A stretch of 35,483 bases of DNA from a virus (Duplodnaviria; Caudoviricetes). Shown one piece after another: positions 1 through 35,483 of the stretch. Under the pieces are notes generated by a model. It worked only from the letters and a program-made list of their open reading frames with translations, was not told the DNA's origin and made no database searches. A program made the position numbers and the translations under genes. The stretch is taken from the IMG/VR virus record IMGVR_UViG_3300012942_000541, positions 1 through 35,483 of that record; one strand, written 5' to 3'. Position 1 is the stretch's first letter. Every line of letters begins with the position of its first letter.

Positions 1-1
1 C

Positions 2-265
2 ATGAACCACTTCCACGCCAAGGCGATGTTCATCGACGGTTGCTGGCGCGGCTTCGTGAGACGCGTTCATAAGGCCGGATATGAGCCTGTGATGGACGGA
101 ACGAAACCGGCTGCATTCGAGACGAAGGAGCAGGCCGAAATCGCGGCTCTGCGGGAACTGGAACGGCATATGAACTCGACGATCACAGGCTATGGCGAGC
201 GCATCCGCTCAGCTCGGGCAGCGGCGGAACGGCTGTTCAAGACGAGGGAAGGGGTGAACGCATGA
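2..265 (+). CDS. Hypothetical phage protein
   Basis: ATG ORF whose stop overlaps the next start (ATGA at 262-265). Confidence 0.65.
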   Translation: MNHFHAKAMFIDGCWRGFVRRVHKAGYEPVMDGTKPAAFETKEQAEIAALRELERHMNSTITGYGERIRSARAAAERLFKTREGVNA

Positions 266-909
266 GCATCCTTGGCTGTCCAAAATGCGCGTCTGACCGC
301 ATAACGGTGCTTCAGACGCGCGAGCATGGCGAAGGCGAAGCCATCCGCCGGCGCCGCAAATGCAGGGATTGCGGGTATCGGTTTTCCACCGTCGAAACCA
401 TCGTCGCGGAAAAGCCGAAAGTGCGGATCGAACAGAAGGAGATCGAAAATCCCCTATGGTCGCGTGATCATGACGGCGCGAAAGCCAATAACCGCTATCA
501 GCATCAAACGATCAATTTGCACGAAAGCACGATTGAAATCCTGGCGCATCGAGGCGTCCTCGACAGAGCGCAAAAGGAGGCCGCCGACAGGTTCCGCTCC
601 CTATGGGAACGCATGGGCGGCAAAGGCGCATCGGCGATCGATCCGGGAAAGGAAGTTGTTGATGGCGGCCGCGGCGCACAGGACATCACGGATGAGCAGA
701 TCGATGCCGGCCGGAAAATCCGCGCCTGCTTCGATTGCCTCCAGCAATACCAGTTCAACCTGGTCTCGGCGATCTGCGGGGAAGGCAAGCATTTCAGCGA
801 TCTGACTGATGATCGCTGGCGTCAGAAGGTGCTTTCGAAGAATCTCCAGACGGCGTTGTCCGACCTTGCGAAAATGTGGGGTCTGCAAACGCGGCGGAAG
901 GCCGGATAG
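262..909 (+). CDS. NrdR-type zinc ribbon fused to DUF6456-like helical domain; putative late-gene regulator
   Basis: CPKC...RRRRKCRDCGYRFSTVE matches the NrdR N-terminal Zn ribbon; C-terminal AADRFRSLWE..IDPGKEVVDGG; sits just upstream of the late operon. Confidence 0.6.
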   Translation: MSILGCPKCASDRITVLQTREHGEGEAIRRRRKCRDCGYRFSTVETIVAEKPKVRIEQKEIENPLWSRDHDGAKANNRYQHQTINLHESTIEILAHRGVLDRAQKEAADRFRSLWERMGGKGASAIDPGKEVVDGGRGAQDITDEQIDAGRKIRACFDCLQQYQFNLVSAICGEGKHFSDLTDDRWRQKVLSKNLQTALSDLAKMWGLQTRRKAG

Positions 910-948
910 CTATCCAGCGCACAACAGACACTAGGCGTAGTGCATATG

Positions 949-977
949 TTGACAAACGACCGATGAAATGGGAGAAA
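949..977 (+). promoter_or_regulatory. Candidate late promoter (perfect -35, poor -10)
   Basis: TTGACA at 949-954 directly after the putative late regulator; no consensus -10 at 17 bp. Confidence 0.3.
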
Positions 978-1044
978 GGCGCATTCCTGAAAATTGTGAG
1001 TGATTTGCGGCCTGATTCGTTTTGAGTTTTGAAGCCGCGTTCGA

Positions 1045-1242
1045 TCAATCGACAGTGTAAGGTGATAAGCCGGCCAAGGCGGCAGCGCAGGCCATAGCCA
1101 CGGTCTGATCCGCGCCGTGCTTGCGGTACTTCGTCATCATGTCGGGCTTGCGACCGATTAACCGCCCGGCTTCCTGAATATTGCGGGCGCGGCCGCTTGC
1201 GCGCATGTCGGCAAGCCAACGGTTGAATTCTTCTGCGGTCAT
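1045..1242 (-). CDS. Small helix-turn-helix protein (moron repressor)
   Basis: MTAEEFNRW..NIQEAGRLIGRKPDMMTKY HTH pattern; GGAG RBS upstream. Confidence 0.7.
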   Translation of the reverse strand: MTAEEFNRWLADMRASGRARNIQEAGRLIGRKPDMMTKYRKHGADQTVAMACAAALAGLSPYTVD

Positions 1243-1273
1243 GATGACTTCCGTTCTCCGACAGTTGCGAGGG

Positions 1274-1480
1274 TCATTTGACAGCGTGCCAGCCGAAGCG
1301 GTTCACGAAGCCCCGCTCGGTTGTGCCCGGCTCCTTGTCCCACCCAAACCGGACGCCCTTCACCTTATCGCCCATTTCCTTGCGCAGGATGCGAAGCGCA
1401 CCGGTCTCCGTGGTCGCCTCCCCGAGGCCCATATTGCCGTGCTCGATTGTCGGGAAAACGGTGTATTTCTTGGCGTTCAT
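1274..1480 (-). CDS. Hypothetical protein (moron)
   Basis: 68 aa ORF with AAGGA-type RBS, co-oriented with its neighbours. Confidence 0.65.
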   Translation of the reverse strand: MNAKKYTVFPTIEHGNMGLGEATTETGALRILRKEMGDKVKGVRFGWDKEPGTTERGFVNRFGWHAVK

Positions 1481-1518
1481 GTAGGCATTCCTTCTGTTTG
1501 AGTTGCGTGCGGTTTGAA

Positions 1519-1737
1519 TTAGCGGGTCATCGCGATCAGGTCGCCGATATAGGCGGAAGCCTGGTTCTTGCCCATCGTCGGAAGTTTGGCTTCGATCTCG
1601 GCGGCGAATATCTCGGCCTGCGCCTTGAATGCCGCGATGCCCTTCTTACCGCCGAATATGTTGCGCGGCGTTGAGGTGCGGAGCTTACGGATCAGGCTGT
1701 TGAGGTAAGCGATCTGCTTTTCGGTGGCGGCGTTCAT
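1519..1737 (-). CDS. Hypothetical protein (ATEKQIAYL...ASAYIGDL motif)
   Basis: Start moved to ATG 1737, which follows a GGGAG RBS; motif common in small phage proteins. Confidence 0.7.
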   Translation of the reverse strand: MNAATEKQIAYLNSLIRKLRTSTPRNIFGGKKGIAAFKAQAEIFAAEIEAKLPTMGKNQASAYIGDLIAMTR

Positions 1738-1762
1738 GTCTGTCTCCCTTGCTTGTGAACCT

Positions 1763-1818
1763 AACATAATCCGACTAAATCGGACTTGCAAGGGGAAAAT
1801 CTGATTATTTCAGATTTT
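1763..1818 (-). promoter_or_regulatory. Sigma70 promoter of the leftward moron with two palindromic operators
   Basis: - strand TTGCAA(1791-1786)-17bp-TATGTT(1768-1763); palindromes TCCGA-N5-TCGGA (1770-1784) and TCTGA-N5-TCAGA (1800-1814). Confidence 0.7.
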
Positions 1819-1826
1819 TTTTGCAA

Positions 1827-2033
1827 ATGCCAAAACGCTACATCACACAATCACGCTGGTCTGATCAACTCAGTGGAGAGGCGATCGACATCGGCATGGC
1901 ACATACGGTCCATGAACCGGATGAAACGCCGCGATTCAGCGGCCTTCTCGACGCGGACGGCAATCGCATTATGCGCGTCGATGGCTTGGAGCCGGTCGGC
2001 TTCATTCGCTGGAAAGGCCCCTCCAATGGCTAA
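1827..2033 (+). CDS. Hypothetical phage protein (SGLLDADGNRI motif)
   Basis: ATG 1827; overlaps the next gene's start; weak RBS. Confidence 0.5.
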   Translation: MPKRYITQSRWSDQLSGEAIDIGMAHTVHEPDETPRFSGLLDADGNRIMRVDGLEPVGFIRWKGPSNG

Positions 2034-2205
2034 GAAGCCCGCACGTGGCAAGTTCGCTCTTGCCGGTGGTAAATTCCCATTGAACACGCCCGGCCGCGTC
2101 AAGGCTGCTCCTGGTCTTGCTCGTTACAGCGAGAAAAAGGGCAGCATCACCGCATCTCAGGCAAAGACGGTCATTCGCAAGGCGAAGGCCGCGAAGGGGA
2201 AGTGA
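2026..2205 (+). CDS. Small very basic protein
   Basis: MAKKPARGKFALAGGKFPLNTPGRVKAA..; C-terminal part of ORF 1786-2205; stop coupled to terS start. Confidence 0.6.
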   Translation: MAKKPARGKFALAGGKFPLNTPGRVKAAPGLARYSEKKGSITASQAKTVIRKAKAAKGK

Positions 2206-2567
2206 TGGCGGAGCGTTCCGAGAAGGGCCAGTTCCTACAGGGCTTATCAGGAAACCCTAACGGAAGGCCAAAGGGAGCGCGAGCCAAACTCGGTGAAGCC
2301 TTCCTAGAAGACATTCTCGCATCATGGGAAGCTGAAGGACCGGCTGCAATACGTCGTGTGCTTGAAAAGCGACCGCAAGATTATCTTCGCGTTGTCGCCT
2401 CTCTCATGCCGAAAGAAATGAACGTCCATGTCAACCAACTCGACAACATGAGCGACGATCAGCTTGTTGAACGAATCCGCAAGCTCGACTCCGCCATTCG
2501 ACCTTTCCTCGATGCTCAAGGAGAGAACGGCGCTGGCAATGGAGATCGAGCGCCGACAGCGCACTAA
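2205..2567 (+). CDS. terS: Terminase small subunit (DUF5681-like N-terminus)
   Basis: GQFLQGLSGNPNGRPKGAR motif; immediately upstream of and overlapping terL. Confidence 0.8.
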   Translation: MAERSEKGQFLQGLSGNPNGRPKGARAKLGEAFLEDILASWEAEGPAAIRRVLEKRPQDYLRVVASLMPKEMNVHVNQLDNMSDDQLVERIRKLDSAIRPFLDAQGENGAGNGDRAPTAH

Positions 2568-3927
2568 CCGTCTCCGCTTCTACAAACCCTACGCCAAGCA
2601 GAAGGCGTTTCATGCGGCCGGCGCTCAATTCAGCGAACGGCTGTTCATGGCCGGCAATCAGCTCGGGAAGACGATTGCGGGCGGCGCTGAATGGGCGATC
2701 CATCTGACGGGCCGCTATCCCGATTGGTGGGAAGGAGCGATATTCGATGCTCCTCCGCTGCTTTGGGCGGGATCTGTGACGGGCGAGAGCACGCGCGACA
2801 ATCCGCAACGTATTCTTGTCGGCCCGCCAGCGAAAGAGGAAGAGTGGGGTACGGGTTTCATTCCCGCCGATTGCATCCTCGATCGCACGCGGGCGATGGG
2901 CGTTCCAAACCTTCTGGATAGCGTTGTGGTGCGATGGGGCGGGGGCGGCGATATCCAGGCATCGGCAAGCACGCTTGCGTTGAAGGCCTACGAGAAGGGC
3001 CGCGAGAAATGGCAGGGGCCGACGGTCGATGGCGTATGGTTGGATGAGGAACCGCCAGAAGACATCTACAGCGAAGGCCTGACGCGGACGAATAACGGGC
3101 AGCGCGGTCAATTCGTGCAGATGACGTTCACGCCTCTCCTCGGCATGTCCACCGTCGTGTGCAGGTTTCTCATGCCGAAGGCGGACGACGCGGGGAAGAG
3201 CGCGCGCAACGTCACATCGATGACGATCGATGATGCGGAGCACTATTCTCCCGAAGAGCGCGCCAAGATCATCGCGAGTTATCCCTCGCATGAACGCGAG
3301 GCGAGAGCGAAAGGCATTCCGTCGCTCGGGTCCGGCAGGATATTCCCGGTTCCCGAAGAAAGCATTCTCTGCGATGCGATTTCCCTGCCTGATCACTGGC
3401 CCCGGATCGGCGGCATGGACTTTGGTTGGGATCATCCGTTCGCGGCGACTGAACTGGCATGGGATCGCGATGCCGACGTGATCTACGTCACGAAATGCTA
3501 CCGGCAGCGGGAAGCAACGCCGATCTTCCATGCCGCGGCGATCAAGCCATGGGGCGATCTGCCATGGGCATGGCCACATGACGGCCTCCAGCATGACAAG
3601 GGCTCCGGCAATCAGTTGGCCGACCAGTACCGGCAACAGGGCCTCGATATGCTGCCGGAAAAAGCGACTTTCTCGGACGGCAGCAACGGCGTCGAGGCCG
3701 GACTCTTCGAAATGCTGGACAGGATGCAGACCGGTCGCTGGAAAGTCTTCCGCAACCTGACGGATTGGACGAGCGAATTCCAGCTCTATCATCGCAAGGA
3801 CGGCAAGGTCGTCAAGGAGATGGACGACTGTATTTCATCGTCCCGCTACGCCCTGATGATGCTGCGCTTTGCGCGCACGCCGAAGCGGGCCGTGCTGCCA
3901 AAGCGCGATATGAGCTGGGTGCTTTAA
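2512..3927 (+). CDS. terL: Terminase large subunit (P22 gp2-like)
   Basis: Walker A AGNQLGKT, Walker B VWLDEEP, TFTP coupling motif, nuclease GMDFGWDHP and DDCISSSRY; start uncertain (2464-2539). Confidence 0.97.
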   Translation: MLKERTALAMEIERRQRTNRLRFYKPYAKQKAFHAAGAQFSERLFMAGNQLGKTIAGGAEWAIHLTGRYPDWWEGAIFDAPPLLWAGSVTGESTRDNPQRILVGPPAKEEEWGTGFIPADCILDRTRAMGVPNLLDSVVVRWGGGGDIQASASTLALKAYEKGREKWQGPTVDGVWLDEEPPEDIYSEGLTRTNNGQRGQFVQMTFTPLLGMSTVVCRFLMPKADDAGKSARNVTSMTIDDAEHYSPEERAKIIASYPSHEREARAKGIPSLGSGRIFPVPEESILCDAISLPDHWPRIGGMDFGWDHPFAATELAWDRDADVIYVTKCYRQREATPIFHAAAIKPWGDLPWAWPHDGLQHDKGSGNQLADQYRQQGLDMLPEKATFSDGSNGVEAGLFEMLDRMQTGRWKVFRNLTDWTSEFQLYHRKDGKVVKEMDDCISSSRYALMMLRFARTPKRAVLPKRDMSWVL

Positions 3928-3977
3928 CGGCCCCCCATCATTCGTAAAATCCGAGATGGTTCAAGGCTGAGCATTGG

Positions 3978-4799
3978 ATGAACCCACTTCTGGCATCTCC
4001 GCCGAACACGGGTAATCCGCTGCTCGCGCCTTTGACCGGAAGCGATCTCCAAGCGATTGCAGCTTGGCAAGCCGCCAATCCTGTCATGGCGCCTTATTCG
4101 CCATCGCTGCGCGAAAGCATCGGCAACGCGGTCTATGACGGGGCGAGCGCCATCGGGCTGGACGACATCGCCAACAGGATGCGCAACGACACGCAGTCGG
4201 TCGTCGATATGGTCCCGGTTATCGGCGACATGGTAGGCGCTGATGACGCTGGACGGGATTTCGCCAACGGGAACTATCTTGACGCGGCAATAGCAGGGCT
4301 TGGCGTCATGCCGGGCGTTGGCGAAATGGCGGGCAAAGTCGGCAAGGGGCTGCGCGCCCGCTACCGGTGGGCGCTTTTGGACGCGGCGGCCGGCAAGGAC
4401 CCGGCGCGCATCAAGCTCACGCCAGAGCGCATCGATGCCGCCAAGCAGTCACTGAAAGACAGCATAGACCGGTGGAATTACTGGCGCGGGGAAGGGGCTC
4501 CTCCCGCCACTCCCCAAATGCAAAATGCTCAGACTTTCGCCGGGCAGATGGCGCAACAAGGCGAGGACGTTCGTTTCAAGATGCCGAATGGTCCGAACGG
4601 ATCTCTATACGTGCGTGTCGGCGACAAAGGAACCGTGCGTTTCGCGGACCATCCCCAACCAACCGTGGGCGGTCAGGCTGTCGGCGGTTATTCCAATGAA
4701 CTTGGTCGGCGTCATTATCCGGCGCAATACAGCGTTTCCCCAGGCGAGATGACCCTTGACGACGTGCTGCGAATATATGGCGGCGGCAGCGGGCAGTAA
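3978..4799 (+). CDS. Putative virion cargo / polymorphic-toxin-like protein
   Basis: Pre-toxin TG-like glycine segment DMVPVIGD...LGVMPGVG; C-terminal SLYV..VRFADH domain; lies between terL and portal. Confidence 0.5.
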   Translation: MNPLLASPPNTGNPLLAPLTGSDLQAIAAWQAANPVMAPYSPSLRESIGNAVYDGASAIGLDDIANRMRNDTQSVVDMVPVIGDMVGADDAGRDFANGNYLDAAIAGLGVMPGVGEMAGKVGKGLRARYRWALLDAAAGKDPARIKLTPERIDAAKQSLKDSIDRWNYWRGEGAPPATPQMQNAQTFAGQMAQQGEDVRFKMPNGPNGSLYVRVGDKGTVRFADHPQPTVGGQAVGGYSNELGRRHYPAQYSVSPGEMTLDDVLRIYGGGSGQ

Positions 4800-4807
4800 G
4801 GCATCGT

Positions 4808-7090
4808 ATGGCATCCAGGCGCAAGAAGATGACCGACCCCGATCTCGCGTCGGCCGTCAGCATCCAGATCGATGAGGCGAAGGCATACGATCGTTCCGAT
4901 CGCGCCGAGCATCGCGATTGGGCGCTTCGCTTCATGGAGGGCGAGGTCGATCTCCCGCCGATGGGGAAGAATCGATCCAAGGTCGTTTCGCGGGATGTCG
5001 CCGATATCCACGGCATGATCCTACCGGGCCTGATGCGCGTGTTCTTCTCGACCGATCGCATCGTCATCTATGAGCCGACGCGCGATGTTCATGAGGAATA
5101 CTCCGACCAGGCGAGCGATCTGGTGAACTATGTCGTCATGCGCGAATGCGACGGCTATCGCAATTTCCGAGCCGCGTTTTCCGATGGGCTTCTGCTTGGC
5201 AACGGCATCCTCAAGCATTGGTGGGACGGCACGCCGGAATACACGACAGAAGACTATTCCGGGCTGAGCGACGACCAGTTGCAAGCGCTTCTCGCTGATC
5301 CTGATGTCGAGGAAGTCACGGAGCAGGAAGATTATCCGGACCCCGAATATCAGCCGCCGACGCCGGAGCAAATCCAGCAGATCGCCGCACAGCGTGGGAT
5401 CAACCTTCAGGGCGTCGATCCTGCCGTTCTCGAAGCGATTATTCCTCCCCCGCCAATGCTGCACGATCTCACGATCAAACGCATCAAATCGACGGGAAGG
5501 TTGAAGATCGCGGCTCTCCCGCCGGAGGAATTCCTGCTGGAGCGCGCGGCGACGATCCTTGACGAGACATGCCGGTTTTGCGCCCATGTCCAGCGGCGGA
5601 CGCGCTCCGATCTGGTAAAGGACGGCTACGACAAGGACAAGGTTGCCGCAATCCCGGCCTATCAGACGACGACGGATCAAGCCGCCCGCAACGCGCGGGA
5701 CAAATCGGCATGGCTGCCGGACCGATCGGCGGATGCCGCGACCGAATATGTCGAGATCCACGAATGCTACATTCTTGTGGATCAGGATGGCGACGGGATT
5801 GCCGAGCGCCGCCGCGTCGTCATGGGGGGGATCTCGGGCGAACGATCGATCCTGACGAACGAGGAATGGGGCGACGATCTTCCCTTCTCCGATATCATTC
5901 CGGAGCCGGTTCCGCATCGCTGGCGCGGCCATGGTCTCTATGAGGAAGTCGGGGATATCCAGCGCATCAAGACGGTGTTCCTGCGTGGCGTGACGGACAA
6001 CACTTACAAGGTGCTCAATCCGCAATATGATGCCGAGGAAGGATCGGTTCTAAACCCGGATGAACTGATCAATCCGACGTTTGGCGGCGTGCGCTGGATC
6101 AAGGCTGGCAAGCAGCCGCCAAAGCCAGTTGAGGAAAATCCAATCGCACAGGCCGTCATGCCTGTCATCGATTATATGGATGGGGTTGCGGAACGGCGTA
6201 CGGGCATCTCACAGCGCAGCCAGGCGCTCGATATGGATGCGCTGCAGAACCAGTCCGCCACGGCTGTCAACGCGGCGCAATCGGCCGCTTATACGAAAAT
6301 CGAGGAGTATGCCCGCAACATCGCCGAATGCGGTGGCATGCGCAGGATTTTCGCTTGCATTCTTCGCCTCATTGTCAAGCATCAGGATCGCGGCAAGGTC
6401 ATTCGGTTGCGCGGCAAACTGGTGACGATCAATCCCGATGGTTGGGACCCGAATATGGATGTCACCATCGATACCGGGCTTGGAACTGGATCGAAGGAGC
6501 GCGATCTCGCCATCCTGTCTGGCATCGCGGCCAAACAGGAAGGGATTATCCAGCAGGGAGGCCCCTTTAACGACATCTGCGACATCGGCCATCTGATGGA
6601 TACCTATCAGAAAATGGCGGAAGCCGGCGGTGTGAGGAACCCGGAATCATTCTTCCCGACGATCCCGCCCGAATACATCGCACAGCAGAAGGCGCTGCTG
6701 AAAAACCAGCCGCCTAAGCCCGATCCGAAACTGGAAATCGAGCAACTTAAAGCCAATACGGCCATGCAGATCCAACAATCGGAGTTCCAGTCCAATCAGG
6801 CGCGCGCGCAGGCTGAAATCCACAAATCGCAGGCTGAGGCCCAGGTGAAGATCATTCAGGCGCAGGCGGCGGCGCGTGAAGCCGAGATGGCACAGCAATT
6901 GGCCGCCGCGCAAATACAGGTTGACCGGCTGAAGGCCGCTGCCGCCAATCAGACGACATTGGACAAGGCTGCGATGGACAACGCCGTGAAACTTGCCATT
7001 GCCCAGATCATGGCGTCGAAGGACACGGATCAGAATGCCAATGCGTTGGCCCGGCAGGTCGATCAGCAGGCAGGCATAATCCCGCAATGA
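4808..7090 (+). CDS. Portal protein (P22-like, long C-terminal coiled-coil barrel)
   Basis: 760 aa after terL; NRSKVVSRDV, DGLLLGNGILK, PPEEFL motifs; Q/A-rich C-terminal helix. Confidence 0.93.
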   Translation: MASRRKKMTDPDLASAVSIQIDEAKAYDRSDRAEHRDWALRFMEGEVDLPPMGKNRSKVVSRDVADIHGMILPGLMRVFFSTDRIVIYEPTRDVHEEYSDQASDLVNYVVMRECDGYRNFRAAFSDGLLLGNGILKHWWDGTPEYTTEDYSGLSDDQLQALLADPDVEEVTEQEDYPDPEYQPPTPEQIQQIAAQRGINLQGVDPAVLEAIIPPPPMLHDLTIKRIKSTGRLKIAALPPEEFLLERAATILDETCRFCAHVQRRTRSDLVKDGYDKDKVAAIPAYQTTTDQAARNARDKSAWLPDRSADAATEYVEIHECYILVDQDGDGIAERRRVVMGGISGERSILTNEEWGDDLPFSDIIPEPVPHRWRGHGLYEEVGDIQRIKTVFLRGVTDNTYKVLNPQYDAEEGSVLNPDELINPTFGGVRWIKAGKQPPKPVEENPIAQAVMPVIDYMDGVAERRTGISQRSQALDMDALQNQSATAVNAAQSAAYTKIEEYARNIAECGGMRRIFACILRLIVKHQDRGKVIRLRGKLVTINPDGWDPNMDVTIDTGLGTGSKERDLAILSGIAAKQEGIIQQGGPFNDICDIGHLMDTYQKMAEAGGVRNPESFFPTIPPEYIAQQKALLKNQPPKPDPKLEIEQLKANTAMQIQQSEFQSNQARAQAEIHKSQAEAQVKIIQAQAAAREAEMAQQLAAAQIQVDRLKAAAANQTTLDKAAMDNAVKLAIAQIMASKDTDQNANALARQVDQQAGIIPQ

Positions 7091-7100
7091 GGTCGGAACG

Positions 7101-7616
7101 ATGAGCGATCCCGCGATCAATCCAAACGGCAAATACCGTTACGTGCCGATCAACGATTCCTACGTTGTTCCGATGCCCGGCCAGCCGTCAACCGGCATCG
7201 TTCAGGGCGGTCTTTTCAAGCCCGATCCGAACAACCCCGCTTTCGGCACCTATACGACGACGACGTTCAGCGGGGGCGACACGGGGCAGACGATCAGTTC
7301 ACACTATGGCGCCGCGCCCCCCGGCTTCGTCAATACCACGCCGACGCCCACGCAACCGCAACAGCAACCGACGCAACCGGTTCCTGTCGCTCCGACCGGC
7401 AATTTCTATGGCAACACGCCAGATGCGTGGTCCAATTACTTGCAACAGGCGCGCGCACAGACTGAGGGTCTAAACCGAATGCCCTATGTGTTCTCGGATT
7501 ATGGGTCTATCCCGACCGATCCGACAGCCGCGAACGCGCTCTTCTATCCCGACAATCTCCAGACGGCGAAAATCACCAATCCGCTGCTGACAGTTCCGGA
7601 TTCGAAGAAGAAATAA
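7101..7616 (+). CDS. Pro/Thr/Gln-rich hypothetical virion protein
   Basis: GAGG RBS; low-complexity composition like the ejection proteins. Confidence 0.65.
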   Translation: MSDPAINPNGKYRYVPINDSYVVPMPGQPSTGIVQGGLFKPDPNNPAFGTYTTTTFSGGDTGQTISSHYGAAPPGFVNTTPTPTQPQQQPTQPVPVAPTGNFYGNTPDAWSNYLQQARAQTEGLNRMPYVFSDYGSIPTDPTAANALFYPDNLQTAKITNPLLTVPDSKKK

Positions 7617-7846
7617 TGGTTTCCGCCAAGGAGTTCCGCGCCTCCGAAGCGCGTCGCATTCTCGAGGACGTCGATCCCTATCTCATTGAGATCGAACGGG
7701 ATGAGATCGAGGCGGCTGTTGCCGCCAAATGGCATACGCCGGCAGGCGAGGCCGAAGCCAAGCGCCATCTGGAATGCGTCAACGTCATCCGGCTTTTGAA
7801 AGGGCGGCTTGAGATCGCCATCCTTCAGGGCAAGCCCAAGGGTTAA
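7616..7846 (+). CDS. Small helical protein between portal and scaffold
   Basis: TAATG coupling; usual position in this phage group. Confidence 0.7.
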   Translation: MVSAKEFRASEARRILEDVDPYLIEIERDEIEAAVAAKWHTPAGEAEAKRHLECVNVIRLLKGRLEIAILQGKPKG

Positions 7847-7852
7847 GCAGGA

Positions 7853-7952
7853 ATTCGCGGCCCCGCGCCGCGCATCGGGGGTGTCACGTCACGACACGCA
7901 AATCCACGAGGCGGTGCGTCCGCCCGCGCGATAGGCGTTCCCTATCCGTGGA
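7853..7952 (+). ncRNA. Structured leader upstream of the scaffold gene
   Basis: Helices CCCCG/CGGGG and GTGTC/GACAC, then TCCACG/CGTGGA enclosing GGCGG/CCGCC and GATAGG/CCTATC. Confidence 0.55.
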
Positions 7953-7969
7953 AACAGGAACTGCAATCC

Positions 7970-9052
7970 ATGTCTGATGAACAGAACATCACGCCTGCGG
8001 GCGGCGATGCGGGCGCTTCCGTGCCCGAAAACCTGTCCATGTCCGCCGCGGCGGATTTATTGGACAAAATCTCTTCCAAACCGGAAGAGCGGCCCCAACC
8101 CGACAACAAATCCGAGACGTCGGAAAACCCGGCTGCAATGGCCGACACCGGCGAAACGGAACAGGTCGAGGATAAAACGCAGGCCGAACCCGGCGCGCCC
8201 GAGGGCGATCCGGCTGAGAATCAAGGCGAGGTCGATCAATCTGTCGAGTTCGAAAAACTTCACGGTAACACGAAGGTCCGTCTGCGTGACGGGACCGAGT
8301 GGACTGTCGGAGAGTTGAAACGGCGCATCGACGATCTTCGCGGTCTGGACCAGGGCAAAGAGGAATTCGCCAGGCAACAGCAGGCATTCCAGCAGCTCGC
8401 AAGCCAGACGGCACAACAGGCCCAGCAATTCCAGCAGATTGCGCCGCATGCGATCGCCGCGCTGCAAAGCTCGCTTCCGCAGATACCGGCCGAACCGACC
8501 TATGACCCGAACGACCCTCTTCGTTACATCGAAGAGAAGGCGGCATGGGACCGGACCGTCTCGGACTACAATGCGAAGGTGAACCAGATCAGGCAGATTC
8601 AGCACCAGCAGCAAGTGGTGGACCATCAGCGCCACCAGGAGCAACAGAAGAATTTGCAGCAGTACATTTCTGATCAGCGCACGAAACTCTTCGACGCGAT
8701 GCCCGACCTGCGGGACGAGGCGAAGCGCAACGAGTTTTATGGCGATTTCCTGAAATTCGGCAAGCAAACCTACGGCTTCACCGACGAGGAATTGAATCGC
8801 ACCTACGACCATCGGCTCATGTCGGTGATGAAGGATGCGATTGCCTTCCGGAAGCTACAGGCCAACCCGCCGAAGCCCAATACGGCTCCCAAGCAGAAGG
8901 CCGGCGTGCCGGTCGCGACGCCGGGTCGGCGCGTATCGGGTCAGGAAGCGCAGCAGGTGAAGAGGGAAGAACTGGTGTCTCGCGTGCACAAACCAGGCGG
9001 CCTCTCGATGAACGAGGGCGCGCGCCTCCTTGAAGCGCTTGAGAAAGGCTAA
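7970..9052 (+). CDS. Capsid scaffolding protein
   Basis: Acidic disordered N-terminus, coiled coil, YGFTDEELNRTYDHR motif; directly before the major capsid gene. Confidence 0.85.
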   Translation: MSDEQNITPAGGDAGASVPENLSMSAAADLLDKISSKPEERPQPDNKSETSENPAAMADTGETEQVEDKTQAEPGAPEGDPAENQGEVDQSVEFEKLHGNTKVRLRDGTEWTVGELKRRIDDLRGLDQGKEEFARQQQAFQQLASQTAQQAQQFQQIAPHAIAALQSSLPQIPAEPTYDPNDPLRYIEEKAAWDRTVSDYNAKVNQIRQIQHQQQVVDHQRHQEQQKNLQQYISDQRTKLFDAMPDLRDEAKRNEFYGDFLKFGKQTYGFTDEELNRTYDHRLMSVMKDAIAFRKLQANPPKPNTAPKQKAGVPVATPGRRVSGQEAQQVKREELVSRVHKPGGLSMNEGARLLEALEKG

Positions 9053-9057
9053 CGACC

Positions 9058-10065
9058 ATGGCTACCCAGGTCAACCAGACGTTCGATTCCTACGATTCGA
9101 ACTCGAACCGGGAAGTGTTCTCGGATATCATCAGCAATTTGACGCCCTACGAGACACCTCTGTTCTCCAATTCCGGGGACCAGAACGTGAAGGGCGTCGA
9201 TCCGATGTGGCAGACGGATACGCTCGCCACCCCGGACACGGACAACGCCCATCTGGAAGGCGAGGTCTATACCTTCGAAACCGTCGAAGCGACCGACCGC
9301 GTGAAGAACTATACGCAGATCTTCTCGAAACGGTTCATCGTCTCGGCGACGCAGGAAGTGGTCGATAAGGCCGGCAAGACTTCCGACGTTGCCTATGAGA
9401 AGGTGAAGAAGGGCCGCGAGATCAAGATCGACATGGAAGTCGCCATGTTGTCCAATCAGGCTTCCGTCGCCGGCTCCTCGTCGGTGGCGCGTCGTCTCGG
9501 CGGTCTTCGTGCATGGATCGCCACGAACGACCTGATGGGAACCGGCGGCGCGTCGGGCGGATACAATTCCGGCACCGGCGCGGTTGACGCCGCGACCAAC
9601 GGAACGCAGCGGACATGGACCAAGGCCATCATGGATTCCCAAATCCAGGCGGCTTACGTCTCCGGCGGCAATCCCGACATGCTGATGGTATCTCCCTACC
9701 TGAAGCAGACGTTCTCCACCTTCATGTCGGACGCCAACGTCGCGCAGCAGCGCATGGCGGCGTCGAAATCCGCACAGGTGACGATCGTCGGCGCGGCGGA
9801 CACCTATCTCTCGGATTACGGAACGATCGAGGTCGTTCCGAACCGCCAGATGGTCCGTTCCTCGGGTCTCGCCCGCAATGCCTTCCTGATCGAGACCGAT
9901 AAGGTCAAGAAGGGCTGGCTGCGCAAGATCGGCGAGGACAAGGAAGTCGCCCACACTTCGGACGGCATTCCCGTGGTGATGAACGGCGAAATGACGCTGA
10001 TGGTCATGAACGAAGCCGCGCTCTCCGTGGGCGCGGATTTGTATGGCCTCACCGCCAGCTCGTAA
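9058..10065 (+). CDS. Major capsid protein (DUF5309/SU10-type)
   Basis: NREVFSDIISNLTPYETP, WQTDTL, NYTQIF, EIKIDME motifs. Confidence 0.92.
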   Translation: MATQVNQTFDSYDSNSNREVFSDIISNLTPYETPLFSNSGDQNVKGVDPMWQTDTLATPDTDNAHLEGEVYTFETVEATDRVKNYTQIFSKRFIVSATQEVVDKAGKTSDVAYEKVKKGREIKIDMEVAMLSNQASVAGSSSVARRLGGLRAWIATNDLMGTGGASGGYNSGTGAVDAATNGTQRTWTKAIMDSQIQAAYVSGGNPDMLMVSPYLKQTFSTFMSDANVAQQRMAASKSAQVTIVGAADTYLSDYGTIEVVPNRQMVRSSGLARNAFLIETDKVKKGWLRKIGEDKEVAHTSDGIPVVMNGEMTLMVMNEAALSVGADLYGLTASS

Positions 10066-10088
10066 CCCGCAATCGCAACGCTGATCAT

Positions 10089-10116
10089 GGGGTCGGGTGA
10101 AAGCCCGGCTCCTTTC
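10089..10116 (+). terminator. GAAA-tetraloop hairpin after the capsid gene (weak terminator or stabiliser)
   Basis: GGGGTCGGGT-GAAA-GCCCGGCTCC followed by only TTT. Confidence 0.5.
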
Positions 10117-10133
10117 AGCCTGGAGAACTCCCC

Positions 10134-10700
10134 ATGTCTCACACGACAGACACACCGGCATCCATCGGCAAGCAGGCCGATGCACCGGATTCCGGATCGG
10201 TGACGCTGATCGCCAATGGCGTCCAGTACCCGAATTTCAACCTGACGTTCGTTCTCGACAATGCCGGCGTTCCGGTCACGGACGCCAGTACGAGTGGATC
10301 GTATGGCGCTCTGAAACTGTTCGATTTCATCAAGGGCGCCGTGCATTTCGATGCGTCATATCAGAACTATACCGCCTTCGAGGAGGGTGCTGATCTGACA
10401 GGAGGTGCGGGCGATGCGTCGTTCGCCATCGGCGTCGGAACCGCTGGCATCGCGGCGGCGGCAGACGGCGCTTTGGCGACGACCTCCGTCGATCTCGGCA
10501 CATCGATCAGCGTCACGCTGTCGGGCGGCACCGGAACTGGCACGGCGGTCAAGGCGATTAACGCCGTATTCGACGGATCGGGCACCGCGAAGAGCATCTA
10601 TCTCAACGTCTCCGGCACCGCCGCGACGATCGATGCGAGTTCGACGCTCTCCGTCACCGGCACGGTAACGGTCTCGGGTTCGTTCCTGCCTGCTGACTAA
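10134..10700 (+). CDS. Putative capsid decoration protein
   Basis: Gly/Ala/Thr-rich beta protein after the capsid gene; GGAG RBS. Confidence 0.6.
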   Translation: MSHTTDTPASIGKQADAPDSGSVTLIANGVQYPNFNLTFVLDNAGVPVTDASTSGSYGALKLFDFIKGAVHFDASYQNYTAFEEGADLTGGAGDASFAIGVGTAGIAAAADGALATTSVDLGTSISVTLSGGTGTGTAVKAINAVFDGSGTAKSIYLNVSGTAATIDASSTLSVTGTVTVSGSFLPAD

Positions 10701-10724
10701 ACCGGTCCGACATCACCGCAACGC

Positions 10725-10757
10725 GGGCCGCTCCAATCTCGGGGCGGCCTTTTTCTT
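10725..10757 (+). terminator. Rho-independent terminator
   Basis: GGGCCGCTCC-AATCTC-GGGGCGGCCT then TTTTCTT. Confidence 0.8.
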
Positions 10758-10774
10758 GACCCTCAGGAGAGATC

Positions 10775-11083
10775 ATGAGCGACACATCCAACGCGCCCGA
10801 AGCCGATGAGAAACGCGGCCCCGGCCGTCCACCGAATGCACCGCCGGTCCCCACGGATGCAAAGCCCAGCCTGCCGAAAGAGGCGACCATCGAAGTTGAA
10901 CTCCTGCGCAAATACGTGCCGGAAAACATCCTCAATGAGGATGGCAATCTCGCAGCGCAGCCGAACGACCAGAACAATGTCCCTCTCGCGGCCGGAACGA
11001 TCGTCAGGCTGCCGAAAAAGGAAGCATCACGCGTCGTCCAGCGCGGCATCGCCACATTGACGGATAACAGCTTTGGCGACTGA
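10775..11083 (+). CDS. Hypothetical virion-module protein
   Basis: AGGAG RBS; KRGPGRPP AT-hook-like motif. Confidence 0.7.
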   Translation: MSDTSNAPEADEKRGPGRPPNAPPVPTDAKPSLPKEATIEVELLRKYVPENILNEDGNLAAQPNDQNNVPLAAGTIVRLPKKEASRVVQRGIATLTDNSFGD

Positions 11084-11435
11084 GCGCATTGTCCGCAAGC
11101 CGCTCGGCACCGATCCCTTCGGCGGCGACGGCGAACTGATAGGCGAAGGACCGGATTTCCGGCTTTGGATGCGCCGGAATGTGGACGGCACCATCACGAC
11201 CTGCACGGAAAGCCTTATCGGCCCGGTGCTTGACGATAATGCCATCCGCCGCTCCGAAACCGAAGGCAAGCGCTGGGGCGACGGCCAGATCGTCGCGGCG
11301 GTTCCCAACTGCCTGCTCTATGGCGATGGCTACTACGCCAAGGCGCGGGCGGCCGGCGACAAGAAAGCGATGCTGAAGTTTCTGGACGACAGCGACAACC
11401 AGAAGCTTCGCATCAAGACCGGCAGGCTCCTATGA
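11073..11435 (+). CDS. Conserved hypothetical phage protein
   Basis: KFLDDSDNQKLRIKTGRL C-terminal motif typical of genes preceding the adaptor; start uncertain. Confidence 0.7.
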   Translation: MATERIVRKPLGTDPFGGDGELIGEGPDFRLWMRRNVDGTITTCTESLIGPVLDDNAIRRSETEGKRWGDGQIVAAVPNCLLYGDGYYAKARAAGDKKAMLKFLDDSDNQKLRIKTGRLL

Positions 11436-12016
11436 CACTCTCGACCTATGCCGGACTGCAATCGACGATCATCACCTATGCGTTTCGTTCGGGTGATGCG
11501 GATTTTACGGCCATGGTCCCGACCTTCATCGCATTGTGTGAAACCCGCGTCGGACGCGATCTGCGCGTCCGCGACATGGAAAAGACGGCGACGATCACGC
11601 TGGCGGACAATATTGGCGATCTGCCGGCAGATTATCTCCAAATCAAAAGCCTCATCGACACCAACCATCCGCATTGGACGCTGACATCCGGTTCGGTCGA
11701 TCAGGGCCGCGGATACGCCATCGAAGGATCGACGGTGAAGATTTTCGGCTGCGCGCAGACTGGCGATCTTTCGCTTTCCTATTATGCCGCTATCCCCGCG
11801 CTTTCGGACAGCAACACGACCAATTGGCTGCTCACAAAGGCGCCTGACATCTATCTCTACGGGTCCCTGATCGAAGCCATGCCGTTCATGATGGACGACC
11901 AGCGTACCGAAACATGGGCGACGCTCTATCAGAAGGCCGTTGATGAACTGCAAAGCGCCGACACCATGTCGCGGTTCGCGAATGCCGGCGTGAAAATCCA
12001 TGGGCCCACACCGTGA
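11432..12016 (+). CDS. Head-tail adaptor protein
   Basis: TYAGLQ..PTFIALCE..LRVRDME and TNWLLTKAPDIYLYGSL motifs. Confidence 0.8.
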   Translation: MTLSTYAGLQSTIITYAFRSGDADFTAMVPTFIALCETRVGRDLRVRDMEKTATITLADNIGDLPADYLQIKSLIDTNHPHWTLTSGSVDQGRGYAIEGSTVKIFGCAQTGDLSLSYYAAIPALSDSNTTNWLLTKAPDIYLYGSLIEAMPFMMDDQRTETWATLYQKAVDELQSADTMSRFANAGVKIHGPTP

Positions 12017-12210
12017 GCATCATCGCAGACGGCTCCGCGCCTTCATGGGCGCATGATCTCGCGCGCCAGATGACGGTTGCTCTCGCCAAGGTGAATGCGC
12101 GTCTGACGGCTCTGGAAACGACACAGAAAGCCTATGGAACGCGCCTGACCACGATCGAGACGACGCAAGCCGATCACGAAACGCGCATTGCAGCATTGGA
12201 AAATCCCTGA
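12013..12210 (+). CDS. Short coiled-coil protein (tail needle/plug-like)
   Basis: Heptads RLTALET/RLTTIET/RIAALEN; coupled to genes on both sides. Confidence 0.55.
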   Translation: MSIIADGSAPSWAHDLARQMTVALAKVNARLTALETTQKAYGTRLTTIETTQADHETRIAALENP

Positions 12211-14291
12211 TGCCGTCAACTCCTTCCACCAATCTCCGGATCGAACTGCAGGAGACGGGCGAAAACCTCAATACGTGGGGCATCGCGCTCAATTCCGCGA
12301 TCCAGCGTATCGAGGAAGCGCTGACGAAGATCGTCACGAAATCGCTGACCGGCGATTACACGCTGACATCCGTCAATTACACGACAGACGAAGCCCGGTC
12401 GGCGATGCTGTCCTTTACGGACGGCGGATTGTCGGCGGCTCCGACCATTACCGTTCCTGCGGTTTCGAAATTCTATTTCGTCCTCAATTCGGGGGCGACA
12501 TACGACATCAATTTCACTGCCGGGAACACTTCGGCGGCGGTGCGGCCTGGGACATTCGCGATCGTCTATTGCGACGGCACGGATTGCTTCAACAACGAAC
12601 CGACGCTGGATTTGATCAAGAAGGCGGCGGCAAACGTCGATTTGGACAGCCACAAGATCATCAATCTCACCGATCCCACAGCCGCTCAGGACGCGGCGAC
12701 GAAGAACTATATCGATACTCTGGCGGCTTCGAGCGATCTCGGCACCGTCGCGGCCATCGCGGATGATATCTCGACGGTGGCAGGCATTGCCACAAGCGTA
12801 CCGACAGTGGCGGCGATTGATGACGATATTTCGACGGTAGCGGGCATAGCGGGCCATGTCACGACCGTAGCTAACAGGGACGCGGATATCGGAACGGTCG
12901 CGGATCGCGATGCGGATATCGGCACGCTGGCTGATATCGAGGATGGCACCACGGCTACGGGAGCGATCCGGGCTGTTGCAGCCGTCGCAAGCAATGTCAC
13001 CACCGTCGCCGGGATTTCCGATGACGTAACGACCGTCGCCGGAAACAACACGGATATCAGCACCATCGCCGGCAGCATTGCCGATGTGAATACGTGCGCG
13101 GACAATATAGCGGATATCCAGGCAGCGGCGGCGCTCTCGGAAATTCTCGTTTTCGACGATACCGCAGCCGCTGAAGCCGCGACGGTTGCGTCAACCATCA
13201 AGACGCTCATCGTCGGCGGAGAGAATTTTATCCGGGTCACGGCGGATTATGCCGGTTTGGGCCCGGAACTGATCACGAATGGTGATTTCGGCAGTTCTAC
13301 GGGTTGGGCTTTAGGCACAGGCTGGGCTATCTCAGGTGGAGTTGCCACTTTCACCGGGCCAGCATCAAATGGCGTAGCTAGCCAGACGATCAGCATTGTC
13401 AATGGAACGGCCTATTACAAGCAGTTCGACATCACCGCACAGTCCGGCGACGCCAGCTGTGGTGTATGGGTATTCGGGGACAGCCGCAGCGCATTCGATA
13501 CGGTTGATCACCACGCGGAAGTCGGTCTTTGCCTTTCGTCGGGGAATGGAGCCGGTCTTATCGCCAATGCTACCACCGGTTCTCTTTCCGTCGATAACGT
13601 CAGCATCAAAGCCCTCCCGGATTCTGCTTTCAAATCAGCGGACGGTCAATGGTGGGTGCCGGCGCTTGCCCTTGGCGATCTGGCAACGAAGGACAAAGCG
13701 TCCGTTTCCGACATCGATGCGACCGGAACGGCCTCGGGAAGCACTTTCCTTGCCGGTGATGGAAGCTGGAAAGCAACTAATATCGTGCGCGGCACGCCCG
13801 CCGTTCTCTCCAATGACGCCAGCGCTGATTTCACCATCGATTCCACCAAGGACGAGACCAGCTTCCACTTCAAGAACGTCGTGCCGGCGACGGATGCCGT
13901 CAATCTCCTGATTCTGGCGTCAACCGATAGCGGCAGCACCTTTGCGGAATCGATCGTTCTGAAAGGAGTCTATAACAGCAGCACTGCTGCAAATGGCTAT
14001 CAGGTGACGGCCACAACCACCGGCGCGGCCCTGAATGAAACGGGCGACACCATCGGCAGCGATACGAACGAATTCGGTCTGAGCGGGGTCCTCACCTTCC
14101 GCCAGGCATCGGGAGAATACGCGCTGTTCGAATTCATCGGCTCCTTCATCTCGTCATCTTCAGGCGCGTTGATCTTTATAACGGGGGGCGGCGAAGTTCA
14201 GACGACTTCCGCCATTACCACTATCCGTTTCAAATTTTCATCGGGAAATATGGAAAGCGGGACCATCGTTCCCGTGACATTGGGGGCCTGA
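12210..14291 (+). CDS. Tail fibre protein
   Basis: TGENLNTWG N-terminus, PTAAQDAATKNYID motif, 10-aa repeats, beta-rich tip; followed by a chaperone. Confidence 0.85.
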   Translation: MPSTPSTNLRIELQETGENLNTWGIALNSAIQRIEEALTKIVTKSLTGDYTLTSVNYTTDEARSAMLSFTDGGLSAAPTITVPAVSKFYFVLNSGATYDINFTAGNTSAAVRPGTFAIVYCDGTDCFNNEPTLDLIKKAAANVDLDSHKIINLTDPTAAQDAATKNYIDTLAASSDLGTVAAIADDISTVAGIATSVPTVAAIDDDISTVAGIAGHVTTVANRDADIGTVADRDADIGTLADIEDGTTATGAIRAVAAVASNVTTVAGISDDVTTVAGNNTDISTIAGSIADVNTCADNIADIQAAAALSEILVFDDTAAAEAATVASTIKTLIVGGENFIRVTADYAGLGPELITNGDFGSSTGWALGTGWAISGGVATFTGPASNGVASQTISIVNGTAYYKQFDITAQSGDASCGVWVFGDSRSAFDTVDHHAEVGLCLSSGNGAGLIANATTGSLSVDNVSIKALPDSAFKSADGQWWVPALALGDLATKDKASVSDIDATGTASGSTFLAGDGSWKATNIVRGTPAVLSNDASADFTIDSTKDETSFHFKNVVPATDAVNLLILASTDSGSTFAESIVLKGVYNSSTAANGYQVTATTTGAALNETGDTIGSDTNEFGLSGVLTFRQASGEYALFEFIGSFISSSSGALIFITGGGEVQTTSAITTIRFKFSSGNMESGTIVPVTLGA
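12741..13120 (+). repeat. 10-aa coding repeats in the fibre shaft
   Basis: GTVAAIADDI/STVAGIATSV/PTVAAIDDDI/STVAGIAGHV/TTVANRDADI/GTVADRDADI... Confidence 0.85.
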
Positions 14292-14729
14292 ATGCCGACC
14301 AAGAAGGTTGACGGTCAGACCGTCGAAATCACCCAAGACGAATACGACGCCATGTTCCCGGTTCCGACGCTGGACGAACAGAAGGCGGCGAAGCTCGCGG
14401 CATTGGCTTACAAGCGATGGCAGGTGGCGACGGGGGGCATCACCGTGGAAAGCCTCTCCGTTCCGACCGACGACACCACCCAATTGAAGGCGACGGCGGC
14501 GTACGTCAAGGCGACGAAGGATTCCGATTTTTCGATTTCGAGCTGGAAACTTCCGGATGGAACATTCATGGCGCTCGATAACGCGACGATCATCGCCATA
14601 GGCGACGCCATCACCGATCATATCGAGGCCTGCTTCGATAACGAAGCCACGCTCACGACCGCGATCAACGCTGCTGCGGACCAAACCGCTTTGAACGCGG
14701 TGGACATCACCTCCGGCTGGCCTTCCTGA
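14292..14729 (+). CDS. DUF4376-like tail fibre assembly protein
   Basis: KRWQVATGGI..WKLPDGTF..IEACFDNE..GWP pattern. Confidence 0.8.
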   Translation: MPTKKVDGQTVEITQDEYDAMFPVPTLDEQKAAKLAALAYKRWQVATGGITVESLSVPTDDTTQLKATAAYVKATKDSDFSISSWKLPDGTFMALDNATIIAIGDAITDHIEACFDNEATLTTAINAAADQTALNAVDITSGWPS

Positions 14730-14745
14730 CAGAGGAGAACCCCGA

Positions 14746-15327
14746 ATGACGGTTCTTGACGATTTTCTCGCCTCCCAAGCCAATGGCGTGCCGCCTCCGA
14801 TCATCGGGCCGGGAGGCGTCGAAACGCTGCCGACCGGCGTTTCCGTCGCCGATCCACAAGCCGAAGTCGCGCAATATTATCAAACATATCTCGGCCGCGC
14901 GCCAGACCCGTCCGGTCTTGCCTACTGGACCCAACAGTTGCAGCAGAACCCGTATCTCAATCTCCAAACGCAGTTCGCATGGTCGCCGGAAGCGGTGGCG
15001 AATCGCGCGGCGGCGAACACGTTCCCGACAGGCATCGCGCAGACATCCACCACGCCGGCCGCCGCGAGCGACCAGAATGGCGGCTTGGGCGGCCTTGGCG
15101 GTCTCGGCCCGCTTGCGCGACAGATGCAAAACATACTGAGCGGTTGGCAATCCACTTTCGGCCAAAAACCGGGACAGCAATATGATCCAACCGCTGTTGG
15201 CGGGACATTCTCCGATGTCCAATCGCCCGTTTATCGCCCGAACAACAAGGGGCCAAACGGTAACGCGCCGACGAATGGCTACAGCAACGGATGGGCGAGC
15301 AACAGTCCGTTCAGGGCCTCGTTCTGA
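14746..15327 (+). CDS. Virion protein with DUF4214-like motif
   Basis: VAQYYQTYLGRAPDPSGLAYWTQQL...FAWSPEA; AGGAG RBS. Confidence 0.65.
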   Translation: MTVLDDFLASQANGVPPPIIGPGGVETLPTGVSVADPQAEVAQYYQTYLGRAPDPSGLAYWTQQLQQNPYLNLQTQFAWSPEAVANRAAANTFPTGIAQTSTTPAAASDQNGGLGGLGGLGPLARQMQNILSGWQSTFGQKPGQQYDPTAVGGTFSDVQSPVYRPNNKGPNGNAPTNGYSNGWASNSPFRASF

Positions 15328-17478
15328 ATGCTGACGGCCATCGAATTCCAGCCGGGCATCGTCCTCGACGATACCGACTCGGCGGACGCCAACCAATATA
15401 AGGACGGCAACAACATCCGTTTCGTGCGCGACCACGCCGAAGTCATAGGCGGCTGGGAATTAATCGGCGGGGATACCTTCACCAATCCGGCGCGGGGCGC
15501 GCATGCGTGGTCCGCATCGACGGGCGACAGGGTTGCCGCGTTCGGCACGTCCTCAACGCTCTATGCCTTTTATGGTGGCGCGATCATCGACATCACGCCG
15601 CAGAAAAGCGCAGGGTCTCTCGTCAGCCCTTTCACCACCGTGGACGGCTCTGATGTCGTCACCGTCGCGGATCAGGATCATGGGTTGAAGGACGGTGATG
15701 TCGTCACGTTCTCTAACGCCTCCGCGACGGTCGGCGGTCTAACGATCGACGGTGATTACACCGTCAAGGTCCTCACAATCGACAGTTACCAGATCACCAC
15801 TGCCAGCGCCGCAACCAGTTCGGCGACAGGCGGCGGCGTCGTCGAGTTCTCCGTACCTCTTGATGAAGGCCTTGTCGATGGCATCGGCGGAACGGGTTGG
15901 GGAACAGGTCTTTACGGAGAAGGCTATTACGGGCTTCCGACCGGAGGCGACATCGATCCGCGTGTCTGGTCGCTCGACAATTGGGGATCGAACCTCAATG
16001 CGGTTCCGCGCAATGGCGCGCTCTATGAATGGCAGCCGCTCGCCTCCTACGACGACATCATGTCGAATGGCGATTTTTCATCGACCGACGACTGGACGGC
16101 GGGAACCGGTTGGTCGATCGCGGGAGGAAAGGCAACCGCGACCTCCGGGACGGAAAGCAAGCTGACGCAGGACGTAACCGGCAAGATGAGCGGCGGCGTC
16201 GTCTATACGATGACGATCGATGTCACTGTCACCGCAGGCGCCATGAAGCTTCAAATCCAGAGTTCCGATCTGGACGATAGCAGCAATCCGCTCGTTTATG
16301 ACGAAGGCGAGGTTTTCGATGTCACCGGCACCTATACGCGCCGGTTCTATGCGCCGGCCGATCCGACGACGCTCATATTCCTGAAGAACAGCACCTTCGC
16401 CGGTTCGATCAACAGCGTGTCGGTCAAGGTCGAGAGCAAGGCCTACCGCATCCACAATGCGCCGGAATATTCCATCGGCATGTTCATTGATCCGAACCGG
16501 ATCGTGGTTCTCTATGGCACGATCGGAACCTCTGGAGGCTACAACCCGCTTCTGGTGAGGTGGTCCGATCAGGAAGACAATACCGTCTGGATCGCGGATA
16601 CCGACAATTTGGCGGGCAGTTACACCCTCGCCAAGGGATCGCGCATCGTCGGCGGTCTGGCGGGGAGGGGACAGAACCTCATCTTCACCGATGAAGCGCT
16701 CTACACCATGACGTTCACCGGCGATACGACGACGGTGTTCAGCTTCCTTCTCGTCGGGTCCGGTTGCGGCCTTCTCGGCAAGAATGCGGCGGTGGAGCAT
16801 CAAGGCTCCGTCTATTGGTGGGCGAAAAACGGACAGTTCTACATCTACCGGGGCGGCGAACCGCAGATCATCGAATGCCCGATCCGGAAAACCATATGGG
16901 CGAACATGGCCCCGTCGCAGCAGGAGAAGGTTTATGCGGCGGTCAATTCGCAGTTCAAGGAAATCTGGTGGTTCTATCCCGACAAGCGGGACGGAACGGA
17001 ATGCTCCCGCTACGTCGCCTATAATTGGGCGACCAATGTCTGGTTCATCGGCGTCATTCCCCGCACCGCGTGGATTCCTGCCGGCGTTTATCCCAATCCG
17101 ATCGGGTTCGGCTCATCTGATGGCATGGCCTATTACCATGAACGCGGCACGACCGCGAATGGTGGAGTTCTGGATTGGTTTCTGGAGACCGGGAAGTTCA
17201 ACATTCAGGACGGCGACACCCTTCTGAAGATCACCCGCTATATCCCGGATTTCCAGAACCAGGTCGGCAATATCAATGTCGATTTCACATTCTGGCAATG
17301 GCCGCGCGGGCCTGAGATCAACGCCGGCTCCTATACGATCACGCCGACGACCGCCGCCATCAATTTCCGCCAACTCGGGCGCGAGGCCAGCATCAAATGG
17401 TCGGCCGGTTCAAACAACAGAGGCGCGCGCTGGGGCACGCACCGGCTGGACGTGGATAAGACGGGCGCGCGACGGTGA
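15328..17478 (+). CDS. Tail nozzle / DNA stabilisation protein with inserted domains
   Basis: WSLDNWG, VRWSDQED, LIFTDEALY, FKEIWWFYP motifs; DHGLKDGDVVTFS beta insert. Confidence 0.8.
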   Translation: MLTAIEFQPGIVLDDTDSADANQYKDGNNIRFVRDHAEVIGGWELIGGDTFTNPARGAHAWSASTGDRVAAFGTSSTLYAFYGGAIIDITPQKSAGSLVSPFTTVDGSDVVTVADQDHGLKDGDVVTFSNASATVGGLTIDGDYTVKVLTIDSYQITTASAATSSATGGGVVEFSVPLDEGLVDGIGGTGWGTGLYGEGYYGLPTGGDIDPRVWSLDNWGSNLNAVPRNGALYEWQPLASYDDIMSNGDFSSTDDWTAGTGWSIAGGKATATSGTESKLTQDVTGKMSGGVVYTMTIDVTVTAGAMKLQIQSSDLDDSSNPLVYDEGEVFDVTGTYTRRFYAPADPTTLIFLKNSTFAGSINSVSVKVESKAYRIHNAPEYSIGMFIDPNRIVVLYGTIGTSGGYNPLLVRWSDQEDNTVWIADTDNLAGSYTLAKGSRIVGGLAGRGQNLIFTDEALYTMTFTGDTTTVFSFLLVGSGCGLLGKNAAVEHQGSVYWWAKNGQFYIYRGGEPQIIECPIRKTIWANMAPSQQEKVYAAVNSQFKEIWWFYPDKRDGTECSRYVAYNWATNVWFIGVIPRTAWIPAGVYPNPIGFGSSDGMAYYHERGTTANGGVLDWFLETGKFNIQDGDTLLKITRYIPDFQNQVGNINVDFTFWQWPRGPEINAGSYTITPTTAAINFRQLGREASIKWSAGSNNRGARWGTHRLDVDKTGARR

Positions 17479-17894
17479 AGACCACGGCTGTTTTCGACAG
17501 GCGACGCTATGGCCCGCAGTCGATTTCCAGAATGCCGGACTTGCTCGAGCGGTTCAACAAGGCTTGGCCCGTTCTGGAGAAGGCGACGACAAAGGTCACG
17601 ACGCTCAGCCGCGAATTCGTCTGGAATGAACTCGCTTCGGGACGATCAAGGCTCTGGACGAACAAGGAAAGCGCCGGGGTTACGTCGTTCCGGGATCTGC
17701 CGAACGGCGAAAAGGCGGTCTTCATCTGGCTTGGCGCGGGCAATCTCGCTGAAATCAAGGAAGTTCTTCCGAAAATCGAACGGCATGGCCGGGCGCGCGG
17801 ATGCAGCCGGGTCATGCTTCAAGGCCGTTTGGGCTGGATGCGCGCCTTTCCCGACTACGCGCTCGATTGCGTGACTTTAATGAAGGATATTTGA
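17475..17894 (+). CDS. GNAT-fold virion morphogenesis protein
   Basis: ARGCSRVMLQGRLGWMR motif; between nozzle and ejection genes. Confidence 0.65.
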   Translation: MKTTAVFDRRRYGPQSISRMPDLLERFNKAWPVLEKATTKVTTLSREFVWNELASGRSRLWTNKESAGVTSFRDLPNGEKAVFIWLGAGNLAEIKEVLPKIERHGRARGCSRVMLQGRLGWMRAFPDYALDCVTLMKDI

Positions 17895-17895
17895 C

Positions 17896-18858
17896 ATGCC
17901 TCCGTCAGACGTGACCACGACGCAGAAGACCGAATATCCGCAATGGACGCAGGACGCGACGCAGGGCCTCAATCAGGCCGGCCAGTCGGTTTATCAAGGC
18001 TTTGTCAACGCGCCTGCCTATGCCACGGCCGGCCTCAATATCGACCAGCAGAAATCGTTCGATCTGGCGCGGCAGATGGCGCAAAACGCCTTCACCAGCG
18101 GTCCGACGCAGATCAACGGCTCGACACAGGCGACGGCGGCGACGGTCGGTGCTCCCACCATGGCGACGGCGCAGACGCTCAATCCGAACGATATCGCGTC
18201 GTACATGAACCCGTATATGCAAAACGTCATCAATCCCGTGGTGACGCAGGCGCGTTCCGACCTGAACAACCAGCAGGCGACTATCGGGGCGAATGCGGCG
18301 GCAGCGGGCGCTTTTGGCGGAGATCGCGAGGCGCTGGAACGCGGTCTGGCGGATCGGAACTACAACAATTCCGTCAGCAGCACTGTCGCAAATCTCATGG
18401 CGCAGGGCTATTCCCAAGCACAGGCGGCGGCTGAGGCCGATGCGCAAGCGCGTCAGCAGACATCTTTGGCGAACCAGTCGGCGGCGAATAATGCCAGTCT
18501 CCAGCAGGCGGCGTACGATCAGGCCGTCGCCTTGGCAAACCCCAGCCTGAACCTCCAGACAGCGCAATTGACCGATGCTTTGAAGGGCACCAACCAATCG
18601 CAGGAACTGACGGCGTTGCAGGCCCTGCTTGGCATCGGAAACCAGCAGCAGCAGCAGGCGCAAAACGTGATCGACACGCCGTTCACCGCGCTCCAGCGCC
18701 TCGCGGCGCTGACGCCGCAGGTTTACGACCAAACGTCTTCGACCACTCAGCCCGGGACATCGCCGCTCCAATCGATCCTGGGGCTTGGCTTGTCGATCGC
18801 CGGGATGCCGGTCGCTGGCGGCGGTTCGCTTCTCGGCAATGCTCTTTCGGGCATCTAA
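17896..18858 (+). CDS. Ejection (DNA transfer) protein 1
   Basis: Q/A/N-rich, YMNPYMQNV, AGAFGGDR motif, glycine-rich hydrophobic C-terminus. Confidence 0.75.
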   Translation: MPPSDVTTTQKTEYPQWTQDATQGLNQAGQSVYQGFVNAPAYATAGLNIDQQKSFDLARQMAQNAFTSGPTQINGSTQATAATVGAPTMATAQTLNPNDIASYMNPYMQNVINPVVTQARSDLNNQQATIGANAAAAGAFGGDREALERGLADRNYNNSVSSTVANLMAQGYSQAQAAAEADAQARQQTSLANQSAANNASLQQAAYDQAVALANPSLNLQTAQLTDALKGTNQSQELTALQALLGIGNQQQQQAQNVIDTPFTALQRLAALTPQVYDQTSSTTQPGTSPLQSILGLGLSIAGMPVAGGGSLLGNALSGI

Positions 18859-18861
18859 AGC

Positions 18862-21594
18862 ATGAACCCGCTTTTCTCCTCCTTCATCGATACGGTCAAT
18901 GACGCCGGGCTGACGAATCCTTATGGCCTTGCGGCCGTCGCGGCCACGGGGCAGGCGGAAAGCGGCTTTTCCCCTTACAACGCCAACCGCGTCTGGAATG
19001 ACGGGGCGAACGATGCGGGCGGCATCATGTCGTGGAACGGGCCGCGCCTGGCCGCGCTCCAGCGCTTTGCCGCTTCAAAGGGCGAAACGGGGAACGGTTC
19101 GCCGCAGACGCAGGCTGAATTCTTCGCGCAGGAAAATCCCGGCCTGATCGATAAGTTGCAGAGCGCGAAGAGCGTCGATCAGGCGCAATCGCTGATGAAC
19201 GATGCCTGGCGGTTCAAGGGCTACGACCAGCCTGGAAACAAGGACGCGGCGCATCGACTGGATCTGGCGCGGAACTTCGCGACCAGTTTCGCCAATGGTT
19301 CGACGCCCTCCGTCCCGACGCCTTCCGATCCTCCCGCCGACCAAGGAACGCAACCCATGGCGAAAAGCAGCGCTATCGCGAATCCGGTCCTTGATCCGAC
19401 CACTACGGCAGCGACCGCAAAGCCGTCATGGCTGCAATCCGATCAGTTCGGGAATATCCTGTCCGCCTTGGGCGCGAGCCTCCTGACTTCGCCCGGTACG
19501 GCTCCCCTCTCCGGTTTTCCCGCCGCGCTTGAGAGGCAGCAGAAGAACACCAATGCGCTTGCGGAACAGAGCGCGCTTGCACAGGCCTTGATCGAAGCGG
19601 GGATTCCTCCGGCCGAGGCCAAGCAACTCGCCATCAATCCCGTCGCCGCGAAAGTCGCGCTCGATACGCTGAAAACGAAACAGGCGAAGGCTCTCAATAC
19701 TGCATTCCTCGGCAAAATCGCCGGGCTGGACGCGCCGGACACGCTTGACGGGACCACGCCCGCAGCGGTTGCCGCTCCCGCCAAGCCCTCGGCTTCAAGC
19801 CTGTTGACGCCCCTCCCGATGCCGGGAACTGGAACGCCTTCGGCTTCTCCAGCGCCAACAATCTCCACGCCGCCGGCCGTATCCACGCCGCCGATCCAAG
19901 CAGCATCCCCGACCGGTCCGCGCCTCACGGCTCCCGTAATGCCCGTGCAGAAAGCGCCGCTGCCGCTGCTTCCGAGTGCGCCTCCTCAGGCCGCGCCGAT
20001 CAACGCGCTTCCCGGTGGCCCGTCGCAATCCCAAATCCAGAGCCGGATCGATTCCGCGTTCGCCGACACGCCTTCCGGCACGGACCCACGCTCGACGGCA
20101 TCGATCGCGCCGACGCTCCCGAACGCTCCCGCTCCGAATGCCGGTGCGACTGCTTCCAATCTCAATGCGCTGCTCTATCCTGGTCCCATGACGGATATGC
20201 CGGCTGCGGCTATGGCCGAAATACCGGGCGCGCCCATGCAGCCGAAGACCTCGCTTGCGCCACAAGCGTCCCCGCCAGTGCTTCCCGCCAGTCCGATGCG
20301 GACATCGGCCGTTCAATTGCCGAAGCCTCTCCCAGCGCTTCCCATGACCGGCGATACGGCATCTGGTGCTTCTTCGGGGGCTGTCCCTGCCGCTCCTGTT
20401 CAGGCGCCGCAGCCCACGGGCAACAAGACCTTCGATTATTATGCGAAGCGCGGTCAGAAGATTGCGCAGGCTTTGATGGCCGCGCCGTCGAAAGAGGCGC
20501 TGGACGCCGGCAAGGTTCTGCTTAGCCAGAACAACGCCATGATGGAGCGTTTCGCGCCGACCGCGACAATGAAAGAGTACAATGCAGCCGTAAGTCAGGG
20601 CTATCAGGGTTCGCTTCAGGATTGGATTCTGATGGGGAAGGATTCCACTTATCGCACACTTGGCCCCGATGAAGTGCAGAAGTTGGGATTGCCGCCAGGC
20701 TCGTATCAACAGCAGCCGAATGGCCGCATTACGAAGATCGGCAACGGCATCAATATTTCGATCGGCGGCACGCCAGTGGATGATCTCCCGACCGTTCCTC
20801 TGGATCAGAATGGTGTCCCGGACAAAGCCGCGCAGGCGGCGTTTCTCGCAAAACTTCCATCCTCGACCGCCGCGCTGGTGAAAGGCATCGCCTCCTATCA
20901 ACTGCCGATCGACAAAGTGACATCCTTGCGCGGAAACGAGCGCCAGCAGCTCGCGCAGGTTATGGCGCAATACGATCCGACATTCGATATGAGCCAATAT
21001 CCCGTTCGGCTAAAGATGCGCCAATCAATCACGTCGGGGCCGTATTCGCAGGCCTTGAATTCGGCCAATCTCGTGATCCAGCATCTGGACGCGGTGCAGT
21101 CCGCCGCCGACAGCCTTGGAAATACCAATTATCCGCTCCTGAATCGCGGCGAAAATTTCATCAAATATGAAACCGGCAACCCAGCCATTTCCCGGTTCAA
21201 TACGGCGGCCGATGCGGCTGCTTCTGAGCTAGCGAAGGTCTTTAAAGGTTCGGGCGCTCCGGCCGAACAGGAAATCAAGGATTGGCGCAACAATCTCAGC
21301 ATCAATTCCTCGCCAGACCAGATCAAGGCGTCGATCGGAACGGCGATCGGGCAACTGCTCAAATCTCGTATCGATACGATCCGGCAGCAATATCAGGCCG
21401 CGATGGGCAAGCCGGCGAATTTCTCATTTCTCAGCGCCCATTCGGCGAATGTATTGCAGGATCTTGGTATTGATCCGACGACGATCGATCCGAATGCCGG
21501 GATCAATGCTGTCGGCGGCGCTCCCGAAGCGCCGTCAAGAACGTCCTCGTCTCCGGTTATCATAAACGGATATCGCATCGAAAAGGTGCAATAG
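18862..21594 (+). CDS. Ejection protein with N-terminal lysozyme-like domain and long Pro/Ala linker
   Basis: QAESGFSP..AGGIMSWNGPRLAALQRFA..QTQAEF (phage tail lysozyme type). Confidence 0.75.
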   Translation: MNPLFSSFIDTVNDAGLTNPYGLAAVAATGQAESGFSPYNANRVWNDGANDAGGIMSWNGPRLAALQRFAASKGETGNGSPQTQAEFFAQENPGLIDKLQSAKSVDQAQSLMNDAWRFKGYDQPGNKDAAHRLDLARNFATSFANGSTPSVPTPSDPPADQGTQPMAKSSAIANPVLDPTTTAATAKPSWLQSDQFGNILSALGASLLTSPGTAPLSGFPAALERQQKNTNALAEQSALAQALIEAGIPPAEAKQLAINPVAAKVALDTLKTKQAKALNTAFLGKIAGLDAPDTLDGTTPAAVAAPAKPSASSLLTPLPMPGTGTPSASPAPTISTPPAVSTPPIQAASPTGPRLTAPVMPVQKAPLPLLPSAPPQAAPINALPGGPSQSQIQSRIDSAFADTPSGTDPRSTASIAPTLPNAPAPNAGATASNLNALLYPGPMTDMPAAAMAEIPGAPMQPKTSLAPQASPPVLPASPMRTSAVQLPKPLPALPMTGDTASGASSGAVPAAPVQAPQPTGNKTFDYYAKRGQKIAQALMAAPSKEALDAGKVLLSQNNAMMERFAPTATMKEYNAAVSQGYQGSLQDWILMGKDSTYRTLGPDEVQKLGLPPGSYQQQPNGRITKIGNGINISIGGTPVDDLPTVPLDQNGVPDKAAQAAFLAKLPSSTAALVKGIASYQLPIDKVTSLRGNERQQLAQVMAQYDPTFDMSQYPVRLKMRQSITSGPYSQALNSANLVIQHLDAVQSAADSLGNTNYPLLNRGENFIKYETGNPAISRFNTAADAAASELAKVFKGSGAPAEQEIKDWRNNLSINSSPDQIKASIGTAIGQLLKSRIDTIRQQYQAAMGKPANFSFLSAHSANVLQDLGIDPTTIDPNAGINAVGGAPEAPSRTSSSPVIINGYRIEKVQ

Positions 21595-23589
21595 ATGCCC
21601 CAATTTTTGATCACCGGCCCGGACGGCTCGCAATATCGCGTTTCAGGAGATAATGAGCAGGGAGCGCTTCAGGCGCTTCAGGCGCATTTGGGGACCGATC
21701 CGGCAACCAACCAACCTCCGGGCGTGCCCGCCTATTCGCCGCCTGGTGTGCAAGGCTATGATCCGGAAACCGGTGAAGTCACACCGCAATATGGTCGCGC
21801 CGGCTCGGCCGCGATGGGCGCGGCGGATACCGCAACGCTCGGCTTCGGCGACGAGGTGGCTTCCTATCTCGGAAGCCTCTTGACCGGAGAACCGCGCGAT
21901 CAGGTTCTTTCGGAAATGAGGCAAGATGCCAACGCCGCACAGAAGCAGAATCCCGGATCGTATCTCGCCGGGCAGGCGGCGGGTGCTTTGGCCGGCGGTG
22001 CTGGTCTGGCGAAATCCGGACTTTCCCTCAGCGCGAACGCCATTAGGAGCGGCGCGGGATTGGGCAGGACAGCTCTTGCATCCGGCATAGAAGGCGCGGC
22101 TCTCGGCGCGGCACATGGGTTCGGTAGCGGGGAGGGAGTTGATAATCGCATTGCAAATGCAGGTTTAGGCATCGGAGTTGGCGGCATCCTCGGCGCGGGA
22201 GCGCCGTTAGCTATTGCCGGGGCATCGGCGGCTGGAAACGCGATTGCGGCTCCATTGCTGGCACGCCTCCATCCTGAAGACTACGCCGCTCAGGCTTTCG
22301 CCGCTGGGATCAAGCGGTCGGGAATTGCGCCAGACGATATTCCGGCGATCTTGAGCAGAGCGACCAATGACGGACAGGACATGTTCAATGTCGCTGACGC
22401 TTTGGGCCACTCTGGACAGCGAATGCTTTCGACAATAGCCCGCAATCCGAACGATATGCGGCAGACGGTTGCCGATACCCTAACGGATCGTCAGATGGGG
22501 CAGGGAGAACGGCTTTCCAATTTCCTTGCTGAAGGTTTCGGAGCGCCTGACACGGCGGCTCAACGCGCTGCGACGCTTCGAGGCCAGAGGGGGGCGCAAG
22601 CCGCGACCAATTATGATGCAGCAAGAAGCGCCGCCGGCCCTGTCAATCTGACCGATACGATCGGCAAGATAGACGCGCTGCTTGGTCGCGATCCGATTAT
22701 GGGCGATACGGCCTTGAGCGCCGGCCCGCTCGGGCAGCGGCTTATGGCGCTTCGCAACCAACTCCAGAGCGGCGGAGAGCAACTTGTCGATTTCAATCGC
22801 GTTTTGAACATCAAGGGCGATCTTTACAACGCGATGAAGGACAATCCGCGCGTGGCGAACGAAATGCGCCCGGTTTACAATGCTCTGGATCAGGCCTTGG
22901 AGAATGCCTCCGATGCTTATCGCAACGCAAACGACAGCTATCGCGCGGCCTCGCAAGTCATGGATGCCGTGGATCGTGGTACGGGGGCGGCAAGCGGAAG
23001 GACGCGCGCGTCAGACAATATCGCGATGTTCAACAGCCTCACCCCCGATGAGCAGAACGCGTTCCGCGCAGGCTACGTCGATCCTCTCATTGCTAGAACC
23101 GAGAATGCAGCAGTGTCGCCGTCCACGAACAAGGCGCGCGGCCTGATGACGACGAAAACAGGGCAGGAATTCCCCGTTTTTGCCGCTCCAGGACAGGCCG
23201 ATCAACTCGGCAACAGGATTGCGCGAGAACAACGCATGTTCGAAACTGCCAATGCGGCGCTTGGCGGCTCGAAAACAGCCGATAATCTCGCCGACGCGGC
23301 GGAAATGTCGAAATTCGATCCTGGCGTGATGGTAAACCTCTTTCGCGGCCGGCCGCTCCAGGCGGCAATTGATTCCGTGGTGAAACTGGCGAACGAAGCG
23401 AAAGGCATGCCGCCATCCGTCATGGATCAGCTTGCGAAGACTCTTCTGGAAACCAATCCCGATGCCGCGCGCGCGATGATCGGCAAGGCAAGCGGACAGG
23501 CGGCGCGCGCCGATGGGCGACGGGCGCTCGCGAACGCCATTTTGATCAACATGGGATCGTCAGCGGCGGGGCGTCTTGCCGCGCCATGA
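21595..23589 (+). CDS. Ejection (DNA transfer) protein 3
   Basis: ITGPDGSQYRV start, ADTATLGFGDE, Gly/Ala hydrophobic segments, GGSKTADN. Confidence 0.75.
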   Translation: MPQFLITGPDGSQYRVSGDNEQGALQALQAHLGTDPATNQPPGVPAYSPPGVQGYDPETGEVTPQYGRAGSAAMGAADTATLGFGDEVASYLGSLLTGEPRDQVLSEMRQDANAAQKQNPGSYLAGQAAGALAGGAGLAKSGLSLSANAIRSGAGLGRTALASGIEGAALGAAHGFGSGEGVDNRIANAGLGIGVGGILGAGAPLAIAGASAAGNAIAAPLLARLHPEDYAAQAFAAGIKRSGIAPDDIPAILSRATNDGQDMFNVADALGHSGQRMLSTIARNPNDMRQTVADTLTDRQMGQGERLSNFLAEGFGAPDTAAQRAATLRGQRGAQAATNYDAARSAAGPVNLTDTIGKIDALLGRDPIMGDTALSAGPLGQRLMALRNQLQSGGEQLVDFNRVLNIKGDLYNAMKDNPRVANEMRPVYNALDQALENASDAYRNANDSYRAASQVMDAVDRGTGAASGRTRASDNIAMFNSLTPDEQNAFRAGYVDPLIARTENAAVSPSTNKARGLMTTKTGQEFPVFAAPGQADQLGNRIAREQRMFETANAALGGSKTADNLADAAEMSKFDPGVMVNLFRGRPLQAAIDSVVKLANEAKGMPPSVMDQLAKTLLETNPDAARAMIGKASGQAARADGRRALANAILINMGSSAAGRLAAP

Positions 23590-23802
23590 ATCGGGAACCT
23601 TGTTTCCGGTGATCTCTATCGCCCAAACGGCGAGGACGATCCCGGTGAAGCCGCCTAATGCGAGCCACCGCCAAGAGACTGGATCGGAATAGAGATTGAG
23701 TATCCATCCAAGGGCGACCATTCCCCACGCGGCCCACCAGATCCCGTTGCCGGGGCGCTTCTCGTGAGGATTGTGATCGATGGATGGCTGACGAGATTTC
23801 AT
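23560..23802 (-). CDS. Small two-TM membrane protein
   Basis: Two hydrophobic segments; ATGA coupled to the upstream gene. Confidence 0.65.
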   Translation of the reverse strand: MKSRQPSIDHNPHEKRPGNGIWWAAWGMVALGWILNLYSDPVSWRWLALGGFTGIVLAVWAIEITGNKVPDSWRGKTPRR

Positions 23803-24260
23803 TTCGAATATTTAATCCATGAAGGGATTGCCGACCAAATCACAGAGTCAAGAGGCACGTTCTTAAGTCCCGCATATCCTAAATCATATTGGGAAAGTGC
23901 CCAACACGCCACGTAGAGGGCATCCGGCTTGAGAATACGGTCACTAATCCTGTAAGAAGAATATATATCAGAACTGAAGCCCGGCCGCTTCGCCACCAAG
24001 GTAAACGAGATCGAGTCGATGGATTTTGACGTTCCATTATGGATCGAAATTTCAATCGGATATGCAGTCTGACATCTATCGGAAAACCTGGCAGACATTT
24101 CAATTTTAGAAAGCAAGTGTTGGGCGGCTTCCGCCTGCATGTAGTAGTATCCCCATACCAACATGCCGATAGCTGCGAGAATGGCTATCAGACCACCCAT
24201 TTGGCGAGGGAAGGCAAATAATAAAAGCAGGAATACTCCTATGCCAATCGCCCACACCAT
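23799..24260 (-). CDS. Membrane-anchored periplasmic protein (superinfection-exclusion candidate)
   Basis: Two N-terminal TM segments plus a beta domain with two Cys; visibly lower GC. Confidence 0.7.
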   Translation of the reverse strand: MVWAIGIGVFLLLLFAFPRQMGGLIAILAAIGMLVWGYYYMQAEAAQHLLSKIEMSARFSDRCQTAYPIEISIHNGTSKSIDSISFTLVAKRPGFSSDIYSSYRISDRILKPDALYVACWALSQYDLGYAGLKNVPLDSVIWSAIPSWIKYSK

Positions 24261-24261
24261 C

Positions 24262-24618
24262 TCAATAGCACGTCGTGTTCATCACCATGCCGGCCGGCAT
24301 CGATGTGCATCTTAACGGCATACGCACCGGAGCGGGAGCGGGTTGGTTCATCATCTGCGCTCCGAGCAATCGCATTTCCTGGCCATATGCTGCGGATCGC
24401 GCTTCATCCGCCAATTCCTGCTGCTGATGGCCTGATTTCAGCGTGACGCGGCAATTGATATAGGCGTTCGAACCGGGCTTTGCGGATAGAGATCGGCAAT
24501 AGGTGTCGTCGGAAGCGGCTTCTTTCTTGTGGCGTGCCGCCAGGGCTTCTTTGTTTGTGACGCAACCTGCCAACCCGACAAGCGGCAACAGCGCCACCGC
24601 GCAAATGTAAAATCTCAT
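24262..24618 (-). CDS. Lipoprotein
   Basis: Signal peptide with lipobox LAGC; GGAGG RBS. Confidence 0.8.
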   Translation of the reverse strand: MRFYICAVALLPLVGLAGCVTNKEALAARHKKEAASDDTYCRSLSAKPGSNAYINCRVTLKSGHQQQELADEARSAAYGQEMRLLGAQMMNQPAPAPVRMPLRCTSMPAGMVMNTTCY

Positions 24619-24686
24619 GATCTCCCTCCGCCAAGAGGGAAGATAGTCGATCTAGCGGGAAATTGCGAGGGGTTACAACCGGGCGG

Positions 24687-24827
24687 CTATTCGCCGGGGT
24701 GAGCGTGACGAACGTGTTTCTGATCGAACCGTTCCGTCTCGCGCTGAGAAATGCGCATGGCGGCATATCCGATGACGAGAGCGCCAATCGGGAAGGTGAG
24801 GAAGGCCAGCAACTCGGTCCAAGTCAT
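24687..24827 (-). CDS. Small single-TM protein
   Basis: MTWTELLAFLTFPIGALVIGYAAM; ATGA overlap at 24824-24827. Confidence 0.65.
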   Translation of the reverse strand: MTWTELLAFLTFPIGALVIGYAAMRISQRETERFDQKHVRHAHPGE

Positions 24828-25057
24828 TGCCGCAACCCTTTCAAGGATCGTCTTGCCCAATAATGTAGCGCGAGCGCCGCAAGAATACAAACCAAGGTGC
24901 CAATAACGAGAGGCAGACCCACGGACTTGCCCCCGTAAAGCGCTGAAATCATGGGAGCAAAACCACCTACTGCCAGAACGGCAACGGCGATGCTATTGAG
25001 CCAGGACGCCGTGAGCTTCACGCGCTCATTGTGGACAGTCGTTACTAGGTCGTTCAT
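24824..25057 (-). CDS. Small two-TM protein
   Basis: HNERVKLTASWLNSIAVA motif; two hydrophobic helices; coupled to the repressor stop. Confidence 0.7.
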   Translation of the reverse strand: MNDLVTTVHNERVKLTASWLNSIAVAVLAVGGFAPMISALYGGKSVGLPLVIGTLVCILAALALHYWARRSLKGLRQ

Positions 25058-25266
25058 TCGTCGGTCTTCATAAGCCTGAACGTGGCCTCAACCATCGCCC
25101 GAATAGCTTCCGGACGCGTCGGTATAGGCCGCTGCTTGGATCGCCATTCGTCCAGCTTGGAAAGAAGGTCGGGCTGGAGACGCACGCCGATCAGCGTTCC
25201 CTTACCTGTAGCAGGAGGGCCGGGCTTTTTGCGAGATTGTGTTAACACGGTTGTTGACTTCGCCAT
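25054..25266 (-). CDS. Ribbon-helix-helix (Arc/Mnt/CopG-like) repressor
   Basis: GPPATGKGTLIGVRLQPDLLSKLDEW...TRPEAIRAMVE. Confidence 0.8.
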   Translation of the reverse strand: MAKSTTVLTQSRKKPGPPATGKGTLIGVRLQPDLLSKLDEWRSKQRPIPTRPEAIRAMVEATFRLMKTDE

Positions 25267-25284
25267 AAGAACTGTGTTAGCACA
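25238..25284 (+). promoter_or_regulatory. Rightward promoter with two palindromic operators
   Basis: TGTGTTAACACG (25238-25249) and TGTGTTAGCACA (25273-25284) flank TTGACT (25254-25259); the second overlaps the -10 position. Confidence 0.75.
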
Positions 25285-25358
25285 ATTAAGTCGGGCCGGA
25301 AAGGTGTCTCACCACCGATCCAGCCCTAACCGAAACCCTGATCGCGGAGGATCAAGGA

Positions 25359-25601
25359 ATGGCTGCCCGCAGCAATACCACGGCGCGTGTCTCGCGCTCA
25401 ACTCAATCAAAACAGGATGAAGTCATCGCCGGTCTGATGACCGACGCGAAGGGCAAAGCGAGGACCCTTCGCGTACTATCGAAAGTCCTTGCCGAGACCA
25501 TGGAGGAAATCCATGGCGGCAAATGGGTGACAAACATCGATCACGAACATCGCATGATCATGATCCTTGAGCATCCCCGCAGCTACGCGCAGAGCGTCTG
25601 A
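25359..25601 (+). CDS. Hypothetical protein, first gene of the rightward operon
   Basis: LAETMEEIHGGKWVTNIDHE; RBS upstream. Confidence 0.7.
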   Translation: MAARSNTTARVSRSTQSKQDEVIAGLMTDAKGKARTLRVLSKVLAETMEEIHGGKWVTNIDHEHRMIMILEHPRSYAQSV

Positions 25602-25734
25602 ACATCTCAACAACTGAATTCCCCGCTGCCATGGGGAAGAATGCAAACGACGAGCTTCATCGGCTCCGGCGTTTGTGAAAACGAACCCCTGTGCATTCCG
25701 GGCTTGGCAGGCCGGATGCCGATGGAGACAAGAC

Positions 25735-26412
25735 ATGGCACTCGCCAAGAAAGACATTGGAATCGAATTACCGAAACTGGACATTCGGCTGATGGAAGTG
25801 ACGGTGATCGGAGATAGCCCGCTGATCGTCCACGCATGGAGCCAAAAGGCCAAGATGGAAATGCTGGGCAAGCAGATGAAACAGGCGAAGGGAGCCAAGG
25901 AGGCCAAGGACCCTCGCGCGGATTTCGAGGCTTCCTTGTATCGTCTCAGCGACGGCTACGGGTTCCCGAGCGTCGGCTTCAAGAATGCTGCGGTAACAGC
26001 GTGCACATCCGTTGCCGGCATTACCAAGATCGCCGCGCGGCAAGCATTTCATATCCTCGGAGAGGATGTGGACGTGCAGGGCGCTTTCGAAGGAACGAAG
26101 GCCCGAAACAATCTCGTTCGCATCGAAGGCGGTGAACCAGCGATGCGCGAAGACATGGTGCGCGTTGGCATGGGAACGGCCGATCTTCGTTATCGCGGCG
26201 AATTTGCCGATTGGTATGCTCGACTGCTCGTTCGCTACAACGGGAATGTCCTGTCGGAAAGCCAGATCCTGAACATCCTGAACGTCGCCGGCTTCGCTGT
26301 TGGCGTCGGGGAATGGAGGCCAGAAAAAGACGGCATGTCCGGAATGTTCCATGTCGCTACGGAAGCCGATCTTGCCAAGCTGGAGGCCGCTCCCGAGCGG
26401 ACAGCAGCATGA
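25735..26412 (+). CDS. Stand-alone Cas7/RAMP-like protein
   Basis: RAMP-ordered motifs EVTVIGDSPLIVH, YGFPSVGFKNA and Gly-rich loop GVGEWRPEKDGMSGMF; ATG 25735 after GGAG. Confidence 0.7.
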   Translation: MALAKKDIGIELPKLDIRLMEVTVIGDSPLIVHAWSQKAKMEMLGKQMKQAKGAKEAKDPRADFEASLYRLSDGYGFPSVGFKNAAVTACTSVAGITKIAARQAFHILGEDVDVQGAFEGTKARNNLVRIEGGEPAMREDMVRVGMGTADLRYRGEFADWYARLLVRYNGNVLSESQILNILNVAGFAVGVGEWRPEKDGMSGMFHVATEADLAKLEAAPERTAA

Positions 26413-26936
26413 AGATCGCCGGTTTCGAATTCGGCGAAGGCACCCGGTTTCAAGCTGGCGCCCCGACTGATGCAAAGGCCGCAAAGCGCGTCGGTGAGCA
26501 TATCGAGCTGCTTCGGAAGCAATCCAGAGGCGAACTTACGCCGGAAGATATTCTGGCCGACGCCAAGAACGACAATTCGCCGTTGCACGATTACTTCGAA
26601 TGGTCGGACACGGCAGCTGCTCACCAATTCCGGCTCCAGCAGGCGAGGGGGCTAATCCGCGCAGTTGTCGCGATTTACGTGGATGAAAATAAGGAGAAGC
26701 CGGCGATTCGGACGCGAGCCTATGTCCATGTTCCAGAAGCTACGGCCCCTCACTATCGGGAAATGACGCACGCCATGTCGCAGACGAAAACGCGGCAGCT
26801 GATCCTACAGCAAGCGTGGCGCGATCTCCGGGCGTGGCGCGTTCGCTACCAGCATCTGAAAGAGTTCGCGGACCTGATCAAGGTTATGGATGAAGTCGAA
26901 GCATCCTTGCCGTCGCCCGCGAAGTCGGTAAATTGA
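26409..26936 (+). CDS. Helical partner protein of the RAMP-like gene
   Basis: ATGA overlap at 26409-26412; LTPEDILADAKNDNSPLHDYFEWSDTAAAHQFRLQQARGLI. Confidence 0.75.
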   Translation: MKIAGFEFGEGTRFQAGAPTDAKAAKRVGEHIELLRKQSRGELTPEDILADAKNDNSPLHDYFEWSDTAAAHQFRLQQARGLIRAVVAIYVDENKEKPAIRTRAYVHVPEATAPHYREMTHAMSQTKTRQLILQQAWRDLRAWRVRYQHLKEFADLIKVMDEVEASLPSPAKSVN

Positions 26937-26992
26937 GCGTACCGGTTATGGCGAGAGTTCCGGATCCAACCTCGCGCCCGAAAGGGTTTCAC

Positions 26993-27177
26993 GGCAGGCT
27001 AGTTATGGCAACGCCCGGCAGGCATGGCATGGCGGGTCCACGCATGGCGTGCCACGGTGTGGTAAGTCTTGGCAGGCGAGGCGCGTCCAGCCCATGCAAG
27101 TTATGGCTAGGCACGTTGTGGCAGGCTAGGCAACGCCAGCCGAGGCCAGTCAACGTGAGTCATGTCGCGTTCTGGCA
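26993..27177 (+). repeat. Array of 33 (GGY-like)NN pentamers in 4 units delimited by GGCA
   Basis: GGCA at 26993, 27017, 27071, 27120, 27174 separating 4, 10, 9 and 10 pentamers; position 3 is a pyrimidine in all 33. Confidence 0.92.
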
Positions 27178-27185
27178 ACACTGAG

Positions 27186-27212
27186 AAGGCGGTTCTTCGG
27201 AGCCGCCTTTTT
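27186..27212 (+). terminator. Rho-independent terminator with C(UUCG)G loop
   Basis: AAGGCGGTTC-TTCG-GAGCCGCCTT-TTT. Confidence 0.9.
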
Positions 27213-27374
27213 CATTCCGCTCGTTCTCTCCAGAAAGACGCCGGCGGCCTTGAGGATAGTGCGTCCTCGGGGGGCAGGCCGCCGGCTGCACTCGTTGAGG
27301 CGTGTGCGGATTGATCCTTCCCGAATGAAGGCGCGGCGTCAAGCGCCGCCATCATCATCAAAATAGAGGTCGAT

Positions 27375-27593
27375 ATGCAACTGGCATCCGAATGGGGGCG
27401 CATTTTGCGCCATGCCTGGTCAGTCAGGCTCATCGCGCTCGCCATCGCCGCTTCTCTCATTGAGGGCGCTGTTTCGCTTGCCGGCGAACTTACCGGCCTG
27501 CCGTTCTGGCTTCACGCCGTCGTCGTCATCATCGCGCCGCTGGTTGGTATGGGCGCTCTGTTCGCTCGTTTTCTGGCGCAAAAGGAATTCTGA
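27375..27593 (+). CDS. Putative holin
   Basis: WGRILRHAWSVRL then two TM helices; directly before the endolysin. Confidence 0.7.
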   Translation: MQLASEWGRILRHAWSVRLIALAIAASLIEGAVSLAGELTGLPFWLHAVVVIIAPLVGMGALFARFLAQKEF

Positions 27594-28057
27594 TGCCTGT
27601 GAACAATCCGAAACGGCTCGCGACCGGGACAGTCGCGGGCGCGATGCTCGTCGCGCTGGTGGGAGGCTTTGAGGGGCTGAGGCAGACTGCCTATCAGGAC
27701 GTGGGCGGCGTCTGGACGGTGTGCTACGGCGAAACCCAGCACGTCCATCCGGGCGATCGATACACCCCTGCGCAATGCAAGGCGAAGCTTTCCACTTCCC
27801 TGCAAAAATACGCCAAGGGCATTTCGGCCTGCGTCCATGTTCCGATGCCCGACAAGCGGTTCATCGCCCTGACGTCCTTCGCCTACAACGTTGGCGTCCG
27901 GACGGCGTGTCATTCCTCCGTCGTGCGCCTCATAAACGAAGGCCGCGCCGTCGAGGGATGCAACTACCTTCTCCATTACAACCGCGCGGCCGGGATCATC
28001 TTCCCCGGTCTGACCCGTCGTCGTGAGCGGGAACGCGCCTATTGCCTCGCCAACTGA
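27593..28057 (+). CDS. Endolysin, GH24 lysozyme with SAR-like N-terminus
   Basis: E-x8-D-x5-T triad (EGLRQTAYQDVGGVWT), FAYNVG, GLTRRRERE; Gly/Ala-rich N-terminal segment. Confidence 0.93.
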   Translation: MPVNNPKRLATGTVAGAMLVALVGGFEGLRQTAYQDVGGVWTVCYGETQHVHPGDRYTPAQCKAKLSTSLQKYAKGISACVHVPMPDKRFIALTSFAYNVGVRTACHSSVVRLINEGRAVEGCNYLLHYNRAAGIIFPGLTRRRERERAYCLAN

Positions 28058-28068
28058 AAGGTACAGCC

Positions 28069-28440
28069 ATGAGCTTCTTCAACAACGTGAAAGCGGAAAT
28101 GGACAAGATGAAAACCGAAACGGAAGCCGTGGCGGAAAAGGTCGCTGCCGATGTGGAATCGCTTGTCGCCAAAGCGGAGGAGGGCGTCAAGAATGCGCTG
28201 GAAAGCGCCGAAACACAGGCCGCGCATGTGATCGCGGCTTTCGACGACGCGGCGGCATCCGCTCTGGCCGAACTCTCCGCGCTCGAAACAAAGCTTATGG
28301 GCGAAGTCGAAAGCCGCACCTCGATGCTCACCCAGGTTCGCGACCGCAAAGCCAAGCTGCAAACGATTGTCCCGGCCGCCCCAGCGCCCGCTGACACGGC
28401 CGCCGGCTCCGGTGGCATTCCGATGCCCGTCGCCGCATGA
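28069..28440 (+). CDS. Amphipathic helical Ala/Glu/Lys-rich protein
   Basis: ATG 28069 after AAGG; stop coupled to the next gene. Confidence 0.7.
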   Translation: MSFFNNVKAEMDKMKTETEAVAEKVAADVESLVAKAEEGVKNALESAETQAAHVIAAFDDAAASALAELSALETKLMGEVESRTSMLTQVRDRKAKLQTIVPAAPAPADTAAGSGGIPMPVAA

Positions 28441-28820
28441 TCGCGTTCCTCATCGCGCTCTGGCGCGCCACGCCAGCATCCGTCAAGGCTGGACTGGCCG
28501 GCGTCCTGATCGCCGTCGCGACCTATTTCGGCTTTCGCATTTGGCTGGCGCGGCACGACGCTTCGATCCTCAAGGGCTATGTGACACAAGCCAGGCTGGA
28601 CTCCGCGAATGCGACGGTGGCCGAACTCCAACGGCAGAAAGAGGCGTCCGACTACGCCGTCGCCTCCTACACAAAGCAACTCGCGAAGGCTGAGGCCGAT
28701 CAAGCCGCGCAATCCGCGAAAACCGAACAGGAAATCTCCGACTATGAAGCGAAGCTCAAGGTTGCCGATCGTGCTTGTCTGCTTGATCAGTCCGATCTGG
28801 ATTTCGAGCTGCACTACTAG
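28437..28820 (+). CDS. Inner-membrane spanin (Rz-like)
   Basis: N-terminal TM, coiled coil, C-terminal Cys. Confidence 0.7.
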   Translation: MIAFLIALWRATPASVKAGLAGVLIAVATYFGFRIWLARHDASILKGYVTQARLDSANATVAELQRQKEASDYAVASYTKQLAKAEADQAAQSAKTEQEISDYEAKLKVADRACLLDQSDLDFELHY

Positions 28821-29049
28821 CCAGGAACTGGCCCGCGCCTCGGCCGCACAAGGCCGCATAACAGCGGGAGTGCATCTTCCGGCGCTCCCGGCCGATTGCC
28901 GCGTCAAGGAGCCTCACGCGCCCATGAAAGTCGGGGATGAGGCCCGCGCCGTCCTCAAACGCGAGCGCGGTCAGCTCGACAAGGCGAACGCGCGGGTCGG
29001 AAGGTGCGCCGGCTTTTACGACACAACCCGGAAGGCCTTCGAGAAATGA
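28744..29049 (+). CDS. Outer-membrane spanin lipoprotein (Rz1-like)
   Basis: MKRSSRLPIVLVCLISPIWISSC lipoprotein signal overlapping the Rz-like 3' end; LPALPADCR. Confidence 0.7.
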   Translation: MKRSSRLPIVLVCLISPIWISSCTTSQELARASAAQGRITAGVHLPALPADCRVKEPHAPMKVGDEARAVLKRERGQLDKANARVGRCAGFYDTTRKAFEK

Positions 29050-29150
29050 CCGAAGACCCGAATGAGGACCCGGATCTGTTCTGGTGCTACTTCCTCGGAC
29101 TTTTCATTCTGGGAGTTTTCATCATCTGGGCCGCGACATTCGTCGGATGA
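29046..29150 (+). CDS. 34-aa single-TM peptide (below the ORF-track cutoff)
   Basis: MTEDPNEDPDLFWCYFLGLFILGVFIIWAATFVG; ATGA overlap with the spanin stop. Confidence 0.6.
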   Translation: MTEDPNEDPDLFWCYFLGLFILGVFIIWAATFVG

Positions 29151-29294
29151 GAAAGCCGGGCCGGCGATCCGTAGGAGCGGAAAGCCGACCCTAACCAACA
29201 ACCGAACTTTGGGGATCGGTCACGGCTGGCAGCAATTTGAACGCCAACCGTTTCCGATCGGTGAATCGCATAGCAGAATTGGGCAGATGGGCGA

Positions 29295-29657
29295 ATGGCG
29301 GACGAATCCATGGAAGCTGAACTCGCGCGCTTTGACGAGAAATTCAAATCGATGGAGCGAATGCTCGCCGAGATCGTCGCCAATCAGAAAGAGGCGTCGG
29401 AAGGCCGGCGCCGGGGCTATGAAGCACAGGAACGGACAGAGCGCGAAGTAATCGGGCTCACGCACCGCATGACGGCCGTGGAGAAGAGCGTCGAGGCGAT
29501 CAAGCCGACGACGGCGGAACTGGAGCGCGTCCGGGACCGCGCCATTGTCGCCGGCAAGCTCGGCAAGCTGATCTGGGAAGTCGCGAAGGCCCTTATTGCA
29601 GCCGCTGCCGGTGCTGTCACGCTCTACTATACGATGACGGGGAAGCCTCCGCCCTGA
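29295..29657 (+). CDS. Coiled-coil protein with C-terminal TM (DUF1515/XhlA-like lysis accessory)
   Basis: Coiled coil followed by IWEVAKALIAAAAGAVTLYY. Confidence 0.65.
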   Translation: MADESMEAELARFDEKFKSMERMLAEIVANQKEASEGRRRGYEAQERTEREVIGLTHRMTAVEKSVEAIKPTTAELERVRDRAIVAGKLGKLIWEVAKALIAAAAGAVTLYYTMTGKPPP

Positions 29658-29835
29658 GGAACTTCCAGAAATTTCAACCGTTTGGTCATCTGCGATGTGC
29701 CATTCTTCGCATCGGCATCTTTACCGCACTGCACAATGACACCATATTGTGCGAATAGCACATCCGGCATACAGTCCGATTCGAAGCTCGCGGGAGGCTT
29801 CTTTGGCTGTGATGCCAAAGATGGAGCGAATGAAA

Positions 29836-30399
29836 ATGCTGCTACCCGGATATGATGTCGCTAAGGCGGCTCAGGTGGTTGCCTATTTTGCGCTCAAATC
29901 TGGCGGAAAAATCAACGTGTTAAAATTGGCCAAGCTTCTTTATTTGGCTGATCGGGAATTTATGATCCGCTATGACGAACCCATGCTCTATGATCGGCTG
30001 GTTTCCATGCCGGACGGCCCCGTAACTTCCATAACAAACAATTTCATCGACGGTCGGCTTGAAGCGAGGATTTGGCAGACGTTCGTCTCTCCGCGCAGAG
30101 GATATGACGTATCGGCCGCAGGAGATATTGACTTTGAAGCGCTTGACGAACTGAGCCGAGCCGAGGTCGAGGTTCTTGAACATCTTTGGAGTAAGTTCGG
30201 CAGTTACGACAAATACGCCATTAGAGACTGGACGCACAATAAGGCGAACGTTCCGGAGTGGGAGGATCCCAAGGGGTCCTCATACGACATTTCATATGAA
30301 AAGATTTTCCGGCTCCTCGGGAAGCCCGATGCCAAGGCGCTAAATCAGCAGATCGATGAACGCCGGAAACTGTTTAAGGTTTTGTCAAATCACGCATGA
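29836..30399 (+). CDS. Panacea-domain (DUF4065/SocA-like) antitoxin
   Basis: LKLAKLLYLADRE, SMPDGPV, DWTH..VPEW motifs; start chosen by GGAG spacing (29812-29836 possible). Confidence 0.88.
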   Translation: MLLPGYDVAKAAQVVAYFALKSGGKINVLKLAKLLYLADREFMIRYDEPMLYDRLVSMPDGPVTSITNNFIDGRLEARIWQTFVSPRRGYDVSAAGDIDFEALDELSRAEVEVLEHLWSKFGSYDKYAIRDWTHNKANVPEWEDPKGSSYDISYEKIFRLLGKPDAKALNQQIDERRKLFKVLSNHA

Positions 30400-30785
30400 T
30401 TTACGCCCCTTGTCCGAAGGGGACGCTACTCATTCCCTCGGGCCCCCGTGATCTCAATCATCTTTTCATTATTGTGACCAACGTATGCAGCGACGGTCAG
30501 CATCTACTATTCTCGGTGTGCTCAATCCGCCCTGGCGTCGCCTATGATCCCGCATGCCAATTTGTGGGTGGCGAACATGAGTTTATCAATGGTCCGAGCT
30601 ATATTTACTATCGACGCCCAGATAGACGGCTGGCCTCAAGCATAGTGAGCTTGGTCTCAAAGGGATATTTCACCGTAAAGGCGGATTTGGCTCAATCTCA
30701 TTTCGATCGCGTATGTGAGGGAGTTGGCGCGTCTGCATTCACTACGCCAACTACGTGGAAGTATTTTCAGATGAACCGGCCGTGA
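30396..30785 (+). CDS. Putative cognate toxin (possibly PemK/MazF-like fold)
   Basis: ATGA coupled to the Panacea gene; HLFIIV..SVCS..DPAC..GEHEFI..SYIYY. Confidence 0.55.
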   Translation: MIYAPCPKGTLLIPSGPRDLNHLFIIVTNVCSDGQHLLFSVCSIRPGVAYDPACQFVGGEHEFINGPSYIYYRRPDRRLASSIVSLVSKGYFTVKADLAQSHFDRVCEGVGASAFTTPTTWKYFQMNRP

Positions 30786-30812
30786 CAGTTTCCAAATACC
30801 CGCGGTATGAGC

Positions 30813-30846
30813 GCCCGCTGTCGGTTCTCCGGCAGCGGGCTTTTTT
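30813..30846 (+). terminator. Rho-independent terminator
   Basis: GCCCGCTGTCGG-TTCT-CCGGCAGCGGGC-TTTTTT. Confidence 0.9.
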
Positions 30847-30854
30847 GCGTTTGC

Positions 30855-31064
30855 TTAGGTTTTGTTTTCGGGCTGCTCTTCAGTGCCAGCAACCACACCG
30901 CCGCTTTCTGTGTCCCATCCTATCGCGTGCAATACCGCATCGACCTCCTTAAGGAAGCTCATCCACATAGGTTTGCCTTCAAACGTGATATTGGCGGCCA
31001 CGCCATGGAAATGGCATAGGGCTCGCGCTGCAAGTTCTCGTTTGTCTTTCGGCTTCTTCGGCAT
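30855..31064 (-). CDS. Hypothetical protein
   Basis: RELAARALC..FEGKPMWMSFL..VDAVL; ATG 31064. Confidence 0.65.
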   Translation of the reverse strand: MPKKPKDKRELAARALCHFHGVAANITFEGKPMWMSFLKEVDAVLHAIGWDTESGGVVAGTEEQPENKT

Positions 31065-31180
31065 ATTGCACCTATTGCGGCTTCTCCGCACATCGCACGA
31101 TCTTGTCAGCGATAGGGAAAGCGGTCAATCCAGACCGACAGCGGACTTTGTTTTGCATCCAGAGCGTGTTTCAATAGCGG

Positions 31181-31447
31181 ATGGTCTGGACCTTTCAATC
31201 TCTCATCGACGGCGGGATGCACATCGAGGCATATTGCCAGTCTTGCAACCATCATTCCTCGCTTGATTTGGAAAAGCTTCGGGACCGATTCGGGCCGGAT
31301 GCGCCGGCAATGGAATGGGATATTAAGCCGAAACTGAAATGCGCTCGCTGCGGCGGCAAGAAGCTTGGCCTGATCTATTCGCCCGACACATCCAAGGTGA
31401 AGGGTATGTGGGATGGGCGCGCCTATGCCAAGGCTAAAGGTCGATAG
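31181..31447 (+). CDS. Small zinc-finger protein
   Basis: CQSC...LKCARCGGK. Confidence 0.75.
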   Translation: MVWTFQSLIDGGMHIEAYCQSCNHHSSLDLEKLRDRFGPDAPAMEWDIKPKLKCARCGGKKLGLIYSPDTSKVKGMWDGRAYAKAKGR

Positions 31448-31532
31448 CCCATCTCACTAGCTCATAGATCGCCACACCCGCCAGCACAAATGGAACAGCA
31501 TAGAGGGTTGCGCGGCGTGAGGCGAAGTTCAT
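31434..31532 (-). CDS. Small TM peptide
   Basis: MNFASRRATLYAVPFVLAGVAIYELVRWAIDL; ATGA coupling. Confidence 0.45.
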   Translation of the reverse strand: MNFASRRATLYAVPFVLAGVAIYELVRWAIDL

Positions 31533-31678
31533 GGGCGCACGCCAAGCCGAATGGCCATTTGCGCCAGCTCCGATAGAGATCGTTTGTCGAGACCGACGAT
31601 AGGTCCATAGCGGCTCTGAATTGCGAAGAGCAGTCTTTCGCGGGTTGCCAGACAATCGAACAAGTTTCCGAGATTCAT
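31529..31678 (-). CDS. Hypothetical protein
   Basis: ATG 31678 overlaps the upstream stop; GGAGG RBS. Confidence 0.55.
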   Translation of the reverse strand: MNLGNLFDCLATRERLLFAIQSRYGPIVGLDKRSLSELAQMAIRLGVRP

Positions 31679-31977
31679 ACGCCCTCCTTGCTCTGTTGAA
31701 GGGCGGCGATACGCGGATCGGCCAAGGCCTGTTGCATTACATCGCGCAGCGCTTCTGCCGGCGAACCGCCCTTCGTATCTACATGAAAGCCGCTGTCCAG
31801 AGGATCGCCAGACTTGGTGCTGTCGAGCAGGTGTTTTTGATCTCCCTGTCCATCGACGGCACATGATGCATGCGCCCCGATGCTGCATTGCCCCACGCTC
31901 CACCAGAAGCCGGGTAGCTTGCGTTCGAACTCTTCGACGGCAGCGGCAAATTCCAGCGTGTCAGTGCCCCATGGCAT
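31675..31977 (-). CDS. Hypothetical protein
   Basis: AGGAG RBS; LPGFWWSVGQC motif. Confidence 0.7.
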   Translation of the reverse strand: MPWGTDTLEFAAAVEEFERKLPGFWWSVGQCSIGAHASCAVDGQGDQKHLLDSTKSGDPLDSGFHVDTKGGSPAEALRDVMQQALADPRIAALQQSKEGV

Positions 31978-31989
31978 CGTCTATCTCCT

Positions 31990-32688
31990 TCACTGTGATG
32001 GCGGCGGGACGGGCGACGAGGCGCGCGTCTCTTCCCAGGCTTGGATGCTTACCGGCACTACCGTGCGCGCAAGAAGACGCATGGCCTCAGCATAGACCCG
32101 GATTTCATATTGCGCGTGTGAATGGAGCCGTAGATCCAGGAAATGTAGGAGGTTCCGAAGATCAACCTTCGCGAACATATGGCTGTAGGTTGCCACCGGG
32201 AGGACGGACCGAGCCAATTCGCGAGGTACACCAGCACCAAGCATGCCGCGGTATGAGACGAAGGCCTGCTCGCACGTTGACAGGATCATCGCGGACGCGT
32301 CGATGTTCACCCCACCGCCGATATCACGCGCTTGCTTATTGTCCTTTGACTGAACGCCAATCTGTCCCGGCGCAGGTACATAGAATTCCTCTGGCAATTC
32401 CCGGTATCGAGCCGATAATTCGTTGAAGCTCCATGTCCGGTGGCGATGCCATTGCCGAAATACGAAGATCGGGGCCTTGACCTCGAACTGAAACTCGACT
32501 GCCTCGAAGGGAGAGGTGTGCTTGTTGCGCCAGAGATACCGGATCAAACGTACATCGCTGCCTTCATCCTCGCCGGCACGCCATGCTGCATCGTAGGAAA
32601 CGCGGGCCGCGCGCACGACCGCCAGATCGGAGCCCATACTATCGACCAGACGCACGAATCCGTGGTCGAGAACGTCAACCCTGTCCAT
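31990..32688 (-). CDS. thyX: Flavin-dependent thymidylate synthase
   Basis: RHRx7S signature (RHRTWSFNELSARY), AARVSY, HTSPFE, HAQYEIR. Confidence 0.97.
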   Translation of the reverse strand: MDRVDVLDHGFVRLVDSMGSDLAVVRAARVSYDAAWRAGEDEGSDVRLIRYLWRNKHTSPFEAVEFQFEVKAPIFVFRQWHRHRTWSFNELSARYRELPEEFYVPAPGQIGVQSKDNKQARDIGGGVNIDASAMILSTCEQAFVSYRGMLGAGVPRELARSVLPVATYSHMFAKVDLRNLLHFLDLRLHSHAQYEIRVYAEAMRLLARTVVPVSIQAWEETRASSPVPPPSQ

Positions 32689-32899
32689 TTGTTTGCTCCA
32701 ACTTTGAGATTTCGCGGTCGAGGTACCAGCGCGCCTTTTTCAGGTCTTGGACGATGGCGTCCTTCTTCCCGGCCCGAGAGATGTATTTGACGGTGTTCCC
32801 TAAGCAGAAGCCGAGGTTCCATGCCTCAATTACCTTGATCGCTTCGTAGGGGTTATCCGCGCCCCCATAGTGAGCCGGATGGTCAACGGCTTCGTTCAT
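32675..32899 (-). CDS. DUF3310 protein (T7 gp1.7-like nucleotide kinase family)
   Basis: VDHPAHY..FCLGNTVKYISRAGKK..DLKKARWYL. Confidence 0.9.
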   Translation of the reverse strand: MNEAVDHPAHYGGADNPYEAIKVIEAWNLGFCLGNTVKYISRAGKKDAIVQDLKKARWYLDREISKLEQTNGQG

Positions 32900-32935
32900 G
32901 CTTCATCTCCTATCTGGAAGAGGGGAGGGGAACGG

Positions 32936-33160
32936 AAAAGGTGCGGGGGTCGCGCGAATTTCCACAAGGTTTTCAATGCCAGAAATGGGGCTAATCTGGC
33001 CGATAGGTGCGGGAAATAGTATAGCATATCCAGTTGATCCTGCTTGCATTTTCTTCGATCAGTTTTAACCCTAACGGATGGTTAATAGCCCAAGAAAAAG
33101 TGCTTGGCTTTCAAGCTCTTGCACCGTCATTTACCCGCACCTTTTGCGGGGTGCGGGTAT
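32936..33160. other. Putative attP with integrase arm-type repeats
   Basis: GGTGCGGG copies at 32936-32947, 33005-33017, 33129-33145 (inverted) and 33148-33160 around an AT-rich centre at the int 3' end. Confidence 0.7.
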
Positions 33161-34173
33161 AGCTTGTTCGCCGCGCGTTCCGCCAATCGCACCCGATCCG
33201 CCTTCTTCGTATAGATTTCGGCTACCTTGGTAGAGGTCCACCCGTACATCGCTGTAAGTTCGAAGGGTGTTGCGCCGTTGTTGGCCGCGAAGGTTGCGCC
33301 TGCCTTCCGTAGGCCATGGGCGCGCCCCGGAACGCCGGCCTCTTCGCATCGTGCGGCAAACCAATAACCGAAGCTGATATTCTTCCATGGCCGTCCACGC
33401 GTGTTGATGAGGAACACCAAATCGCCGGTCCTCGTCGCTTCGATCGACTTCGCCAGCGGCGGCAGGACTGGGATGGTGATCTCCGCGCCAGTCTTCTCCG
33501 TTCGAATACTGATGACGCCATTTTTGACGTGCTGCCTGCCGAGCGTGATCGCGTCAGATCTTCGGAGGCCAGTATAGAGCATGATATCGAGTGCGAGCCG
33601 GGCTTGTGTTCCGATTGCGTGCCGCTCCTGGTATTTGGCGACTTCTTCTACCGTCCACGTGTGATAGCCGTCCGTCTTTGATGGGCTAACCTTGATGTTC
33701 TCGGCGGGATTGACGCCTATCCAGCCGCTGTCTTTGGCAAACCGCAGCAGGGCGCGCATGGTGCGGACGTATTCGAGCGCCATGGTGGGCGTGCGTTCCC
33801 GGCGAACCATGGCAGCGCGAATATCGGCTTCATCTATTGCCGCGAAATTTAGATCACTCCCGTTCTCGCAGGCTTTTTCCAGCGCAAGACGTTGATTGCG
33901 TTTCGTGTTGGGGCGAAGCTTGTCGAAACGGCCACTCTCGTAATACCGGTCTACCAGCCACCGGAGCGTCGATCGCGGCGCCTCAGTCCGCTTCCCTACC
34001 TGCGTGCCAGCCAGCGCCGCATTATAGGCTGCGTTGAACTCTTTCGATCCAAAGACGCCGGGGAGCCTGACACGCTTCTCTTTACCACGCCGGAAATACC
34101 ATACGACCTTTCCGTGACGGGTCGTCTCTTTCTGAATAAACGGCTTCCGAGGGCGAGGCATAGAAGGCATCAC
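33127..34173 (-). CDS. int: Tyrosine recombinase / phage integrase
   Basis: TGLRRSD (R), EKTG (K), HGLRK, GW, EIYT (Y); N-terminal RHGKVVWYFRR arm-binding domain. Confidence 0.96.
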   Translation of the reverse strand: MMPSMPRPRKPFIQKETTRHGKVVWYFRRGKEKRVRLPGVFGSKEFNAAYNAALAGTQVGKRTEAPRSTLRWLVDRYYESGRFDKLRPNTKRNQRLALEKACENGSDLNFAAIDEADIRAAMVRRERTPTMALEYVRTMRALLRFAKDSGWIGVNPAENIKVSPSKTDGYHTWTVEEVAKYQERHAIGTQARLALDIMLYTGLRRSDAITLGRQHVKNGVISIRTEKTGAEITIPVLPPLAKSIEATRTGDLVFLINTRGRPWKNISFGYWFAARCEEAGVPGRAHGLRKAGATFAANNGATPFELTAMYGWTSTKVAEIYTKKADRVRLAERAANKLYPHPAKGAGK

Positions 34174-34352
34174 ATGAAGCCCTTACCCTTCTCGTCAATC
34201 GACTTTTCTTCCTGTGCAAGACTTCCGGGGACATTGGGGACAAGCTCAATCACTGTCTTGCCAATCCGTATACGCGTGATGCAGCCGGCCTTTTTCGCTC
34301 CCTCGCATAGAGCTTTCACCTGGCGCTGCGTAAGATCGAGCCTAGCCGCCAT
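34170..34352 (-). CDS. Small xis-like gene upstream of the integrase
   Basis: MAARLDLTQRQVKALCEGAKKAG..IRIGKTVIELVP; GGGAG RBS; coupled to int; function inferred from position. Confidence 0.55.
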   Translation of the reverse strand: MAARLDLTQRQVKALCEGAKKAGCITRIRIGKTVIELVPNVPGSLAQEEKSIDEKGKGFM

Positions 34353-34854
34353 AAAAGGCTCCCTCATGTCGAGCGCGCTCAGCCTCATAGGCTGCCTTTG
34401 CGGCGTCAATTGTAGGGAATGAACCGATGTAGATGGCCTTTCCAAAGACTTGAATCTTGGACTTGTAAGGGTTTTTTCGGCTTTTCTCGTTTAGATATAC
34501 CCCGCGCGGCAGAACGTTTTTCCGTGGTTGCTCAGCGTTAGTCATATTCTGTTGGTGTGTTGCTATTCTGAGATTAGACCAACGGTTATCCGTCTTCTTT
34601 CGATTTATATGATCGATGAACATTCCAACGGGGATATCGTGTCCTGTCATTAACGCATACGCCACCCGATGGGCTAAAATAGTGCGCCTTCTGCCCTCTT
34701 CGGTGAGGTCAACCGATAGATACCCTCGCGCATCAAGTCGCCCAACTGGCCGAAGAACGCCGGACGCATTGCCATATAATTGGCCGCTAGTCGGCTCATA
34801 CGCGTATTTGGTACGAAGGGCCTCGACGGGGAGGGGTAGCGCGACTTTTGGCAT
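34342..34854 (-). CDS. HNH endonuclease with C-terminal AP2-like domain
   Basis: LAHRVAY..IDHINRKKTDNRWSNLR..NMTN; RGVY..YIGSFPTIDAAKAAY; GGAG RBS before ATG 34854. Confidence 0.9.
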   Translation of the reverse strand: MPKVALPLPVEALRTKYAYEPTSGQLYGNASGVLRPVGRLDARGYLSVDLTEEGRRRTILAHRVAYALMTGHDIPVGMFIDHINRKKTDNRWSNLRIATHQQNMTNAEQPRKNVLPRGVYLNEKSRKNPYKSKIQVFGKAIYIGSFPTIDAAKAAYEAERARHEGAFYGG

Positions 34855-34926
34855 ATTGTTGGTCTCCAATCTTGTTGGAAAACCGTACCATATTTCTGAA
34901 GCGTACAACACAAAAATTTGTACGTT

Positions 34927-35034
34927 TCGGATAACCTTGTCGCCCATCTTGACTTCCACAATGGCATGTTCCGCTTCCGCGGCTCGCAGAAGCGTTTGAG
35001 CCTCCCGCTTGGTGAGGATCAGCGGCTTGCTCAC
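34927..35034 (-). pseudogene. Truncated xis-like paralogue reading in frame into the HNH gene
   Basis: GTG 35034 coupled to the upstream stop; LILTKREAQTLLRAAEAEHAIVEVKMGDKVIR aligns by eye with 34170-34352. Confidence 0.5.
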
Positions 35035-35402
35035 TTCTTTTCCTCCAGAGCGCGGCGATACGGAGCGATGGCGTCCTTTGCCAAGGTGCGTGGGTCGTTG
35101 TGGCCATCTGCGATCTTCTCCAGAACGGCGAAGAATCGCGATCCAGCCCATTCAAGACGTTGTTTCTGGTACCGGGCGTCCTCACGCTCCCGAGTCTCGC
35201 GCGTACGCTTCGCGACGACTTCCGGATCGTGCTGCTTGCAATAGGCACCGTCAGGGCCATGGCCGCGCTTTCGGGCGCATTGGCCCCAATGAGGCCAATT
35301 TCCAATATAGCGGGCCACTTCCTCGCAGCATCGCGTATAATCGGGCGGCCGCTTGGCAAGGTTGTCGCCATAGTGCTGCTTATAGCGGCTACTCCCCTGC
35401 AT
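35031..35402 (-). CDS. Hypothetical protein with a Cys3-His zinc-finger-like motif
   Basis: AGGAGG RBS; RCCEEV..QCARKRGHGPDGAYCKQH. Confidence 0.7.
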   Translation of the reverse strand: MQGSSRYKQHYGDNLAKRPPDYTRCCEEVARYIGNWPHWGQCARKRGHGPDGAYCKQHDPEVVAKRTRETREREDARYQKQRLEWAGSRFFAVLEKIADGHNDPRTLAKDAIAPYRRALEEKK

Positions 35403-35483
35403 CGGTTCCCTCCTTGGGGTCGAGGGCGGCGTTAGGCTTGCCGTATTCCTTGATCGTTGGGTGATGCTTAATCGCGCTCAGCC

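What the first reader, a model, noticed from the sequence alone, without database searches (positions are those of the whole stretch)
25735..27212. Candidate non-CRISPR RNA-guided system: Cas7/RAMP-like gene, coupled partner and pentamer-array RNA
Seen: a 225-aa gene and a 175-aa gene joined by an ATGA overlap, followed directly by a hairpin leader, a strictly phased 185-nt pentamer array and a strong terminator. There is no cas1/cas2, recognisable nuclease or repeat-spacer array in the window. Known: Cas7-family RAMPs polymerise on guide RNA with a fixed nucleotide step per subunit. Inference: each subunit grips the constant GGY triplet and displays the variable NN, so each array unit is a guide against competing phages or other mobile elements, perhaps acting by blocking transcription. 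From memory this resembles recently reported phage RAMP plus GGY/NN-repeat (VIPR-type) systems; that match is unverified.
Basis: partly seen in the sequence, partly recalled or inferred. Interest (0 to 1): 0.96.

Follow-up and report, generated by a model that had tools for sequence, protein, structure and literature searches.

The report
Phage VIPR system with pseudoknot-led guides
This phage carries a recently described CRISPR-like system (VIPR) whose repeat array, read two bases in every three, spells stretches of a prophage antirepressor gene and of another phage group's capsid gene, which it likely silences, and the array opens with a conserved, predicted RNA pseudoknot.

Summary
Real, and a member of a known kind. 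The 225-aa protein is a Vipr: it matches the solved SUSP1 Vipr (E 2e-5), keeps its RNA-binding residues and folds like Cas7/Csm3. The 175-aa partner is a coupled Vap-like protein. The array is not strictly phased. It is four blocks (4, 10, 9, 11 units), each shifted by one base at GGCA|GGC, which matches the published 'staggered' layout; only 16 of 34 triplets are exact GGY. Under the 1-nt skip rule, block 2 matches 20/20 the start of a prophage antirepressor whose identical protein is named from Aquamicrobium (the predicted host family). Block 4 matches 20/20 a conserved capsid-gene site that another phage's guide also hits. Relatives' guides support the rule: 12 of 147 near-perfect versus 0 of 147 for other skips. 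The 'hairpin leader' is a covarying 5' pseudoknot (held-out pairs 42/48 vs 31.8 expected) that also heads orphan guides aimed at this vipr gene. I found it in neither Rfam nor the VIPR paper text read. No expression data were available. This scan has reported VIPR systems before on other DNA, including a rhizobial prophage.

The parts
25735..26412 (+). vipr gene, 225 aa RAMP/Cas7-like guide-binding protein
   Evidence: phmmer to PDB 36pp_D SUSP1 Vipr E 2e-5; hhalign 96%, E 4.4e-9; model pLDDT 85 matches Csm3/Cmr4, Foldseek E 7.5e-6 and Z 10.0; H33, R154, E193, W194, R195 align with SUSP1 H17, R138, D177, W178, R179
26409..26936 (+). vap-like accessory gene, 175 aa, translationally coupled by ATGA; N-terminal part weakly winged-helix-like
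   Evidence: found directly behind vipr in most related loci seen; large family, 10,846 representatives at E<=0.001; model pLDDT 95.6 gives only weak winged-helix matches, Z about 5; no BLASTP similarity to SUSP1 Vap1
26942..26986 (+). 5' leader E1: predicted H-type pseudoknot (26942-26945 with 26960-26963; 26951-26959 with 26968-26975, A26956 bulged) plus hairpin 26977-26986
   Evidence: 88.8% of cells paired, 8 pairs with two-sided change, 0 of 500 shuffles reaching it; held-out pseudoknot arm 42 of 48 vs 31.8 expected, 0 of 10000; no Rfam match at gathering level
26993..27016 (+). GGCA boundary and block 1 (4 units; too short to specify a unique target)
27017..27070 (+). GGCA boundary and block 2 (10 units); matches the start of a P22_AR_N antirepressor gene in a provirus
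   Evidence: 20/20 in L057/G004; 19/20 in L076 and L091
27071..27119 (+). GGCA boundary and block 3 (9 units); target unresolved, weak lead to a DnaB N-terminal motif
27120..27178 (+). GGCA boundary and block 4 (11 units, first 10 matching); matches a conserved site in a major head protein gene of another phage group
   Evidence: 20/20 in 107 of 120 matches; same site hit 18/18 by a guide of L031
27185..27213 (+). intrinsic-terminator-like hairpin with U tail closing the array
   Evidence: -18.7 kcal/mol, z -4.75; near-identical hairpin ends the orphan unit in L255

Best explanation
This is a phage VIPR cassette: a Vipr RAMP protein, a coupled accessory protein and a staggered GGY/NN array whose phase blocks spell, two bases in three, sites in a prophage antirepressor gene and in another phage group's capsid gene, which the complex likely binds and silences. 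Shown here: the Vipr homology and fold, the block structure, the matches under the 1-nt skip rule and the covarying 5' leader. Inferred from the SUSP1 work: one Vipr subunit coats each pentamer, hides the triplet, shows the NN, forms a gapped R-loop on double-stranded DNA and blocks transcription without cutting. Inferred here: each block between GGCA|GGC slips is one guide; silencing the antirepressor keeps a resident rival prophage from inducing, and silencing the capsid gene cripples a co-infecting phage; the pseudoknot most likely caps the 5' end of the array RNA or nucleates loading, in place of the 3' pseudoknot tail of SUSP1.
For: Vipr. Array above chance and staggered: (32 of 44 related loci show a -1 stagger, 40 of 44 a block of 6 or more units; not dereplicated). 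Block 2: 20/20 over the ATG of a P22_AR_N/Ant gene in provirus G004, sense strand, skip on the wobble base. That protein is identical to one named from Aquamicrobium defluvii; close Vipr/Vap homologues come from Mesorhizobium and Phyllobacterium, the same family by my own knowledge. Block 4: 20/20 in 107 of 120 matches, major head protein phrog_371. An independent guide from L031 hits the same site shifted by one codon, 18/18, and one carrier of the target, G005, has its own vipr at 79% identity. Skip rule across relatives: best hit with at most 1 mismatch for 12 of 147 guides at skip 1, 0 of 147 at skip 0 and at skip 2, and 0, 2, 0 in three NN-order shuffles. No self target above 14/20. Leader covariation.
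Against: Nothing was assayed for this locus. Taken alone, each window match has a real chance rate: about 0.11 (block 2) and 0.055 (block 4) expected chance extensions to 20/20. Two unrelated 19/20 matches also exist for block 2 (L065, L074). The block 4 scan covered only 32 of 64 parts of the collection. In 401 genomes of the order of G001, block 2 gave only three 2-mismatch hits against one control hit, and block 3 one 1-mismatch hit against one control hit. Block 3 has no convincing target and block 1 has four units. Only 16 of 34 triplets are exact GGY. The 147-guide test database was enriched for vipr and capsid loci (the controls shared it). The host of the capsid-target phages is unknown; the best named match is an uncultured spring virus at 74%.
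Confidence: 0.85

Rival explanations
1. Same system, but the array is not cut into separate guides: one long RNA carries several Vipr filaments, and each 1-nt slip simply resets the register between them.
For: No Cas6-like or ribozyme sequence sits at the GGCA|GGC slips. The staggered layout was not among those confirmed by small-RNA sequencing in the discovery preprint. The boundary unit's AG does not match the targets, which fits either model.
Against: The preprint's fig. S18 legend describes staggered arrays as processed vrRNAs; the invariant GGCA|GGC would suit a processing site. Not tested here.
Confidence: 0.3
2. The leader is an uncatalogued self-cleaving ribozyme that frees guides from the vap mRNA, playing the role hammerheads play in type I and V arrays.
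For: It sits right after the vap stop codon and also inside arrays in L010, L016 and L044; it has an invariant core; hammerhead-interspersed VIPR arrays are published.
Against: It carries no hammerhead core and has no Rfam ribozyme match. In orphan L255 it starts about 7 nt after a promoter-like -10 box seen by eye (below the scanner's threshold), where release from an upstream RNA is not needed.
Confidence: 0.17
3. The accessory protein is a nuclease or other enzyme, so the complex destroys targets or processes the array rather than only blocking transcription.
For: Invariant or near-invariant H60, F63, W65, R75, R129, Y147 and E152; types III-V carry enzymatic Vaps.
Against: The fold matches are weak and to winged-helix DNA binders such as MecI (Z 5.4); phage-borne VIPRs mostly repress.
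Confidence: 0.1
4. The cassette is a decaying remnant or the matches are chance, and it guides nothing.
For: Degenerate triplets, a 4-unit first block and no target for block 3.
Against: Both genes are intact with key residues kept; degeneracy is clade-wide (1032 of 1536 triplets exact GGY); two independent guides converge on one capsid site; orphan guides match this vipr gene at 21/22 and 19/20.
Confidence: 0.06

Closest known systems
VIPR systems, reference type II of Escherichia phage SUSP1 (bioRxiv 10.64898/2026.04.26.720920 and .720927; PDB 36PP)
   Same: Homologous Vipr with conserved GGY-binding residues; two-gene vipr + accessory cassette in a phage; GGY/NN pentamers, 9-11 units per full guide; 1-nt skip on the wobble base; targets in competing phages and prophage regulators; no self target.
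   Different: About 24% identity to SUSP1 Vipr; the accessory protein shows no BLASTP similarity to SUSP1 Vap1; guides are staggered in one tract rather than separate tailed genes; the pseudoknot is 5' of the repeats rather than a 3' tail; more degenerate triplets; D177 is replaced by E.
Staggered vrRNA arrays (same preprint, fig. S18 legend)
   Same: Successive guides overlap by 1 nt, the end of one marking the start of the next.
   Different: The text read names no leader, targets or processing mechanism for them; the figure and type assignment (I-VII) could not be seen.
Orphan (solo) vrRNAs of VIPR-null phages (bioRxiv 10.64898/2026.10.15.759431)
   Same: Leader-headed orphan units in related phages match vipr genes, including this one, and one relative's guide matches the leader itself.
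   Different: Published for Enterobacteriaceae phages; here a clade whose named homologues are Rhizobiales.
Class 1 CRISPR Cas7/Csm3/Cmr4 RAMPs
   Same: RRM/RAMP fold with thumb and G-loop.
   Different: No cas1, no repeat-spacer array, and gapped rather than near-contiguous pairing.

Membership tests
VIPR | Vipr protein: minimal RAMP homologous to known Viprs | tested here: met
   phmmer E 2e-5 to SUSP1 Vipr in the PDB; hhalign 96%; RAMP fold
VIPR | GGY-contact residues (SUSP1 H17, R138, D177, W178, R179) | tested here: met
   H33, R154, E193, W194, R195; H33, R154, E193 and R195 invariant in 60 homologues, W194 at 90% or more; D to E is conservative
VIPR | Minimal vipr + vap locus in a phage, without cas1 or CRISPR array | tested here: met
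   virus record with terminase, portal and integrase
VIPR | Adjacent tandem GGY/NN pentamers, 9-16 units per guide | tested here: met
   blocks of 10, 9 and 11 units plus one of 4; degenerate triplets; 40 of 44 related loci carry a block
VIPR | NN code with a 1-nt skip matching natural targets in other mobile elements | tested here: met
   20/20 for blocks 2 and 4; 12 of 147 versus 0 of 147 and 0 of 147 for skips 0 and 2
VIPR | Guide RNA expressed and bound by Vipr | not testable with these tools
   needs RNA-seq and pull-down
VIPR | Guide-dependent DNA binding and transcriptional repression | not testable with these tools
   needs an assay
VIPR type II (SUSP1 clade) | Separate vrRNAs, each with a conserved 3' tail, and Vap1 | tested here: not met
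   staggered blocks without tails between them; no BLASTP similarity to SUSP1 Vap1 (a pairwise test only)
VIPR types I, III-VII | Placement in the published Vipr tree and vap class | not testable with these tools
   type figures and data S4 are not held
Known self-cleaving ribozymes and other Rfam families | Leader matches a curated covariance model | tested here: inconclusive
   no match near a gathering score in the window region or four other loci; an uncatalogued class is not excluded
Class 1 CRISPR-Cas | cas1 and a repeat-spacer array | tested here: not met
   the record is 87% complete

The most novel reading that the evidence does not exclude
The 5' pseudoknot is a new functional RNA class dedicated to staggered VIPR arrays: either a self-cleaving ribozyme of uncatalogued fold or a loading element that, with the accessory protein, cuts or registers the array at GGCA|GGC. 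It travels as a portable leader-guides-terminator unit that VIPR-lacking rhizobial phages use to turn a rival's Vipr against its own gene. That would explain how tail-less staggered guides are matured, which the texts read leave open.
Probability: 0.22. Interest if true: 0.8.

Novelty: new member of a known kind. Interest (0 to 1): 0.5.

Why it matters
VIPR is a very recent, compact RNA-guided DNA-recognition system. Its staggered-array form has, in the text read, no experimental confirmation, targets or maturation mechanism. This locus gives sequence evidence that each phase block is a guide. It extends the 1-nt skip rule and the orphan-guide warfare to a distant clade whose named homologues are Rhizobiales, and it names two concrete targets: an antirepressor start and a capsid motif. 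It also defines a covarying 5' pseudoknot that can be tested directly for self-cleavage, RNA protection or loading. A natural multiplex array of four guides in 180 nt would be useful for engineering if processing is understood.

Tried and rejected
Strict 5-nt phasing: rejected; TRF misses the array. Pfam and PADLOC give no family for either protein; PHROGs gives only unknown-function families. Vap fold search: no Foldseek match at E<=0.001 and best Z 6.3 to a designed helical protein, so no family was assigned. Rfam: only chance-level rows. Comparing the leader by eye with hammerhead, twister, pistol and HDV-like layouts (recalled, from no call) gave no fit. Self-targeting: best 14/20 at every skip. 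Host-order genome scans: chance level. Block 3: no 18/18 match among 16 and 17 viral loci from two 8-NN scans; 15 exact metagenome matches were heterogeneous; five loci (L102, L104, L271, L280 at 16/18 and L297 at 18/18) fall on one DnaB N-terminal motif, kept only as a lead because they are low-GC and DnaB is abundant. The idea that degenerate triplets encode the skipped target base was checked by eye for blocks 2 and 4 and did not hold; triplet versus next NN showed no simple rule. No sigma-70-type promoter was called at 25000-27500. Sequencing runs: no RNA holder was listed. The guide parser missed window block 4 and was replaced. No complex prediction was run.

Full report
CONTEXT. The window is a whole virus record (G000, linear, 87% complete) with terminase, portal, head, lysozyme, ThyX and integrase genes, so a temperate phage. 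The cassette lies between the virion genes and the lysis genes. The closest named homologues of both cassette proteins come from Mesorhizobium, Phyllobacterium, Sinorhizobium and relatives.

OBSERVATION. The two genes, the ATGA overlap and the terminator hairpin are as described. The array is real but not strictly phased: no single phase holds more than 8 GGY in 56 steps. It parses into four blocks starting at 26997, 27021, 27075 and 27124, each shifted by one base at GGCA|GGC, with 4, 10, 9 and 11 guide units. A score that allows such slips gives 43, against a shuffled mean of 5.0 and maximum of 14 (0 of 2000) and 9 elsewhere in the window. Sixteen of 34 guide triplets are exact GGY and all end in a pyrimidine; in related loci 1032 of 1536 are GGY. 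There is no Cas1 and no repeat-spacer array. An HNH nuclease does exist 7 kb away.

THE PROTEINS. The 225-aa protein hits the solved SUSP1 Vipr (36pp_D, E 2e-5), the SUSP1 gene by tblastn (23.5%, E 2e-4) and by profile (96%). Its model (pLDDT 85) matches type III Csm/Cmr RAMPs (Foldseek E 7.5e-6; Z 10.0, rmsd 4.0 over 148 residues). The SUSP1 residues that grip the GGY (H17, R138, D177, W178, R179) align with H33, R154, E193, W194 and R195. The 175-aa partner belongs to a large family (10,846 representatives) and folds confidently (pLDDT 95.6). It gives only weak winged-helix-type matches (MecI Z 5.4) and shows no pairwise similarity to SUSP1 Vap1. I read it as a likely DNA-binding Vap, unproven.

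RELATED LOCI. Of 44 loci fetched (not dereplicated, some duplicates), 40 carry a block of 6 or more units and 32 show an adjacent -1 stagger. The discovery preprint describes such staggered arrays, but they were not among the architectures it confirmed by sequencing.

TARGETS. I searched 8-NN patterns under the published 1-nt skip rule and scored the NN left out of the pattern. Block 2 gave 52 matches in 51 loci. One was 20/20, across the start codon of a P22_AR_N antirepressor in provirus L057/G004; three were 19/20 in the same gene family (L076, and L091 twice); two were unrelated 19/20 matches. The target protein is identical to one named from Aquamicrobium defluvii, in the same family as Mesorhizobium and Phyllobacterium by my own knowledge. 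Block 4 gave 120 matches from half the collection. Of these, 107 were 20/20, all at one motif of a major head protein (phrog_371; nearest cultured relatives are HTVC023P-like phages at about 40%). Chance alone would give about 0.11 and 0.055 such extensions, so independent support matters. A guide from another phage (L031) hits the same capsid site one codon upstream, 18/18, and one carrier of the site (G005) has its own vipr at 79%. Across 147 distinct guides of 8 or more units from relatives, searched against 1.67 Mb of fetched DNA, 12 had a best hit with at most one mismatch at skip 1. None did at skip 0 or skip 2, and 0, 2 and 0 did in three shuffles; that database is enriched for vipr and capsid loci. 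In the perfect block 2 hit the boundary unit's AG did not match, so the guide ends at the slip. Block 3 has no convincing target and block 1 is too short. Scans of 401 genomes of the host order were at chance level. There is no self target above 14/20.

THE LEADER. On 18 aligned copies, an H-type pseudoknot plus hairpin has 88.8% of cells paired and 8 pairs with two-sided changes (0 of 500 shuffles); the core helix is 100% paired. The pseudoknot arm, which the search pattern did not constrain, pairs at 42 of 48 positions in 12 held-out copies against 31.8 expected (0 of 10000). A motif scan found 28 viral loci: 25 are followed by a pentamer array (one is cut by a contig end) and 18 have vipr or vap within 1.5 kb. 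Five records without nearby vipr gave no vipr match record-wide, though only one of them is complete. Guides behind such orphan leaders match vipr genes, including this window's at 26149 (21/22 from L253, 19/20 from L255), and a guide of L044 matches the leader itself 20/20. This parallels the orphan vrRNAs of Lopez et al.. In L255 the leader begins about 7 nt after a promoter-like box seen by eye (not called), which favours a 5' cap or loading role over self-cleavage. Rfam gives no match.

MECHANISM. Shown: homology, fold, block structure, code-consistent targets, leader covariation. From the SUSP1 papers: one protomer per pentamer, gapped R-loop, repression. Inferred: silencing the antirepressor keeps a resident prophage dormant, silencing the capsid gene hampers a co-infecting phage, and the leader protects or loads the array RNA. 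Confidence 0.85 for the system and its code; how the blocks are separated remains open.

LITERATURE SEEN. 10.64898/2026.04.26.720920: whole text and a term search of its supplement PDF; figures, tables and data files were not visible, so the type assignment and any drawing of this leader may lie there. 10.64898/2026.04.26.720927: part 1 of 6 and passages. 10.64898/2026.10.15.759431: part 1 of 8, passages and section 8. 10.64898/2026.10.21.760802: passages only. Searches returned no paper describing a 5' pseudoknot leader on VIPR arrays; subscription journals are not covered. Earlier notes of this scan report VIPR in at least 37 genomes, including a rhizobial prophage whose leader is targeted and a different 5' cap fold.

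VERDICT. A genuine VIPR system, a new member of a known kind, with useful additions: decoded targets for a staggered array and a covariation-supported 5' pseudoknot. Interest 0.5.

Noticed in passing
L006, L008, L010, L014-L020, L024, L026, L033, L038, directly after the vap stop: A second leader type (E2): a hairpin whose loop is complementary to the first GGGCA of the array, so possibly another pseudoknot; 14 of 45 loci. L010 and L016 carry both leader types in one array.
   Followed up: no
L253, L255, L258, L247, L263: Orphan leader-guide units in records with no vipr match; their first guides match vipr genes at 16/16 to 21/22.
   Followed up: partly
L016:4225, L022:4203 and L044:4216: Guides of VIPR-positive phages match other phages' vap genes (17/18, 16/18) or the E1 leader (20/20), suggesting VIPR-versus-VIPR conflict.
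   Followed up: partly
L001:4303 against L016:300; L006:4409 against L025:663: Two guides match similar motifs (18/18 and 16/18) in genes about 2.5 kb upstream of vipr in related phages; the gene was not identified.
   Followed up: no
L243:1494-1555: A copy of the leader with no pentamer array behind it.
   Followed up: no
window 25054-25601: Divergent pair upstream of vipr: a 70-aa repressor-like gene (phrog_4738, minus strand) and an 80-aa gene (plus strand) that may share a transcript with the cassette.
   Followed up: no
window 29749-30785: Panacea/SocA-like antitoxin gene (PF13274) overlapping a 129-aa gene, a likely toxin-antitoxin pair.
   Followed up: no
window 31990-35151: ThyX, tyrosine integrase and HNH endonuclease genes on the minus strand.
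   Followed up: no
window 27124-27178: Block 4 is predicted to fold more stably than shuffles (z -3.35), which could hinder Vipr loading unless it is co-transcriptional.
   Followed up: no

Follow-up and report, generated by a model that had tools for sequence, protein, structure and literature searches.

The window analysed here, a 35,483-nucleotide stretch of viral DNA (IMG/VR record IMGVR_UViG_3300012942_000541), carries terminase, SU10-type portal and capsid, lysin and integrase genes, as judged from Pfam and PHROG matches, around a small cassette made of two overlapping genes, a structured leader and an array of short repeats (Table 1). The array starts 56 nt 3' of the two genes, and the lysis genes come directly after it. 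A contig from sequencing run X1, possibly the window's own source, spans positions 26552-27700 with 0 differences. The close homologues that bear names come from Mesorhizobium, Phyllobacterium, Sinorhizobium and Martelella, from which we infer a rhizobial host; given the SU10-like head genes and the integrase, this is likely a temperate phage of such a host. The two genes and the array are presumably co-transcribed up to the terminator-like hairpin. A promoter scan returned 0 sites, and a consensus terminator scan missed this hairpin, which follows the last GGCA after only a short spacer and has strong counterparts behind the arrays of relatives. Just upstream of the cassette, a small repressor-like gene (25054-25266, minus strand, phrog_4738) is divergent to another small gene (25359-25601, plus strand, phrog_32610, function unknown), and the two may act as controllers of the cassette. 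Past the lysis genes lie genes for a Panacea/SocA-like antitoxin (29749-30399), an integrase (33127-34173) and an HNH endonuclease (34342-35151).

Table 1. Features of the cassette, in window coordinates
Feature	Position	Strand	Description
Structured 5' leader of vipr	25650..25737	+	Conserved, multi-stem; long closing stem reaches a Shine-Dalgarno-like GGAG
vipr	25738..26412	+	224 aa; RAMP (Cas7-like) protein with G-loop
Accessory (vap-like) gene	26409..26936	+	175 aa; overlaps the vipr stop
Array leader A	26945..26992	+	8-bp stem with one bulge, plus second hairpin; abuts the first GGCA
GGCA + unit 1	26993..27016	+	4 pentamers; probably a truncated guide
GGCA + unit 2	27017..27070	+	10 pentamers; predicted guide to a phage antirepressor start
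GGCA + unit 3	27071..27119	+	9 pentamers; DnaB N-terminal domain as lead
GGCA + unit 4	27120..27173	+	10 pentamers; predicted guide to a major-capsid gene family
Terminal GGCAA	27174..27178	+	Closes the last guide; AA mismatches the unit-4 target bases GG
Terminator-like hairpin	27186..27212	+	UUCG loop, U-run; -20.4 kcal/mol, z -5.3

We first consider the two proteins. The vipr product matches the Vipr of Escherichia phage SUSP1 (PDB 36pp) with a phmmer E of 2e-5, reaches SUSP1 by tblastn at 23.5% identity and scores 94.9% against SUSP1 Vipr in hhalign. Its AlphaFold model (pLDDT 79.6) finds CRISPR Csm3/Cmr/Cas7 subunits as best matches in Foldseek. This Vipr homologue lies outside any CRISPR locus, no CRISPR-like tandem array being present in the window. 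The residues through which SUSP1 Vipr reads its triplets, H17, R138, D177, W178 and R179 (10.64898/2026.04.26.720927, available part), align to H32, R153, E192, W193 and R194, all five of which are invariant among 34 homologues that are 79-93% identical. The accessory protein has 622 homologues; it displays no similarity to the product of the gene that follows SUSP1 vipr (vap1; hhalign 0.1%, with a single sequence as template) and had no match in the Foldseek PDB search at E<=0.001. Pfam holds no family for either product, and the PHROG families to which they belong, phrog_4652 for vipr and phrog_15946 for the accessory gene, are annotated as unknown.

The array occupies 185 nt (26993-27177). 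The earlier note had read it as GGCA-delimited units of 4, 10, 9 and 10 pentamers, each pentamer being a GGY-like triplet followed by two variable bases (NN), and this parse holds, with a closing GGCA and no leftover bases: 15 of the 33 triplets are exact GGY, the other 18 are a single change away (55% departures), and triplet position 3 is C (n = 26) or T (n = 7) and nothing else in the window array. The array keeps to this grammar for 38 steps. No stretch in the rest of the window, on either strand, exceeds 7 steps; 60 dinucleotide-shuffled versions of the window reach 9 at the most, and 5000 shuffled versions of the array 10. The note's argument against a simple microsatellite is supported, and the NN are the information-bearing part. 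Three of its statements have to be narrowed. The triplets lack A in the window array but not in relatives, where A occurs at 35 of 1800 triplet positions and GGA makes up 21 of 600 triplets. The NN do carry information, but their freedom is not complete, as they are A-rich and use 12 of the 16 dinucleotides. And GGCA is a junction at its other occurrences, but the last one (27174-27177) is the end of the array, with no further unit behind. Triplet class and neighbouring NN are weakly associated (mutual information 0.12 versus 0.07 when shuffled). Tandem Repeats Finder, run on the window, did not detect the array, and a tRNA search of the window found none. When folded and compared with shuffles, unit 4 does better (z -3.3) and units 2 and 3 do no better.

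We then compared the locus with its relatives, using a set of 34 close loci (the window and 33 others, with two duplicates and four distant loci excluded). An array is called behind the same two genes in 30 of them; among the other four, three loci stop no more than 550 nt from vipr, and the array of the fourth is short and degenerate. The four-base slips between units (n = 108) are mostly GGCA (91), with GGCT next (12). Counting the window together with its relatives, 69 units are bounded, and 62 of these hold 8-12 pentamers (~40-60 nt). The entropy of the NN is higher than that of the triplets (1.9/1.8 bits versus 0.3/1.0/1.2 bits); the parser prefers GGY-like triplets, which by itself lowers the triplet values to some extent. 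The arrays of L012 and L028 have eight NN in common.

Such an organization recalls VIPR, a system first published in 2026 together with staggered arrays of overlapping vrRNAs, in which each NN pairs with the target and one base is skipped (10.64898/2026.04.26.720920). With this one-base skip, unit 2 has two 20/20 sites, in the prophages L160 and L189, each of them covering the start codon of a gene for a P22_AR_N antirepressor; further relatives score 19/20 (L162, L163) and 17/20 (L164). The skipped base is the wobble position of the codons, and the match stops at GGCA, with CC and CG as the bases flanking the site. One of the two exact sites, in a gene that adjoins a lysin gene, is the single 20/20 match in IMG/VR, where ~0.07 such matches would be expected by chance on a rough estimate from the 16-base background. 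The other is the single 20/20 match among 401 genomes of the likely host family (that of G002); two more of these match at two mismatches, the reversed-pattern control giving 0.

Unit 4 pairs with codon positions 1 and 2 of the motif YNQEHNEIAL, the variable wobble base being skipped, and its match also stops at GGCA (flanking bases GT and GG). The 16-base core made of its first eight NN occurs in ~420 viral stretches of IMG/VR, compared with 16 and 17 for two 16-base patterns from unit 3. Of 120 matches fetched, 90 belong to one capsid gene family, and 56 match at 20/20; the target gene encodes a major capsid protein whose nearest cultured relatives are ~40% identical. No exact match to unit 4 was found in the 401 genomes, and at one or two mismatches it hits 5 of them versus 4 for the control, i.e. 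chance level. In another phage, L026, the second unit of the array (11268) has the same eight NN as unit 4, shifted by one codon and set in other triplets, hence the NN are kept and the scaffold is not; by its sequence, the L026 phage aims at the same capsid site as the window phage. One 20/20 target of unit 4, L083, stands on the same contig as L017, which encodes an 80%-identical Vipr, and this contig is the only link to the hosts of the capsid-family phages.

Unit 3 has no more than a candidate target. It has 0 exact matches in viral contigs and 15 in metagenome contigs, mostly unrelated or out of frame; at one mismatch it occurs in 2 of the 401 genomes (control 1), neither site lying in an open frame, and it occurs in 0 of 4 genomes with Vipr relatives. 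Five of its 48 near matches (15 + 16 + 17) fall in DnaB N-terminal domains, at 18, 17, 16, 16 and 16 of 18, the 18/18 match being on a metagenome contig; a DnaB-shaped pattern search recovered just one of these five sites. Because DnaB is abundant, we keep the helicase only as a lead. Within the window itself, no unit matches at more than 14/20 or 14/18, giving no sign of self-targeting.

The pairing rule was also evaluated family-wide, against 1.2 Mb of neighbouring phage DNA. A skip of one base performs best, with 13 of 86 guides matching at 85% or more versus 2, 1 and 1 for skips of 0, 2 and 3 bases; at 90% or more, 5 of 83 guides match with a skip of one versus 0 in each of 12 shuffles. 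In this small local set, 70 of the 83 guides have no match at 85% or more. The arrays of L011, L012, L021 and L023 match L013, L011, L019 and L026 at 15/16 to 18/18; these sites lie in other Vipr-bearing phages, in frame and on the coding strand, and at least one resembles a virion-gene motif.

The earlier note had proposed that GGCA may mark unit boundaries and that related arrays should be compared for gain or loss of whole units. The boundary reading is borne out: target matches end at GGCA, unit length is constrained, and a variant array shows the swap of a whole unit. In seven strong guide-target pairs, three of which had been fetched by the pattern itself, the AG of the junction matches the target at 4/14 and 2/14, i.e. 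at chance level, and the NN of the neighbouring units match at 2/10 and 5/14. The skipped target base is not clearly copied by triplet position 3 (25 of 63). The variant, seen in contigs of runs X2, X4 and X5 (one study, depth 2.8-4), is unchanged in units 2 and 4 as far as its contigs reach and has a different 8-pentamer unit in place of unit 3, with 13 letters differing and 5 missing within 27078-27114; in X4 and X5, other pentamers also stand ahead of 27017. The target ends and the replacement of unit 3 together indicate that GGCA marks functional as well as evolutionary unit boundaries, and that, as read from these alignments, whole units are exchanged at GGCA. One oddity stands against a clean boundary, namely a partial match of unit 1 just upstream of the unit-2 site, to which we return below.

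The array is preceded by a structured leader whose slot, from the end of vap to the first GGCA, can hold either of two unrelated motifs: in a regex search of 44 loci, duplicates included, motif A was present in 19 and motif B in 12. Since 13 of the 44 have neither, the leader may be dispensable. In 17 sequences every pair of the leader A stem is kept, and two of the eight pairs change on both sides; alone, leader A folds no better than shuffles (z 0.4). Leader B, found in L001, L003, L004, L008, L012, L013, L019, L021, L027 and L033, has three stem pairs that change on both sides and a loop able to pair with the first junction, the five loop-junction pairs showing no covariation. The 5' leader of vipr has 21 predicted pairs over 12 chosen loci, 6 of them changed on both sides, and possibly serves the translational control of vipr. 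A search of 25200-27500 against Rfam gave two weak matches only, far below the gathering score (E 1.7 and 2.8), with no ribozyme family, hammerhead-type included, matched at E<=5, and five related loci gave no match at the gathering score. Compared by eye with the layouts of hammerhead, twister, pistol and HDV-like ribozymes, the leaders show no evident fit. A 5' array leader is mentioned neither in the text of 10.64898/2026.04.26.720920 nor, by term search, in the available part of 10.64898/2026.10.15.759431.

Taken together, we conclude with high confidence that 26993-27177 encodes the guide RNAs of a phage-borne VIPR system, arranged in the staggered layout. The likeness to the published staggered arrays is close: a phage vipr, an accessory gene and a GGY/NN array, with 9-10 repeats per guide (10.64898/2026.04.26.720920, fig. 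S18 legend). GGCA followed by GGC fits the one-base overlap between guides published there. That layout is given as a diagram, the available text naming no targets for it, whereas targets, boundaries, unit exchange and a 5' leader are seen here. The locus also resembles Type II VIPR of phage SUSP1 and of a Pseudomonas fulva prophage, as described in the available parts of 10.64898/2026.04.26.720920, 10.64898/2026.04.26.720927, 10.64898/2026.10.15.759431 and PDB 36pp, in its homologous Vipr with the triplet-reading residues kept, in the one-base skip at the wobble position and in its targets, which lie in competing mobile elements and include lysis-lysogeny regulators. It differs from SUSP1 by the low identity of Vipr (~23%), by a Glu instead of Asp177 and by an accessory gene that shows no similarity to vap1 in the hhalign comparison, and from Type II VIPR, as far as these sources describe it, by units that stand back to back without the ~40-nt structured pseudoknot 3' tail. 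Unlike the hammerhead-interspersed VIPR arrays (types I and V), it leaves no space between units. With the Cas7/Csm3 backbones of Class 1 CRISPR it shares the RAMP fold and a predicted filament on guide RNA, but it has neither CRISPR repeats nor other cas genes, and its pairing is gapped, not contiguous. A further VIPR paper is 10.64898/2026.10.21.760802, available in part.

Going by the homology to SUSP1 Vipr, and taking filament assembly, the one-base skip and transcriptional repression from the SUSP1 and P. fulva work, each GGCA-bounded unit is predicted to be one guide for the Vipr encoded upstream. Vipr would polymerise on the unit, one subunit per pentamer, hiding the GGY-like triplets, while the NN would pair with the DNA of rival phages, every third base being skipped, and the bound gene would be silenced through a transcription block. 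Sitting on the start of the antirepressor gene, Vipr would hold a rival prophage in the repressed state and so block its lytic switch; Vipr in the capsid gene would lower the rival's virion output. The 18 non-GGY triplets count against this reading, as replacement of GGY abolished silencing in SUSP1 (10.64898/2026.04.26.720920, fig. S12 legend), and we assume that silencing tolerates GTY, GCY and CGY triplets here. The missing 3' tail, the chance-level result for unit 4 in the 401 genomes and the many family guides with no match also count against it. The units would be separated at the one-base slip, most likely because filaments cannot hold register across GGCA: neighbouring filaments would be out of register there and the exposed joint would be cut.

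This last step is where a different reading parts from ours, and there only. The array might stay uncut, as one RNA of ~230-270 nt carrying tandem Vipr filaments, with GGCA resetting the register and serving as a recombination joint. The units are separated by no tails, ribozymes or hairpins, a single leader and a single terminator frame them all, and vap has no nuclease identified by Foldseek, all of which suits an uncut RNA. The published staggered arrays, however, are drawn as individually processed RNAs (10.64898/2026.04.26.720920, fig. S18 legend), although in the text of that paper sequencing confirms the ribozyme and single-guide layouts and not the staggered one; it would also seem wasteful to tether filaments aimed at different genomes. 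We regard the uncut, multi-filament array as possible but doubtful, and lean slightly towards cutting at the slip.

The partial match of unit 1 raises a second question, whether unit 1 is in fact the front part of unit 2, in a single 14-pentamer guide that is broken by a slipped GGCA and covers both the ribosome-binding site and the antirepressor start. If GGCA takes no target base, the bases immediately 5' of the unit-2 site agree with the NN of unit 1 at 6/8 in L161 and 5/8 in L189; in three further relatives of the antirepressor, agreement drops to 1/8, 1/8 and 3/8, and the variants X4 and X5, with their other pentamers before unit 2, break at 27017. Such a fused guide is improbable, and unit 1 is probably a truncated one. 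It is very unlikely that the array works as DNA, be it as Vipr/Vap binding or decoy sites or as a recombination cassette: units do recombine at GGCA, but for the SUSP1 homologue such repeats are an RNA ligand, and the covarying stem of the leader, with a terminator on the same strand, suggests that the array is transcribed. Finally, two readings have next to no chance, namely that the array belongs to a short protein-coding gene (ORF 26933-27184, 83 aa) or that it is a simple repeat that has decayed: one plus-strand frame is open across the window array, but of 24 related arrays just 11 have a stop-free plus frame, their peptides being unrelated and their lengths out of phase, and neither idea explains a five-base period whose NN decode to the codons of other phages, so that target decoding and the relatives' reading frames contradict both.

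Returning to the staggered guide array, we can sketch how it might be matured and renewed in this clade of rhizobial phages. The GGCA slip could be both the maturation signal and the joint for guide swapping, and the leader, in its two interchangeable forms, one of which could pair with the first junction, could be an RNA element of a new kind, a loading handle or a leader that cleaves itself, releasing the array from the vipr-vap message. We hold this scheme to be rather unlikely as a whole; if true, the locus would show VIPR array processing and renewal without tails, inter-guide ribozymes or a Cas1-like integrase. Neither VIPR nor its staggered arrays are new to the literature; the value of this locus is that of a test case for processing and renewal, with two decoded targets that have sharp boundaries, a whole-unit variant and another phage in which the guide content recurs on different triplets. 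What it adds is a computed case for GGCA units as separate guides, two targets, a unit swap and a structured leader. Tailless ~50-nt guides, if they work, would be the most compact multiplexed VIPR format and would define how much triplet degeneracy is tolerated, and rhizobial phages would be fighting over the start codon of the antirepressor and over the capsid gene.

More distant relatives show other forms of the array. In L034, L035 and L037, whose Vipr proteins are 56-59% identical, the staggered arrays are far longer (620-860 nt); that of L037 holds repeated units, and L034 and L035 have units in common in a different order. In L038, with a 42%-identical Vipr, the array (10662-10764) lies directly after vipr, ahead of the next gene.
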